Positions 1-64,000 of a stretch of DNA of 64,000 bases are shown here, one piece after another (the first letter of the stretch is position 1; each line of letters opens with the position of its first letter). The DNA comes from Candidatus Hydrogenedentota bacterium (GTDB lineage: Bacteria > Hydrogenedentota > Hydrogenedentia > Hydrogenedentales > JAEUWI01), in NCBI GenBank assembly GCA_034669905.1, contig JAXMOL010000028.1:28244-92243 (forward strand). The letters are read 5' to 3'. The notes beneath the pieces were generated by a model. It worked only from the letters and a program-made list of their open reading frames with translations, made no database searches and was not told the origin of the DNA. Both the position numbers and the translations under genes were made by a program.

Positions 1-2631
1 CCCTTCCAATACGTGGTCCGGAGAGGCCTTCCCTCTTTCCAACGCCCGCCCAGGTTCCCAGAGCAACACCCGGCCGTCCCCTCCCTCTTTCCAGTGTCCC
101 CCCGTAGAAGCCAACCACGTGCCGTCGGGACTGAAACGCACCCCATTAACCTCGGCACGGTGGCCTTCCAGATAACGACCTTCCAACTCCGGTGTCAGCC
201 CCCAGCCCCGCACGTGTTCCGATCCGCCCACGGTAAGCAGCTGCGTTCCATCAGGCAGGTAACGGGATTGCTTGGTGATACCCTCGCCCTTGATCCAGGT
301 AGGGCCCTCTTCGCCGGTTGCAAGGTCCCAGAACGACACCCGATCTCGGGTGGTTGTGGTCAGGGTCTTTCCATCGGGCGAAAAACGGGCCGACCAGACC
401 CGGGTCAGGTAGTCGTCAAAGGTGTGATGCAGGCTTCCGCTCGTGCTCTCCCAGACCTTGGCCGTCGCATCCGTACCGCTGCTGGCCAGCCAACGGCTAT
501 CCGGGCTGAAGGACACGGACACTGTCCCTTGCACGCCCTGTTGCTGGGACTCGCTGTGACCGTCATGCTGCCATAGCGGGGTCGCCGTTTCCCAATCCCA
601 GAGCCGCACCATGCCATGGTCATCGCCGACGGCGAGCCACGCACCATTGGGGGAAATCGCGAGACCATTAATGACGAAGGGCGCCGGAAACTTCCGAAGC
701 ACCGTGCCCGTGGCCAACTCCCATTGGGATATCCCGTCATCCGTTCCTGCCGAAAGCAGATAGGCCCCATCGGGCGTGTACGCCAAGGCAGACGCACTGC
801 CGCCGGGAGCCTGATAGTCAGCGAGGAACGCTCCGGTCTCTACTCCCCAACGCCGGATTCGCCCATCCAATCCGGTGGTCGCAAATTCTTTCCCCTGGGG
901 ATGAAAGGCCACCGTCCACCCTTCGCTGTCCACGGTATACCTTCGTACCAGGCGCATTTCGGGCAGGGACCACAGCAACGCCGCACCGCTGAAATCCAGG
1001 GTCACCACGTGCTCTCCCGTGGGACTGAGGTCCATGGCAGCGAGGCGACCGGGGTGGCCCTCGTAACTCTGACGCCGCAGTTGGGAGAGATAGTGCAGGT
1101 GCCCCCATTCCCAACCGCGGTATTCCAAGGGACTTTCCTCGAGGATACGGTTCACCTCATCATATTGAAATTCCCCGAGGCTGCGCTGGGCCAGCGCGAT
1201 TGAGAGGTCGTACCGTTCCTGGTCTGACTGAAGACGCAGGGCCCGCTCGGTTAAACGACCATCGCGCAGGGTGAGCATGGAATAGATCACCACGCAGACC
1301 AGGAGCACGGCCGCCACGGCGCCGGTCATCACGGCGGGGCGGTGTTTTTTCACAAACCGGAGCGCATGTTCGCGCAGGCCATAGTCGTGGGAGGCCACCA
1401 CCGCACCGGACTGAAAGCGGAGCACCTCATCGGCCAATTCCCGCGCCGTGTGGTAGCGTGCCGACGGCTCGCGGGCCATCGCCCGCTTGCAGATGGTGGC
1501 CAGCGCCCCGGGTAGTTGGGGACACACCGTTTCAGGTGCTGCGGGTGACTCCTTCAACACCGCCCGGATAACCTCCAGGCGCGACAGGGATTCAAAGGGA
1601 CGGTGGCCCGTCAGCAGTTGATACAACACGGCCCCCAGGGCATACACATCCGTACGGGCATCCAGGGCATGGTGCTGGCCCGCCGCCTGCTCCGGAGCCA
1701 TGTAATGGGGCGTCCCGATGAGTTGGCCGTCCATCGTCAATCCCGGGCTATTGCGCTCCGATGTGACGACGGACCCCGCGCCGTTTTCTTCCATCTCCTC
1801 CCCACTGTCGGTCTCTTTGGCCAGGCCCCAATCAATGACCAGGGTCTCACCAAACTCGCCAATCATCACATTGCTCGGCTTGAGGTCCCGGTGAATGACC
1901 CCATGGGCATGGGCATAGGCCATGGCCTGGCACATGTCGACATAGTGGGGAAGCAGGTCCATTCGCTCTTCCAGCGTCTGCGCGTCCCGAATGGCCTGAC
2001 GAAGGGTTTTCCCCCGGACGAATTTCATGGTGTAGTACAGGGTGCCATCGGCCCGCTCGCCGATTTCGTGCACGGGTATGATACCCGGATGCTGGAGACG
2101 CCCCGTAACCTGAGCCTCTTTCAGGAATCGGGCAATCACCCGCTGGCGCGCAACGCCCGTGTCGGGATCACTGCCGTGGCGGGCCACTGTGTCGGGCAGC
2201 AATTCCTTGAGGGCCACCTCCCGCGCCATGCGCCGGTCCCACACGGACCGCACCCGCCCCATGCCCCCGCGCCCCTGTTCCTTCAGGTGCTCATAGCGGA
2301 GATCGCCCTCTACGCCGAGTAAGCGCCAGGACGGTGGAAGGGCGCGAAACCCGTTGGGAGAATCGTTGGCCTTTGGGTCCATCGCGGCCGTCGGGTCATC
2401 GGCACCCCGGGGATGAAAGGCGGTAACGGTGGGGCTTTCCCGGTCAGCGAGCTTCCGGGACAGCTCCTCAAGAAAAGCGCACTCAAAATCTTCCAGAAAA
2501 CCACGCTGGCTTAATTCCTGGATGAAGGAGCGCTCCGACCCCGACAGGGTAGCATCGCGGGCCTCGGCCACGCAGGCCTCCGGCACATGGAAGACCTCCA
2601 CACTCAGCGTTGCAACGATATCGTCAACCAT
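1..2631 (-). CDS. Hanks-type Ser/Thr protein kinase with TM segment and C-terminal WD40 repeats (3'-partial, runs off the window start)
   Basis: Not in the ORF track because there is no stop inside the window. Manual translation from ATG 2631 gives GRGGMGRV, VALKE, HRDLKPSN, DWGLAK and GTPHYMAPEQ, then a hydrophobic stretch and RGWEWGHL leading into WD40-like repeats. The start could lie a little further upstream (in-frame GTGs). Confidence 0.9.
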   Translation of the reverse strand, partial: MVDDIVATLSVEVFHVPEACVAEARDATLSGSERSFIQELSQRGFLEDFECAFLEELSRKLADRESPTVTAFHPRGADDPTAAMDPKANDSPNGFRALPPSWRLLGVEGDLRYEHLKEQGRGGMGRVRSVWDRRMAREVALKELLPDTVARHGSDPDTGVARQRVIARFLKEAQVTGRLQHPGIIPVHEIGERADGTLYYTMKFVRGKTLRQAIRDAQTLEERMDLLPHYVDMCQAMAYAHAHGVIHRDLKPSNVMIGEFGETLVIDWGLAKETDSGEEMEENGAGSVVTSERNSPGLTMDGQLIGTPHYMAPEQAAGQHHALDARTDVYALGAVLYQLLTGHRPFESLSRLEVIRAVLKESPAAPETVCPQLPGALATICKRAMAREPSARYHTARELADEVLRFQSGAVVASHDYGLREHALRFVKKHRPAVMTGAVAAVLLVCVVIYSMLTLRDGRLTERALRLQSDQERYDLSIALAQRSLGEFQYDEVNRILEESPLEYRGWEWGHLHYLSQLRRQSYEGHPGRLAAMDLSPTGEHVVTLDFSGAALLWSLPEMRLVRRYTVDSEGWTVAFHPQGKEFATTGLDGRIRRWGVETGAFLADYQAPGGSASALAYTPDGAYLLSAGTDDGISQWELATGTVLRKFPAPFVINGLAISPNGAWLAVGDDHGMVRLWDWETATPLWQHDGHSESQQQGVQGTVSVSFSPDSRWLASSGTDATAKVWESTSGSLHHTFDDYLTRVWSARFSPDGKTLTTTTRDRVSFWDLATGEEGPTWIKGEGITKQSRYLPDGTQLLTVGGSEHVRGWGLTPELEGRYLEGHRAEVNGVRFSPDGTWLASTGGHWKEGGDGRVLLWEPGRALERGKASPDHVLEG

Positions 2632-2770
2632 ATACTGCAACGATGGACACCCTTCTGACACGGGACGACACTGCCCGAAAAACTTCGCACTCACCTTTGC
2701 GCTGTTCTTCTATAATACAATCTTGGCGCAGAAAGGTAAACCACCCACCGAGTTCGACGAGCCCAGGCGC

Positions 2771-4297
2771 TCAGCGGGGTGTCACGTCGATTTCGAACCA
2801 GACAATCTGCTGTCCATCGGGCTGGTGAATGACCACCTCATTGCGGCCCGCCTTGACCGAGTCCGGCAAACATGCAAAACGCAGGGCGCGAACGGCACCA
2901 GGAAACTGTCCCGGATTCTCCAGATCTTCGCCCGCGCCACATGGAACACCATTGATAGTGGCCCGGCAGGCCGCCTTCGCTACCCCCTCCTGCTTTCCAA
3001 GCCCAATCACCACCGAGACGGTCGCATCCTCGGGACGGGGCCCGATATTCATCTGGAAGCTCACTTCGGTCTCCGTCGCGGGCAGCACCGCGCCATTGGG
3101 AAACCCCGAAGGGACGGTGTCGCGAAAGGCCTGGATGTGGCGGCGCGGCGCGCTGGTCACGACGTCCAGGCCAAGGCCCTGCTCCACGAGTACCCGGTAG
3201 TTTGCCTCGGTAACGGGCCGGGTTTGGGAGTCCATGTAATTGAAAAGATAGATCTGGTCCGCGCCCCGGTGCCAGGCGCTGGCTGCAAAGCCCCGTGTGG
3301 CCGCCATGTCGTTCGCGATGGGTGCGCCTCCGGGATAGGCCCGCGTGTTGTGCTCAATGCCCGGTGCCAGCACGATACCTTCGGCATCCGCGCCCAGGCG
3401 CTCCCGCCAGAGTTCCACGGGAATGTCAAAATCCGTCGTGGTCCAGAAGGGACAGGGCACCAGCACATCCACCAGGCCTTCTTTCACCCACCGCACACCG
3501 TCCATGCCAAGGCCCCGCGCCGCATCGGGATGGGCCGGCACACGGGCCCCCAGCTTAATCGCATGGCCCCGCTTCTCCCCCCACGCCTTCGTCAACTGGC
3601 GGACTTCCCGCATGAATTGGGTCAGAATTTCCGCACCCGCCGCCTCTTCGCCCGCCCGGAAATGCCAGCCGAAACGCATCCAGTCCAACTCCAGGCCGTC
3701 GGGATCGTATCGCTCCAGGAGTTCCTTCACGAAGTCCATGTTGTGCTTTCGCACCGCTTCATGGCCGTAGTCCAGTGCCCGCGCGGTGTAGCCGCCGCTC
3801 GTATCATTCGGCACGCGCCACATTTCCGGGTGTTCCAACCAGAATGAACTGTGCATGTAGCTCTTCGTGTTCGGCACCTCATGGAGATCATTCATCCGCA
3901 TGGAGAGCCACGGCGAAATCCCCTTCTCCCGACTCCGGGCTATCCAGATCGCATAGGGGTCAAGGCCCTTCTCGTGGAGGGTGAGCGCATTCTCCATCCA
4001 GGCCCTGCCGTTACCCGGTGGGGGCATTTCCTGATCACCGATTTCCCAGATGGCCTCCCGCGTATTGCTCTTAAAACTCGCTTTCATGGAGTTGACACTG
4101 AGAAACAAGTGGCTCACCCTGGTGTCCGCGTATTGGTCTACGAAGGCATGGAGGCCCTCCGTGGTCATCTCGCCGGCAGACCGGGTTGTATAGAAGTGGC
4201 TGTTGTCTTCGTTGATGATGAGGCCCGGTTGCTCGAGGGCGATTGCGGTGCTCGCGGCAAGCAGGGCGAGAAAAAGAAAAAGACGGCATTGATTCAT
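2771..4297 (-). CDS. Secreted glycoside hydrolase-like protein (GHL10/TIM-barrel type)
   Basis: Signal peptide, IINEDNSH, SPWLSMRMND and LLERYDPDGLELDWMR motifs. ATG 4297 has a GGGAG RBS. Confidence 0.6.
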   Translation of the reverse strand: MNQCRLFLFLALLAASTAIALEQPGLIINEDNSHFYTTRSAGEMTTEGLHAFVDQYADTRVSHLFLSVNSMKASFKSNTREAIWEIGDQEMPPPGNGRAWMENALTLHEKGLDPYAIWIARSREKGISPWLSMRMNDLHEVPNTKSYMHSSFWLEHPEMWRVPNDTSGGYTARALDYGHEAVRKHNMDFVKELLERYDPDGLELDWMRFGWHFRAGEEAAGAEILTQFMREVRQLTKAWGEKRGHAIKLGARVPAHPDAARGLGMDGVRWVKEGLVDVLVPCPFWTTTDFDIPVELWRERLGADAEGIVLAPGIEHNTRAYPGGAPIANDMAATRGFAASAWHRGADQIYLFNYMDSQTRPVTEANYRVLVEQGLGLDVVTSAPRRHIQAFRDTVPSGFPNGAVLPATETEVSFQMNIGPRPEDATVSVVIGLGKQEGVAKAACRATINGVPCGAGEDLENPGQFPGAVRALRFACLPDSVKAGRNEVVIHQPDGQQIVWFEIDVTPR

Positions 4298-4411
4298 AAG
4301 GTGCACTCCCGGCGTACGGTTCAGAAAAAGGGCGGACGTAGCGTACGACTACCATAGCGTTATACCCGGTGGGGCTGGAGATTGCAATGGGACCTCACGT
4401 AGGATCAGGCC

Positions 4412-5482
4412 ATGCACATTCTCTTCTTCGGCAACGCCTCCACACGCATCGCGGCCATCCGCTATCGCATCGGCACCTTCGCCCGCATGCTCGAGGCCGA
4501 TGGCCATACCACGACCATTTTCCTGCCCCTCACGATGGAAGAGGAACACCATTACTACGGCAAGGCTTCCAAGTGGGGCAAGGCCTGGCTCCTCACCCGG
4601 ACCGCCCTCCGACGACTGGGCCAGTTGCGCCACGTCCGGCGTGCCGATGTCATCTATTTTCGCGGCAAGCTCTTCCCCTATGGCCCACCACTGCTGGAAT
4701 ACCTTGTCTGCTGGTTGAACCCACGGGTCATCTTCGATATCGATGACGCCATCTGGGAGCCTCCGGCCCACGTGAACAGCCGCTTCCTCTGGCTCGTCGA
4801 CTACGGGTGGACCCGAAAGATGGCCCGGTGCTGTCGGCACGCCGTGGTGGGCAATGAGACCCTGGCGGAATACGTGCGCCCCCTTAATCCGAATATCACC
4901 GTCATCCCCACCTGCATCGACATGGAGCGCCACGGCGAAAAATCCTATGGGCCCGCAAACCCGGTCGTGTTGGGTTGGACGGGCCTGAAAGATAACCTGG
5001 GCTACCTCACCCCCATCGAGCCCGTGCTCCAGCGCTTGGCGAAGGCTCATGGTGTCACGCTCCACATCGCCACCGGGCGGGACTACACCCTGGAAGGCGT
5101 CACGGTCGAGAACACCCGCTGGCAACTCGACGAGGAAATTGCCTATCTGCAGCAGGCCGACATTGGACTCATGCCCCTCCACGACACCCCCCGTGCCCGT
5201 GGCAAGTGCGCCTTCAAGGCCCTCCAATACATGGCGGTGGGCACGCCGGTCGTCCTTTCGCCGGTAGGGATGAATGCCGACGTCGTGACCGATGGCGAGG
5301 ATGGGTTCCTGGCCGACAGCCCCGAGGAATGGGAAGAAAAACTCACGCACCTCGTGAAGAACCCGGCCCTTCGGGAGTCCATGGGCCGGGCAGCACGTAA
5401 TACGGTGGAGACACGCTATAGCCACGCGGTGTATTATCCCGTGCTCAAGGCCTGTCTGGAAAAAGTGGCGAATGAATCATGA
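4412..5482 (+). CDS. Glycosyltransferase family 4
   Basis: VIFDIDDAI, LGWTG, ADIGLMP and KALQYMAVGTPVV motifs of the GT-B fold. Confidence 0.9.
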   Translation: MHILFFGNASTRIAAIRYRIGTFARMLEADGHTTTIFLPLTMEEEHHYYGKASKWGKAWLLTRTALRRLGQLRHVRRADVIYFRGKLFPYGPPLLEYLVCWLNPRVIFDIDDAIWEPPAHVNSRFLWLVDYGWTRKMARCCRHAVVGNETLAEYVRPLNPNITVIPTCIDMERHGEKSYGPANPVVLGWTGLKDNLGYLTPIEPVLQRLAKAHGVTLHIATGRDYTLEGVTVENTRWQLDEEIAYLQQADIGLMPLHDTPRARGKCAFKALQYMAVGTPVVLSPVGMNADVVTDGEDGFLADSPEEWEEKLTHLVKNPALRESMGRAARNTVETRYSHAVYYPVLKACLEKVANES

Positions 5483-6752
5483 CCTTGCCACTCCATACGG
5501 CACCGCGACCGAAACAAATACGAAAGCACGTGTATTGATGCCCCTGATCCCCTCCAACGACCCGGATATCGCCCTCGCCGAAGAATGGCTGGCCGAACTG
5601 GAAGCCTGGGTACACACCCACGGCACCGTCGGCCCGGACCCCTTCGACGTAAAGGCCCATCCGTGGCTCCGTGCGCTCCAGGCCTACCCCCTGCTGCGCC
5701 GCACGAGTACCGTCCTCTGTGATGCCTTTCCCCATCTGAGTCGCCGTCTCCTCCGCATTGCACCCACCGAAAACCCCAAGACCCACGCGCTCCTGGCCAT
5801 CGGCGATCTCCGCCTCTTCCAGCTCACCGGAGACGCCCCCTATCAGGCACAGGCCGAGGCCCATCTCCAGTGGCTCCACGCTCATGCCCACCCCGATTTT
5901 GACCATTTGTGCTGGGGCTATCCCTTCGGCATCAAGGCCCAGGGGCTGGAAACCACGCCCCACGCGCCCGTTTCGGTGGTTGGCGCCATCGCGGGCGAAG
6001 CCTTCCTATTGGCCTACGAGGTGCTCCAGCAACCCGCCTATCGCGAAGCCGCCATCTCCATCGCGCACCACTTCCTCGATGAAGTCCCCATCTACCCCGC
6101 CTCGGAATCGGCGTGTTGTTTCTGCTACGGCCCCGAAGATTACCGCCGGGTCCACAACGCCAACCTCCTCGTGGCCCAGCACCTCCTCGACGTGGCGGTC
6201 TTGACCGACGACACCCCCATGGCCCAAACGGCTATCCGGGCCGTCCAGTTCACCCTCGCTCACCAACGCCCCGATGGGGCCTTTCCCTATGGGCACCATC
6301 AATCCAGTGACCCCTACGAGGCCGGCCTGTTAAACGTGGTCGACCACCACCACACCGGCTTCGTGCTCCGCTCCCTGTCGGCCATCAATCGCCATGCCGA
6401 TAACGCCGTGATTCGTGCCGCCCTGCGTCGGGGCTACACCTACTACAAGACCGCGCTTTACACAGCAGCAGGCATGCCCCGCACCGAATCCGCCCGTTAC
6501 CCTGTCAACATCCACGCCTGCGCCGAGGCCATCCTTTGCCCCACCCTCCTCAGCAACGAGATGATGGGCGCAAAGAAACAGGCGGTGCTGGCCCTCCGCT
6601 GGACCTGGTCCGCCCTGCGCAACCCCCGCAACGGCGCCCCCTATTACCGCAAGTATTGGGGATTCACCAGTAAAATCACCTACCCCCGCTGGGGCGTCGC
6701 CTGGATGTACCGCAGTCTGGCCGAATACCTGTGGCGCTTTGGTTCACGCTGA
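5472..6752 (+). CDS. Conserved polysaccharide-locus protein, probable alpha/alpha-barrel; function unknown
   Basis: CWGYPF, VHNANLL, HQRPDGAFPYG and DHHHTGF motifs. Overlaps the upstream GT4 stop. Confidence 0.6.
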   Translation: MNHDLATPYGTATETNTKARVLMPLIPSNDPDIALAEEWLAELEAWVHTHGTVGPDPFDVKAHPWLRALQAYPLLRRTSTVLCDAFPHLSRRLLRIAPTENPKTHALLAIGDLRLFQLTGDAPYQAQAEAHLQWLHAHAHPDFDHLCWGYPFGIKAQGLETTPHAPVSVVGAIAGEAFLLAYEVLQQPAYREAAISIAHHFLDEVPIYPASESACCFCYGPEDYRRVHNANLLVAQHLLDVAVLTDDTPMAQTAIRAVQFTLAHQRPDGAFPYGHHQSSDPYEAGLLNVVDHHHTGFVLRSLSAINRHADNAVIRAALRRGYTYYKTALYTAAGMPRTESARYPVNIHACAEAILCPTLLSNEMMGAKKQAVLALRWTWSALRNPRNGAPYYRKYWGFTSKITYPRWGVAWMYRSLAEYLWRFGSR

Positions 6753-6902
6753 GACCCACGCGTTGCATCCCCGGGAATGGGCACAGTACCATGGGCCCTC
6801 AGGGAAACGGGGACGAATCGCGAGGAGTTCAGGCATGCTGTACCAAACCATGAAACCCACGGAGGCGGCCCACCCCGTGAAAGCCCGTGAAAGTATCACC
6901 CG

Positions 6903-8048
6903 GTGAAAATCTGTCTCCTCGGTGTCTATCACGATGCCTTTGACAAGCGCATGTACCACAAGGTGGGCCGCAGTCTTATGAAGGCAGGGCACCTGGTCAT
7001 TTCCATTTGTCCCGAAGGCGAGTTCACGGGCGAACTTCGCGATGGCATCCGCTTTCGCTACATCCCGCCGGCCCCGGGCCTCTTCCGCCGCTTTTGCGCT
7101 ATCGGGCATCTGGTCCGTGCCGCCCACAAGGAAGCGGCCGATGTCTATGTGGCCCCCGAAGCGGAATCCTGGGTGGCCGCCCTCCTCATCAAACTCTTCT
7201 GGGGCGCCAAGGTCGTCTTTGACATGCACGAACATGTGCCCTCCAAGTTCTCCCACTACTTTCCCCCGGTCCTGCGCTCCTATGTGGTCGCCCTGACCCG
7301 ATGGGTGATGCGCCGCATGGCCGACTACACCGACCACATCATCCTCACCCGAGACAGCTTTGAACCGGAGTGGAGCGGCCTGAAAACCCCGCGTACCGTG
7401 GTGATTAACGCCAACCATCTCCAGCCCGCCTGCACGGAGATTCCCGATACGGTACGTACCCGGATTGGCACCGGCCCCGTGGTGATTCACCAGGGCCTCT
7501 TCGGCGATGTTCGGGGTTCGTGGCAACTGCTGGATGCCATGAAGATTGTCGTGAAGAAAGTGCCCGATGTGCGTTGTGTGCTGCTCGGTGAATACGCCTA
7601 TGGGGACTTCCAGGAATACCGGGAGGCCGTAGCGCGTGCGGGATTGGGAGATACCTTCGTCTTTCTCGACACCGTACCTTATGAAGAGGTGCCTGCCTAC
7701 ATTGCGGCATCCGATGTGGGCCTCATCCTCTTTCAACCGGGCCGGGTAAACCACACCCTCTCCATGCCCCACAAGCTCTTTGACTACATGCGCGAAGGCA
7801 AACCCGTGATCGCGCCCGATTTTGCCGTGGAAGTGGCCCACATCGTGGATCACAGCGAAGCCGGTGTCCTGGTGGAAATCACCCGCCCCAAGGCCATCGC
7901 CCTCGCCATTCGACGCCTCCTGCAGGAACCCGCCCTGGCCCGACGCCTGGGTGCCAACGGGCGGACCGCTATCGAGACACGCTACAACTGGGAGCAGGAA
8001 GAGAAAAAACTGCTGGCCGCCTTCGATGCACTGGAACCGAAAACCTGA
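6903..8048 (+). CDS. Glycosyltransferase family 4
   Basis: [28 protein letters not shown] and RYNWE motifs. Confidence 0.9.
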
Positions 8049-8161
8049 CGCCCCCCTCGCGCACCCGCCATGTTACGTCCCCGTTACATCCCCCGGGGCC
8101 GACTCTGATACACTCAGGCCATGGAACGCCTGCATTTCAGGCGATTGGGGAACCGATTCGC

Positions 8162-8869
8162 GTGGGCGAAATTCTGACAAACAACCGAATCTCCGTGGTG
8201 GTACCCGTCTACAATGAAGTGGACACTGCGGCAGCGATCATCGCGCAAATTCGTGCCGTCAATGATCTCGATATCGAGCTCATTGTCGTCGACGACGGAT
8301 CTACCGACGGCACCCGCGAGGTGCTGGAAGGGCTGCGCGATGAGCTCGATCACCTAATCGTCCATCCACACAACCAGGGAAAAGGGGCGGCCCTGCGCAG
8401 TGGATTCCAACACGCAACCGGGGACATCGCCCTCGTGCAGGATGCCGATTTGGAATATGACCCCCGGGAATACCATCGCCTGGTGGCGCCCATTGTTGCG
8501 GGGCATGCCGACGTGGTCTACGGCTCGCGCTTCATGGGCGGCGATTCCCACCGGGTACTCTATTTCTGGCATTATGTCGCCAATCGCCTCCTGACCCTCC
8601 TCTCCAACATGTTGACCAACTTGAATCTTTCCGATATGGAAACCTGTTACAAAGTCTTCCGCCGGGAACTCATTCAATCCATCACAATCCAGGAACGGGG
8701 CTTTGGCGTCGAACCGGAATTGACCGCCAAGGTTGCCCGACGTAAGGCGCGCATCTACGAAGTAGGCATCTCCTACTACGGCCGCACCTATGAAGACGGC
8801 AAGAAGATTGGCCTGAAAGACGCCCTCTGGGCGGTGTATTGTATTGTCCGTTACAACCTCTTCCCATAA
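8162..8869 (+). CDS. Glycosyltransferase family 2 (DPM1-like)
   Basis: [35 protein letters not shown] and DMETCYKVF motifs. Confidence 0.93.
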
Positions 8870-8882
8870 GAACCCCCACGCC

Positions 8883-9845
8883 GTGAAAAAACTGATTATC
8901 CAGATCCCCTGCTACAACGAAGAAGGCACCCTGCCCATTACCCTGCAGGAGCTGCCCCGTGAGGTGGAGGGATTCGACGTGGTGGAGTGGCTCGTCATTG
9001 ACGACGGCTCCCGCGATGGCACCGTGCAGGTGGCCCGGGACTATGGCGTGGATCACATCGTGCGCCTTAACGTGCACCGGGGCCTGGCGCGGGCCTTTAT
9101 GGCCGGGCTGAATTACTGCATCAAGGCCGGGGCCGACGTCATCGTCAACACCGACGCCGACAATCAATACAACGCCGAGGACATCCCCCGGCTGGTAGCG
9201 CCCATCCTTTCAGGACACGCCGAGTTCGTCGTGGGAGAACGCCCTATCAGCGACATCAAGCACTTCTCCCTCGCAAAGAAAGTGCTCCAACGGGTGGGCT
9301 CCTGGGTAGTCCGCCTGGCGAGCAACACAAGCATCCCCGATGCGCCCAGCGGCTTCCGGGCCATGACCCGCGATGTGGCCATGGGGCTCAATGTGTTCAG
9401 CTCCTATACCTATACGCTGGAAACGGTCATTCAGGCGGGGCGCAAAAACATGGCCATCACCTCCGTGCCCATCCGCACCAACCGGGACCTCCGTCCTTCG
9501 CGGCTGGTGAAGAGCTCGGCCTACTATATCCGCGTCTCCATCGTGACCACGGTGCGGATTTTCATGACCTACCGGCCCTTCCGATTTTTTGTCTTTCCCG
9601 GCATTGCCCTCTTCTTTCTGGCCCTCGTTCCCAGCATTCGCTACACGTGGTTTCATTTCACGGGCGGCGGCGGCGGCCATCTCCAGTCACTCATCCTCGC
9701 CGCGATTCTCTTCGGCGCGAGCTTTGTATTGATCGTGGCCGGATTCCTCGCCGAATTGATGGGCGTAAATCGCCAGCTGCTGGAAGAAATACGCTGGCGC
9801 ATGCGTGAACATGAATACGAAGCGCAACAGCGCAAGGAAGAGTAG
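8883..9845 (+). CDS. Glycosyltransferase family 2 with two C-terminal TM helices
   Basis: IPCYNEE, IDDGSRD, NTDADNQY and DAPSGFRA motifs. GTG 8883 chosen as the likely start. Confidence 0.9.
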   Translation: MKKLIIQIPCYNEEGTLPITLQELPREVEGFDVVEWLVIDDGSRDGTVQVARDYGVDHIVRLNVHRGLARAFMAGLNYCIKAGADVIVNTDADNQYNAEDIPRLVAPILSGHAEFVVGERPISDIKHFSLAKKVLQRVGSWVVRLASNTSIPDAPSGFRAMTRDVAMGLNVFSSYTYTLETVIQAGRKNMAITSVPIRTNRDLRPSRLVKSSAYYIRVSIVTTVRIFMTYRPFRFFVFPGIALFFLALVPSIRYTWFHFTGGGGGHLQSLILAAILFGASFVLIVAGFLAELMGVNRQLLEEIRWRMREHEYEAQQRKEE

Positions 9846-9860
9846 CCCGACGCCCACCGG

Positions 9861-11186
9861 CTACAGTACCAGCTTACCCACGGATACCGGCTCAGGCGAT
9901 GTACCCCCACGGAAACACCAGGCCTCGCCCGTACCGCCCACGACAAATTCGCCGTCGACCACCGAGACATACATGCCCTCTGGCAAGGCCAGGACCACCG
10001 CGTCAGGGTTTCGAAGGCCAAACTCCTTCAGTCGCTGATCGCGGCTTTCACCCCCATGACCTGCCACCCGCCGTGCGGTGTAGTGGGGGTTAATCTGGAA
10101 GGGCACGAGCCCCAATCCATCGAAATTTTCCGGACACTCGATGGGCATATCGTTGGTGGTCTTGATGGTGGGGCCCGCAAGATTCGCCCCGGCGCTCCAG
10201 CCCACGTAGATGGCCCCATGCTTCACCGCCCGCCGCAGGGGCGACAGGAGGCCCTCTCGCTGACAGGCGCTCAACAGGGAGAAGGTGTTGCCGCCGCCCA
10301 CGATGACACATTGGGCCGAGGCCAGGGCCCCTTCCGTGTCCGCCAGCGTATGAATCCCCACCACACGGGTTTCGCTCTCGGCAAGGGCTTCGGCCACCAT
10401 GGCGGTATAGGTTTCATAGCCCATATCCACCGCCGCATAGGGCACAAACAGCGCCTCGTCCACCTCTTCCAGAACCGTTGCGATGTGGGGCCGGGCCCAA
10501 CCGAGATAGGGCTCATCGGCCATGGTGGAATTACTCAGCAGTAACAAACGGGGAAACACCGGCGCCCGATTCAGCAGCGCCTGAATACACGTAAGGGCCT
10601 TGGAAACGGATGTGGCCACATCGTCCTCGCCAGGCAACACCAGGTCAGCCCGCCCCTTGCAGGGTTCCACATAGCGATCGTGCATGGGCAGAACCTGCTG
10701 CATGAACTGGATCACCACGCTTTCCACCGTCCGTCCACGCTCCGCCACATCCCGCCGTAGACGGCGCGCAAATCGGACATCGGCGGGCGTATCCACAAAA
10801 ATGGTCAGCTCACAACAGGCGGCCAGTTCATCGTTGGCCAGGGTATTAATACCCTCGACAATAATTACCGGTCGGGGCGCAATGGTCCGCGTTTCCGAAG
10901 CGCGGGTGTGCTGGGTAAAATCGTACTGGGGTGCCACGATGGTCTCACCGGCGCGCAGGGCCTTCACGTGGGCAACAAGCAATTCGCTTTCCTGCGCATC
11001 GGGGTGGTCGTAGTTGACCTTCGCCCGCTCTGCCAGGGGCACATCCCGCTGGTCGCGGTAGTACCAATCGTGTTGGAGGACTACGGCGCGATCGCCCAGG
11101 CAGGCCAGCAGGGCTTCCGTGACCGTGGTCTTTCCCGAGCCGGTGCCGCCGGCCAGCCCCACAATCAGGGGTTGGCGCTCAGGCAT
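9861..11186 (-). CDS. Fusion of uridine/cytidine kinase (N-terminal) and dipeptidase E/peptidase S51 (C-terminal)
   Basis: N-half has GLAGGTGSGKTT, NYDHPDA and RRLRRDVAERGR. C-half has LLLLSNST, VGGGNTF, GWSAGAN, TTNDMPI, FQINPHY and GHGGESRDQRL. Confidence 0.9.
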   Translation of the reverse strand: MPERQPLIVGLAGGTGSGKTTVTEALLACLGDRAVVLQHDWYYRDQRDVPLAERAKVNYDHPDAQESELLVAHVKALRAGETIVAPQYDFTQHTRASETRTIAPRPVIIVEGINTLANDELAACCELTIFVDTPADVRFARRLRRDVAERGRTVESVVIQFMQQVLPMHDRYVEPCKGRADLVLPGEDDVATSVSKALTCIQALLNRAPVFPRLLLLSNSTMADEPYLGWARPHIATVLEEVDEALFVPYAAVDMGYETYTAMVAEALAESETRVVGIHTLADTEGALASAQCVIVGGGNTFSLLSACQREGLLSPLRRAVKHGAIYVGWSAGANLAGPTIKTTNDMPIECPENFDGLGLVPFQINPHYTARRVAGHGGESRDQRLKEFGLRNPDAVVLALPEGMYVSVVDGEFVVGGTGEAWCFRGGTSPEPVSVGKLVL

Positions 11187-11769
11187 CGCCCAGGGCCTCC
11201 GACAACAGCGCCTGAACCGGTTCCGAAAGTGTCAATTTCATCGCGTGTCGCTTCCCCTGCTCGGACATCTTACTCCAGGTTTTCCGGATAATACCGATCA
11301 TTTTTTCATGTTCCGTTTTCGCCGCAAAGTCGGCAATATGAAACTCGAGGAACACCAGGCACGCCGCATCTTCCAAGGCCCGCGTATCCGGGTCGTTGTG
11401 GAGATTCTTCTTGTGCAACAGGAAAGACACCCGCTCGATCTCGGCTTCATCGGCCCCGTGAGCACGCATGATTTCCGCCACCTTCTCGGCATGGAAGTCA
11501 TACAACCCACGACGCCATGTCAGGTAACCCTTACGATCCATGGGGTAGTCGCTGCGGGGATGCTCCCAACGGCAAATGTGTTGCCCCCGGGCGGCGATGC
11601 GCAGCGCGTCGTCGGCTTCAGGACACAACTCCATCAGCCACGTACTCATCCGCAGGCCATAGAGCAACTCCTTCGGATGGGCCACCCCGTTCCATTCTTC
11701 CTTGTTCGGGTCTGCGCTGTTGGCCGTGTCGATATCGGCCAGAATCGATATGCGTGTAACCTCGTCCAT
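11179..11769 (-). CDS. DUF4202 family protein
   Basis: IDTANSADPN, AARGQHICRWEHPRSDYP, LEDAACLVFL and KTWSKMS motifs. ATG 11769 has a GGAG RBS, so the longer track ORF is over-extended. Confidence 0.8.
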   Translation of the reverse strand: MDEVTRISILADIDTANSADPNKEEWNGVAHPKELLYGLRMSTWLMELCPEADDALRIAARGQHICRWEHPRSDYPMDRKGYLTWRRGLYDFHAEKVAEIMRAHGADEAEIERVSFLLHKKNLHNDPDTRALEDAACLVFLEFHIADFAAKTEHEKMIGIIRKTWSKMSEQGKRHAMKLTLSEPVQALLSEALGDA

Positions 11770-11931
11770 GCTGCTCCTTCCTTCAAGTTGGTGTGCCCAT
11801 TGTACCCCGTATGAGAGCCACAGGGAAACGAAGACGAAGCGCTTCCCGCTCCATTGATAACATGCGTCGCCCTCGCCTACCATGGCGGGGTATACCGCGT
11901 GAATAACACCCCCTAAGAATGGAGACGTTTC

Positions 11932-13281
11932 ATGACATCCAACCCGTCCTTCTCCCTCAATCGTCGCCAGCTCCTGATGGCTGCCGGTGGCGCGACGGCC
12001 GCCCTCCTCACCGGCATCCCCACCAACGCCGCGCCCATGCCCGACGTCCGGGCGCCACGGGCCACGTCGGGCGACACGCGTCATGAGCCCAATTGGGAAG
12101 AACGCCTCACCCTTACGGTGGGACCGGATAAGGCCGATATCGTGGGCACCAATGACAAGGCCATCCAGGCCGCCGTCGATTATATCGCCCGCCTCGGTGG
12201 GGGTACGGTGCAGGTTATGCCCGGCACCTACCGCCTGCGCAATTCCATCTTTCTCCGCAAAGGCGTCCGCCTCCGGGGCAGTGGCACCGACTCCATGCTC
12301 TTCAAGGAAGCTTCCCACGAAACGGTATTGGCCGCCGATTCGGATTGGTTCGACCAGGAAGTGACGCTGGAAAATGCCGACGGCTTCCAGGTGGGCGATG
12401 GCGTTATCCTGGAATCAAAGAACCCCCACACCGATGGCGTAGATATCTTATGCCGCACCCTCGTGGCCCGCAGTGGCAACCGCTTCAAACTGGACCGGGC
12501 GCTGCGGAAAAACTTCTGGACCATGATGACCCCCACGGTCTCGTCCCGCTTCGCCATGATTACCGCCGAAGAAACCTCGGGCTTTGCCGTCGAAAATATC
12601 GCCCTGGATGGCAACCGGGACAACAACACCAACATCAACGGCAACTATGCCGGTGCACTGTGGTTTCAGGATTGCACGGACATCGACCTCAAGGGACTGG
12701 ATGTGCGCAACTACAACGGCGACGCCATCAGTTTTCAGATTTGCCACGATGTGTCCGTCGAAGGCTGCGAGATTCATAACAACGCCGACCTGGGCCTCCA
12801 CCCGGGCTCCGGCTCCCAACGGCCCCGCATGGTGAACAACCGGGTGTCGGGCTCCAATATCGGCATCTTCTTCTGCTGGGGCGTCAAATATGGCCTGGCG
12901 GAAAACAACCACCTCTCCGAAAACAATTATGGCGTCTCCATCGGACACCACGACGACGAGAACCTGGTCATCGACAACGACATCCAACGCAGCCACATCA
13001 ATGGCCTGGTCTTCCGTCCCGAACGGGGTGAAGGCTTCACGGCCAAGGGCAACCGCATCGAAAACAACCGCATCGTGGACACCGGTGGCGATGCGGGCAT
13101 CGCGGTGGACGTGCAGGGCGTTACCGCCAACAACAGCCTCATACGGAATACGATTAAGGAGACCCGTGGCCCTGCCCAGCGCACGGGTATCAAGCTGGGT
13201 GAAGAGGTGGGCGCCATGGAGCTGGTGGAGAATGCGATAGAAGGTTTTGCCACGGACATCCGTGATCTGCGCAAGGCGTGA
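11932..13281 (+). CDS. Tat-exported right-handed parallel beta-helix protein (pectate-lyase-like)
   Basis: NRRQLL twin-arginine signal, AIQAAVD..GGGTVQVMPGTY and Asn-ladder repeats. Confidence 0.8.
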   Translation: MTSNPSFSLNRRQLLMAAGGATAALLTGIPTNAAPMPDVRAPRATSGDTRHEPNWEERLTLTVGPDKADIVGTNDKAIQAAVDYIARLGGGTVQVMPGTYRLRNSIFLRKGVRLRGSGTDSMLFKEASHETVLAADSDWFDQEVTLENADGFQVGDGVILESKNPHTDGVDILCRTLVARSGNRFKLDRALRKNFWTMMTPTVSSRFAMITAEETSGFAVENIALDGNRDNNTNINGNYAGALWFQDCTDIDLKGLDVRNYNGDAISFQICHDVSVEGCEIHNNADLGLHPGSGSQRPRMVNNRVSGSNIGIFFCWGVKYGLAENNHLSENNYGVSIGHHDDENLVIDNDIQRSHINGLVFRPERGEGFTAKGNRIENNRIVDTGGDAGIAVDVQGVTANNSLIRNTIKETRGPAQRTGIKLGEEVGAMELVENAIEGFATDIRDLRKA

Positions 13282-13341
13282 AGGGGGTTGTCAACCTCAA
13301 AGAAATTAGCGCAGCCGTTGGCCGCAACCCCAAAAAGCTGA

Positions 13342-13623
13342 ACCACGAATAAACACGAATTCACACAAATTTTATTGGCCGCAGAAGAACGTAAGGAACG
13401 CAGAGACGAAGTATTCTCTACGGTTCGCTATGTCTTTGTGGTGAGAAAGCACTGGAGGGCAATCAACATGATTGACCACGGATAAAACGGATAGGACGGA
13501 TGTGTTGAAATGAATACCTACCGCTACTCGGCTTCGCACAATTCATACTCACGATGGATTCGTTGAGCCAACGTGCTTTGAGTCTCTGTTCCTCTATCCG
13601 TACTATCCGATTAATCCGTGGTC
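13342..13623. repeat. 9-nt-periodic REP-like inverted repeats (CACGAA/CACGGAT family)
   Basis: accacgaataaacacgaattcacac at 13342. accacggataaaacggataggacgga at about 13475 pairs with tatccgtactatccgattaatccgtggtc at about 13595-13623. Confidence 0.65.
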
Positions 13624-13781
13624 AAAATTCGGAATTTTTCCCGCCCTGATTTAAGCTTCTAACCCTAGAAAAAGGTGATACGAACTCTCGTACTCTATTC
13701 TCTCGTCGAATGGATAAGATAACGCGGGAAAGTAGTGCAAAGAGCACAGAAACACGAAAAGCCCGTCAACTACGTGTGGAG

Positions 13782-13830
13782 GGTGTCCCCTTACGCGGAG
13801 GAGCGAAGCGGGGGAGCTTATGGGTGTTCC
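13782..13830. repeat. REP-like GGGTGCCACCC family copy
   Basis: gggtgtccccttacgcggaggagcgaagcgggggagcttatgggtg matches segments at 22750, 32929 and 56074. Confidence 0.65.
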
Positions 13831-13886
13831 TATCTCTGCATAGATACAGGGTGCGGCTGGACAAACAAGAGAACGCAATATTGCGA

Positions 13887-13974
13887 CCGTCATCCCCGCG
13901 AAGGCGGGGATCCAGTAGCGCAAACATAGGAAACGATGATACTCCCTGGATTCCCGCCTTTGCGGGAATGACGG
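13887..13974. repeat. Paired GTCATTCCCGCGAAGGCGGGAATCCA-type palindromic repeat
   Basis: ccgtcatccccgcgaaggcggggatccag ... ctggattcccgcctttgcgggaatgacgg. Further copies at 51353 and 57779. Confidence 0.85.
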
Positions 13975-14050
13975 CTTCCGCCCCTCTGAAGAACACCATG
14001 AACACACGCTACGTGACCTCGAAAACCAACGACCCGTGGATAGGATTCCC

Positions 14051-15319
14051 ATGAACAAGCTACATCCCCCATTCCTTCTTGCTGTCCTCCTGCTATCGTT
14101 CCCCTTCACCGTGCACGCCGACTCCGCGGCCGCCCGGGCGGAACTCCTCGGACAATTTGGCGACACGGTCTACCAGGCCCCATCCGTCCACCGCGTGCCC
14201 GAAATGGACCAAGGGCCCATCCAGGCCATCTATTATGACGGACTCGATTACGAGGGCAAGCCCACCCGCGTCTTCGCCTATATCGGCATTCCCGAAGCCC
14301 CGGAAGGCAAGCAACTCCCGGGCATGGTGCTGGCCCACGGCGGCGGCGGCACGGCCTTTCCCCAGTGGGTCCAGGTCTGGTACGACCAGGGCTACGCCAG
14401 CATTTCCATGGACCTCACGGGACATCTCCCCTCGGAGGACGGCTGGAAACGGGGCAAACCCCACGAGCACGGCGGCCCCCACCACACCGGTATGTTTGAC
14501 GACGTGGACAAGCCGCGCGATGCACAATGGATGTACCACGCCGTGGCCGACATCATGCTCGCCAACTCCCTCCTCCGCGCCAACGACACGGTCGACGCGG
14601 AACGCATTGGCCTCACGGGTATCAGTTGGGGCGGCGTGCTCAGCAGCCTGACCGCCGGGGTGGATGACCGCTTCGTATTCGCCGCGCCGGTCTATGGCTG
14701 TGGCTACCTTTACGATTCGAAAGGTCACTTTAACCGCATGGGCGCGACGGATGACACCGAATTGGAGAAGAAAAAGTACTGGGACCCGGCACGTTTCTTT
14801 ACCGGTGCCCCAATGCCCATGGTCTGGGTGAATGGCGACAACGACCCCCACTTTTCCGCGGACGTGTTGACCCGCTCCCATATCAGCGCGGGCCCCGGGT
14901 CCACCCTCTCCATCCACCCCCGCATGCCCCACGGCCACGGCCCCGGCTGGGAGATAAAGTACGTCCCCGAAATCTATGCCACGGCCGACCACCTGCTGAA
15001 GGGCGAGGGTACGCCGCTGGCCCGCATTACGGAACAACCAGAAGTCGGCGACGCGGGCTCCGTCCGTCTCCGCTACGAAAGCGAACAGCCCATCACCGCC
15101 GCCACGCTTTACGCCATGGTTGGCCCCTACGAATATGCGACGCCCGAAGGCAAGCGTCACCTCGATCTCGTGAACCCCTTCGAGGCCCATGACGCAGCCC
15201 TCGACGCCGAAAACAAGACCGTCACCGCCACCCTGCCCGAAGGATGCACCTACTTCTACCTCAACCTCACAGATGACCGGGGCTGCATCGTGTCGTCCAA
15301 CGTGATAAACGCCGAATAA
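14051..15319 (+). CDS. Secreted alpha/beta-hydrolase (acetylxylan-esterase/dipeptidyl-peptidase-like)
   Basis: Signal peptide, GMVLAHGGGG, the nucleophile elbow GISWGG and HGH. Confidence 0.8.
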   Translation: MNKLHPPFLLAVLLLSFPFTVHADSAAARAELLGQFGDTVYQAPSVHRVPEMDQGPIQAIYYDGLDYEGKPTRVFAYIGIPEAPEGKQLPGMVLAHGGGGTAFPQWVQVWYDQGYASISMDLTGHLPSEDGWKRGKPHEHGGPHHTGMFDDVDKPRDAQWMYHAVADIMLANSLLRANDTVDAERIGLTGISWGGVLSSLTAGVDDRFVFAAPVYGCGYLYDSKGHFNRMGATDDTELEKKKYWDPARFFTGAPMPMVWVNGDNDPHFSADVLTRSHISAGPGSTLSIHPRMPHGHGPGWEIKYVPEIYATADHLLKGEGTPLARITEQPEVGDAGSVRLRYESEQPITAATLYAMVGPYEYATPEGKRHLDLVNPFEAHDAALDAENKTVTATLPEGCTYFYLNLTDDRGCIVSSNVINAE

Positions 15320-15326
15320 ATAGGAT

Positions 15327-15354
15327 GGGGACCCGGCCAATTGACCGGGTCCCC
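15327..15354. terminator. Hairpin between convergent genes, probable terminator
   Basis: GGGGACCCGG / CCGGGTCCCC perfect 10-bp stem. There is no strong U-tract. Confidence 0.55.
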
Positions 15355-15406
15355 GAGAATCTATCTTGAACGCCATCAGGGCTATGCCCAGGCGGAATAC
15401 CTGTCC

Positions 15407-15604
15407 CTACTCCAGACCGGTGTACGTAATGGTGCTCGTCTCCAAAGACATTTTCTTTTCGGTTCGGGCCGCCTCGCGCACCTTCTGCACCGCAGGAAGC
15501 AAAAGGCCAATGCCTCCCTTTACCTGCTCCATCTCCTCGTCGGTCATTTCGATTTCATCGGACTTCGTGGCTTCGTTCAATTCGTTTACCTTGATGTCTT
15601 TCAT
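15407..15604 (-). CDS. Small peptide: double-glycine leader plus pilin/DUF1559-like core
   Basis: EMTDEEMEQVKGG|IGLLLPAVQKVREAAR. GGAGGA RBS just upstream, own promoter region and a downstream hairpin. Confidence 0.85.
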   Translation of the reverse strand: MKDIKVNELNEATKSDEIEMTDEEMEQVKGGIGLLLPAVQKVREAARTEKKMSLETSTITYTGLE

Positions 15605-15707
15605 CGCTCATTCCTCCAGTTTCTGATGCGAAACTTGTTCTATTTTCCCTGCAACCCTGGGCCGAGTCGCTGTCGTGCCCTGCGCACCGTGACGCATGGG
15701 AAGTTAG

Positions 15708-15723
15708 AGCGACTATCATGCCA
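15708..15723 (-). promoter_or_regulatory. Putative sigma54 -24/-12 promoter of the small peptide gene
   Basis: Minus strand reads TGGCATGATAGTCGCT, i.e. GG-N10-GC spacing, about 100 nt upstream of the ATG. Confidence 0.65.
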
Positions 15724-16070
15724 AAACTGGATTAGTCTGTAATTCATTGCTATATACGCCCTTATCCACATACGCCACATTTCTGACAGCCCGGCATGGC
15801 TCTACAAAACGATACCCGATGGTTGCGAACCGATACCCCAACGGATCGAACAACGCAGGGTCACAACAAAATAGACGTATCCAGGCGCCTACCATTGAAT
15901 TACTGATTCAAAGGGGTGTCTCCATCCAAGGAATGGTTGTCTATGGAGGGAGCTTTACTTGCGGCCAATTGCCACCCACCGCAAGGCACCCGCGATGCGT
16001 GAAAAAGAGCAGGTGGAACGGCGTGTCATCCGTCGCGAAATGACCGCCACGGCGGCTATCCCACAATCGT

Positions 16071-16940
16071 TCACCCGCCCGTGATGAATTCTACGGCGGT
16101 GCGGACCACCGCAGGATCTTTCAGTATCCGTCGATGACCAAGGCCTTCGGTGGCCATGTGCTCCCCACGGCGCAAACTCTCGTAGAGGGCATACCCTTCG
16201 CTATAGGGCACTTCCCGATCCCCCGTGTCGTGAATCACCAGCGTCGGGGGGTGGTGCTCCTTGTCATCTCCCAGAAAGGACACCGTCGTGGGGTCGCCGT
16301 CAAAGCGTCGGCCCAGATGTTTCAACGCACCGTTATAGATGCTCTCAGGCAACTGAAGGATCGACCGGAACCGGTGGAGCACGCTGGCCAGGCGGTCGGG
16401 CACACCGATGAGCACCACCCGGGCAGGGCGAAATCCAAGGCCCAGGGCATGTTGCGTTGCTGCCCCACCAAAGGAATGGGCCACCACCCCGTGGATGGGA
16501 CCGTGGGCAGCCGCGATGGTCATCAACGACGTGGCGAAGTGGTGGCCATCGGTGCGCTTGCCGTCGGACTTACCATGGGCGGGCCCGTCATAGGCCACGA
16601 CCGTGTAGCCTGCCGCCACAAGGGGGCGCACAAAGTGACCGAGTTGGGCACCGCGCCCTTCCCAGCCATGTATCAGCAGCACGGTCGGTCCACGACCCCA
16701 ACGGTGACCATGGAGTGTCGCGCCTGCGTGGTTAAGGATAAGGGCCTCGCCTTCGGCCTTGATCTCGGCTTCGAAGCTTGGAGGGGTATAACGGCGGGGC
16801 GTGGTAAAGAGACGGCAGGCCAGGCGACCTCCCAATTCGGGGGCCACGAAGGACAACACACGAAATCCCGTACGAAAAACACGCAGCACGCGCCGTTCGC
16901 CGGGCCGCATGGGCAGGGCAACAGAGTGGGCATCAGACAT
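16071..16940 (-). CDS. Alpha/beta-fold hydrolase
   Basis: LLIHGWEG, AYDGPAHG, AHSFGG, HDTGDREVP and GLGHRRIL motifs. Confidence 0.9.
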   Translation of the reverse strand: MSDAHSVALPMRPGERRVLRVFRTGFRVLSFVAPELGGRLACRLFTTPRRYTPPSFEAEIKAEGEALILNHAGATLHGHRWGRGPTVLLIHGWEGRGAQLGHFVRPLVAAGYTVVAYDGPAHGKSDGKRTDGHHFATSLMTIAAAHGPIHGVVAHSFGGAATQHALGLGFRPARVVLIGVPDRLASVLHRFRSILQLPESIYNGALKHLGRRFDGDPTTVSFLGDDKEHHPPTLVIHDTGDREVPYSEGYALYESLRRGEHMATEGLGHRRILKDPAVVRTAVEFITGG

Positions 16941-16961
16941 AGCGCATTCACCTCGCCGTCA

Positions 16962-16990
16962 ATTATACCTACCGTACGGTAGATCGTCAA
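16962..16990 (-). promoter_or_regulatory. Sigma70 promoter with a palindromic operator in the spacer
   Basis: TTGACG-N17-TATAAT on the minus strand. The spacer holds the perfect palindrome CTACCGTACGGTAG (16969-16982). Confidence 0.8.
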
Positions 16991-17023
16991 GTAACCCCAA
17001 GTCCCGCCCCGATGAAGAGCAGG

Positions 17024-18247
17024 TCAGTCACTACGGGCGCCATACACGAGTACCCCGTCGCGCCCCGATTCCGCCAGGTAACCCCGTGCGGCAAAAACAT
17101 AGCTTTCAGGACCCCTTACCGACACGACGGTATTAAACATGTACAAGGAGGTGGGCCCCCGTCGTTTCCATTCCCGGGCACCTGCGTCGTCGAGTTTTAT
17201 CGCCACGGCCCGACTGCGCCCATAGCCCGCCCCTTCCGACCCGGAAAGGAGGTATCCCCCATCGGCCGTCGGCACCATGCGGTCATAGGAGGCCGTAAGG
17301 GTGTCGCCATCAACCGGCACCCGCGCCCGCTCGACTCCCTGCTGGTCGACGGTAATAAGGATGGACTCCTCAAACACGTCGCCTTCTTTTCCCAGCACGA
17401 AGAACTGACCATCCTCCCGCTCCCGAAAATCAGAGGCGGAAATACGGGCCGTGTTTTCAACAAATCGGGTGGGCCGGGCGAGGATGGTATGCCACCGAAC
17501 CACCCCCTCGGGAGTCAATCGGGTCAGACTGGGTTCGGATTGCTGGGTGTTATAGACGCCGGGCCCATCCACTCCAAGGACCATCAAATCACCATTACGG
17601 TATTCCCGTATCCGAATCGCATCTTCAAATTGTGCCGTGCCGTAGGTTTGCGTCCACAGCACGTTGCCCGCACCATCCAGTTTCGCGAGGTAGCGATCGG
17701 AAACACCTTCCCCAAAGGATTCCGTGAAGCCCGCCAGCACATAGCCCCCATCCCGGGTCGCCACCACCGATCGGGCACCGTCGAAGTAGCGTCCACCAAT
17801 GCGGGCGCTCCATTCCTCGGTGCCATCCGCCGCGGCCTTCATAATATACATATCGGTTCGCCCTGCGGAATCCGACCGCGATAACCCCGCAAGCACGAAT
17901 CCCCCATCGCCCGACACAATCAATCCGCCCCCTTCTCCTGGCGCCGATTCGGCATAGGCCCGGGACCACCGCACCGTTCCCTGGCCATCCAGGCGATAGA
18001 CGACAGGACTGGTGTTCTCCGAATTTTCGCCCACGCCCGTGCCCAACACCAGCACGTCCCCGTTGCTCCCGACGGCCATATCGGCCACGTCCATCATACC
18101 GGGACTGCTGATTCCTCCCATCCAGTCAAGGGTGAGTGAAGGGAGCAAGGCACCGGGACAGCCCACCAACCCCATCGCAGCAAGCACCCCTATCAGGCGA
18201 CGGCCGTAGCCGTGAAACAAGACCTTCTGCACACGATTAATTGCCAT
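17024..18247 (-). CDS. Putative lipoprotein with beta-propeller-like repeats
   Basis: Lipobox LVGC and repeated DGGYVLAG / KLDGAGNVLWTQTYG units. Confidence 0.75.
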   Translation of the reverse strand: MAINRVQKVLFHGYGRRLIGVLAAMGLVGCPGALLPSLTLDWMGGISSPGMMDVADMAVGSNGDVLVLGTGVGENSENTSPVVYRLDGQGTVRWSRAYAESAPGEGGGLIVSGDGGFVLAGLSRSDSAGRTDMYIMKAAADGTEEWSARIGGRYFDGARSVVATRDGGYVLAGFTESFGEGVSDRYLAKLDGAGNVLWTQTYGTAQFEDAIRIREYRNGDLMVLGVDGPGVYNTQQSEPSLTRLTPEGVVRWHTILARPTRFVENTARISASDFREREDGQFFVLGKEGDVFEESILITVDQQGVERARVPVDGDTLTASYDRMVPTADGGYLLSGSEGAGYGRSRAVAIKLDDAGAREWKRRGPTSLYMFNTVVSVRGPESYVFAARGYLAESGRDGVLVYGARSD

Positions 18248-19442
18248 CAGCGCTTACCTTTACCAGCAGGGCGGCGACGCCGGCGCCCGTTGCGGTCTCC
18301 CTGCTGAAATCGACACTCCTCCCCACCACCAGACCGGTGCCATCGTCGTTGGCGATGATTCCATAGCCGGATGCAACGGACTTGGGGGAATAAACCCGAC
18401 TCCACAGCAATTCCCCGGCCCCATCCACCTTGGTTACAAACGCATAGCTACAGAAGGAATCGTAGGCCGCCCCCGTAAGCAGCACGTTTCCCTCCGGATC
18501 CATCGCGCCTCCACTCGGATAGAAATACCGATAGTACGGCTCGGGAGCAATCAATTTCTCCCACATCAGGCCACCCTGGGCATCTACCGCCACCACATAG
18601 TTCACATCCTCTGAGCTACCCGTGAGGAGATAACCGCCTGTCGGGAGGATGGAGAGGGACGCCGCAATGTTACTGCGCGAATACCCAAAGGTTTCCTCCC
18701 ATTGTACGACGCCATCTTCATCCGTCTTAACGAGATAAAAATCGGTCACATTGTGGCCCATGGATTCGGAATCACCCAGCAGGATAAAGCCACCATCGTC
18801 GGTCATTGCCAAATCCGCCGCTATCTCATTGCCCGACCCGCCATAGGTCGCGGACCACTGCACATTGCCCGCGCTATCCAATCGGTGGAGCTGCATATCC
18901 GTGCCCCCGGACCCCGTGGAATCCGTCGTACCCAACACCATATAGCCGTCCGGCAGCACAACCATATCGGCCGCCACGTCCTTCCCCGTGCCACCAAATC
19001 GTTTTTCCCACTGCAAGGAACCCCGGGCCGATGTTGCCATGAGGAGGTAGTCCGTTTGCGCGCCATCGCGTGTGGCACCCACGTTGCCCAGTATCAGAAA
19101 GTTCTCCCCCACCTCCGCCACACGATGGCCCCGGGAAAGACCGGAAGCGGATTCAATGGAAGCCGTCCAGCGTTGGTTTCCCTGGTCATCGGTGCGCACA
19201 AGCAGAACATCGCCCAAGAAATTATAGCCGTCCGAAACGATGCCAACCAGCAACAGATCGTCATTGCGGAGCCTTGTAATGGAGAAGGCCTCGCTCGCCC
19301 GTTCCTGATGGGTATATTCGTGCTGAGAGACCGGCGTGTCGGGATTGGGATCGCAGCCATCGCGAATAATACATCCCGAGAGTGCACCGAACCCCGTGAG
19401 CACAGCCGCCAATCCAAGAAGTGTGCGCCCTGCGATGCCCAT
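18237..19442 (-). CDS. Putative lipoprotein with beta-propeller-like repeats (paralog of the downstream gene)
   Basis: Lipobox LSGC and repeated DGGFILLG / KTDEDGVVQWEETFG units. Confidence 0.75.
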   Translation of the reverse strand: MGIAGRTLLGLAAVLTGFGALSGCIIRDGCDPNPDTPVSQHEYTHQERASEAFSITRLRNDDLLLVGIVSDGYNFLGDVLLVRTDDQGNQRWTASIESASGLSRGHRVAEVGENFLILGNVGATRDGAQTDYLLMATSARGSLQWEKRFGGTGKDVAADMVVLPDGYMVLGTTDSTGSGGTDMQLHRLDSAGNVQWSATYGGSGNEIAADLAMTDDGGFILLGDSESMGHNVTDFYLVKTDEDGVVQWEETFGYSRSNIAASLSILPTGGYLLTGSSEDVNYVVAVDAQGGLMWEKLIAPEPYYRYFYPSGGAMDPEGNVLLTGAAYDSFCSYAFVTKVDGAGELLWSRVYSPKSVASGYGIIANDDGTGLVVGRSVDFSRETATGAGVAALLVKVSADGN

Positions 19443-19885
19443 TAATTACCCTCCAATGGGCTGCCGCCCGAGTCATTGCGCTAGTACTGCGTGGCACCAT
19501 TATAGGCCCTTTTCCAACAGCCGTTCAATCAGCGGCGAGGCACTTCGAGACACCCCACTATTGTGCGAGAGTCGGGAGGAAAGCCCCCAGGGTTCACCTA
19601 CCGAAAAGACGTACGTCGGGTGCCACGGACACGGGGCGAAAGCCCTCGCCCGTGCGCAACATGCGACCTGCAACGCAGAACAAGGCCGGGACACTATCCC
19701 CGCCCGCCAGGGGAAAGCCCACCGGGCTTGTTCGGGACACCCAGACATCGTTCTTCGTTTCGCAGCGATAACTGCCACACCCGCCCTTCCGCCGCTCCCC
19801 GTCCGCCCGGGGATTGGCCCAACGTGGGCAGAATACGCTACACTGACCGGGAGGCACGTGGAATACATGAGGTAGAAACAAAACG

Positions 19886-20233
19886 ATGCAGATTGACCAG
19901 GAGCACGCAGACGGCGTGAGCATACTTGCCCTGAAGGGGCGACTGGATGAATTGGCCACCACCGAGGTCGAGGCCGTTTTTACACGGACGCTTCATGACG
20001 AGGCGGGGGGCCTGATTCTGGACCTTTCCGGTGTCGAGTATGTGAGCAGCAGCGGCTTGCGCATTCTCCTCATGCTTTCCAAGGCCATGAAAAAACAACA
20101 ACGGACCCTGAAACTATGTCATCTCAGCCCCTTTGTGGCCGAAGTCTTTGAGATAAGCAACTTTTCCGCTATGTTTGAAATCTACGACGACATAGCCATT
20201 GCGCGCCAGGAATTTGGCAGCGGCACGGCCTAG
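19886..20233 (+). CDS. STAS-domain anti-sigma-factor antagonist
   Basis: LKGRLD and LILDLSGVEYVSSSGLRIL, including the phosphoacceptor Ser motif. GAGG RBS. Confidence 0.92.
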   Translation: MQIDQEHADGVSILALKGRLDELATTEVEAVFTRTLHDEAGGLILDLSGVEYVSSSGLRILLMLSKAMKKQQRTLKLCHLSPFVAEVFEISNFSAMFEIYDDIAIARQEFGSGTA

Positions 20234-20242
20234 TCACCGCCT

Positions 20243-22246
20243 ATGGAACCCCGTGACCCGGCAGTGAAACGCCCCTTGCTCCATTCCCGGCCCGAACTGT
20301 GGGATACGGTGATGGCTGACGAGGAAGAATCCGGCGATGACCGCCCAATCGCCCAGTCCACCTATCTGATCGAAAACGACGTGGTGGACATGGAAGAGCC
20401 CTGGCACGTGGGGTACCGCCTGGATGACCGCTACGAAATCACCGAAATCCGAGGGGGCAAAGGTGCCAGCGGCATGGGCATCGTCTATATCGTGGAGGAC
20501 AACCACGGCCGCAAGAGCGCGGTCAAAACCCTCCAGCGCCGCTTCCGACAGGAACTCCAACTCCTCCAACGATTCGTCCGCGAAGCACGCACCTGGATGC
20601 TCATCGGCGCCCACCCCAACATCGTGTGTGCCCGTCGGCTCGACATCATTGAAGCCGTCCCCTGTCTCTTCATGGAATACGTGCCCTCCGACGAACAAGG
20701 CACCCATGCCCTGTCCCAACGGCTCAACCAGAGCCCCCTCTCCATCGAGGACACCCTCCAGCTGGCCCACCAGTTTTGCACGGGCATGATGCACGCCACC
20801 CAGGCAGTCCCGGGCCTGGTCCACCGCGACATTAAACCGGAGAACCTCCTGCTCAATAGCGAGGGCATCCTGAAAATTACCGACTTCGGGCTGGTGCGCA
20901 CCAAGGCCATGTCCGACGACACCCTGGAAAAGCTCTCCCAGTCCGACCTCTTCGAAGATCTTCCGACCGATATCACCCGTATCGGCTCCATCTTCGGGAC
21001 CCCGGCCTACATGGCCCCCGAGCAGTTCATGCGGGCCAGTGAAGTAACCTTCAGTGCCGACATCTACAGTCTCGGCTGCTGCCTCTTCGAGGCCTTGACC
21101 GGCATGCCGCCCTTTCTCATCCGGGGCGACAGCACGGTAGAGCGTCTGGTCAAGATAAAGCAGCAACACCTCACGGCACCGCCCCCATCCATTCGAGAAG
21201 CGATAGGCGACACCTGCCCCCTCGCCCTGGAAAAAATTGTGCGGCGCTGCCTGGCGAAACGCGCGCAGGAGCGGTGGGAAAGTTACGAAGACCTCGATAT
21301 CGCCCTGCTGAGCGTTATGGATACCCTGAACATCACGCCCCGCGAATTGCCCTGCCCCAGTCCCACCCCACTGGAAGTCGTGGAGCAAATGCATTCCATC
21401 ACGCTACTCGAGGGCTATGACCAGGCCATCCACATGCGCAAGCTCCGGGAAGGGCAGGAAGAAAGCCCCTATGCCTTCCACCTCGCCCTCGCTTCCTACT
21501 TCCATTGTGTCGACGACGACACGGAAGAAGAACGCCAGTTATCAAAGGCCCTGGCGCTCAAGGCCGATCAGGTGGGCTATGAGGCCGTGCGCCGTCTCTG
21601 CGACCTGTGGGTAAAGCAGGGCCACTACAGCCGGGCCGACGTGGTGCTCCGCGCCTATCTGGAGAAAACGCCCGATGCCTGGGAACAAATGCTGGAACCC
21701 CTCGTGCGGGTGTCCTGTGGCCTGGGCGATTTCGACCGGGCCCGGGAAGCCCTGGCCCTCTTCGGAGACACCCAACGCATCCGTCTCCTCCGGGCGGAAA
21801 TTTATCGTGCGGAGGGCGACACCTGCGCCCTCGCCAACTTGCTGAAAAAAATGCATTCGTCCGTCCTCGAACGCCTCTCCGCGAAAGTGGCCGGACTTGA
21901 TGCAAGCGACACGGTGGGATGGGCCCGTTCCGATGACCCCGTGTTACTGGAGACCGTGCTGGGCTCCCTCCTGCCCGACCTCGACCTCCAGCCCCTGAAA
22001 AAAGTATCCCACGCCATCTGGCCCAGTATCAGCGGCTACCCCGATTTCGCCCCCGATATGGCGTGGCTCTCCTACACGCTGGGGGAACTCGCCGCCATCG
22101 GCGCGGCCGCCACCCCCGAAGCCTCCAAAACCTTTGCCCAATTTGCCGAATTCCTGGGCTATCCCAGCCGCCTCGAAAAACACCTCGAGCGGGATGAATA
22201 CTGGTTCTGGATGGCCGAAACCCAATCGGGAAAAAAGACCGACTGA
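20243..22246 (+). CDS. Hanks-type Ser/Thr kinase with helical (TPR-like) C-terminus
   Basis: GMGIVY, AVKT, HRDIKPEN, TDFGL, GTPAYMAPEQ and DIYSLG motifs. Confidence 0.92.
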   Translation: MEPRDPAVKRPLLHSRPELWDTVMADEEESGDDRPIAQSTYLIENDVVDMEEPWHVGYRLDDRYEITEIRGGKGASGMGIVYIVEDNHGRKSAVKTLQRRFRQELQLLQRFVREARTWMLIGAHPNIVCARRLDIIEAVPCLFMEYVPSDEQGTHALSQRLNQSPLSIEDTLQLAHQFCTGMMHATQAVPGLVHRDIKPENLLLNSEGILKITDFGLVRTKAMSDDTLEKLSQSDLFEDLPTDITRIGSIFGTPAYMAPEQFMRASEVTFSADIYSLGCCLFEALTGMPPFLIRGDSTVERLVKIKQQHLTAPPPSIREAIGDTCPLALEKIVRRCLAKRAQERWESYEDLDIALLSVMDTLNITPRELPCPSPTPLEVVEQMHSITLLEGYDQAIHMRKLREGQEESPYAFHLALASYFHCVDDDTEEERQLSKALALKADQVGYEAVRRLCDLWVKQGHYSRADVVLRAYLEKTPDAWEQMLEPLVRVSCGLGDFDRAREALALFGDTQRIRLLRAEIYRAEGDTCALANLLKKMHSSVLERLSAKVAGLDASDTVGWARSDDPVLLETVLGSLLPDLDLQPLKKVSHAIWPSISGYPDFAPDMAWLSYTLGELAAIGAAATPEASKTFAQFAEFLGYPSRLEKHLERDEYWFWMAETQSGKKTD

Positions 22247-22248
22247 GC

Positions 22249-22590
22249 ATGAACAAGAATCTTCTGCAGGCCACCGAACAAGTCCTGATTGACCAATGGC
22301 AGGTCGCGCCGCTGGGCCTGTCGCCCTACGATCTCAACCGACAGTTGCTCCTCGAAGCCCTGTCGGAGCGCATCCTCTACCTGCTCCAATACCGCCCCCA
22401 GAAACTCCTGTCGGCCCTCTATATCCTCGACATCGGTGAGGATGCCTACGACCGCGCCATGGAGCAGGACACCATGCAGGACCGCGCCTGGGCCCTCGCC
22501 GAGGCCATCTACGATCGGGAAACCGAGAAGATTGAGCTCCGGCGCAAATACAGCGCAGACAGCGGGGAGAACCCCCGGTTGGAAGGGTGA
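22249..22590 (+). CDS. Conserved hypothetical protein
   Basis: Starts 2 nt after the kinase stop, host-like codon usage, LLSALYILDIGE motif. Confidence 0.7.
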   Translation: MNKNLLQATEQVLIDQWQVAPLGLSPYDLNRQLLLEALSERILYLLQYRPQKLLSALYILDIGEDAYDRAMEQDTMQDRAWALAEAIYDRETEKIELRRKYSADSGENPRLEG

Positions 22591-22606
22591 CACCATCGGG
22601 AAAATG

Positions 22607-22999
22607 GGGCTGTGCCGCGCTATCTTCGCACTACAAGTCTAAACGAGTTGCGCGAAGTTCGTGCGCGTGAAGCATTCGCAGCGTTGGTCTATCAAGAGAA
22701 CACCACCGCGAGAATCCGAGTGTAATCGCCTGATTTCGAGAACGATGGCGGGTGCCACCCTCAAACGGAGGAGCGCAGCGGGGAAGTTTGTGGGTGCGTT
22801 GATTCAGGTGCTGCTCTACGATTGCCGTTGCGTGCGAACGTCAAAACCTCGGGTATACGCGGGGAGATGGGCCAGGCTATGGGATGGGCCGTTGGCCCAC
22901 GCAATCGGGTATGTTCACGGACCGTTGGCCCTCCGGAAGGCCAGCGGGTGTCTTCCGTGCAGCGGTATAAGCGCCAACGGCGCGATAGCATAACAGCCC
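22607..22999. mobile_element. Degenerate copy of the MITE-like palindromic element
   Basis: gtgccgcgctatc...gtctaaacgagttgcgcgaagttcgtgcgcg matches 33051 and 37243. The right end gatagcataacagccc is degenerate. Confidence 0.55.
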
Positions 23000-23395
23000 A
23001 GGCTCCAGGCCTGGGTAAATTCGGTATTTCTTTCTTCCCAGGGCCGAAAGTCCGCAACATATGCTCGCGACACGTCCGAAAATACCGTACCGTCGTATCG
23101 TCGGAAATCGGTAATAGGGGAGCTGCACCGGTTGATTTCCGTATCTCTACGCTTGAAAACGTGCTGTATATCGTTTTCCTGTTATCGTTGACAGCTGGCT
23201 CCGCTCCCGTGCGATCCCATCACCCACAAGCGCTGCGGCAGGGCCGCCCCGCTTGAGGGTGGCACCCGCAGTGCGCTTTCTTGAAACAAAACCGTCTTAG
23301 CTCACACCTTGATCCCGTCGCCCGGCTCTTGTAGCATAGGCGCTCTTCCCAATGCGTAAGCACACACCACACCCCATCAAAAAGGAATTATCCCC

Positions 23396-23965
23396 ATGCC
23401 TATGCCCGTCACCCTGGAACCCACGCCTATCGACGGTCTGTTGATTGTAAAAACCGGGGTGTTCCACGACGATCGGGGCTACTTCTCGGAGTCTTACTCG
23501 GAGATGATGTGGCACGAGGCCGGCTTCGATATCCCCTTCAAGCAGGATAACCTGAGCAAATCGAAGAAAGGCACCTTGCGGGGCATGCACTACCAGATTG
23601 AGCCCGAAGGCATGGGCAAGCTCGTGCGGTGTGTGCAGGGCTCCGTCTTCGACGTGGCCGTCGATCTGCGAAAGGGTTCACCCACCTATGGGAAGTGGCA
23701 TGGGCTGGAACTGAGCGGCGAAAACCACCTCGCATTCTGGGTCCCTGCCGGATTCGCCCATGGATTCGTGGCGCTGGAAGATGAAAGTCTGGTCCACTAC
23801 AAGTGCACCACCCACCACGCCCCCGACTTCGAACGGGCACTGAATTACGCGTGCCCGGCGGTGGGGATACAATGGCCCATCGCCCCCACCATTATCACGC
23901 AAAAAGACAAAGATGCCCCGATGCTGAGTGAAGTGGACAGTAACTTCGAATTCCCCGGACGCTGA
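23396..23965 (+). CDS. rfbC: dTDP-4-dehydrorhamnose 3,5-epimerase
   Basis: FHDDRGYFSE, QDNLSKS, GTLRGMHYQ, DVAVDLRKGSPTYG and PAGFAHGF motifs. Confidence 0.96.
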   Translation: MPMPVTLEPTPIDGLLIVKTGVFHDDRGYFSESYSEMMWHEAGFDIPFKQDNLSKSKKGTLRGMHYQIEPEGMGKLVRCVQGSVFDVAVDLRKGSPTYGKWHGLELSGENHLAFWVPAGFAHGFVALEDESLVHYKCTTHHAPDFERALNYACPAVGIQWPIAPTIITQKDKDAPMLSEVDSNFEFPGR

Positions 23966-23988
23966 AAGGCGCCCTCCCCGAAAAGGCC

Positions 23989-24183
23989 CTATTCGGATTC
24001 GGTAGTGGCCGTATCGCTCGCTGCGGAAGCGGCATCTGCACCGTCGGCGTCCGCCGTCAAGCCCTGCTCGTCTTCCGTACCTTCCGCTGCTTTTTCCAGC
24101 TTCCGAAGCCGCTTTTCTTCTTTTTTCTTCTGCTTCGCGAGTTCACGCTGACGCTTCTCGAATTGGTGATTGGGTTTAGCCAA
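23989..24183 (-). CDS. Small basic/acidic conserved hypothetical protein
   Basis: TTG start with AGGAAG upstream. MAKPNHQFEKRQRELAKQKKKEEK followed by an acidic tail. Confidence 0.7.
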   Translation of the reverse strand: MAKPNHQFEKRQRELAKQKKKEEKRLRKLEKAAEGTEDEQGLTADADGADAASAASDTATTESE

Positions 24184-24501
24184 AAGACTTCCTTTCGTCC
24201 TGGGCCACCCAAGCAACATAGAAAAACTTGAGCAATCCAAAATAGTAATGGGGTGTAAAATCAGGTGCGGGCCGTGGTTACGGTGTCGGCCCCGGTCTCG
24301 TGGCGCCCTTTACTGGCGGCACGTTCGCACATCAAGATCCATTCGCTGTCACTGATGGAATCGAAAGCTCCGGTACGAAGGGCTTCGTTACAGAGGAATT
24401 GCTCCTCCTCACGAGGGGTCCGTTTGGCGGGGGAAGTCGCTAGCGATGCGTGAGAAATGGTCATAGGCCATTGTAGCATATAACAAGACCATCTGGGGGA
24501 T

Positions 24502-25776
24502 TTATTTTCGGGACTCCACCGGGGGCGTGGAATGCTGCCCTACCACCACACCCAAGCCCTTCAATGTCACTTCTATACACTCCAGAAAAGCATCGGCTTT
24601 GTCATTCCGCGTATAGTGGGCCACCACATGATCCCGGCCGTTCTGAGCCAGCGTCGCTGCCGTGTCGGGATCCGTGGCCAGCCGCACGATCGCATCACGG
24701 TAGGCCGCCGCGTCTTCCGGCGCCACCGCAATCCCTGCCCGGGCCTCTTCCAACAGCCTGCGGGCCTGCCCCGTGGCACCGAGAATCATCGGACGGGCGC
24801 AGGCCATAATCTCAAACATCTTGGAGGGAATGTTGTAGCGGAACACATCCCGCTTTTTCAGGGGTACCAGGCACACATCGGCCGCCGCGTAAAAGGCCGG
24901 CATCCGCGCCTTCTCCTGGTACGGCAGAAAGGTCACGTTTTCCAGCGCCTGCGCCGCCGCCCCGTCCCGCAGCGAATCCCACTCGGCGCCACTGCCCACG
25001 AAGACAAATTGATAACGCCCATCATCCTGCAGCAATGCGGCGGTCTCCAGGATGGTTTCCAGCCCCTGGGAAAGGCCATGGGTGCCGATATAGAGCACTA
25101 CAAATTTGTCCGACCAGCCATGCTCCGCCCGCAACCCGTTTTTTGCCAGGGGCACGAAAAATGATTCGTCAATGCCGTTGGTTACGGTGAAGAGTTTCGA
25201 CGCAGGAATCCCCCGAGATTCAATGTGGGCGCGAGAGGCCTCCGCCACAGCAATGACCGCCTTGCTGCGGTGGTAGAGGAACATCTCGAGGCCTTTCAGG
25301 CCGCGAATCACCAGGGGATTGGTGATGGTGCCCAGGTCGATGATGTGTTTCGGCCACAGGTCGCGCACCTCCAGGATAAAGGGGCGGCGCTTAAAGCAGG
25401 ATACGACGTAACCTCCGAGCGCGCAGAGCATCTGGGGCGTGGTGCCAATGACCACATCGCACTTTCCGGTGGACGTAATCCCAAAAAAAATGGCCGAGAG
25501 CATGAAGGACAGAAAGCTCAGGCAACGTTTGAAAACGCCCCGGTTGGGTGCCACAAAAAAGCGACAGCGCAACACGTGAATCCCGTCGATCTCTTCCCGG
25601 TAGAGCCACTTCCCCCGATAGGCTTCGGGAACGATGCCATAGGGATGGTTGGGCACACCGCAAATCACCGTGACGTCGTGGCCCTGGGCTACCCAATGGC
25701 GGGCATGCTCATGGGTACGGGCCGCCGGGGCACCCATCTCCGGGGTGAAATACTGGCAGAAAAAGAGTATCCGCAC
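24502..25776 (-). CDS. Glycosyltransferase family 4 (WcaI/CapM-like)
   Basis: QYFTPEMGA, LEVRDLWP, YIGTHGLSQGL and PSKMFEIMA motifs. GTG 25776 has a GGAGG RBS. Confidence 0.9.
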   Translation of the reverse strand: MRILFFCQYFTPEMGAPAARTHEHARHWVAQGHDVTVICGVPNHPYGIVPEAYRGKWLYREEIDGIHVLRCRFFVAPNRGVFKRCLSFLSFMLSAIFFGITSTGKCDVVIGTTPQMLCALGGYVVSCFKRRPFILEVRDLWPKHIIDLGTITNPLVIRGLKGLEMFLYHRSKAVIAVAEASRAHIESRGIPASKLFTVTNGIDESFFVPLAKNGLRAEHGWSDKFVVLYIGTHGLSQGLETILETAALLQDDGRYQFVFVGSGAEWDSLRDGAAAQALENVTFLPYQEKARMPAFYAAADVCLVPLKKRDVFRYNIPSKMFEIMACARPMILGATGQARRLLEEARAGIAVAPEDAAAYRDAIVRLATDPDTAATLAQNGRDHVVAHYTRNDKADAFLECIEVTLKGLGVVVGQHSTPPVESRK

Positions 25777-25906
25777 GATTAACCAGACTCCTCCACGGAT
25801 ACAGTGCGACCAGATTATTGGGGCGGGACAACAAAAGGGCCACGCTCCCCACGTGGCGATCCTAGGGCATCCCCGCCCAAAGATCAAACTGCGAATATTG
25901 AATCTC

Positions 25907-25936
25907 TTGACAGGCCGCCCTCCCGACCTCTAGCAT
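25907..25936 (+). promoter_or_regulatory. Putative sigma70 promoter
   Basis: TTGACA-N18-TAGCAT upstream of the 26008 CDS. Confidence 0.5.
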
Positions 25937-26007
25937 CAGGCTAATCCGAGCAGGATCCATCGACCAACACCTTCTCCTTCGACAGGGAATGAGCCACGCC
26001 ACCACCC

Positions 26008-28830
26008 ATGATCGTTCCGGGTCCCGACAACCCCTATTTCAAACTCCTACGCGGTGTTTTTTATACCTGGGTCGTGGGGCTCATCCTCGCGCTCTACCCC
26101 TATGCCGAGGATCCGGCCACCCCCATAAAAATGTTGCTGAGCGCGGCGGCCCTGCTGGCCCTCACTGGTATCGGTGCCGTGGGCATACTCCGACGCGCTA
26201 TCGCCCTTCGCCCCGTGTCCCCACCGGTCTATCTCCTCTTCGTATGGCTGGCCCTCCTCTCCCTTTCTGCCGTCGTTGCGGAACACCCGGCACGCAGTCT
26301 CCACGCGCTCTTGCCCTGGGTGCTCTTCGGAACCCTGGCCCTGTTCGCCCACCAACTCTTTTCCCACGCCCGCCACGTGCGCACCCTCTTTCGTGTCATC
26401 GTCGGCGCTACGGTCCTTTCCAGCCTCTACGGATTCCTCCAATACGCGGGCCTTGACCCCTTCCCCTGGGCACAGGTGAACGTGGAAGAATACCGGGGCC
26501 TCCCCGCTACCTTTGGCAACCCCAACTTTGCAGGCCACACCCTGATCATCGCCATCGTGCTGGCCGGGGGCCTCGTCGTCGATGGCTGGCACCGCGCACA
26601 ACGGCGGCGCGCCATACTGTTCCCCGCAGTGGCCCTGCTGATTCTCCCCACCCACCTATATCTCACCCACATGCGCGCGGGGCTCCTGGCCCTGCTCCTC
26701 GGGGGACTGGCCGTTATTCTCATGCTGGTGCTGCGGTCCCGAAAACATACGGCCCGCTTCGGCTGGTCCGTGGGCGTGGCGGCCGTCGGCGGGCTACTCC
26801 TCATCGCAGCCCTGGTCGCGGCCACCTTCACCGCCCAGCTCCCCCTGGACACGTCGCTCCAGCTTCGGCTCCATGGATACTACGGGGCCGCCCAACTCTT
26901 CCTCGACCATCCAGGCTTCGGCGTTGGGCCCGGTGAATACGCCTACCACAATATCCCCTACTGGACGAACTTTGAGTCCCTGTGGTTCGCCCTCGAAGGC
27001 AAGCGCAATCTCCATGTGCACAATGAGTGGCTCGAAGTGGCCCTCGAAGGTGGTCTCCCGGCCCTCTTTCTGCTGGTCCTCCTCTTTCTCCATGGCCTCA
27101 TCGCACCCTTCCGCCGTCCTTCCCGGCCATCGCCCCCGCGATTCACCCTGCCCGTCGTACTGCTGGTGGTCGCCGTCGACGCCTGCTTCGGATTCAACCT
27201 CCACGTGCCGGTAAGTGCCGCCCTCGTCTTTGTATTGCTCCTGCTACAACCCGATGGCACCGAACGGTGGTCCCTTCCCCAGGCCCGGGCCCGATGGGCC
27301 ATTCCCCTCGTCCTTGTGCCCCTGGCGGTCGTGTATTTCCTCCAGGCCTTCTGGCTCTTTCAGGGCGCACAACACTATCAGCGGGGACAAGGCGCCCTCG
27401 CGTGGTTACGCACCCACCCCGCCGACACGCCCACGGGCGACGACGCGGTACGGGCGGCGGCGCGCAATGCCTTTCAGCAGGCCCATGCCCTCCAACCCTG
27501 GGAACACCGCCCCCTCCAGGCCCTCGCCCAGTTGTCCCAGGAAGAAGGCAGGCTGGACGACGCCGTGGCCCTGTTGGAAAAGGCCCGAAGCCAGCACCCC
27601 CACCTCCCCCAACTGAACCTGGCGCTGACCCGCGTGTACTTGGAGAAAGCGCAAGGGGCATCGGGCGCAGCGCGAAGGGCCCTGCTGGACCGGGCCCAAG
27701 GCCTCGCGCAGCAAACGGCGACCCAGTGCCCGGCCCTCGGAGAGGCCCACGCCCTCCTCGGCTGGACCTACTGGCTGGCTGACACATCCCCCACCGGAGC
27801 GAACGACGAGGCCATCGCCGCCTTTGAAACGGCCCGTCAACACGGTGTCCCTGCCAACCCATCGCTGGAGCACGCCCTCGCCCTCGCCTATGGGGCACGG
27901 GGTCAATGGGCCAAAGCGGTCGCGGCCCGTCGGCGAAGCCTGACCCTCGCCCCCGCCGAAAGCACCTATTGGGACGCCTATGCCGCCCTCGTCGAAGCAG
28001 CCCCGGAACAGGCGACAACCTATCGCCAACGGCTCCGTCACGTGCTGAGTTCGGAGACGGCCCTGGACGAAGTCCTCCGCGCCCACCTGGCCCAACGCCT
28101 CGCGGCGGCTTCTACCCAATCGCTGGAACAGGAAATTTCACGGCGCAGCCTTCGGCAGGTGGCCAACCGGAATCCCGACGACATCCGGCTATGGAACGCG
28201 TGGTTCCAGCTGGTGCCCAAGGAAAAACGGGAGGCCGCATTGCGGGAGATTGGCGTAACGGTAGGCCTTTCCGAAAACCTGGCCCCCCTGCTGCTCCCTA
28301 TGGTCCACGCCGTACAGGCGCGCCCCGGTGACCATAGTGCCCTCGCGGAACTTACCCACCGTTGCGCCCAAATGCCGGGGCGACACACCCCCGAGTACAA
28401 TCGCAAGACCATGGGCGCCCTCCTTCAGTTCGTGTTGGAGACCTCGAACAACAGCCCACACACCTCGAGCTATCGCGGGCAACTCGCTTTCTTGCTCGGG
28501 GACTATGGGACGGCCGTGTCATTGCTGCAACAGGCCGCAAAGGAAGCACCCGCGGACGCCCAGGGTGAAACGACGTACTATCTCTCCCAGGCACTCGCCC
28601 ATCACGGTAAGCCCGCAGCCGCCCTTGCCCTGGCACGGGAAGCCCTCCAGTCCGACCCCGCCTCGGTCGCCTGCCAATGGAACTTTGCCTTGCGCCTGGT
28701 GGAATCGGGTGAAACGGCGGCCGCTCAATTTCAATTGGAGGCACTCCTGCCCCAGTTGAAGCGATCTCCGGAGGATTACGCGGCGATCGTGGGCCATCTT
28801 GAAGCCCTCCGAAGTGGGGCCACGCCATGA
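26008..28830 (+). CDS. O-antigen ligase/Wzy_C family membrane protein with C-terminal TPRs
   Basis: Many TM helices, ATFGNPNFAG, GVGPG and HVHNEWLE, followed by TPR-like helical repeats. Confidence 0.85.
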   Translation: MIVPGPDNPYFKLLRGVFYTWVVGLILALYPYAEDPATPIKMLLSAAALLALTGIGAVGILRRAIALRPVSPPVYLLFVWLALLSLSAVVAEHPARSLHALLPWVLFGTLALFAHQLFSHARHVRTLFRVIVGATVLSSLYGFLQYAGLDPFPWAQVNVEEYRGLPATFGNPNFAGHTLIIAIVLAGGLVVDGWHRAQRRRAILFPAVALLILPTHLYLTHMRAGLLALLLGGLAVILMLVLRSRKHTARFGWSVGVAAVGGLLLIAALVAATFTAQLPLDTSLQLRLHGYYGAAQLFLDHPGFGVGPGEYAYHNIPYWTNFESLWFALEGKRNLHVHNEWLEVALEGGLPALFLLVLLFLHGLIAPFRRPSRPSPPRFTLPVVLLVVAVDACFGFNLHVPVSAALVFVLLLLQPDGTERWSLPQARARWAIPLVLVPLAVVYFLQAFWLFQGAQHYQRGQGALAWLRTHPADTPTGDDAVRAAARNAFQQAHALQPWEHRPLQALAQLSQEEGRLDDAVALLEKARSQHPHLPQLNLALTRVYLEKAQGASGAARRALLDRAQGLAQQTATQCPALGEAHALLGWTYWLADTSPTGANDEAIAAFETARQHGVPANPSLEHALALAYGARGQWAKAVAARRRSLTLAPAESTYWDAYAALVEAAPEQATTYRQRLRHVLSSETALDEVLRAHLAQRLAAASTQSLEQEISRRSLRQVANRNPDDIRLWNAWFQLVPKEKREAALREIGVTVGLSENLAPLLLPMVHAVQARPGDHSALAELTHRCAQMPGRHTPEYNRKTMGALLQFVLETSNNSPHTSSYRGQLAFLLGDYGTAVSLLQQAAKEAPADAQGETTYYLSQALAHHGKPAAALALAREALQSDPASVACQWNFALRLVESGETAAAQFQLEALLPQLKRSPEDYAAIVGHLEALRSGATP

Positions 28831-29552
28831 AGCCACTTTCCAAGCGACACCGCTACGTCTTTCCTGCTATCGCCGGAACCATCACCCTGATGATGCTCGC
28901 CGGGGCCCATGGGTATCGCCTTCGGGGGGAAGCCCCCCTGCAGGCCGCCACGGCTCAATTGGGCACCGTCTTCCTCGCACAAGCCGCGCGTTTTGAAGCC
29001 GCAGGGGAGTTGGAGAGCGCGCTGGATTACTACGAGCGGGCACTGACGGGCGGCCTCGCAGGAGAGCAAGACCGTGTCCAGGCCCATAAGCGCTGCGGCG
29101 TCATTCGCTGGAAGCAGGGCAATTATGCCGCCGCCCTGCCCCACCTCCGGGCGGCACAAGCCAGCCCCCTGCGCAGTCTGAATGGCTACCGCCCCCTGGT
29201 AGAATCCTTGACAGCGGAAGGAAACATTGCCGAAGCAGAAACCTTCGCGGCGCGCTGGCGCGAAGAAGCCAGCGGCGATGTTGCCCAAACGGCCGATGCC
29301 CACCATGCCCAAGGCAGGCTCGCCCTCCATCGGGATGACCGCGCGGCCGCCATCGCCCATTTCGAGGCCGCGATCGAGCGGGTGCCCACGCACCGGGCCC
29401 ACATCGATCTCGCACGAATCCACTTGGAGCAGGACGCACCCGAAAAGGCCCGCGACCTGTTGATACGCTTCCTGAGCACCAGCGCCCCGGGGGCCGCAGC
29501 CAACGAGGCACGGGCGTTGTTACGCCAACCGATTCCGGTGAATCCATCCTGA
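28827..29552 (+). CDS. Membrane-anchored TPR protein
   Basis: N-terminal TM helix, ALDYYERAL and AIAHFEAAI repeats. ATGA overlap with the upstream gene. Confidence 0.75.
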   Translation: MKPLSKRHRYVFPAIAGTITLMMLAGAHGYRLRGEAPLQAATAQLGTVFLAQAARFEAAGELESALDYYERALTGGLAGEQDRVQAHKRCGVIRWKQGNYAAALPHLRAAQASPLRSLNGYRPLVESLTAEGNIAEAETFAARWREEASGDVAQTADAHHAQGRLALHRDDRAAAIAHFEAAIERVPTHRAHIDLARIHLEQDAPEKARDLLIRFLSTSAPGAAANEARALLRQPIPVNPS

Positions 29553-29595
29553 TGAATCAATGACTCGCTGAGATAAACTTATCCCCCCCAGAACC

Positions 29596-29625
29596 CCCCC
29601 TCCTGGGAGGGGCAGGGGTGGGTTA
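29596..29625. repeat. CCCCTCCTGGGAGGGG REP-like palindrome
   Basis: ccccctcctgggaggggcaggggtgggtt recurs at 61435-61467 and 62371-62460. Confidence 0.75.
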
Positions 29626-29660
29626 AGTTCCGAAGAGTACCGCAGGAGGGCGATGTCGAG

Positions 29661-32600
29661 CTATTTGAAATACACCATCAGCGTCTTAATTTCAAAGGGT
29701 GCCATCGCAATCGTCACATCATCGTTGCGGATCTTGAGGGCTTCGGCTTCCTCTTCCATGAGGTTGCAGGAATAGACCTTCTTAATCGGACGTCCGAAAC
29801 TGACCTTCACATTACCCCGGCTGTTTTCGGCTTCATAGAGCCGCACAATCATGGCGTCGTCGGCTTCCGCCTTCTTCACCGCCTCCACGATCACGTTGGG
29901 CGCACTCACCTGGCAACAGTCCAGCGCACGCAAGGTCCCCGAGCCGCCCTCCAGTTTCTCGCTCCGAAGCGGTACGTTCAGCCCATAGGCTTCTCGCGTC
30001 ACCGTTTCAGCGGAGAAGGCCCCCTCGTGGGGGAAGAGCGCATAGGTGAAGCGGTGCTCGCCGAGATCCGCTTTTTCGTCGGGACAGCGGGGTGACTTCA
30101 TGAGCGTCAGGGACAACTGATCGTCCAGGGTGTCGTAACCGTATTTACAATCGTTGAGCAGGGAAACACCATAGTTCCCCTCAGAGAGATCCACCCACTT
30201 GTGGGCGCACGATTCAAACTGGGCCCGGTCCCACGAGGTGTTCTCATGGGTATTCCGCAGCACGTGTCCAAACTGAATCTCGCTCCGAATCTGGGCCGTG
30301 TGCACATCCAGGCCAAAGCCCACTTTCAGTAGGGTCCGCTCTTCCTGCCAATCGAGGTGGGTCGAGAAATCGATGCGCCGCGTATGGGCATAGACCACCA
30401 TATCCTGCGTCAGGGTCGAGGCGCGCCCCACCTGCCACGTGCTGCGAATGGAAAGAAACAGGGGCCCGTCGGCTACGAGCTCCCGGGAACTCATGGCGCC
30501 CACAGGCGTCACATGGTCGCGGTAGTAGCGGTCAATATCCCAGGCATCCCAGAAGAGGGGCATGTCCTCCGCCGTATACAACTGATTCAAGACCTTGCCC
30601 GATGCGACCACTTCCCGCTGGGCTTCCTTGTCGAAGAGCCGGTTGATCGTGCCGTTCTTGTCGAAGGTGATGGTGTAAAACGGTGTCTCCAGGCCCTTGC
30701 CCGAATAACTGAAGGGCGACGCCACTTCGGCCCCATCACTGCGCACGGCGATGGGCGTCACGCTCAGACTACCCGTCTGGGCCAACACTGCGAGGCCCCC
30801 TTCCGTCTCCTGACAGGGCAGAGCCCGGCCCTCGTTGTCGCAGGCCCCATTCCCATCCACGTCGGGCAACAGCACCACGTCTTCCCGGGCCCACGAAAGG
30901 GCGTTGGCCACCAGGTACCCCCGGTTTTCGCTGTCCGGATGCAATTGCTGCCCCAGCACCGTAAGAGCTTCCCGCCGTGCTTCCAACAGGTCGGCTTCCA
31001 TGGCCGCATATTCTGCTTCGGCCACTTCATAGACCCGACGGATGCTCGTGCCCGGAATGATGTCATGAAACTGATTGGTCAACAGGGTCCGCCAGTGCCC
31101 TTCGAGGCGGGCCGCCGGATAGGCCATTCCATAGGCCATGGCCATGGCGGAGTAAAGCTCCACTTCCCGGAGCAGCAACTCCAGCTTGCGGTTGTACCGC
31201 TTGGTGCGACTCTGGGTCGTGTAGGTGCCCCGGTGGTATTCCAGGTAGAGTTCGCCCACCCACGTCGGACGGGTCACCTCCTCTTCTCGAAGTTTCTCCA
31301 GAAACTTCGATACATTCACCCACTCCGTCTTGGGGCACCCTTCGAGATCTTTCATGCGCACGGCGTTTTCGCACATCTCCCGGCTGGGCCCACCACCCCC
31401 ATCGCCCCAACCCACGGAGCTCAGGGTCGCATCCTGAATTTCCTTGTACTGGACGCGGCTCCACACGTGCTGGGAAGCCTCGGGCAACACGGGCGCGTTG
31501 TAGCCCATGAATTCGCCCATCATGTTGATGTAGTGGGTAAAAATGCGGCTGCCGTCGATGCCTTCCCAGTGAAAGGTGTCGTAGGGGAATCGGTTGGTAT
31601 CGCCCCAGTTGATCTTGCTGGTCACAAAGTTCTTGATGCCGCTCTTCTGCAGGATCTGGGGCAGGGCCGCGCTGTACCCAAACACGTCGGGCAGCCACAG
31701 CGTGTCCCCCGTATAGCCAAAGAGGGCCCGGGTCTTCTTGCGCCCTTCCAGAAACTGACGCACCAGGGATTCGCCGCCCGTTACGTTACAATCGGCTTCT
31801 ACCCACATGCCGCCATTGGGTTCCCAACGGCCTTCCTTCACCCGCTTCTTAATCTTGGTGAGCAGTTCCGGGTAGTGGGTTTCGATGACATCGTAAAGCC
31901 ACGGTTGGGACTGTTGGAAGCGGAATTCCGGGTAGTCTTCCATGAGATTAAGAATGGTGGAAAAGGACTTGGCCGCCTTGCGGATGGATTCCTTCACGGG
32001 CCAGAGCCAACCGATATCGATGTGGCAGTGGCCCACAATACCCACGGTGGGTGTGGTGGGACCATTCTTCGTGGCCAGCTCCGGGGCCAGTCGCTTTCGG
32101 GCGAGGGCCGCCGCCGACTCGAGCTCCGCCTCCTCCTTCCACGCCATGGGCACGTGGTTCAACGCTTCGTTGAGGGCCGCCAGCAGACGGGCCCTTCGGA
32201 GGCTGCTTTCATCGAGCATAATCGCCGTGCGGTAGAGCACGTCGGCATCGTAGTACAGGGCCGCGGCATGCTCCCGCTCATACATCAACACACTCGACTC
32301 CAGGGGCAAAGGAGGTTCCACACCCGGGTCCCGCTCGGTGAACTGGTGGGTGTACATCACGTCCTGGAAGGGGTCCATCCCCGGCATGAGATGGCCCGTA
32401 TAGGCCTCCACATAGATCTCGTGGGACTCGCCGCCCCGGGCGTTGCGGTGCAGCAGAACTTCCTCGTGGCCATGGTTCATTCCGGCGAAGGCTTCCCCAT
32501 CGAGCCAGAGCAACTTATCCGTGTGGCTGCCGTGCCGATAAAAAACCCGCTTTCCCTTGCAGGAGCGGGGCACATCGATATGCCCGCGAAACCACGTGGT

Positions 32601-32786
32601 GCCCCAATGTTCGCCCCAGGTGCACCCCACCGGTGCGGGCACATACTGCAACGACACGGGCGGCACCCGAAAATGCTCCATGGTCGCGGCCATTTCCAGG
32701 GGCACTTCCGCCACATGGACATAGCGCCACTGTTTCAACTTCTCAATACGACGGCCGAGTTTTTCAACGATTTTTGGGGGAAGCAT
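29661..32786 (-). CDS. Alpha-mannosidase, glycoside hydrolase family 38
   Basis: GHCHIDIGWLWP, GGMWVEAD, WLPDVFGYS, GELYLEYHRG and NQFHDIIPG motifs. Confidence 0.95.
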   Translation of the reverse strand: MLPPKIVEKLGRRIEKLKQWRYVHVAEVPLEMAATMEHFRVPPVSLQYVPAPVGCTWGEHWGTTWFRGHIDVPRSCKGKRVFYRHGSHTDKLLWLDGEAFAGMNHGHEEVLLHRNARGGESHEIYVEAYTGHLMPGMDPFQDVMYTHQFTERDPGVEPPLPLESSVLMYEREHAAALYYDADVLYRTAIMLDESSLRRARLLAALNEALNHVPMAWKEEAELESAAALARKRLAPELATKNGPTTPTVGIVGHCHIDIGWLWPVKESIRKAAKSFSTILNLMEDYPEFRFQQSQPWLYDVIETHYPELLTKIKKRVKEGRWEPNGGMWVEADCNVTGGESLVRQFLEGRKKTRALFGYTGDTLWLPDVFGYSAALPQILQKSGIKNFVTSKINWGDTNRFPYDTFHWEGIDGSRIFTHYINMMGEFMGYNAPVLPEASQHVWSRVQYKEIQDATLSSVGWGDGGGGPSREMCENAVRMKDLEGCPKTEWVNVSKFLEKLREEEVTRPTWVGELYLEYHRGTYTTQSRTKRYNRKLELLLREVELYSAMAMAYGMAYPAARLEGHWRTLLTNQFHDIIPGTSIRRVYEVAEAEYAAMEADLLEARREALTVLGQQLHPDSENRGYLVANALSWAREDVVLLPDVDGNGACDNEGRALPCQETEGGLAVLAQTGSLSVTPIAVRSDGAEVASPFSYSGKGLETPFYTITFDKNGTINRLFDKEAQREVVASGKVLNQLYTAEDMPLFWDAWDIDRYYRDHVTPVGAMSSRELVADGPLFLSIRSTWQVGRASTLTQDMVVYAHTRRIDFSTHLDWQEERTLLKVGFGLDVHTAQIRSEIQFGHVLRNTHENTSWDRAQFESCAHKWVDLSEGNYGVSLLNDCKYGYDTLDDQLSLTLMKSPRCPDEKADLGEHRFTYALFPHEGAFSAETVTREAYGLNVPLRSEKLEGGSGTLRALDCCQVSAPNVIVEAVKKAEADDAMIVRLYEAENSRGNVKVSFGRPIKKVYSCNLMEEEAEALKIRNDDVTIAMAPFEIKTLMVYFK

Positions 32787-33050
32787 GGGAGTCCTCTATG
32801 AATTATCGGCGCAGCGCACCGAAGATAACGAAAATGATGGGGAATTTTAGCACAGCGGAACGAAATAGACGTAAGCTATGGACACCACATCTCGGGTTGG
32901 GGCCCCATGGATTCCAAAACGACTGAAAGGGTGCCACCCGTACAGACACGAGGCACGAGTGGCTTTACGGGTGTTTCGGTCCAGTAGCCTCACCCACAAA
33001 CTTCCCCCGAGCCATCGCGATATAGAGCACAGCCGACTCCATCGAAATTC

Positions 33051-33293
33051 CGTGCCGCGCGATCGTTACCTGGCGAGTTTCAACGAGTTTGGTGACGTTC
33101 GTGCGCATGGAGCGTCCGTGTCGCCGGAACACAGAGACTGCCCCGCGTGGGCGTCCGATCGACTCACGACTTCCCTTCTATGTCGTAGGACGCTCGCGGG
33201 AGTACTGGACGCTTACTCACCATCATGAAGGCTCCATGCGCACGAACCCGTCAGGTCTCGTTGAAACTCGCCTTTTGGGGATCGCGCGGCACG
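33051..33293. mobile_element. MITE-like long palindromic element
   Basis: Perfect 14-bp terminal inverted repeat CGTGCCGCGCGATC plus nested perfect 16-bp and 17-bp inverted repeats. Confidence 0.75.
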
Positions 33294-33417
33294 ACCAGGT
33301 ATTTCTTCCTCGAGATTGGACGAGCCCTAGTGCTATCTACAACCCTTCTTATCCTTGTGCGTCTCCAAGGCCATTGCTATACTGTGGCCAACACCCAACC
33401 ATCAAAAGGATTAGCCC

Positions 33418-34581
33418 ATGGCCAAGAGTGGCGGAAAAATACTGTTCGGATTTCTTTTCTTCGTGGTACTCACCGGTGCCCTCGCGGGCGGGGGGGCCTG
33501 GTACCTCACCGAATCCCGCGCCGACGGCTATCGCGCTACCGCGACCCTGTTGGTCACCCCCGGCGATAGCAACCTCGGCGCGTCTGCCCAATCGGGGGAC
33601 GTCTCGGCTCCGGCCAGCCTCCACAACGCCCTCGGCATTACCCCCCGCGCCACAGCCATTGCCCCGCCGGACTACGCCACCCTCTTTACAACGGATGAGA
33701 TGGCGAATGCCTTGCGGGAGCGCCTCGGCGTGGAAATGCCCCTCGAGGCAGTGCGCGCGGCCATGAATGCAGAAACCCAAGTCGCCCTGCAAACCCGTAA
33801 CAACGTGGTCTATCGCCGCACGATTTCCCTTCATTTCACGGCTGATACCCCCGAGCTCGCCGAAAAAGGGGCCAATGGCTGGGCCGCCATCGCGCAGGAA
33901 CAGGCCGTGGAATGGCAGGCCAAAGACCAGGAACGCCGTGCATTCACCTTGCAACAGCGCCTGGAAACCTTGCGTAGCGAACGGGATAGCGCCCAAGACG
34001 TCGAGGACACCCTGCTCCAGGGAGCTCCGGTAGAGAGTCTGGAGGCTGCGGCCCAGAAAGAGCGCGCCGCCGCCCAGCAGATGAAGGAGGAGCTCCGCGC
34101 CATGGAACAAGCCCTGGCACGGGATGAGGCCACCCTTGCGACCCTGAAGAGCTACATCTCCAAGGCCCCCGTCGCGGTCGTATTGGAACTCTCCGTCAAA
34201 GAAGCCGATCTGGAAGCCACCCTCGCCGGCACCCGCGCGGAGCGGGATTACCTCGCAGCCCAGGTCGCCGCATTGGCGCCGGAGAATACGGAGGGCCACA
34301 ACACGAGGGCCGAAACCCGTCGCCAACTGGAAACAACCCGAGCCACCATTGCCCGCCTCACGCCCCAGATTCGCACCGTAGAAAACGCTCTCTCTGCCCT
34401 GTCCAATCCCGAACCCGCAATCCAGATCGCCGCACTGGCCGTGGCCCCCGAAACCCCCATCGGTCCACACCGCTATGTGTTGGTCGGTGGTGCGGCCGCC
34501 TTGGGAGCCATCCTCGGCATGATTCTTTACTTTGGCCTCTTGACGTTGCGGGTCTATGCCCGGGACCTGGATCGCCCGTGA
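33418..34581 (+). CDS. Wzz/GumC-like polysaccharide co-polymerase
   Basis: N- and C-terminal TM helices, YRATATLLV, a central coiled coil and a Pro-rich APETPIGP before the last TM helix. Confidence 0.75.
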   Translation: MAKSGGKILFGFLFFVVLTGALAGGGAWYLTESRADGYRATATLLVTPGDSNLGASAQSGDVSAPASLHNALGITPRATAIAPPDYATLFTTDEMANALRERLGVEMPLEAVRAAMNAETQVALQTRNNVVYRRTISLHFTADTPELAEKGANGWAAIAQEQAVEWQAKDQERRAFTLQQRLETLRSERDSAQDVEDTLLQGAPVESLEAAAQKERAAAQQMKEELRAMEQALARDEATLATLKSYISKAPVAVVLELSVKEADLEATLAGTRAERDYLAAQVAALAPENTEGHNTRAETRRQLETTRATIARLTPQIRTVENALSALSNPEPAIQIAALAVAPETPIGPHRYVLVGGAAALGAILGMILYFGLLTLRVYARDLDRP

Positions 34582-36037
34582 CGGGCGCAGTACCCTCGTT
34601 GTGAAGCACCGACTGCGCGTGGGTAGCCTCTACTCGCTGGGCGCCGTGGCCTACACCACGGTGGCCCTCCTCGCCCTCGGAAAACTCCTCACCAATACGC
34701 TCACACCCCACGCCGTGGGCCAGGTGGCCCTTACCCTGCTGGTGGCCGAATCCCTCGGCATGGCCGCCGGTATGGGCCTCCCGGCCGCCTTGCCCAAACT
34801 CCTCGCAGGCCTCGACGCGCCCCGCCTGTCGGCCCTGACCCGACGCCTCGGCACCATCCAGTTTATGGCCGCAAGCCATGCCGCCGTGCTGGGGCTGGTC
34901 ACCCTGTTGCTGCGGCCCTGGTGGCCCACCTCGGCGCAGGATATCTTGCCCGAATCCCTGGGGCTCCTTTTCGTTTTACCGCTCCTCGTTCTCATGGTGG
35001 CTCACCGTGATTTCCTGCTGGCCGCCACGGCCGGTCGCCAGGCCTACCGTGCCCGGGCAGGGGCCATGGTCTTACTTGCCACCCTCATGGTGCTCCAATT
35101 CGCCCTCCTCTATGCCGGGGACATCCAACAGCCCACCGCCTTTCTCGGGGCCCATGTCCTCGCCGGTTTCGTGGCGATCCTCAGATTACGCCGGGTTATC
35201 CCAAAGCCCACCCGCGAGGAAACGAATTCCGCTACAGACAACAAACAGGCCACCCAAAAGGCCCTCCGCTTCGCCGCCCCCCTCTATGTGAACAACCTCA
35301 TGAATTTCGTCTACCAACGGTGCGACACCCTAATTATCGTCCTGTGGCTTGACCTGGGCACGGCCGCCATCGTGGAAATGGCCAAACGCCTCCCGACCCT
35401 CCTCTCCCGACTCCTCGGCGCGGGCCTCGTTCCCTACCTGCCCACCCTCTCGGCCTGCCTCCGCGAAAACGACACCGTCCAGGCCCGCCACCTCATCGTC
35501 CAGACCACCACCGTGGTGGCCTTCTGCGGCTATGCCGTCACCCTCTTCCTCACCGCCACGGCAACGCCCCTGCTGGCACTCCTCTTTACCGCCGACTATG
35601 CGGACGGCGCGGCCGTACTCGGGCTCCTGCTTATTGCCACCTGCCTCGCCGTACAAGCCGGCGTCATGGGGCAGGCCCTCATCGCCCGGGACCGCCCCAA
35701 AACCGTTATGCTTATCAACCTGGCCCTGGGGGCCCTCAGCCTCGGATTAAACCTCCTCCTCGTGCCCCGCTTCGGCATGGTGGGTGCCGGGTGGAGCGCC
35801 ATCACTGCTGCGGGTGCGAGTCTCCTCTTGCAATTCAACGCGGTTCGCCGTGCCGGATTGATTTCCCGTCCCCCGGCCCTCGGCCTCCATGGCCTCTTTA
35901 TCCTATGCCTCATCGGCTTTCAGATCACCGGGGAGGCCATCGCACCGCGCCTCCTGATGGGTACCGCATTCGTGGTGCTCGCCTTCTTCACAGGCAGTGT
36001 CTCGACCCGCATACTCCGCCGGGAGGATACCCCATGA
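34556..36037 (+). CDS. Wzx-type oligosaccharide flippase
   Basis: Many hydrophobic segments, LRFAAPL and LNLLLVPRFGMVGAGW motifs. The true start may be GTG 34601. Confidence 0.8.
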   Translation: MPGTWIARDGRSTLVVKHRLRVGSLYSLGAVAYTTVALLALGKLLTNTLTPHAVGQVALTLLVAESLGMAAGMGLPAALPKLLAGLDAPRLSALTRRLGTIQFMAASHAAVLGLVTLLLRPWWPTSAQDILPESLGLLFVLPLLVLMVAHRDFLLAATAGRQAYRARAGAMVLLATLMVLQFALLYAGDIQQPTAFLGAHVLAGFVAILRLRRVIPKPTREETNSATDNKQATQKALRFAAPLYVNNLMNFVYQRCDTLIIVLWLDLGTAAIVEMAKRLPTLLSRLLGAGLVPYLPTLSACLRENDTVQARHLIVQTTTVVAFCGYAVTLFLTATATPLLALLFTADYADGAAVLGLLLIATCLAVQAGVMGQALIARDRPKTVMLINLALGALSLGLNLLLVPRFGMVGAGWSAITAAGASLLLQFNAVRRAGLISRPPALGLHGLFILCLIGFQITGEAIAPRLLMGTAFVVLAFFTGSVSTRILRREDTP

Positions 36038-37140
36038 TTCTGGGAATCGATGGACGCCTCGCCAACGCCGACCAGCCCGCCGGAGCCGGCCACTACTGCC
36101 GGGAAGTACTGCGAGCGCTCCAGGCCTTGCCCGACGGCCCCACCGTGCGAATCTATCTCGACCGTGAAGCCCGCCCCTTTTTCGAGGAATGGGAAGATAT
36201 TCGGGTGCTTCCAGCACAACCATTCTGGACCCACCGCGCCCTGGCCGACGAACTGCACCGGGATCCCCCCGATGTGTTTTTCACGCCCGTAACCCAGCTA
36301 CCCTGGCGTTGCCCTTGCCCGACCCTGGTGTCGGTGCTGGATCTGGCGGTGCGCCGTTATCCCCGTTGCTTCCCCTGGCGCAAGCGCATGGGCATGGCCC
36401 TGAAGACCCGCCATGCCGTGCATCACGGGGATCACTTCATCGCCATCAGCGAAGCCACGGCCACGGACCTCCGGCACTTCTATGGTGTGCAGGCTTCCCG
36501 CGTCACCGTGGCGCCCCTCGGCGCTTCCGAGGCCTATCACGAAGCTGGAATCCGGGAACTGCCCCGCCCCTCATGCCTGTCGGAAATACCCGACGCCTAC
36601 ATCCTCTATGTGGGCCAAATACAGCCCCGAAAGAATCTCGTGCGGCTGATCAACGCCTTTGAAAAACTCTGCGAGGCCCACCCCGAACGGCCCCACCACC
36701 TCGTGCTGGCCGGTGCGGACGGGTGGCAACCCGAAGCGACCCATCGCGTCGCGGCAACCTCCCCCGTAGCCCATCGGATTCACCTCCTCGGCTACATCCC
36801 GGAAGCCGAGCTCCCCGCGCTCATGGCCCACGCCGACGTGCTCACCCTCCTGTCCTTTGGAGAAGGTTTTGGGCTACCCGTGGTCGAAGCCATGGCCGCA
36901 GGCACCGCCGTCCTCGCCGCCGACAGCGCCTCCCTCCCCGAAATCCTCGGCGACGCCGGCATCCTGGTGAACCCCACCGACACCGCCGCCATCACCGAAA
37001 GCCTGGCCAGCCTACTGAGCGACCCGACACTACGGGCCACCTGCGAAGCACGGGGCAAAGACCGGGCAGCCCAATTCACCTGGGCGCACTGCGCCGACAC
37101 CATCGCGCGGGCTGCGAGCGCATTGACGAGCGGAGACTAG
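36034..37140 (+). CDS. Glycosyltransferase family 4 (MtfB-like)
   Basis: MILGIDGR, YVGQIQPRKNL and EGFGLPVVEAMAAG motifs. ATGA overlap with the flippase stop. Confidence 0.92.
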   Translation: MILGIDGRLANADQPAGAGHYCREVLRALQALPDGPTVRIYLDREARPFFEEWEDIRVLPAQPFWTHRALADELHRDPPDVFFTPVTQLPWRCPCPTLVSVLDLAVRRYPRCFPWRKRMGMALKTRHAVHHGDHFIAISEATATDLRHFYGVQASRVTVAPLGASEAYHEAGIRELPRPSCLSEIPDAYILYVGQIQPRKNLVRLINAFEKLCEAHPERPHHLVLAGADGWQPEATHRVAATSPVAHRIHLLGYIPEAELPALMAHADVLTLLSFGEGFGLPVVEAMAAGTAVLAADSASLPEILGDAGILVNPTDTAAITESLASLLSDPTLRATCEARGKDRAAQFTWAHCADTIARAASALTSGD

Positions 37141-37160
37141 CAATTCGCGCCGACGGATAC

Positions 37161-37504
37161 CCTCGCATGCTATTCCGCAGGAGCGGAACGACAGGCATTA
37201 CGACGGAGGACCGTCGTAACGAGCGCAAATAGGAGTTTCTATGGTCGTGCCGCGCGATCTTCGGCATACGAGTCTAAACGAGTATGGTGAAGTTCGTGCG
37301 CGTGGAGCGTACGCATCGTGGAGGCATCAAGCGAGTTCCCGAGGCGAGCGTCCGGCCGCGCACTGCAGGTTTCTCACGGTTGAGATGAGACTACGCACGA
37401 ACCGGGGTACCGGATCGCGCGGCACGACCGGGCGTTACTTGCTCGAAATTTGCCTCGTTCCTACGGTCCCCGTAGGAATGCCTACCTTGCCGCTCCTGCG
37501 GCAA
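37161..37504. repeat. CTCGTT..ACGGTCC..CGT..GAATGC REP-like copies flanking the MITE-like element
   Basis: Copies at 37161-37223 and 37453-37504. The same family occurs at 48527-48580 and 48653-48702. Confidence 0.7.
37243..37429. mobile_element. MITE-like palindromic element
   Basis: Perfect 17-bp terminal inverted repeat GGTCGTGCCGCGCGATC. The interior is similar to 33051 and 22607. Confidence 0.75.
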
Positions 37505-37530
37505 CGCCGAAGGCGCTAACCCACGCCCCC

Positions 37531-39801
37531 TCACTCCCGCACTTCAAACTTCTCGGGGCTCAACTGGAGCGCTACGGCACGGTCGGGCAGGCCCACGGCC
37601 AGGGTGGTCACGTCGCCCTTCCGCTCATACTGGTGGGTTACGTCCGAATCGCCAAAGCTCATCAAGGTAATGAACTCCTGCTTCGCAGCCTTCTCCGTCG
37701 TCGCCGCCGTCAGATGCACTTCATCCAAGTCCACCTTGGCCCATTCGTGGGGCGGCGTATCGTATTCCTTCTTCTGCGACAAGGTGAGCTTGGGCGGATA
37801 CACAAATTCCACATCCACGCTTCCCGGCGCCCCTTCCCAGAAAGCCCCATTGGCATCCAACTCGAAGCGGCCCGTGGCATGCAGCAGCCACGCGTAGTCC
37901 GACGCCTCCGGCGCTTCCAACACATCGTGAATCACAATGGCATAGGGCTTAAGGAAAAAGACCCGCCGGGTCCAGCGCTCCAGATTGTCATACGAATCGC
38001 CCGCTTCGCCCACCAGCACATCTAACTTGTCCGACGTCTGGAAGTGGGTGATACGGCCCGTCGCCGACTTGCTGTGGGGCGCCTGGCCCTTGCCGTTCAC
38101 CAGGATGGCGTTGTCCGACTTGGTTTCCCACATCCACTCCACATGGTGGGGGCTGCCATAGACATCGCGCTTCCCGGTCTTACGGAAAACCCGCTCGCCC
38201 CCCATGCTGAGCAAGAAGGCGTTGTTGGCATTGTAACCGTGGCTCTGGCGTCCAAAAGGACTGCTCTTCAGTTGGAACTGGATGTTCTGGGTACCGTCCA
38301 ACAAGTCCGTGTTCAGCACACCCAGCCCCGCCGCCGGAAAGACCTGGGAACTCGGCAGGGTCGTGGGTACCCGCGCCTCCATCGTACCACTCCGGAAGGA
38401 CTGTATAATTCCCATGTAGCCACCCGGAGGGGTCGCACCGCTCTTGAGGGCATACCACTGCCAATGGGGGTTTTGCGCACCAGCCGCAAAAGTCTGCATG
38501 AGATTGGCAATCTTCTCCGCACTCATCCGTTGGGCCTGGTCACCCCAGGACCCTTCTTTCGTTCCGGGCGGCATGGAATAGAGGGCATAGTAGCCAGTCG
38601 CCGCAAAGAAGGGCTTGTCGAAGGGGTCGATATCAAAGGCCGCCTGCGATGCAAAGACCCAATACATGAAACGGCCCATATAGCTCGACCAATAGGCCAT
38701 CCCCTCATGCCATCCCCCATCGTCACCACCCCACACCGGATAGCAGGTGTAAAAGATCGTCATCGCATAGTCGGCCCACGCATCGGCTTCGGGTATTTCC
38801 CCCTGAAAGGCAATCGCCACTTCACCGAGGAAGTGCCACGCCCGGTTGGAGTGACTGTTATAGGGTCGCCACAGATGCTTCCCCTTACGCAGGTAGTTAA
38901 AACAATCCCCACCACGGATAGTCATCACGTCAATCATCTTCTGACGTTCTTCCGGCGTGAAGCGATCGTGGGCCCAGCTGTAGGCGCGGGAGGGATAATA
39001 GAGCAGGGGCATTCCCGCTTCGTCATTGTACCGGTACCCCGTGGCACCCCGGGGATCCCATTCGCAAAAGGCGAGCAAGAGCTCCTTGGCGGCGTCTCCA
39101 TAACGCACGTCACCCGTCAGTTGATAGGCGAAGGCCAGCTCGGCGGCGCTATTGCCTACCGCTACGGACCGGGTCCGGTTTCCCCACCAGATGGTCTTCC
39201 ACTCCTTGCTCTTCCGCACCGTGCCTTCGGGATACTTGGGCGGCTCGGTGGTATCCGGCGGGGATACCAGCAATTTCTCTGCCCGGGCAATCAGGCCTTC
39301 CCGTGCGACTTTCAGGGGACCTTCGGCAGCTTCCCGCATGGCATCCATCTCTTCCGGGCGCACAAACAAACGGGGGTGACGGTCGGGAATGCGTTTCACC
39401 AGGGTGGCCTTATCCGGTTTGGGAAAGACCATGGCGTCGCCCGCCACCGTAAAGGTCCGGACCTGACTCCAATTACTCTGTTCGCCCGAGGCATCGAGGG
39501 CCGCGTAGCGCCAATACCACTCACCCGGGTCCAGCGTGACATCGGGCGCATACGACGACCAGGCCAGCTCCGACCACCGGCGCACGCCCTCCGTAAAGGC
39601 CCCATCCCGCGCGACTTCCACCACATAGGCTGCTGCATCGGGAACGGGGCGCCACACGAAGGCGGGCGGGTTGGTCTGCACGGTGCTGGCATCGGCAGGA
39701 CGATAGCCCCACTCACCGGGAATGGCGGGGGCCTCATCCAGCGTCAGCGCACCGGCGGTCAATAGCTGCGAAATACTTAAGAGCAAGGAAAGGGGGGACA
39801 T
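37531..39801 (-). CDS. Secreted DUF4962 / heparinase II/III-like polysaccharide lyase
   Basis: Signal peptide, NPPAFVW, HPRLF, DGGWHEGMAYW, SSPFGRQSHG and NAILVNG motifs. Confidence 0.85.
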   Translation of the reverse strand: MSPLSLLLSISQLLTAGALTLDEAPAIPGEWGYRPADASTVQTNPPAFVWRPVPDAAAYVVEVARDGAFTEGVRRWSELAWSSYAPDVTLDPGEWYWRYAALDASGEQSNWSQVRTFTVAGDAMVFPKPDKATLVKRIPDRHPRLFVRPEEMDAMREAAEGPLKVAREGLIARAEKLLVSPPDTTEPPKYPEGTVRKSKEWKTIWWGNRTRSVAVGNSAAELAFAYQLTGDVRYGDAAKELLLAFCEWDPRGATGYRYNDEAGMPLLYYPSRAYSWAHDRFTPEERQKMIDVMTIRGGDCFNYLRKGKHLWRPYNSHSNRAWHFLGEVAIAFQGEIPEADAWADYAMTIFYTCYPVWGGDDGGWHEGMAYWSSYMGRFMYWVFASQAAFDIDPFDKPFFAATGYYALYSMPPGTKEGSWGDQAQRMSAEKIANLMQTFAAGAQNPHWQWYALKSGATPPGGYMGIIQSFRSGTMEARVPTTLPSSQVFPAAGLGVLNTDLLDGTQNIQFQLKSSPFGRQSHGYNANNAFLLSMGGERVFRKTGKRDVYGSPHHVEWMWETKSDNAILVNGKGQAPHSKSATGRITHFQTSDKLDVLVGEAGDSYDNLERWTRRVFFLKPYAIVIHDVLEAPEASDYAWLLHATGRFELDANGAFWEGAPGSVDVEFVYPPKLTLSQKKEYDTPPHEWAKVDLDEVHLTAATTEKAAKQEFITLMSFGDSDVTHQYERKGDVTTLAVGLPDRAVALQLSPEKFEVRE

Positions 39802-39942
39802 GATCAGGAACTCCAACGGGAATCGACGGTGTAAATCGGATAACGGAATTTAAGCACGCCCAAAACCTCCGGCGCGCCACGAGTACCACCATCTTAGTCC
39901 ATTCAGGGGGCGTATTTCAGGTATACTGGGGCATTCCAACCG

Positions 39943-40584
39943 ATGTACCAGGCCACAAGGAGTGACCCCTTGGAAATTTTATCCTTTGAAATGACACCCT
40001 TCATGATGAATTGCTACGTGCTGAAAGATGGCGGCGAAACCATCGTCATCGATCCCGGGGAAGCCACGGCGGAACTTAAGGACTGCGTGGCGGATGATAA
40101 GGTGACCATGATCTTCAACACCCATTGCCATATCGATCACAGCGCGGGCAACGCCGGCATGGTGGCCGCCACCGGTGCGCCCCTCGTATGCCATGAAGAC
40201 GACCTCCCCCTGCTCCAGGGCCTCGCCCAACAGGGGCAGATGTTTGGCTACCCCTGCGAAGCCTCCCCCGACCCCGACCGCTTCATCAAAGAAGGCGATA
40301 CCGTGACCGTCGGCTCTGTGACCCTGGATGTACTCCACACCCCCGGCCATGCACCCGGCCACGTGGTCCTCGTGGGCGATGGTTTTGTCATTGGCGGCGA
40401 CGTCCTCTTTAATGGCTCCATCGGACGCACCGATTTACCCGGCGGCAACCACGAGCAATTGCTGGAATCCATCAAGACCAAGCTCTGGCCCCTGCCCGAC
40501 GAAACCGTGGTCTACTGCGGCCACGGCCCCTCCACCACCATCGGCAAAGAGCGGGCGACGAACCCCTTCCTGAGGGGCCTATGA
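39943..40584 (+). CDS. Metallo-beta-lactamase-fold hydrolase (glyoxalase II-like)
   Basis: THCHIDH, HTPGHAPG, GDVLFNGSIGRTDLPGG and GHGP motifs. Confidence 0.93.
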   Translation: MYQATRSDPLEILSFEMTPFMMNCYVLKDGGETIVIDPGEATAELKDCVADDKVTMIFNTHCHIDHSAGNAGMVAATGAPLVCHEDDLPLLQGLAQQGQMFGYPCEASPDPDRFIKEGDTVTVGSVTLDVLHTPGHAPGHVVLVGDGFVIGGDVLFNGSIGRTDLPGGNHEQLLESIKTKLWPLPDETVVYCGHGPSTTIGKERATNPFLRGL

Positions 40585-42467
40585 GCTCCCTGGCCGTCAT
40601 AGGGCTCTGTCTTCTGGGCGCCTTTGAAATCACCGTATCGCCCGACCAGCCCCTCCCCTACAGCTACACCGACGATCCCCTGATCGTCGAGCTGCGCAGT
40701 GACCAGGAGGGAACGGCTGACGTCCACATTACGGCGACCCCCACCGGCAACCACGAGCCGGTGGAAGCGACCTTTGAAGCCCTTCCCCTCGGCCCCCAGC
40801 TCAACCGCTGGTGCGCCCTCAAGGAAATCGGTACGGTGCGCGGACCCTGGACCCTTTCCATCCAGATCACGACAAACGGCGTGGAAGAAACTCTCACCGA
40901 TACGGCCTATCGTATCGATCGGCCCCATGACACCTTCCGCCACTCCCTCTATGCCTACGGGGACTCCTTCGACCGCAACACCCTTCTCGCGCTTCGTAGC
41001 GTCGCCATTGATACCATCCAACTCCCCCTGTCCCACCCGGATTTAAGGACCACCCTCGATACCTTGCGCGCCCTGGAGATGAAGGCCATTCTCCTCGTCA
41101 GCCGCCGCAATGAAGACGTGGAACAAATCCAGGCCATCGCCGGGGAATACTGTGATGTGCTCGCCGGATGGCAGGTCAGTTTCTCCCGGTTCCAGAACGC
41201 CCACCCCGCCTTTACGGCCACCCTCGAAACCCTCCGGGGATTGGCCTGTCAACGCCCGGTTCACGTGCGGATTTCGGACAAGAGCCTGACGGAGAGCGAT
41301 CGTGCCATGCTGGCATCCGCCCAACGCCTCGTGGTGGAATATGACGCCGACTCCTACGTGCCCCTGCGGGAATCCCTGGCCACCCAGGGCATTGGGGTCC
41401 TGCCCATCGATACCGTTATTCCAGGCGACACCATCAACCAACCCGACACCTTTCTCCCCCAACTATTCGAAGCCAACGCCCGGGGTGCCGAGGCGGCCGC
41501 CTTTCCTGTGGAACTGGTCTACGCCGATGGCGCCCTCCAGCCCGGGCTCTCGCGGCTAAATGCCATGGCCCAACGGGTGGCGCCAGGGGCCTACGCCGGG
41601 CGCATCCCCCAACCGGGCACAACCCGTCTGCAGGTCTTCTCCGTGGGCGACCACTGGCGGGCCACCACCTGGCGCACCGATGACAGCTCCACCATTGAGT
41701 TGCCCTACTCACCGGCACACCCCTTTTCCCTTATGGATGAATGGGGCAACGGCATCAAGAGCGAACCCGGCGAAAAAACCTGGACCCACCCCCTCTCCAC
41801 CAATTTTCTCTACATCACGGGACTCGGCGGCCCGGTCTTACGCACGGCGCTGATCAACCGCGCACGGCTGGAAGCAAAACGTGCGCTGGACGATGACGCC
41901 CTTGCCCCGGCATGGAACGACGCCCTCCGCGCCACGTTGACGACCATTGCCAACGACCCCGCCGATGTATCGAGCCGGGTACAATTCTTTGGCCTGCTGC
42001 GGGCCTTCCCCGAGATTGAAGAACGCTGGCATGCCGGCCTTCTCACCCGCCCGGTGGCCACCGAAGCCCTGGCCCGGGCCGCCACACTCGCCCGCACCCT
42101 TTGTCGCCTCGAATCGGCCCTGGGAGCGAGTTTCCTCGAACCCCTCCAGGATACCCTGGCGCGCTGTGAGGCCTTTCAGAGCGCCTATCTCACCGGCGCC
42201 ACCACCACGCCCCTGGCACGCCAGCGCGGCGATTGGATCGTATCGGAAGTGCGCCGGCTCATGGACGAGGCCGAAGCCCTCGGCAACTTTGACCGCCGCA
42301 TCGAAGCCGATGCCGTGGCCGCCCTCGCCGAATGGCGGGCACGGGCCCTCGAGCACGCCGTAAAAGCCGGCCCCCTCAGCAACCAACTCACGCTGCCCAC
42401 AGCGAAAATCGAAGAAAAAGAAGCCGAAGAAGAAGCACCCAAAAAAACCACCAGGAAGAAAAAATGA
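40581..42467 (+). CDS. Hypothetical exported protein
   Basis: Long ORF with ATGA overlaps at both ends and a hydrophobic N-terminus. Confidence 0.75.
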   Translation: MSSLAVIGLCLLGAFEITVSPDQPLPYSYTDDPLIVELRSDQEGTADVHITATPTGNHEPVEATFEALPLGPQLNRWCALKEIGTVRGPWTLSIQITTNGVEETLTDTAYRIDRPHDTFRHSLYAYGDSFDRNTLLALRSVAIDTIQLPLSHPDLRTTLDTLRALEMKAILLVSRRNEDVEQIQAIAGEYCDVLAGWQVSFSRFQNAHPAFTATLETLRGLACQRPVHVRISDKSLTESDRAMLASAQRLVVEYDADSYVPLRESLATQGIGVLPIDTVIPGDTINQPDTFLPQLFEANARGAEAAAFPVELVYADGALQPGLSRLNAMAQRVAPGAYAGRIPQPGTTRLQVFSVGDHWRATTWRTDDSSTIELPYSPAHPFSLMDEWGNGIKSEPGEKTWTHPLSTNFLYITGLGGPVLRTALINRARLEAKRALDDDALAPAWNDALRATLTTIANDPADVSSRVQFFGLLRAFPEIEERWHAGLLTRPVATEALARAATLARTLCRLESALGASFLEPLQDTLARCEAFQSAYLTGATTTPLARQRGDWIVSEVRRLMDEAEALGNFDRRIEADAVAALAEWRARALEHAVKAGPLSNQLTLPTAKIEEKEAEEEAPKKTTRKKK

Positions 42468-43435
42468 ACCGTATCGGGGTACTGACCAGTGGGGGCGATT
42501 CGCCCGGGATGAATGCAGCCGTCCGCGCCGTGGTGCGCGCAGGCATTGAAAAAGGGCTCGAGGTCGTCGGGATTCACCGGGGCTATCAGGGCATGATCAA
42601 TGGGGAGATGGAACTCCTCGCCGCACGCTCCGTGAGTGGCATCATCAACCGGGGCGGCACTATCCTCCACTCCGCACGGTGCATGGAATTCATGCACCCC
42701 GAAGGCCGCGCCCGGGCCGCCGAAAAACTACGGGAGTGGGATATCGAAGGCATCGTCGTCATTGGCGGGGATGGCTCCTACCGCGGTGCCCACGCCCTCT
42801 ACACCGAACACGGCATCACCTGCATCGGATTGCCCGGCACCATCGACAACGACATCGGTGGCACGGAGTACACCATTGGCTTCGACACGGCCATCAACAC
42901 GGCCATGGACGCTATCGACCGGGTGCGCGATACCGCCGCCTCCCACGACCGCATTTTCTTTGTGGAGGTCATGGGACGCAACAGTGGCTATATCTCCATG
43001 ATCACCGCCCTCGCCGGGGGAGCCGAAGAAGTGCTGGTGCCCGAACGGCCCACCGACATTCCCCGGCTGATCGAAACCCTGCGCGCCGGACAGCGGGGCG
43101 GCAAGACCTCCATGATTGTGGTGGTCGCCGAAGGGGACGATGCCGGCAATGCCCTCGAAATCGCCCAGAAAGTGGCCGACACCTCCGAATTCAAGAACAC
43201 CCGCGTCACCATCATTGGACACCTCCAGCGGGGGGGCAGCCCTACCGCCTTTGACCGCGTACTCGCCAGCCGCATGGGTGTCCACGCCGTCACGGCCCTC
43301 CTCGAAGGCGAAAGCGGCAAAATGGTCGGCATCCGCAATCAAGCCATGGTGCTCTGCCCCCTGAGTGAAGCCTGGGAAAACCGCACCATGTTCCAGCCCG
43401 AGTTGCTCGAAGTATTGCGCGTACTCGGGACCTGA
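42464..43435 (+). CDS. pfkA: ATP-dependent 6-phosphofructokinase
   Basis: IGVLTSGGDSPGMNAA, IGGDGS, PGTIDND, EVMGR and GHLQRGG motifs. Confidence 0.97.
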   Translation: MNRIGVLTSGGDSPGMNAAVRAVVRAGIEKGLEVVGIHRGYQGMINGEMELLAARSVSGIINRGGTILHSARCMEFMHPEGRARAAEKLREWDIEGIVVIGGDGSYRGAHALYTEHGITCIGLPGTIDNDIGGTEYTIGFDTAINTAMDAIDRVRDTAASHDRIFFVEVMGRNSGYISMITALAGGAEEVLVPERPTDIPRLIETLRAGQRGGKTSMIVVVAEGDDAGNALEIAQKVADTSEFKNTRVTIIGHLQRGGSPTAFDRVLASRMGVHAVTALLEGESGKMVGIRNQAMVLCPLSEAWENRTMFQPELLEVLRVLGT

Positions 43436-43599
43436 GGAAAAGACTTCGCACTGCCCGCCGGCTCCACAAAACCCGAAAAACACCGTGGGGTGCCCCGGTC
43501 AAGGGCCGAAAGCCCTTGCCCGTGCACTCGCCTCGGCGATCTTGATCTCTGGCGATGGAATTACAACGGCCGTTAAACTGTGGCTTCGAACAACAAGGT

Positions 43600-43628
43600 A
43601 GACAAATTTTCTGCGCTGAGGCATACTT
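43600..43628 (+). promoter_or_regulatory. Putative sigma70 promoter of the islet gene
   Basis: TAGACA-N17-CATACT upstream of 43677. Confidence 0.45.
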
Positions 43629-43676
43629 TATACACCAAAGTACTGTGAAGTAACTGCAAGCCGATGGGGCATCTAT

Positions 43677-44957
43677 ATGGACAGAAGTAGAAAACGTTAC
43701 CTCGTGCCTATCGCAATGCTTCTATTTGCTGTCACACCTTGGACATTGCGCCAATGCCTGACCATCTACTACGACGCGACGAACCCGATTCAGATTGCTG
43801 TTTCCAAACTCCGGCAGCCCGATGTTTATGAACACGCTGCCATGGAACTCGTGCGGTACTGTAGGTCCCGACCACTTCGCGCTCTGGCTGGAGAAGGGGA
43901 CGTGTTTCGACTGGGAATCTCGAACCGACGAGGATACGGCGACACTCTCGGTCCCGCCTGGATTCCGGAACCCCTACTGAGCAACATCCTTCCCCCGCTC
44001 CGCAGCGCTTGGAGTGGTAGCCGTTCGCCCGCGCCGTGGGGTCACATACGATTTACGCAGACGGGCTGCAGAATGGAGTTGCCGGGAAATATCGGCTACG
44101 AGGTAGTCTCTCCCAACCCGACTAAAACTCCCTCCACAGGGTGGGAGGTATATCTCGTTCACCAAGGCAAACGTGACTTTATCGCACAGATTGACGATAC
44201 CCAAGAAACCGCACTAACTCGCTCGGAAGCACTGGAACGGGTGCGCCAGGGGCTCGGGACAATCAATGAAACTTGGGGCTTGCGAAGAGATTTTGAGATG
44301 GATGAAGATTCCTTGACACTATTTCTAAGCTCGCGCGAAGAAGCACGCGCAGCGTGTCGAAGATTGCTGGCGGCCACTCCCGACAACGGTAGCGTTGTCG
44401 TGCTCAACGCGTTGCTTCGGGCGGAGGAACAGTCCCCGGAAGAGGGAGCCCTTTTAGTCCAGGAGTGGCACGACCGGAAGCCTTCATCCGAACGCAACGC
44501 CGTCCTTGCCAACTTCTATTACCTGCTGGGCGATTCAGAGCGCGTGGCAAATTCAATGCGGGACTTTGGGAGCAATAGCTGGAACGAATCCGCCTCGCAT
44601 GAATCCTTCATTCGCGCAACCACGCTGGCACTTGGCATGTACGTATGGAGAGAAGGTTACCCTGTAGCGGGTCGCGACGCTGTCCTCTTCAGCCTTGAAG
44701 CCCGCCCCGGAATGGAGTATCCGCAGTGGTGGATTGCCATACAGAGCGCATTGGGAAAGGCGGGGTCGGTACAAACGCCCGAAGACCTATTGAGTTTGGT
44801 TCGCAACCATACCGACGACGAAGTAGTCCTGAATCCCATCTCGATGAGATGTTACGGGGTGGACGACCCGAGAGCCCTGGCTTTTGCGGACTTTCTCGAC
44901 CACATTTGTACCGTCCGTTCCTCGCTGCTGACCGTACCGTCCCTGATGACGTATTGA
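43677..44957 (+). CDS. Hypothetical membrane-anchored protein on an inserted islet
   Basis: 426-aa ORF with an N-terminal hydrophobic segment. Codon usage is visibly less GC3-biased than in flanking genes. Confidence 0.7.
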   Translation: MDRSRKRYLVPIAMLLFAVTPWTLRQCLTIYYDATNPIQIAVSKLRQPDVYEHAAMELVRYCRSRPLRALAGEGDVFRLGISNRRGYGDTLGPAWIPEPLLSNILPPLRSAWSGSRSPAPWGHIRFTQTGCRMELPGNIGYEVVSPNPTKTPSTGWEVYLVHQGKRDFIAQIDDTQETALTRSEALERVRQGLGTINETWGLRRDFEMDEDSLTLFLSSREEARAACRRLLAATPDNGSVVVLNALLRAEEQSPEEGALLVQEWHDRKPSSERNAVLANFYYLLGDSERVANSMRDFGSNSWNESASHESFIRATTLALGMYVWREGYPVAGRDAVLFSLEARPGMEYPQWWIAIQSALGKAGSVQTPEDLLSLVRNHTDDEVVLNPISMRCYGVDDPRALAFADFLDHICTVRSSLLTVPSLMTY

Positions 44958-44971
44958 CCACCGAAAGCCAG

Positions 44972-45136
44972 CGCATGGGTGTCCACGCCGTCACCGCCCT
45001 CCTCGAAGGCGAAAGCGGCAAAATGGTCGGTATCCGCAATCAAGCCATGGTGCTCTGCCCCCTGAGTGAAGCCTGGGAAAACCGCACCATGTTCCAGCCC
45101 GAGTTGCTCGAAGTATTGCGCGTACTCGGGACCTGA
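44972..45136 (+). pseudogene. Duplicated 3' end of pfkA (att-like direct repeat)
   Basis: 165 bp matching 43271-43435 with two synonymous substitutions. Confidence 0.92.
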
Positions 45137-45194
45137 CGCCCCGTAGTCCTGTTGCCTTCACGCGGACCGACGGTGCACTGCCGTCTCCGTTATT

Positions 45195-45304
45195 GGGGAC
45201 AAGTGGGACTTGTGTGACCGGTGGGACGTTGGCCGGTGGGAGCCCCCCGTCTGTCTTGCCCGTCCCACGGGTCCCCTTTGTCTCACGGGTCCCACGGGCG
45301 TCAC
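45195..45304. repeat. 9-nt-periodic GGGAC/GTCCC inverted repeat
   Basis: Four GGGAC-like units at 9-nt spacing face four GTCCC-like units. Confidence 0.7.
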
Positions 45305-45332
45305 CACAGACGATTCGCTTTACCGTGGCCCA

Positions 45333-46646
45333 TCACAGCAACCGTCGAAATCCCGTGTGGGCCTCCGGGCCTTCCAGGGCAGCGGTGACCCTGTCCTGTT
45401 TCAAGGCGCTCGCCATCATTCCAAACACCTCGTTCACCGCCTCCCCATAGGTCGCCACATGGGCATCCGTGTGGGCCAGCGTCGGATAGATGACTGTGCT
45501 CGCCAGAAAACCCCGCTTGAGCATCTCCTGCACATACAGGGTTTTCAGCAGGTTGGCCTGGGGGTGGTCAAAGGCAAAGTGGGCGAAACAGGGATAGCCA
45601 TCGTCCACCGTCACGGGAATGCCGTGGGCCGCCGCGGCGTCGCGCCAGAGCGTCTGGACCGCCGTGCCAATGCGCGCCACGTGACCCACCACGTCTTCCT
45701 CCGCCATCACCTCCAACACCGCCAGCGCCGCGACCGGGCCGACGGATTCGGTCCAATAGGTGCTGCTGACAAAGGAGCCGTGGGCACCGGCCATGGCCGC
45801 TTCCGTGCCGATGACGGCACTGATGGGGTGGCCATTGCCCAGGGCCTTGGCGAAGATGGCCAGGTCGGGATCGATGCCCAGTTCCAGGTGGGCGCCGCCA
45901 AAACACAGGCGCCAGCCGATGGTGATCTCGTCGAATACGAGCAAGGCACCATGACGGGTGCAACCACCGCGAACCGCCTCCAGAAAACCCGGCGCGGGGT
46001 CCTGATAGCGGCAGGGCTCCATGACAACCGCAGCAAGCCGGTCGCCATACTCAGATAACATTTCTTCAAAGGCCGTAAAATCGTTGGCGGTGAAGGCCAC
46101 CGTCGTTCCCCGAAGCGCGCTGGGCACGCCTTCCGGTGAAAGTCCCGGCAGCAGATGCCCCTTCAGCGCGTCGCTTTCACCCAGGTTCGCCGCAAGATAC
46201 CAATCCTGCCAACCGTGATAGCCACAGATGGCAATCACATCACGCCCCGTCGTCGCCCGTGCAATACGGGCGGCCATGGCACAGGCCTCGCCACCGGTCC
46301 GGGCGAAACGGGCCTGCTCCGCCCAGGGGTGAATTTCACAGAGGCGGTCGGCGAGCTCCACTTCTTCGGGGGCGTTGAGGCTGCACATGCTCCCCGCAGC
46401 GACCCGCCGCGTAACGGCTTCCGTCACCTTGGGATGGGCGAAGCCCAACAGACAGGCGCCGATGCCATTAAAGGCCATGTCGGTGTATTCCCGATCATCC
46501 AGGTCCCACGCCGTCGCACCCTGGGCCCGTTTAAAATACGCAGGCCACTGATCGGGCGCAAACATCTCGGGCCGCTTGCTCAAGAGCTGGGTACCGCCGG
46601 GGATGCGCGTCTTGGCGTGTTGGTAAAGATCCTGGGTCTTGGACAT
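45333..46646 (-). CDS. Class III aminotransferase (glutamate-1-semialdehyde-aminomutase-like)
   Basis: RIPGGTQLLSKRP, FARTGGEA, GYHGW, LVFDEITIGWR and FAKALGNG motifs. Confidence 0.9.
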   Translation of the reverse strand: MSKTQDLYQHAKTRIPGGTQLLSKRPEMFAPDQWPAYFKRAQGATAWDLDDREYTDMAFNGIGACLLGFAHPKVTEAVTRRVAAGSMCSLNAPEEVELADRLCEIHPWAEQARFARTGGEACAMAARIARATTGRDVIAICGYHGWQDWYLAANLGESDALKGHLLPGLSPEGVPSALRGTTVAFTANDFTAFEEMLSEYGDRLAAVVMEPCRYQDPAPGFLEAVRGGCTRHGALLVFDEITIGWRLCFGGAHLELGIDPDLAIFAKALGNGHPISAVIGTEAAMAGAHGSFVSSTYWTESVGPVAALAVLEVMAEEDVVGHVARIGTAVQTLWRDAAAAHGIPVTVDDGYPCFAHFAFDHPQANLLKTLYVQEMLKRGFLASTVIYPTLAHTDAHVATYGEAVNEVFGMMASALKQDRVTAALEGPEAHTGFRRLL

Positions 46647-46677
46647 GGAAACACTCCGGGTTATAACCGTGGTTTTT

Positions 46678-46769
46678 GTGGACTTGGTGGACGTTGTGGA
46701 CAAGGTGGACACGCCCTACTTTTTCAGTTCCACTCCGTCCACTCAGTCCACAACGTCCACCTCGTCCAC
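46678..46769. repeat. 9-nt-periodic GTGGAC/GTCCAC inverted repeat
   Basis: GTGGAC at 46678, 46687, 46696 and 46705. GTCCAC at 46737, 46746, 46755 and 46764. Confidence 0.85.
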
Positions 46770-46802
46770 AGAATCACCTGCCTTGTCGTCGATCAGAGTG
46801 GT

Positions 46803-47510
46803 CTATTTCGCCAGCGCGTAGTCCGCGCGCAGTGTCGGGTCAGGCTGACAGTGAACCCCACGAAAAACCATGAGAAGTCCACAACGGGAGGCGTCACTGG
46901 TGTTGGGCGCGCTATAGTGAATCGTATTGCAATGATGAATCAGGGCATCGCCCGGCTTCAGCAACACCGTCCAGCCTTCGTCCTTGTCCACCGCTTCCGC
47001 CAGGCCCATGGAATTACCGGCCACGCCTGATTGCACATGGGGCCGGGCGCCATCCAGATGGCTGCCCCGCACATAAGAGATGGGGCCATTCGCTTCGGTC
47101 ACCTCATCGATAGCCACCCAGACCGTGAGCGCATCCGGCGGCGTAAGGCAAAAATAAGCGTTGTCCTGGTGGGGCGGCACGGCGGACCCGACGCGGGCGG
47201 GTTTGTTGAAGGATTCCACCCCCATGACGACCGACTCACCACCGACCAGATGGGTGACGAGGGCCTGGAGGGCCTCCCCCTTTGTCAGGTTGGCGAACCA
47301 GGGGTCGTGCACCTCCATCCGCCAGCAGTTGCGCACCGACACCCCATCGGCCTCCATAACAATGTCGTTGGGCGGCAATCCTGGCACGACTTCATCGGCA
47401 TAGCGCTGCAGTGCCTCGCGAATTTCTTCAATCTCGACCAGGGAAAAGAGCTGCTCCACGTGGATAACCCCCTCTTCCCCATACTGCTTCGCCAATGCCG
47501 GGATGTTCAT
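46803..47510 (-). CDS. Phytanoyl-CoA dioxygenase family (Fe/2-oxoglutarate) protein
   Basis: PPHQDNAY, VWVAID..NGP..VRGSH and HYSAPN motifs. Confidence 0.9.
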   Translation of the reverse strand: MNIPALAKQYGEEGVIHVEQLFSLVEIEEIREALQRYADEVVPGLPPNDIVMEADGVSVRNCWRMEVHDPWFANLTKGEALQALVTHLVGGESVVMGVESFNKPARVGSAVPPHQDNAYFCLTPPDALTVWVAIDEVTEANGPISYVRGSHLDGARPHVQSGVAGNSMGLAEAVDKDEGWTVLLKPGDALIHHCNTIHYSAPNTSDASRCGLLMVFRGVHCQPDPTLRADYALAK

Positions 47511-47511
47511 C

Positions 47512-48519
47512 TCAACGCGCTCCCACCGGTTGCCAGGTCTGGGTTTCGGCGGATTTCAGGGCCGCCAGATTAACGTGCAAGGTTTGAATGCCCTCTTCCA
47601 GGGTGCAGCGGGCAGGGGCAATCCCCGCGATGGCATCCAGAATCGCTTCTGCATTCAGCGTATACCATGAGTCCCGCTCCGGCAAGTCAAAGGCCTCATC
47701 GATCCAGGGCCCTTCGATTTCGTTCATACAGCGCCAACGCCTCTCGTGCACTTCCAGGCGCAGGGTCCCTTTTTCACACACGATGGTGATGGTGGATTCG
47801 TTGTTGGACTGGTAGAGATTCGTGGCGTAGCTGGCGAGCACGTCGCCGTGGCGCGCAATAGCGTGCACCGTGTCTTCCACCTCTACCCCTTCCAGCAGTT
47901 GGTGCGCTGCGTCCACCGCGATGCGATCCATGGGCCCGAGAAACCACTCGCAGACATTCCAGATATGGGTGATGGAATCCTGGATGGCCCCACCACCCTG
48001 GGCGCGATCGGCAAAGTAGATGTCCCGATAGGCCGGACGGTATTTCGGGAAGTGCTGCCCAATCATGGCGTAGAGCTGAAGGGGCTTGCCCAACTGCCCA
48101 CTATCCAATTTGGCTTTCATGGCCACCACACCGGGGTGCGCCCGGTAGTTGTAGCTCACCACGGCCGTCAGTTTTTTCTCGGCGACAATCTGCTGCAATT
48201 CATCCAGGCCATCCAGCGAAGTCGACAGGGGCTTCTCGATAATGAGATGGAGCCCTGCCTTCGCCACGGTGATGGCTATCGGAATGTGGGTGTGGGCCGG
48301 CGTGGCAATCAGCGCACCATCCCACCCCGCCGCCAATGCGGTGTCGAAGTCATCAAACGATTCGGTAATGCCATAGCGCTCCGCGATGGTGTTTCGCAGT
48401 TCAGCGTTAAGCTCGCAGATTCCGATGTCCGTCCGCCCCGTGGCCAGGTAACACCGCACGTGCCGCTCCCCGATGGAGCCCACGCCAATGACGAGGATGC
48501 GAAGTTTCTTGGTGCTCAT
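47512..48519 (-). CDS. Gfo/Idh/MocA family oxidoreductase
   Basis: IGVGSIGERH, IATPAHTH and IEKPL motifs. Confidence 0.9.
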   Translation of the reverse strand: MSTKKLRILVIGVGSIGERHVRCYLATGRTDIGICELNAELRNTIAERYGITESFDDFDTALAAGWDGALIATPAHTHIPIAITVAKAGLHLIIEKPLSTSLDGLDELQQIVAEKKLTAVVSYNYRAHPGVVAMKAKLDSGQLGKPLQLYAMIGQHFPKYRPAYRDIYFADRAQGGGAIQDSITHIWNVCEWFLGPMDRIAVDAAHQLLEGVEVEDTVHAIARHGDVLASYATNLYQSNNESTITIVCEKGTLRLEVHERRWRCMNEIEGPWIDEAFDLPERDSWYTLNAEAILDAIAGIAPARCTLEEGIQTLHVNLAALKSAETQTWQPVGAR

Positions 48520-48526
48520 AATTACC

Positions 48527-48702
48527 TCTCGTTGCTACGGTCCCCCGTAGCAATGCCTACCGTTCCGCTCCTGCGGAATAACTTTGTCAGCAGCTATGCC
48601 CGCAATATCAGAGGACTGCGAGAATGGAACAACCTTTTTTCTTACCCGTCTTACGCAGGAGCGTAAGGGTATGCGTGACCACGGGGGACCGTGGTCACGA
48701 GC
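48527..48702. repeat. REP-like doublet
   Basis: ctcgttgctacggtcccccgtagcaatgcc ... gcgtgaccacgggggaccgtggtcacgag in inverted orientation. Confidence 0.75.
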
Positions 48703-48712
48703 GTGATAAACC

Positions 48713-49858
48713 TTACAACTCCTGCCATTCCCCGGTCTCGGCCGACGTATACGCCGCATCCAACTGGCGCTGCAATTCGGCCGCACCTTGAATCGTCAAA
48801 TGGGCTTCTTCCTTACCCCCCACGGCCGCCAGGAAATTATAAAGACAGGCCACGTGGGAGCGGAGCCAGCCGATGTTGCAAGCCGGTGCCGGGAACATCC
48901 CCCCCGGCGCGGCATAGCGACTCACCGTCTCAATCTTCTTGAAGCCACGCTCACCACCAAAGTCACCGCCCTTGTCGCGGGCATCGAAAACCTCCACCCA
49001 ATTGGGGTCCATGAGGTTAAAGCGAATCGCGCCCTTCTCCCCATGAATCTCTACGCGCAGCTCGTCGTTGGTGCCCGTCGCAATCTTGGTTGCTTCCACG
49101 CTGCCCAGGGCACCGCAGGCGGTCCGCACCAGCATGAGCGCCAGGTCGTCGGTCTCCACCTTGGTCATTTCGCCCGTTTCCGGGTGCTTGCGCTGGGCCA
49201 CGGCCGTGTGGGTTTCACAAAAGATCTTGGCGGGCTTGCCCAGGAGATAGTTGATCAGATCAAGGACGTGGCTGCCCAAATCATAGAGCACCCCACCCCC
49301 ACCTTTTTCCTTGTCCAACTTCCACTTCAGCGGCTTGTTGGGGTCCGCAGAACTGGCGTGAAGGTAACTCGCCCGGAAGCTGTAGACCTTGCCCAGGAAA
49401 TCTTCGTCCATAAGCTGCTTGGCCTTGAGCGTACAGGGGTAGAAACGATACTGGAGCGCCACCTGGGTCACGATATCGGGCGAACTGTTTACCAGCGCGG
49501 CCACCATATCCTGACACTCGGCATAGCTGCTGCCCAGGGGCTTGTCACAGTAAATGTGCTTGCCCGCTTCCGCCGCCGCCACCACCTGGTCGCGGTGGAG
49601 GTTGTTGGGCGTGCACACGTGGATGATGTCGATATCGTCCCGGTCGAGCAGGTCCTGGAAATTCGTCGTACCAAACTCAAACTTGCCTTCGGCCACGGCC
49701 GCGTCGAGGGTTTCCGGACGACGGACGCACACGCCTTTCAGGGCAAATTTAATGGGCAACTCGCTGTAGAAGAAGGGAATGGTGTGGTAGCCAAAGGTAT
49801 GGGTCTTGCCCATGAAGCCATAGCCCACTACACCAACACCGTAGACTTTTTCACTCAT
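48713..49858 (-). CDS. Gfo/Idh/MocA family oxidoreductase
   Basis: VGYGFMGKTH, CTPNNLH, YCDKPL and GGGVLYDLGSH motifs. Confidence 0.92.
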   Translation of the reverse strand: MSEKVYGVGVVGYGFMGKTHTFGYHTIPFFYSELPIKFALKGVCVRRPETLDAAVAEGKFEFGTTNFQDLLDRDDIDIIHVCTPNNLHRDQVVAAAEAGKHIYCDKPLGSSYAECQDMVAALVNSSPDIVTQVALQYRFYPCTLKAKQLMDEDFLGKVYSFRASYLHASSADPNKPLKWKLDKEKGGGGVLYDLGSHVLDLINYLLGKPAKIFCETHTAVAQRKHPETGEMTKVETDDLALMLVRTACGALGSVEATKIATGTNDELRVEIHGEKGAIRFNLMDPNWVEVFDARDKGGDFGGERGFKKIETVSRYAAPGGMFPAPACNIGWLRSHVACLYNFLAAVGGKEEAHLTIQGAAELQRQLDAAYTSAETGEWQEL

Positions 49859-51222
49859 CCCATCAATTCCTTCTGGGTTTCGCCGATGGCTTCGTCGATC
49901 ATGTCGAGGCCCTTGAGCAAGGTCTCTTCATTCATCACGATGGGCGGGCTCATCCGCAGGATATGGCCGGCGGGAATCCAGGCCAGGCCCTTGGCGAAGG
50001 CTTTCTTATAAACCAGCTCGCCGGCCTCATTGAAGGGCGTCTTCGCCGCACGGTCTTTCACCAGCTCAATGCCCATGAGACAACCCTTGGCACGCACGTC
50101 ACCAATGATCGAATGCTCCGCCTTCATTTTTTCCATACGCGCCTGGGCAATGTTCCCCAGGTGCTCGGCGTGTTCGTTGAGCTGCTCTTCTTCGATGACT
50201 TCCGTCGAGGCGAGGGCCGCGGCGCAGGCCATGGGATTGCCGCCGTAGCTGCTGGAGGCGGAAATGGATTCAAAGGCTTCCTTGTAAGGCTCGCGCACGG
50301 CCACACAGGTCACGGGGAAACCGTTACCAAAGCCCTTACCAATGGTGACGATATCGGGCACCGTGTCGTAGTGCTCCATGCAGAGGAACTTCCCGGTCCG
50401 ACCCCAGCTCGTGAGCACTTCGTCGGCCATCAGCAGAATGCCGAGTTCATCACAAAGCTTCCGAACTTTGGGGAAGAAATCGTCGGGGGGCATAATCGTG
50501 CCACCCCAGCCCTGAATCGGTTCGAGCACAAATCCGGACACATCGTGGACCGTGCCTTTGTCGATGTATTCGCGGTAGAAACTGATATAGGCATCCGTGT
50601 CGATGCTGCCGTCTGCTTTGGTCCACATGGGACGATACATATCGGGGCGGGGCAGCATGTGGGCGCCCGGCGCACGAACCGCACCATAGACCGACGAACG
50701 AATGTGTCCGTGGGAAACCGCGCCATAGGTCTTACCATGGTAATCGTAGAAACAGGACAGGGTTTCGTTCTTCCCGGTCGCCGCACGGAGCACGCGGATA
50801 CCCGCTTCAACCGCCGTGGTGCCGGAATCGTAAAACTGAAAGCCATTCAAATCACCGGGAAGGATCTCAGCGAGCTTCTCCACCAACTGGGTCTTAATCG
50901 GCGTGGTGAAGTCGTGGGCATTCATTAGATTCTTGGCGTGCCTGGCGATTTCCTCGCTGATCTTCGGGTGACAGTGACCGAGCGTGGTCACATAGATGCC
51001 GGAAGAAAAGTCGATGTATTCGTTGCCGTCCACGTCACGGAGCAGGCAGCCTTCGCCCGACTCAAAGGTCACGGGGAAAAGCTTCACCTGGCCGCTCAGG
51101 CCCTTGAAATATTTCGAGCAGCGCGTGTGGTAGTCATTGGATTTGGGGCCCGGCGCGGGCACCACCATATTGGGAAGATTCGCGGTATGGGCGTTGGCCC
51201 ATTCGATAGATGATGTCGTCAT
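49855..51222 (-). CDS. Class III aminotransferase (GabT/ArgD-like)
   Basis: DVDGNEYIDF, LGHCHP, YHGKT, EPIQG, ADEVLTSWGRTG and GKGFGNG motifs. Confidence 0.92.
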   Translation of the reverse strand: MTTSSIEWANAHTANLPNMVVPAPGPKSNDYHTRCSKYFKGLSGQVKLFPVTFESGEGCLLRDVDGNEYIDFSSGIYVTTLGHCHPKISEEIARHAKNLMNAHDFTTPIKTQLVEKLAEILPGDLNGFQFYDSGTTAVEAGIRVLRAATGKNETLSCFYDYHGKTYGAVSHGHIRSSVYGAVRAPGAHMLPRPDMYRPMWTKADGSIDTDAYISFYREYIDKGTVHDVSGFVLEPIQGWGGTIMPPDDFFPKVRKLCDELGILLMADEVLTSWGRTGKFLCMEHYDTVPDIVTIGKGFGNGFPVTCVAVREPYKEAFESISASSSYGGNPMACAAALASTEVIEEEQLNEHAEHLGNIAQARMEKMKAEHSIIGDVRAKGCLMGIELVKDRAAKTPFNEAGELVYKKAFAKGLAWIPAGHILRMSPPIVMNEETLLKGLDMIDEAIGETQKELMG

Positions 51223-51469
51223 GATTGTGACTCCTTGTATGTTTAGCGGCACGGAACGATGGGCCGCTGTGTTTCCTCTCGGTTTATTCGGTCTGCTAAT
51301 GAGGTGTCGTTTTCGCGGGCTTCGCGCACTATATCCACCAACGGAAGACCAACCGTCATTCCCACGAAGGTGGGAATCCAGTGCGTTTCATTCGGGTCTT
51401 CTGTTTCACTTCTAATTCCTCGTGAACGAAGGAGAACGGCAAAGAGCGGCCTATCGGACACTCCTTGTT

Positions 51470-52402
51470 CTAGTACCCCTTGTCCCAGCGGGGCTCAATC
51501 GTTTCGGCAATACTCTCGGTCATCCACACATCGGTCTTCAGCAACTGGTGAATCGACGTGGGCAATTTCGGCGTCACGGGGCCATGCAAACACAGGCGCG
51601 ACATGGTGCGCTGCCAGGAAGCACCCGATCCATCCACCGTGATGCCGTGCATGTCGATACGATTCTTCGCACCAATCACTTCCGCCGGCCCGATGGTCGC
51701 GGCCTTTGGCGGTACGGCCGTGAGGTCGCCACTGAATCCAAAGCTGCCGTGAAGCGAGTTCTGCGCGATGGTGAAAGGACTCAGCGTACAAATCCGCGGA
51801 CCCATTTCTTTCCACTCTTCCAGCGGCGCATCAAACTCGGGGCAGTCGGGCTCCACAAAGGCGAGGTGCCCCGTCCAACCCGGACCGCTGTAGCAATAGT
51901 CCGCACCGCCCATATCGGCGAGCATCTTGCCATAGTCGTTAATGTTGGCCGTCGTCGGCCCCTTCAACTGCTCCACCGGCGGGCGCAGTTCCGGGTCGAT
52001 GTTGGCGTAGAAATGCTTCATCATGGAATACATGAAGCCATACTTCCACGTGTCCGGCGGCGTGTTCCCATTCTCGTCGGCATACTCATCCATGTTAAAG
52101 GTATGGAGGTGGCTGCAGTCGAGGCGGTTGATATTAATCATGTCCGCCACCCACTTGTAACCCGGCCAGGGCTGGGGCGTAATCAACACGCAGGTGCGAT
52201 TTTCATCCTTCGCCTGCTTAATCTGGGCATAGATATGAAGCAGCCACTTGAGCTGCAACTCCGCATCGGGAATAACCTGAATCTTCAGGTCCGGATTACT
52301 GTGTTTCGTAATGTCTTCCCGCGTAATCGCCCGCACACGGGCCACCGCTTCTTTGTCGCGGAACGGCACGCACTCGGCCGCACTGAATTCGAACTCGGAC
52401 AT
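51470..52402 (-). CDS. Glucosamine-6-phosphate deaminase/isomerase-like protein (divergent NagB fold)
   Basis: TFNMDEY, GPGWTGHLAFVEP, PPKAATIG and GPVTPKLPTS motifs. It lacks the canonical GLATGSTP. Confidence 0.75.
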   Translation of the reverse strand: MSEFEFSAAECVPFRDKEAVARVRAITREDITKHSNPDLKIQVIPDAELQLKWLLHIYAQIKQAKDENRTCVLITPQPWPGYKWVADMININRLDCSHLHTFNMDEYADENGNTPPDTWKYGFMYSMMKHFYANIDPELRPPVEQLKGPTTANINDYGKMLADMGGADYCYSGPGWTGHLAFVEPDCPEFDAPLEEWKEMGPRICTLSPFTIAQNSLHGSFGFSGDLTAVPPKAATIGPAEVIGAKNRIDMHGITVDGSGASWQRTMSRLCLHGPVTPKLPTSIHQLLKTDVWMTESIAETIEPRWDKGY

Positions 52403-52442
52403 AACGTCCCTCTCTTGTTTAACCAACTCTATGAAAATTCTT

Positions 52443-52516
52443 TTCCGTGTACTTCCGTGCCTTCCGTGGTAGCCGAACGTTACTGCTACCACGGAAAACA
52501 CGGAATGACACGGAAG
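52443..52516. repeat. TTCCGTG/CACGGAA periodic inverted repeat
   Basis: ttccgtgtacttccgtgccttccgtggt pairs with accacggaaaacacggaatgacacggaa. Confidence 0.8.
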
Positions 52517-52552
52517 CAGAAACGACTTCGGTCTCCGCACCCGAACACAGGT

Positions 52553-53740
52553 TCAGTCTGCGCCGAAAACCTTTCGACCATTGACCCAAGTGGCAGCAGC
52601 TGTCAGGTCTTCACCATCGGCCCAGAGGACCACGTCGGCCGCCATACCCGCCACCAAGTGACCCCGGCCCGCAAAACGCAGGACCTTCGCCGGGCTCCGG
52701 GTGCCCATAGACCACACCTGCTCTTCGGGCAGATCGAGCCAGCGCAGCAAGTTCGCCATGCCCCGGTTCATGGTAAGGGCACTGCCGGCGAGGGCACCAA
52801 AATATACGTGTTCCGGGTCCGCAATACGCGGCGCATTGCCGGGCTTCACTTCCACGGGATATCCCCAGGGCGTTTCATAGGTGCCCGGTGCCATCCCGGC
52901 GCCAAACGACGCGTCGGTTATCAACGACACGCCCTCTACGCCTTTCGCCGCCAACGCCGCCTTCACCGCCATGGGGTCCACGTGAATCCCATCGCAAATA
53001 AAATCGCACGTCACCTGGGGATTGGCCAGAATCGTTTCCACCGCACCCACCGGGCGTACGCCCAAATCCTTTTCTTCCGGCACGGGAAACACATCGTAAA
53101 AATGCGTTGCATGACAGGCACCCGCATCAATCGCCGCCTGCGTCTCCGCCACACTCGCACGGGTATGGGTAATAAAGGGCCGTATACGCTCCGAGACCAG
53201 GTGCTCAATGACCGGGATAATGTTTTTCACTTCCGGCGCGATAGACATCACCGAAACGTGTCCATCGCAGGCGGCAATCAATTCTTGCAGCAGCCCTACG
53301 TCACCATCGCGCGTTTCACAGGCGGCACCCGTGATAGCGACAAAGGGACCTTCCAGGTGCAAGCCGGGAATATGGACATCCGTAATCGTTGGCAGCGCCG
53401 CCGCCAATTCAGGAAGCACGCGCCACATCGTATCGTCTAGTTGCGGCACCACCGTCGGCACCACCGTGGTGGTGCCATATTGCCCCAACAACGCCACCGC
53501 CGCGCGCAATTCTTCCGCGCCCCGGTCGTAGTTGTAGGGCCCCATGCCATGGGTGTGCACATCAATCAGTCCGGGAGTCAGCCGACGTCCCGCACCATCG
53601 ACTCGTTCGCCGGAAAGACCTTCGGGCACGGCCCCTTCGCCCAACTCGGCGATACGGCCATACGAAATACGGAGCCATCCGGTGCAGATTTTCTTACCGG
53701 GATGGACGAGGCGCACATTATGAAGTACATAGTCAGCCAT
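52553..53740 (-). CDS. nagA: N-acetylglucosamine-6-phosphate deacetylase family
   Basis: PGLIDVHTHG, GLHLEGPF, SIAPE, ATHFY, DGIHV, LITDA and LAGSALTM motifs. Confidence 0.85.
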   Translation of the reverse strand: MADYVLHNVRLVHPGKKICTGWLRISYGRIAELGEGAVPEGLSGERVDGAGRRLTPGLIDVHTHGMGPYNYDRGAEELRAAVALLGQYGTTTVVPTVVPQLDDTMWRVLPELAAALPTITDVHIPGLHLEGPFVAITGAACETRDGDVGLLQELIAACDGHVSVMSIAPEVKNIIPVIEHLVSERIRPFITHTRASVAETQAAIDAGACHATHFYDVFPVPEEKDLGVRPVGAVETILANPQVTCDFICDGIHVDPMAVKAALAAKGVEGVSLITDASFGAGMAPGTYETPWGYPVEVKPGNAPRIADPEHVYFGALAGSALTMNRGMANLLRWLDLPEEQVWSMGTRSPAKVLRFAGRGHLVAGMAADVVLWADGEDLTAAATWVNGRKVFGAD

Positions 53741-54476
53741 TGCGCTTCGCAATCAATCCACGGGCTTTCAGGTCGATCGTCGTTTCAAACCGAAATACGT
53801 CGTGGCGGTAGTGGGTCACGAAAAGACCCGCCGGAATTCCGCCGACCACCGTGACCACATTGGTCTCTTTCAACACGAAATCACCGGCCTTTATGTTCAA
53901 ATAGTCGCTGACCGGCTTGGTCGCCACGGTCGCCTCGATGGACTGGGTACAATAGTCCAGCTCGATACGCTGTTTGCGTGCCCACAGGGACAAAAAGTTC
54001 ATTTCACCAAAATGGGCCATGTCCAGCCGATCGGCATATTGCTCCACCACCCGCACCGTATCCGTCGCAATAGGCTCACCCCGCAGGCGATCCACCCGCA
54101 CCGCTTCCAGCACCGTCTCCCCCGCTTGCATCTGAAGCAACCGCGCCGTATCCTCATCCGCATCCGCCGTGCGCAAATACTCAAGGTTCCGCGTCAGATC
54201 GGGCGCGTGGGTCTGGATACTGCCAAAATAATCGGTGGTCAGCAGCGGAATCTTGCGCGCCGGGTTGGACTTGATAAAGGTGCCCACCCCCTGGTGGCGC
54301 TCCACCAACTGCTCTTCCTCCAGGATCTGGAGGGCACGGCGCACCGTAATGCGCGAGGTCTGAAAGCGTTCGCAGAGCTCCCGTTCCGTGGGAAGCTGGT
54401 GACTTCCCTCCCAGGAACCAGCGAGAATCTGGTCTCGGAGTGCGGCCGCGACGCGGTTGTAAGCGGTGGCTGACAT
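53733..54476 (-). CDS. GntR (HutC/UTRA) transcriptional regulator
   Basis: LPTERELCERFQTSRITVRRAL..GVGTF winged helix followed by a UTRA-like C-terminus. Confidence 0.92.
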   Translation of the reverse strand: MSATAYNRVAAALRDQILAGSWEGSHQLPTERELCERFQTSRITVRRALQILEEEQLVERHQGVGTFIKSNPARKIPLLTTDYFGSIQTHAPDLTRNLEYLRTADADEDTARLLQMQAGETVLEAVRVDRLRGEPIATDTVRVVEQYADRLDMAHFGEMNFLSLWARKQRIELDYCTQSIEATVATKPVSDYLNIKAGDFVLKETNVVTVVGGIPAGLFVTHYRHDVFRFETTIDLKARGLIAKRNG

Positions 54477-54540
54477 GGTAAGAAAGGCGGATCCTTTTCC
54501 CGCAGGAAATACCGTTGCAAAGTAGCGATACAAAAAGTAT

Positions 54541-54558
54541 AATTGGTTATAACAACTT
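54541..54558. promoter_or_regulatory. Putative HutC/GntR operator in the divergent promoter region
   Basis: AATTGGTTATAACAACTT with palindromic core GTTATAAC, overlapping a TATAAT. Confidence 0.6.
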
Positions 54559-54619
54559 ATGCAAGTTATTTTCGCGTTAGGACAGGCTACCGCCCACCCC
54601 GCGCGACGAAAGGATTCAT

Positions 54620-55954
54620 GTGTCTCACCCTTATCTGGCCGGGGCGGCCGCTGTCGATATTACGCCCGACCGCTCCCTCCATCTCTTTGGTTATCCCCAC
54701 GTCGCACGCATGAGCACGGGCACCCACGACCCCCTGCTGAGTTCGGCCCTCTATCTCCGTGAGGGCGACCAACACCAGCTCTATGTGGGCAATGACATCA
54801 TCTTCGTGCCCAAGCCCCTGGCGGCACGGGCGCGCAAACGGATTGCCGAAGCGACCGGGGTACCGGAGGCCGCCATCTGCCTTTCCGCCACCCACACCCA
54901 CTCCGGGCCCGACACCGTATTATACGCCAGCAACGTGACGGACAAGACCGTCCCCCCGTTGGACGAGGCCTACCTCCAGACCCTGGAAGATGGCATCGTC
55001 GCCGCGGCCACCCAGGCCGTGGAGAAGGCCGTACCGGCTGAAATCGTCTTTGCCGAGGCCGATGGCGCCTGTGTGGGGGGCAACCGCCGTGACCCCAGCG
55101 GCCCGTCCATCCCCGAAGTACCCGTTTGGCTTGTCCGCAACCTGGAAAGCCAGCGCGCCCTGGGCATCATGCTGATTTGCTCCATGCACCCCACCGTGCT
55201 CCACGAAGATTCCACGGTCTACAGCGGCGACTTCCCCGGATTCACCCGTAAACACCTGCAGGACAACCTCTTAGGGGGCGGATGCCCCGTGGTTTACCAC
55301 ACGGGCGCCTGTGGCAACCAAAGCCCCCGCCACGTGGTCACCGGTAACACCCTCCAGGAAGCGGAGCGCCTTGGGGTCGCCCTGGCCGAATCGGTCATGG
55401 AGGCTGTAAAAGGCGGCACCGCCCTGGGCGCCCTGAAGCTCGGGCACAGCAGCACCAGCGACGACCTCCCCCTCCGTCAGTTTCCAAACGAAGCCGCCGC
55501 CTCCCTGGCCCTCGATGCGGCCACGGCCCGCTTTGAAAAACTCCAGGCCAGCGACCCGAAAAGCCCCGAGACACGGACCGCCGAGTGCGATGTGTTCGGT
55601 GCCCAGGAGACCCTGACCCTCTCCGGCATGGCCCGAAAAGGACGGCTCAAAGAGTTTGTGGCGGCCTGCATGCCCGCCGAAGTGCAGTGCTTCCGCGTCG
55701 GCGATCAGCGTATCGTCGCCCTGCCCGGCGAAATCTTTGTCGAGTTTATCCACGACCTCCAGGCCGAATTCCCCCACATCCACGTGATTACCATGGCCAA
55801 CGGCGAACTGCAGGGCTATCTCGTTACCGAAGAAGCCCTGGAAGAAGGGGGCTACGAAGCCTCCAACGCCCTCTTCAAAAGTCCCGACGGCGCCGAACTC
55901 CTCATGGACATGGCCGCCGAAATCCTCTGCGACCCCGCCGTGGAAGCGAACTAG
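54620..55954 (+). CDS. Neutral/alkaline ceramidase-like amidase
   Basis: VDITP, HDPL, SATHTHSGP, HPTVL, SGDFPG, GACGNQSP and LPGEIFVE motifs. Confidence 0.8.
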   Translation: MSHPYLAGAAAVDITPDRSLHLFGYPHVARMSTGTHDPLLSSALYLREGDQHQLYVGNDIIFVPKPLAARARKRIAEATGVPEAAICLSATHTHSGPDTVLYASNVTDKTVPPLDEAYLQTLEDGIVAAATQAVEKAVPAEIVFAEADGACVGGNRRDPSGPSIPEVPVWLVRNLESQRALGIMLICSMHPTVLHEDSTVYSGDFPGFTRKHLQDNLLGGGCPVVYHTGACGNQSPRHVVTGNTLQEAERLGVALAESVMEAVKGGTALGALKLGHSSTSDDLPLRQFPNEAAASLALDAATARFEKLQASDPKSPETRTAECDVFGAQETLTLSGMARKGRLKEFVAACMPAEVQCFRVGDQRIVALPGEIFVEFIHDLQAEFPHIHVITMANGELQGYLVTEEALEEGGYEASNALFKSPDGAELLMDMAAEILCDPAVEAN

Positions 55955-56073
55955 GATGAATCGGAGCGCCCCAAGACACCACCAACCGTGCCGCGCGATC
56001 CGGTACTCCGGTTCGTGCGAAAGGACATCCAGAACACCATACGGCCAAACTCAAGGTGCCGCCAGTATACGTC

Positions 56074-56250
56074 GGGGTGCCACCCTTACGCGGGGGCGGT
56101 ACGTGCGCCGTGGTGGAAGCAAAGCGGGGGAGCTTACGGGTGCAGTCCCCCAAAGGAGACTTTCCCCTATTCAATCTAAACCGGGGCCTTCTCCCCTACC
56201 CATACCCGTAAAGCCACTCGTGCCTCCCGTCTGTAAGGGTAGCACCCCCT
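56074..56250. repeat. GGGTGCCACCC-family REP-like doublet
   Basis: The left arm matches 13782 and 22750. The right arm is the near reverse complement of 32929-32972. Confidence 0.7.
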
Positions 56251-56284
56251 ATGGTCTCTCTCGCGGGCCTGGCGGTATGTTGCT

Positions 56285-57670
56285 ATGACCCCGCCAACCG
56301 GCAACATCCTCGTCTTCGACCTGGGAACCTCCTATTTCAAGGGCACCCTCTTTGACCAGAGGGGACAACTTCTGGCCCTGGCCCGAACGCCCACACCCTT
56401 TACGCGATCCAGCGGCGACTACAGCGAAGTAGCCATACCCGCATTCGACGACGCGCTCCTGGCACTCACCCAAGACCTGCGCAACTCGGCACCCGAAGCT
56501 TACGCCGCCGTGACGGCGGTGACCTTCTCCACCCAGACCAACAGCTTCGTCTTGCTCGATGCGGACAACGCACCCCTGACCCCCATCGTCATCTGGAATG
56601 ACCGGCGGGCCAAAGGAATCACGGCGCCCCTCGAAGACTTGCAGGCCCTTCCCAATTTCTACGCCACCACCGGCATCCCCGGACTGGGCCCCGAGTTTAT
56701 GGTAGCCAAGCTCCAGTGGTACCAGATTGAAACCCCCGAGCTCTGGGAACGGGTCGCCCGCATCGCCCTCATCAGCGACTACCTCACCGAAGGCTTCACC
56801 GGTCGCTTCGTCACGGAAGCCGGTGCGGCGGGCCTGACCGGACTCGTTAAGATTCAATCCCTCGAATGGTGGCCCGAAGCCCTGGCCATAGCCCATATGG
56901 ACCGGGACAGCCTTCCCGACATCGTCCGGGCAGGCACCAAACTGGGCCCCATTACGGCCGACGCCGCCGCCCGCTTTGGACTTTCCCACGACGCACAATT
57001 CATTGTGGGCTGCCTCGACCAATATGCGGGCGCCATTGGCGCGGCCAACCTCCTGCCGGGCGGCATCTCAGAAACCACAGGCACCGTACTCGCCACCGTC
57101 CGCAGTGCGAGCGACTTCAGCCCGACCGCAGACAGCCCCGTCTTCTGGGGCCCCGGCACCACGAAAGACCACTATTACCAAATGGTCTTCGGCGATGTTT
57201 CCGCCAATCTCCTGGAAGCCTTCCGCAACGCCCTGCCCGAGCCCACAGACTTCGACACCCTCGGCGAACTGGCCGCAGCCGCCACCGGCGACCAACTTAC
57301 CCTGCCCCGCGAATGGGACACCCCGGAACTCCTGGACCACGTCCGCCACTGGGCAAAAACGGAAGACACCGGCGAGGCCGTCCGTGCTATCCTCGAAGGC
57401 GTGGCCCAGGCGCTCGACCAACAGATCAAACAACTCTGTGGCACGGAGCGCCCCCCGGCCATTCACAGCGTAGGTGGCGCCGCAAAAAGCACCCCCTGGA
57501 TGCAGATAAAAGCAAACACGGTGGGCGTGCCTTTCCGCGCCGTCGCCTGTGAAGAACCCACCAGCCTCGGTGCGGCCCTGCTGGCCGTGCACGGGTTGAC
57601 CGACGAAGCGCTGCACAAGATCGCAACCGACTGCGTCCAGCTGAAGACAACGATAACGCCCAATAGGTGA
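56285..57670 (+). CDS. FGGY family carbohydrate kinase
   Basis: FDLGTS, IVIWNDRR, KLQW, GCLDQYAGAIG, TTGT and VGGAAKS motifs. Confidence 0.9.
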   Translation: MTPPTGNILVFDLGTSYFKGTLFDQRGQLLALARTPTPFTRSSGDYSEVAIPAFDDALLALTQDLRNSAPEAYAAVTAVTFSTQTNSFVLLDADNAPLTPIVIWNDRRAKGITAPLEDLQALPNFYATTGIPGLGPEFMVAKLQWYQIETPELWERVARIALISDYLTEGFTGRFVTEAGAAGLTGLVKIQSLEWWPEALAIAHMDRDSLPDIVRAGTKLGPITADAAARFGLSHDAQFIVGCLDQYAGAIGAANLLPGGISETTGTVLATVRSASDFSPTADSPVFWGPGTTKDHYYQMVFGDVSANLLEAFRNALPEPTDFDTLGELAAAATGDQLTLPREWDTPELLDHVRHWAKTEDTGEAVRAILEGVAQALDQQIKQLCGTERPPAIHSVGGAAKSTPWMQIKANTVGVPFRAVACEEPTSLGAALLAVHGLTDEALHKIATDCVQLKTTITPNR

Positions 57671-57778
57671 CGCTTTAGATTTCGTAACAACGCGGACTAG
57701 CACCCGTCCGTATTTTTCTTTTTTACTAATTTTTAGCTGCGAACCCATACCTATCTATACGGAATAGCGTGTTAACAT

Positions 57779-57864
57779 CGTCATCCCCGCGAAGGCGGGG
57801 ATCCACCATTCCGGAGACGCGCGCGTTGAAAAGTTCTGGAGCCCCGCCTTCGCGGGGATGACGG
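57779..57864. repeat. Paired GTCATCCCCGCGAAGGCGGGGATCCA repeat
   Basis: Same family as 13887-13974. Confidence 0.85.
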
Positions 57865-57942
57865 AACCGTAGATTTCGGTTGCGGCCACCAGCTGCACTA
57901 CGATTATTTGTGGTTACGCACATTCAAACAGGAAACAGATCA

Positions 57943-58395
57943 ATGGCCAACGTACACAAAGATTTCCATGGTGCCTTCAGCTATGGCATTCAGTTCATCA
58001 TGCAAAACTACGGCATGGACGGTCTCAAGGCCTATCTGGAAAAACTCGCCGACACGGTCTACACCCCGCTGGTGAAGGGACTCCGCGACGAAGGACTCAC
58101 CTCCCTCCGCGCCCATTGGGACAAGATTTTCACGTTGGAAGGCGGGAAGTTTGAACAACGCGAAGAAGACGGCGTTCTCATCCTCGAAGTACACGAATGC
58201 CCCGCCATCACCCACATGAAAAAGCAGGGCTATACCATCGATCCCAATTTCTGCGAGCACACCCGCATCCTCAACGCCGCCATCTGCAGCCGCGCCGGCT
58301 ACGAAAGCAGCGTCGACTACGATCAGGAGGCCGGCCGCTGTACCCAGAAATTTTGGAAACAGGGGACTGCCTCGACATCGCAAACCAAAAATTGA
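57943..58395 (+). CDS. Hypothetical Cys/His-motif protein (V4R/ATC-hydrolase-like fold suspected)
   Basis: VHECPA..FCEH..GY..GRC motif and an AGGA RBS. Confidence 0.7.
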   Translation: MANVHKDFHGAFSYGIQFIMQNYGMDGLKAYLEKLADTVYTPLVKGLRDEGLTSLRAHWDKIFTLEGGKFEQREEDGVLILEVHECPAITHMKKQGYTIDPNFCEHTRILNAAICSRAGYESSVDYDQEAGRCTQKFWKQGTASTSQTKN

Positions 58396-58811
58396 AAAAC
58401 TGAACCCGCTGGCCCAAAACGCCACCACGGCTAAGTCACAATAAATCAGACAGTCGGTGCAGTCCCCGGGGACTGCCTCGACATCATAAACCACCATTGA
58501 ACACGACACGCCGCGTGGCCAACAACGGCACCACGCGGCAAGCACGACAAGTCAGACAGTCGAGGCTGTCCCCCTCTTAGTAGCATCGACACGCCCAAGA
58601 GGGGGACAGCCCCGACTAAGACGAAAGCTGCGCCGAGCAAAACAAATCGGTTCGACAGAATGTGATGTACCCAAAGACAACGTATTCTATGTCGGTGCAG
58701 TCCCCGGGGACTGCCTCGACATCATAAACCACAATTGAACACGACACGCCGCGTGGCCAACAACGGCACCACGCAGCAAGCACGACAAATAAGACAGTCG
58801 GGGCTGTCCCC
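58362..58811. repeat. Array of four 104-106-bp units bounded by GGGGACWGC..CGAC inverted repeats
   Basis: Units at 58362-58467, 58468-58573, 58602-58705 and 58706-58811. Confidence 0.88.
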
Positions 58812-58853
58812 CTCTTCATCACGTAGAGAGGCCGCCCCCGGAAAGGAAAAACC

Positions 58854-59294
58854 ATGGTTTCCTGTACCGAATTTATCTGGTGTTACAGCGAGATGTTCCG
58901 CTTTCTCGAAGAGAAAGACGGCGAAGAAAAAGTTATCGAATTCTGGAAAGGCATCTCCGACAACTTTCTCGGCAACCTGCGGGAGTACATCGAAAAAGAT
59001 GGCCTCGAAGGGATGCACAAATACTGGACCCACACCCTCACCGAAGAGGGGGGCCGCCACCACCTCTCCCTCTATGACGATATGTTTATCATTGACATGC
59101 AGGACTGCCCCTCGGCGCGCCTCGTCCACCAGTCGGGCCGCATCGAGCCCTATGATAAATACTGCGACCACTGTGGCCACCTCTACCCGCCCATCATCAA
59201 GGAATACGGCTACGAAGTGGACTACGACGTCATCAGCTGTGAAAAAGGTCGTTGCCGATTGACCGTCACCAAGCCCGAAGGCATGGAAAAATAG
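58854..59294 (+). CDS. Hypothetical Cys/His-motif protein, distant paralog of 57943-58395
   Basis: MQDCPS..YCDHC..GY..GRC motif and an AAGGA RBS. Confidence 0.75.
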   Translation: MVSCTEFIWCYSEMFRFLEEKDGEEKVIEFWKGISDNFLGNLREYIEKDGLEGMHKYWTHTLTEEGGRHHLSLYDDMFIIDMQDCPSARLVHQSGRIEPYDKYCDHCGHLYPPIIKEYGYEVDYDVISCEKGRCRLTVTKPEGMEK

Positions 59295-59363
59295 GCGACA
59301 CGTAGTTGTCCATTAAGTCCTTTCCATCCTTTAGGCCCTTCCAACGCCAAGACAGGAAACCCC

Positions 59364-60380
59364 ATGCGCACCATCACCCTGACCGACGATGATCGCTCGA
59401 TCTACCGCACCGAGATCGAACCGTGGCTCTCCGCGCGGCTCTTCGACGCCCACTCCCACATGTTCATCAACGACTGCCACCCCAATTTGGAGGAGTCCAT
59501 TTTCCTCGGTGATGACCCGCTCATGACCGATGTGGATCTCCCCTGGCTCCAGCAATGGTGGAACACCCTGATCCCCAATCGGGACATTCGCGGCATGGTC
59601 ATGGGCTACCCCCACGTCGACACCCAGGTGCCCGAAGAAAACCGCATCGTCGCGGCGCAGTGCGCGCCCGAGCGCTACCCCTTCGCCTGGCTCGTAAAAC
59701 CCCAGGATGACCTCGGTCAACTCGAAGCCGACATCCAGCAATACAAGCCCGCCGTGCTCAAGCCCTACATGTGCTGGGTAACCGGCAAGCCCATGAACGA
59801 TTCCAGCGTCACCGACCTCATTCCCGAAGGCCAACTCGCCCTCGCCGACAAATATGGCCTGGCCGTCATGCTCCACGTGGCCAAGCCCCAGGGCATGGGT
59901 GATGCCGACAACCTCGCGGACATCAATCGCCTCGCGGCGAAGTATCCCAAGTGCCAGTTCATCCTGGCCCACTGCGGACGCTGCTTTATCACCCCCAACG
60001 CCGAGCTGATGGTGGAGACCCTCAACCGGGCCGACAACATCTGGATGGACACCTCGGCCGTCTGCGACGCAGGCGTGTTCCTCACTGTCTTGAAGCACTA
60101 CGACCGCAAGAAAATCCTCTTCGGCACCGACCTCGTCTCCCCCGTGGCCTTCCGTGGCAACTACGTCCGCATGGGCAATAGCTGGCACGTGTGCACCGAC
60201 GAAATGGTCGCCCGTCAGGGGGGCACGGCCCGCCGGAGCACCTTCGCCCTCTATGAAGGCATGGCCGCACTCTGTTTCGCCTTACGCTTCCTCGAGGTCC
60301 CCGAAGAAGAACGCAACGACATTTTTTACCGCAATGGCGAAGGCCTCTTTCAACGATTTCTGGAGCCCAACACCCCATGA
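59364..60380 (+). CDS. Amidohydrolase family protein
   Basis: FDAHSH, LKPY, VMLH, ILAHCGR, MDTS and ILFGTD motifs. Confidence 0.88.
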   Translation: MRTITLTDDDRSIYRTEIEPWLSARLFDAHSHMFINDCHPNLEESIFLGDDPLMTDVDLPWLQQWWNTLIPNRDIRGMVMGYPHVDTQVPEENRIVAAQCAPERYPFAWLVKPQDDLGQLEADIQQYKPAVLKPYMCWVTGKPMNDSSVTDLIPEGQLALADKYGLAVMLHVAKPQGMGDADNLADINRLAAKYPKCQFILAHCGRCFITPNAELMVETLNRADNIWMDTSAVCDAGVFLTVLKHYDRKKILFGTDLVSPVAFRGNYVRMGNSWHVCTDEMVARQGGTARRSTFALYEGMAALCFALRFLEVPEEERNDIFYRNGEGLFQRFLEPNTP

Positions 60381-61330
60381 GCCTTGTACCCAATCCCGAC
60401 AACATCCGTCTCGCCATGCTCGGCATGGTCGACGGCAACGGACACCCCTACAGCTGGTCGGCCATCATCAATGGCCGTTACGACGCCGACGTCATGGCCG
60501 AATGCGGGTACCCCGTCATCCCCCAATACCTCGGTGCCGCCCCCGAAGGCGCCCTCGGCATCCCCGGCGCCGAAGTCACCCACATCTGGTGTGACGACCC
60601 CATCGATACCGACAAGGTGGCCCGCGCCGCCCTCATCCCCAATCAAGTTGCGAAGGCCGAAGACGTCATCGGACACGTGGATGCCGTCGTCGTCGCCACC
60701 GACCGGGGTTATGAACACGTGGACCGCTGCCGCCCCTTCATCGATGCGGGCCTGCCCATCTTCATCGACAAGCCCATGACCGACAACACCACCGACCTGA
60801 AACAATTCATCGCGTGGCACGAGGCGGGCAAGCCCTTTATGTCCACCAGCGCCCTGGGCTACAGTAAAGAGTTCCGCGCCCTCGACACCCAGTTTGATGC
60901 CGTGGGCGAGCCACGACTCATCACCATCACCATGGCCAAAACCTGGGAGCGCTACGGCATCCACGCCCTCGAAGCCATCTACCCCATGCTGGCTGCCGGT
61001 GGCTACACCACCATATCCCACCGCGGCACCGAGGCGCGCAACCATATGCACCTGACCCATGAATCCGGCGTCGACGTCATGCTCCACGTAATCGACGACC
61101 TCTATGGCGCTTTCGGCCACGTGAGTGTCTTCGGCACCCAGGGCAGCCTCACGGCCAAATTCGAAGATACCTTTTACGCCTTCAAAACCCAACTCGAAGG
61201 CTACGTCGACTACCTGCGCACCGGCACCTCCCCCGTCCCCTTTTCGGAAACCGTCGAGTTGATGAAGATTATCATCGCCGGACTGGAGAGCCGGGCGGCA
61301 GGCGGTATTGCGGTGGACATAGTGGACTAG
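60377..61330 (+). CDS. Gfo/Idh/MocA-like oxidoreductase
   Basis: LGMVDGNGHPYSWS, VDAVVV, FIDKP and YGIHALE motifs. Confidence 0.8.
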   Translation: MSLVPNPDNIRLAMLGMVDGNGHPYSWSAIINGRYDADVMAECGYPVIPQYLGAAPEGALGIPGAEVTHIWCDDPIDTDKVARAALIPNQVAKAEDVIGHVDAVVVATDRGYEHVDRCRPFIDAGLPIFIDKPMTDNTTDLKQFIAWHEAGKPFMSTSALGYSKEFRALDTQFDAVGEPRLITITMAKTWERYGIHALEAIYPMLAAGGYTTISHRGTEARNHMHLTHESGVDVMLHVIDDLYGAFGHVSVFGTQGSLTAKFEDTFYAFKTQLEGYVDYLRTGTSPVPFSETVELMKIIIAGLESRAAGGIAVDIVD

Positions 61331-61431
61331 GTGGACATAGTGGACAATATCGACCGTCCACACCGTCCACACCGTCCACACCGTCCACACCGTCCACACA
61401 ATCCACACCGTCCACACCGTCCACACCGTCC
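61313..61431. repeat. GTGGAC x4 inverted against a tandem 9-mer (ACCGTCCAC, about 9 copies)
   Basis: Read directly from the sequence. One 9-mer is degenerate (ACAATCCAC). Confidence 0.9.
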
Positions 61432-61525
61432 CTGATTCCCCTCCTGGGAGGGGCCAGGGGTGGGTTACTGCCCGAAAGCATTCCCGACCCAGTTTTACCA
61501 AACTCTTCACCAAAGGAAAATCCCC

Positions 61526-62308
61526 ATGTCCCTCAAAATGCGGCCCAGCCGTCTGCTGCGCAAACTCCGCGCCGGACAAATCGCCCATAGCGTCAAACTG
61601 AACTTCACCGATCCCCGTGCCGCCGAAATTGCCGGCCGCTGTGGTGCCGACGCCGTCTGGCTCGATCTCGAACACGTGCCCAACACCCTCCACGACGTGG
61701 AAAATCAGGTCCGTGCCGCGAAAATGCACGACTGTGATTCCATCGTACGCGTCGAACGAGGCAGCTACAGCGACCTCATCCGCCCCCTCGAGATGGATGC
61801 CACCGCCCTCATGGTGCCCCACGTCATGAGTGAAGCCGACGCCAAAGAAATCGCCTGGCGCACCCGCTTTCACCCCATCGGTCGCCGCCCCCTCGATGGC
61901 GGCAACGCCGATGGCGCCTATTGCGGCATCCCCCTGAAAGAATACATCGAACAGGCCAACCGTGAGCGCATGATCATCGTCCAGATCGAAGACCCCGAGG
62001 CCATGGACGAACTCGAAGGCATCTCCGCCGTCGAAGGCATCGACATGATCTTCTTCGGCCCAGGCGACTACAGCCACGCCATCGGCGACCCCGGCAACCT
62101 CAGCCACCCCGAAGTACAAGCCGCCTACAAGCGCGTCGCCGAAGTGGCCCTGAAACACGGCAAGTTCGCCGGTACCGTGGGTCCCGCCGCCATGCTCCAG
62201 TCTTTCGTGGACATGGGCTACCGTTACTTCAACACCGGCGCCGACGTGACCGCCGTCGCCGCCAGCTTCAAAGACGCCGTGGCCCTGGCGGAGAATCTGA
62301 CTATCTAG
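61526..62308 (+). CDS. HpcH/HpaI family class II aldolase
   Basis: WLDLEH, IVRV, LMVPHV, FHPIGRR, VQIED and FFGPGD motifs. Confidence 0.92.
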   Translation: MSLKMRPSRLLRKLRAGQIAHSVKLNFTDPRAAEIAGRCGADAVWLDLEHVPNTLHDVENQVRAAKMHDCDSIVRVERGSYSDLIRPLEMDATALMVPHVMSEADAKEIAWRTRFHPIGRRPLDGGNADGAYCGIPLKEYIEQANRERMIIVQIEDPEAMDELEGISAVEGIDMIFFGPGDYSHAIGDPGNLSHPEVQAAYKRVAEVALKHGKFAGTVGPAAMLQSFVDMGYRYFNTGADVTAVAASFKDAVALAENLTI

Positions 62309-62713
62309 TGGTGTGAATTAGAATTTCGGACATTTAAGTTTGCTTGAGCCTGTGGGGATATTGGGAATAAATTCCCCTCCTGGGAGGGTCGCAGATGCGC
62401 CGTGGCGGATTTCGTCTTCTTTCGGGTATTGACCCACCCCCGGCCCCTCCAAGGAGGGGAGTAGTCCTCAGTTAATTAGGTATTTCAAGTTGCCGTAATA
62501 ATGGCCCATCTGCTTGAATCAAACCACTAGCAGGCTGGCCCTCAAAGAAATCCGTTGGAAAAAGTCTGGAGCTGTTTATGGTACTCAATCCATTTGATGT
62601 CAGGCGTGCCACGCGATCCCGAGGTACGAGGGTTCGTGCGCTTGGAATCTGCGCGTCAGCGGCTGCCGTCACGGTGCAAACCATTTCGGTGTTGCCCTGA
62701 CGCCACCTTCATT

Positions 62714-62805
62714 CAAAGGCCAACGGCCTGTCAACATACCAGCATGGGGCGAAGCCCCATGTTTCCAGACAGAATCAAACGATAGAGGGCTGTAGGCCCG
62801 CTCCA
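62714..62805. repeat. REP-like element (AGGCCAACGGCCT / CATGGGGCGAAGCCCCATG / GGGCTGTAGGCCC hairpins)
   Basis: Three short palindromes in series. Only one copy occurs in the window. Confidence 0.45.
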
Positions 62806-62874
62806 GAAATATTCGCAACAACGCCTATCGGAACCCAATAGCCAACAATTCCATCAACCTTGGAGATACCATCC

Positions 62875-63660
62875 ATGAGCATTCTCGACACCTTTTCCCT
62901 CGACGGTAAAACCGCCCTCATCACCGGTGGCGCGGGCATCGTCGGCAAGCAGATTGTCCGTGCCCTCGTCGAAGCCGGTGCCCACACCTATGTGGCCTCC
63001 CGCAACCTCGCCTCCCTCGAAGAGCTGGCCCAGGAATTCGCCAAAGAAGGCCTCACCATCCACCCCCGCCAACTCGATCAGGCCGACGAAGGCTCCATCC
63101 ACATCCTCCGCGATGCCATCGTCGCCGAGCAGGGCACCTTGGAAGTCCTGGTCAACAACGCCGTGCTTCGCCCCATGAAAGACGGCTACCAGGATACGGC
63201 CGAAAGTTTCGACGCGAGCATGAAGGTAAACGCCACCGGCCTCTTCCTCCTCACCCGCGCCATGGGCGACGTCATGGCCCAGCACGGCGACGGCTCCATC
63301 ATCAACGTGGGCTCCATGATGGGCATGATCGGCCCCGAGCCCGCCAACTATGCGAACACCGACATGAGCGGCTGGTATCCCGACTACTTTTTCCACAAAG
63401 GCGGCATGATCAACTTCACCCGTTTCATCGCCAGCTACTACGGCGACAAAAACATCCGCTGCAATTGCCTCTCCCCCGGCGGCTTCCAGACCGACAACCA
63501 CCCCGAAGTTTTCGTGCGCCAATACAACGAACGCACCTGCCTCGGCCGCATGGCGAACGCCTCCGACATGATGGGCAGCGTGGTCTTCCTCGCAAGCGAC
63601 GCCTCCCGCTATCTCACCGGAACCAACATCCCCGTCGACGGCGGCTACACGGCAAAATAG
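62875..63660 (+). CDS. Short-chain dehydrogenase/reductase (PtmA-like subfamily)
   Basis: TGGAGIVG, LVNNA, YFFHK (YxxxK), NCLSPGG and VDGGYT motifs. Confidence 0.9.
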   Translation: MSILDTFSLDGKTALITGGAGIVGKQIVRALVEAGAHTYVASRNLASLEELAQEFAKEGLTIHPRQLDQADEGSIHILRDAIVAEQGTLEVLVNNAVLRPMKDGYQDTAESFDASMKVNATGLFLLTRAMGDVMAQHGDGSIINVGSMMGMIGPEPANYANTDMSGWYPDYFFHKGGMINFTRFIASYYGDKNIRCNCLSPGGFQTDNHPEVFVRQYNERTCLGRMANASDMMGSVVFLASDASRYLTGTNIPVDGGYTAK

Positions 63661-63666
63661 CAACAC

Positions 63667-64000
63667 GGGGACTGCACCGACATCGCAAACCCTACCCCAC
63701 AAACACCAACCCCGTGGCCCACAAAGTCACCACGCAGGAAGCACGACCAATAAGACAGTCGGGGCCGTCCCGGGGACTGCACCGACGTCGCCAAATACAC
63801 CCCACAAACACCGGTCCCGTGGCCCACAATTTCACCACGCAGTAAGCACGACAAATCTGCCAGTCGGGGCTGTCCCCCTCCCAAGAGAGGGGGACAGCCC
63901 CGACTAACACGTGTTCTACCCATACTCACCAACCACCATCTCGCCAAGACGGGCACTACACCACCTCAAAAACAAGACGTCGGGGCACTCCCCGGGGGAC
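63667..64000. repeat. Second array of 104-106-bp inverted-repeat-bounded units (continues past the window)
   Basis: Units at 63667-63771, 63772-63877 and 63890-63993. The next unit begins at about 63995. Confidence 0.88.

Follow-up and report, generated by a model that had tools for sequence, protein, structure and literature searches.

A double-glycine peptide family whose cores match short motifs of foreign proteins: candidate decoys or elicitors

A 65-amino-acid open reading frame in the window analysed here (64,000 nucleotides of a Candidatus Hydrogenedentota genome, on contig C28) belongs to a conserved family of double-glycine (GG) precursor peptides, whose predicted cores resemble strings of short motifs taken from unrelated foreign proteins. 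In the reading proposed here, the precursor gene likely has a sigma-54-type promoter of its own, and its product is probably cleaved behind Gly-Gly and carried out of the cell, in trans, by the sole C39-peptidase ABC pump found in the genome together with an HlyD protein. The 34-residue peptide would be released outside, where its borrowed non-self motifs could serve as a decoy or elicitor for proteins recognising them on other bacteria. We give this full reading a probability of about 0.5. Promoter use, cleavage and export are very probable given the signals and genes described below, whereas the least certain step, with slightly less than even odds in our view, is that the motifs imitate their source proteins and so address a sensor or binding protein that belongs to neighbours, predators or hosts. 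The export step is of a known kind, and the cargo principle matches none found in the literature (main texts in open-access PMC and bioRxiv).

Table 1 Features of the peptide locus in the window.
Feature	Position	Strand	Remarks
Precursor peptide gene, 65 aa	15407..15604	-	ATG at 15604, TAG at 15407-15409; 58 homologues; syntenic in kin
Double-glycine leader, 31 aa, hydrophobic -4/-7/-12	15512..15604	-	From sequence; TIGR03949/TIGR01847 sub-threshold
Word 1, IGLLLPAVQKVREAAR	15464..15511	-	Matches the helix after the membrane segment of planctomycete DUF1559 prepilins; absent from host pilins
Word 2, TITYTGLE, C-terminal motif	15410..15433	-	Shared with repeat units of giant planctomycete proteins; moderate support, from a single source family
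Ribosome-binding site GGAGGA	15612..15617	-	13-8 nt before ATG
Sigma-54-type -24/-12 box, GG-N10-GC	15709..15723	-	10/11 consensus positions; 119 nt before ATG
12-bp hairpin	15327..15354	.	Between peptide gene and convergent hydrolase gene; z -3.4; likely terminator

The reading frame is a genuine gene with a ribosome-binding site, a sigma-54-type box and a likely terminator hairpin (Table 1). It translates exactly as quoted in the initial annotation, to which we add that it reads on the minus strand; the plus-strand translation of 15407-15604 was discarded as a gene. A homologue search returned 58 proteins at E ≤ 0.01 among 91 candidates (35-114 aa), and 57 of the 58 keep GG or GA within six residues before LLPA[VI], that is, both motifs together, which argues that the frame is more than a chance occurrence. 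The locus is 97% identical over 473 columns at one syntenic site (L007), and at the corresponding position two further genomes of the genus (L016, L031) have a single related peptide gene or four of them, with differing tails. Two alpha/beta hydrolases and beta-propeller-like lipoproteins are encoded beside the gene; two of the lipoprotein genes lie in tandem at 17024-19442 (minus strand) in the window, and four occur in L031 beside the four-peptide array.

The leader carries Val-4, Met-7 and Met-12 before Gly-Gly, which supports the double-glycine leader named in the initial annotation, and 108 of 112 family leaders obey the same hydrophobic -4/-7/-12 rule, which is given for C39 substrates in the relevant part of PMC10885120. 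In a scan with curated leader HMMs the peptide stayed below every cut-off (TIGR03949, 18.6 bits against 21.5; TIGR01847, 13.6 against 15.7; TIGR03798 of the Nif11 type, 14.9 against 32.3). TIGR01847, PF07963 and PF07596 had been put forward for scoring in the initial annotation; the first thus fell short of its threshold, and the other two gave no match at E ≤ 1. This agrees with its view that the prepilin site and transmembrane part are missing, and neither a prepilin cleavage/N-methylation motif nor the hydrophobic helix is present in the peptide sequence. The predicted mature peptide has the expected 34 residues and no Cys, with seven Ser/Thr. For the peptide, a search of the ESM Atlas returned only one unnamed match (0.76).

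The family occurs in Hydrogenedentota, Alphaproteobacteria and Acidobacteriota. A DNA pattern detected 12 loci in species-representative genomes, nine GG peptides and three long proteins, from Sphingopyxis, Parasphingorhabdus, Parasphingopyxis, an alphaproteobacterium, Pyrinomonadaceae, Vicinamibacteria and Hydrogenedentota; in metagenomes it detected 21 loci, 14 of them GG peptides by leader profile, and in viral contigs none. Carriers include the cultured strains Sphingopyxis jiangsuensis XHP0097 and Parasphingopyxis marina GrpM-11. A profile search reached 11,760 proteins at E ≤ 0.001; among the best 150 of these, 67 of the 140 new ones were short and 50 of those 67 fit a strict leader pattern, and many of the remaining matches are probably ordinary DUF1559 proteins. 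Comparison of the family profile with PDB sequences gave nothing useful. Literature searches of main texts in open-access PMC and bioRxiv turned up no account of the family, in line with the earlier suggestion of an undescribed system; supplementary tables of small proteins or precursors may list members. One member is annotated as a DUF1559/H-X9-DG protein in RefSeq, and the family accounts for a class of mis-annotations in which tiny proteins are labelled by "DUF1559", "H-X9-DG" or Hcp matches. Two further loci (L038, L052) encode short peptides with the same helix word, another leader ending and no usual hydrophobic spacing.

The peptide gene is covered, at about 94-98% identity, by contigs from four RNA libraries belonging to two studies, all selected by means of this gene. 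Three extend over 15371-15634, 15461-15690 and 15363-15554, and a fourth continues into the adjacent hydrolase. In three of the libraries, whose selection did not involve contig C6 (described below), one contig each spans just the peptide pair on C6, and in a run of unknown kind a contig reaches upstream at C6 and covers most of the pump. These are assembled contigs of relatives, which carry no strand, ends or level and whose uncovered stretches are not read as silence; those lying over just the peptide genes offer a weak hint of expression.

The export machinery is encoded elsewhere in the genome. A six-frame scan located a paralogue of the peptide on contig C6, where it stands with a second GG peptide behind an 11/11 sigma-54 box, in a cluster that also encodes a sigma-54 activator, short at its N-terminus and lacking any sensor-domain match, an HlyD protein and a pump that combines a C39 domain and an ABC module with two cNMP-binding domains. 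The cluster further encodes a TIGR04500-like (PpiC-like) protein, which at E 6e-13 stays under the cut-off, as well as a Cys-rich protein and two additional small Gly-Gly peptides. The C39 domain of the pump scores 130 bits with PF03412, and its catalytic Cys, His and Asp are visible. PF03412 matched only on C6 and C24 in this genome, the latter a 297-aa frame, and nowhere on C28. The observation that no transporter lies near the peptide gene therefore holds for C39 pumps, and the description of the gene as an orphan holds by position only, as family paralogues, pump and HlyD all stand on C6. Processing in trans, one of the options in the initial annotation, is what this arrangement points to, and the genome search for C39-ABC, HlyD and paralogous precursors that it proposed led to the same contig.

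Co-occurrence points the same way. Among 31 kin genomes, ten carry the peptide (three further weak matches were dropped as long ORFs), and a pump orthologue is present in nine of these ten versus none of the other 21, the one lacking it being a 60% complete genome; the kin genomes are not independent of one another, and all counts among them are to be read accordingly. All five non-kin carriers have a C39 pump, sister peptides adjoin HlyD and the pump at five loci (L004, L079, L080, L081, L084), and the alphaproteobacterial loci combine HlyD and the C39 pump with a second, peptidase-less ABC protein. After removal of 11 duplicate loci, a sigma-54 box of at least 10/11 precedes 10 of 31 peptide arrays compared to 2.5% of control windows; such strong boxes are confined to Hydrogenedentota-type loci, some of them near-identical, and 21 of the 31 regions score below 10/11. 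The RpoN-box motif is present in the host genome. Just upstream of the Cys-rich gene lies another kind of small Gly-Gly peptide, also conserved (L001:7140-7400; also L028, L032 and L050).

The core sets the peptide apart. Its helix word had been attributed to DUF1559 proteins, and we indeed found LLPAVQKVREA in 19 of the 81 genomes drawn from the class that contains Alienimonas chondri, with 25-93 copies in 16 of the 19; all five such loci opened were prepilin-type, and IGL preceded the motif in four. Phylum-wide draws of Planctomycetota gave 1/201 and 0/61 genomes, and 1/8 in the family of that single match: the helix word is lineage-restricted in this phylum. In the host itself, 45 of 48 DUF1559-type pilins read LLPALARAREAA and none reads LLPAVQKVREAA, and no full-length DUF1559 protein was found in five alphaproteobacterial carriers, some with incomplete assemblies, the one match being a peptide. 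Both results make the proposed role as a modulator of the host's own pili or as a filament subunit unlikely. Separately, about 45 DUF1559-type prepilin genes of the host are almost invariant over their first 45 residues. An Hcp gene was likewise not found in the five alphaproteobacterial carriers, some incomplete. The host, by contrast, carries one Hcp gene, within a type VI secretion cluster (L087, C9:33000-52999), and in this genome words of the Hcp type therefore do not count as strictly non-self. For the C-terminal word, the pattern T[IV][TSN]YTGLE ends 12 fetched peptides, one from Sandarakinorhabdus, and in 2 of 201 Planctomycetota genomes it has seven in-frame copies within the repeat units of proteins longer than 1008 aa, against none for the reversed pattern and two out-of-context matches; a search of five genomes gave one chance-like match. 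Support for this source is moderate, since the source proteins form a single family, unnamed in Pfam, and the motif was sought there with that source already in mind.

The initial idea of a pilin mimic fits the helix word and is too narrow for the rest. Family tails and sister peptides are strings of recurring short words in mixed order, with matched sources that include DUF1559 pseudopilins, Hcp, gp19/eCIS tubes, DUF4157 and surface repeats. An HMM built from 25 real Hcp proteins matched 22 of 56 sister cores at 4 bits or more (0.10 in shuffles) and 12 of 110 tails (0.04 in shuffles), over segments at about 5-20, 16-33, 48-69, 99-115 and 116-149 of Hcp. Across 114 peptides, Pfam and NCBIfam profiles at E ≤ 0.3 yielded PF07596 13 times, TIGR04294 14 times and single matches to Hcp, Vgr, autotransporter repeat, FG-GAP and dockerin; most of these single matches lie below cut-off, as expected for 10-20 residues, and some DUF1559 motifs of other family members score above it. 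At E ≤ 1, the 56 sisters gave gp19 three times and the eCIS core domain twice. At least one of eleven listed words, a list drawn up after seeing the data, was present in 67 of 114 tails compared to 0.11 in shuffles, and none in 47. Long proteins whose N-termini resemble signal peptides contain the same words, with as many as nine copies of the helix word. Among 14 long proteins scanned, two giants hold pieces matching gp19, the VgrG OB domain, the eCIS core and CIS tube, along with pieces of EF-Tu domain 3 (E 0.011) and HU (E 1e-6). More broadly, several giant or RTX-like secreted proteins are studded with borrowed words (P0060, P0064, P0068 and P0073, of 2472-5355 aa; P0061-P0071; L003; L009), EF-Tu, HU, VgrG and tail-tube pieces included.

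As judged from codon positions, the words are conserved as protein and not as DNA. In 34 sequences the majority base reaches 0.59 at third positions versus 0.97 at second positions, and two tandem 10-residue Hcp-type words within one C6 peptide differ by seven synonymous and no non-synonymous changes. Over the eight residues after LLLPA (46 sequences), pS is 0.71 and pN 0.137, the latter biased low as many loci were retrieved by the motif itself; leader pN is 0.43. A mobile repeat at the DNA level was ruled out, as third codon positions vary freely.

The system shares much with known ones. Like class II bacteriocins and ComC-type pheromones, as portrayed in the relevant part of PMC10885120, it has GG leaders with hydrophobic -4/-7/-12 positions, a C39-ABC pump with HlyD, and a single leader type on multiple precursors whose cores vary. 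In contrast to these, the cores here are motif strings matching unrelated foreign proteins, and the core is more conserved than the leader (pN 0.137 versus 0.43, with the low bias just mentioned). Unlike for class II bacteriocins, no immunity-like neighbour gene was recognised among the ORFs scanned. The two-cNMP pump, HlyD, PpiC-like gene and dense precursor arrays resemble cyanobacterial group I/II bacteriocin clusters, for which an excerpt of PMC3140520 lists a long-type C39 transporter, HlyD and SurA/rotamase. Here, however, the loci are non-cyanobacterial and add a sigma-54 activator and the Cys-rich protein with its RRE-like domain, and the cores hold borrowed motifs, whereas the same excerpt of PMC3140520 describes very little conservation among cyanobacterial cores. 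Reuse of pieces of unrelated proteins in RiPP precursors is seen in NHLP/Nif11 peptides (passages in PMC10885120 and PMC3140520), and the set of HlyD, C39 pump and second ABC protein at the alphaproteobacterial loci is a further likeness, but there the leader is enzyme-derived; here the borrowing concerns the core, which takes numerous short pieces from a wide range of sources, and the leader has 31 residues with no long Nif11 or nitrile-hydratase-like part. With DUF1559 (PF07596)/H-X9-DG (TIGR04294) prepilin-like proteins the peptide shares an identical 15-16-residue helix motif, and other members share further DUF1559 motifs, yet it lacks prepilin site, membrane segment and globular domain, would take another export route, and has 65 aa as against about 300-400 aa.

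Something must bind the words, since motifs of foreign proteins stay near-invariant in organisms without those proteins. Their occurrence in mixed order, across phyla and export routes, fits best with a binding partner that recognises the source proteins. We prefer a sensor to an assembly target, as the source proteins of the words differ in fold and compartment, the words stand in any order, and up to nine repeats in long secreted proteins cannot rebuild the source fold. Our best guess is a decoy or elicitor for motif-reading sensors, with assembly poisoning, self-signalling and modification tagging ranked lower. A bolder extension, tentative and on balance not the likelier outcome, is a recombining dictionary of epitopes shared across phyla and copied from the best-conserved motifs in other microbes' injection tubes, pili, surface repeats and abundant proteins; displayed on exported peptides and long secreted proteins, these epitopes would trigger, jam or mislead motif-reading sensors. 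If so, this would imply a widespread pattern-recognition system for extracellular bacterial peptides, whose ligand list is readable from genes. The export route is ordinary and the cargo unusual, and the words of such a dictionary would be ready-made baits for finding their reader.

The Cys-rich protein suggests another reading, in which the precursor would found a new RiPP class, modified in trans by this protein (and perhaps the PpiC-like one) with the words as modification or scaffold motifs; we consider this unlikely, although several observations lend it substance. The protein has 285 homologues, lies at L001:7568-8707 on C6 and L036:8612-9838 on C3, directly upstream of another GG peptide in the latter case, and is usually encoded just upstream of a sigma-54 activator without sensor domain. 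It was detected in exactly the ten peptide-positive genomes of the 31 kin. Its structural model reaches a pLDDT of 89.6 with a 107-sequence alignment (36 from single sequence), and the C-terminal domain (277-363) aligns with the RREs of TigE (Z 8.3, 81 residues, rmsd 2.8), MibB (7.5), MccB (7.3) and PbtF (7.0); these scores are middling, yet RRE-containing proteins fill most top rows. A TbiB1 match has a probability of 0.96 but an E-value of 0.16. The TIGR04500-like protein of the cluster can be counted on the same side (TIGR04500 is listed beside graspetide loci in a section of PMC8939145), and so can a deiminase-like gene that adjoins GG peptides with Gly-Ile-Arg repeats (L001:5446-6800, L004:4906-7148, L080:10566-12391). 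This pairing occurs in Hydrogenedentota and Sphingomonadales and possibly marks an arginine-modifying RiPP; the assignment is an Atlas lead only, with PF04371 in 10% of members, BLASTP between two of the deiminase-like proteins found no link, and PDB sequences gave nothing useful.

However, the words share no modifiable residue, the N-terminal part of the Cys-rich protein matched no family or fold, and the whole protein matched no NCBIfam family. Of five non-kin carriers, the acidobacterial one has the Cys-rich protein, and it was not found in the four alphaproteobacterial ones, which carry the same words, so modification cannot be what preserves the words everywhere. Modification or leader sensing by this protein is plausible in the Hydrogenedentota-type lineage, where the family would be a candidate new peptide-modifying enzyme or leader sensor, and modification and mimicry could coexist.

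The peptide might instead be a pheromone-like self-signal read by the producer's own receptor, its motifs being convenient ligands captured in the past, which we regard as quite improbable. GG-leader/C39 export does serve quorum peptides such as ComC (per the relevant part of PMC10885120). The cluster has its own sigma-54 activator lacking a sensor-domain match, with shared promoter boxes, and large PAS/receiver kinases adjoin some loci; no receptor family, however, recurs across all loci. Self-signals usually diverge between lineages, whereas these words are near-invariant over three phyla and identical to foreign proteins. Still more doubtful is an assembly poison that would cap or jam the filaments of competitors, be they DUF1559 pseudopili or tubes of Hcp or gp19, by mimicking the interfaces between subunits. 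Most words do trace to subunits that build tubes or pili, and their versions are not the producer's own, but T6SS and eCIS tubes assemble inside the producing cell, where an exported peptide would hardly reach them, the EF-Tu, HU, FG-GAP, dockerin and autotransporter-repeat words do not fit, and words of different machines are mixed in one 34-mer. Finally, a degraded DUF1559 fragment, chance ORF or assembly artefact, which the very short frame and the lack of any curated family above cut-off might suggest, is extremely improbable given the conserved family, synteny, purifying selection (the low-biased pN of 0.137), promoter, ribosome-binding site, terminator, occurrence in cultured strains and mismatch of the helix motif with the host's pilins.

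Beyond the peptides on C6 and C28, the host genome encodes five more GG peptides with the first-strand word of Hcp (C38:80858-81335, C47:63318-63747, C3:177535-177777); two of these arrays lie at contig ends, and the one on C47 has a sigma-54-type box.
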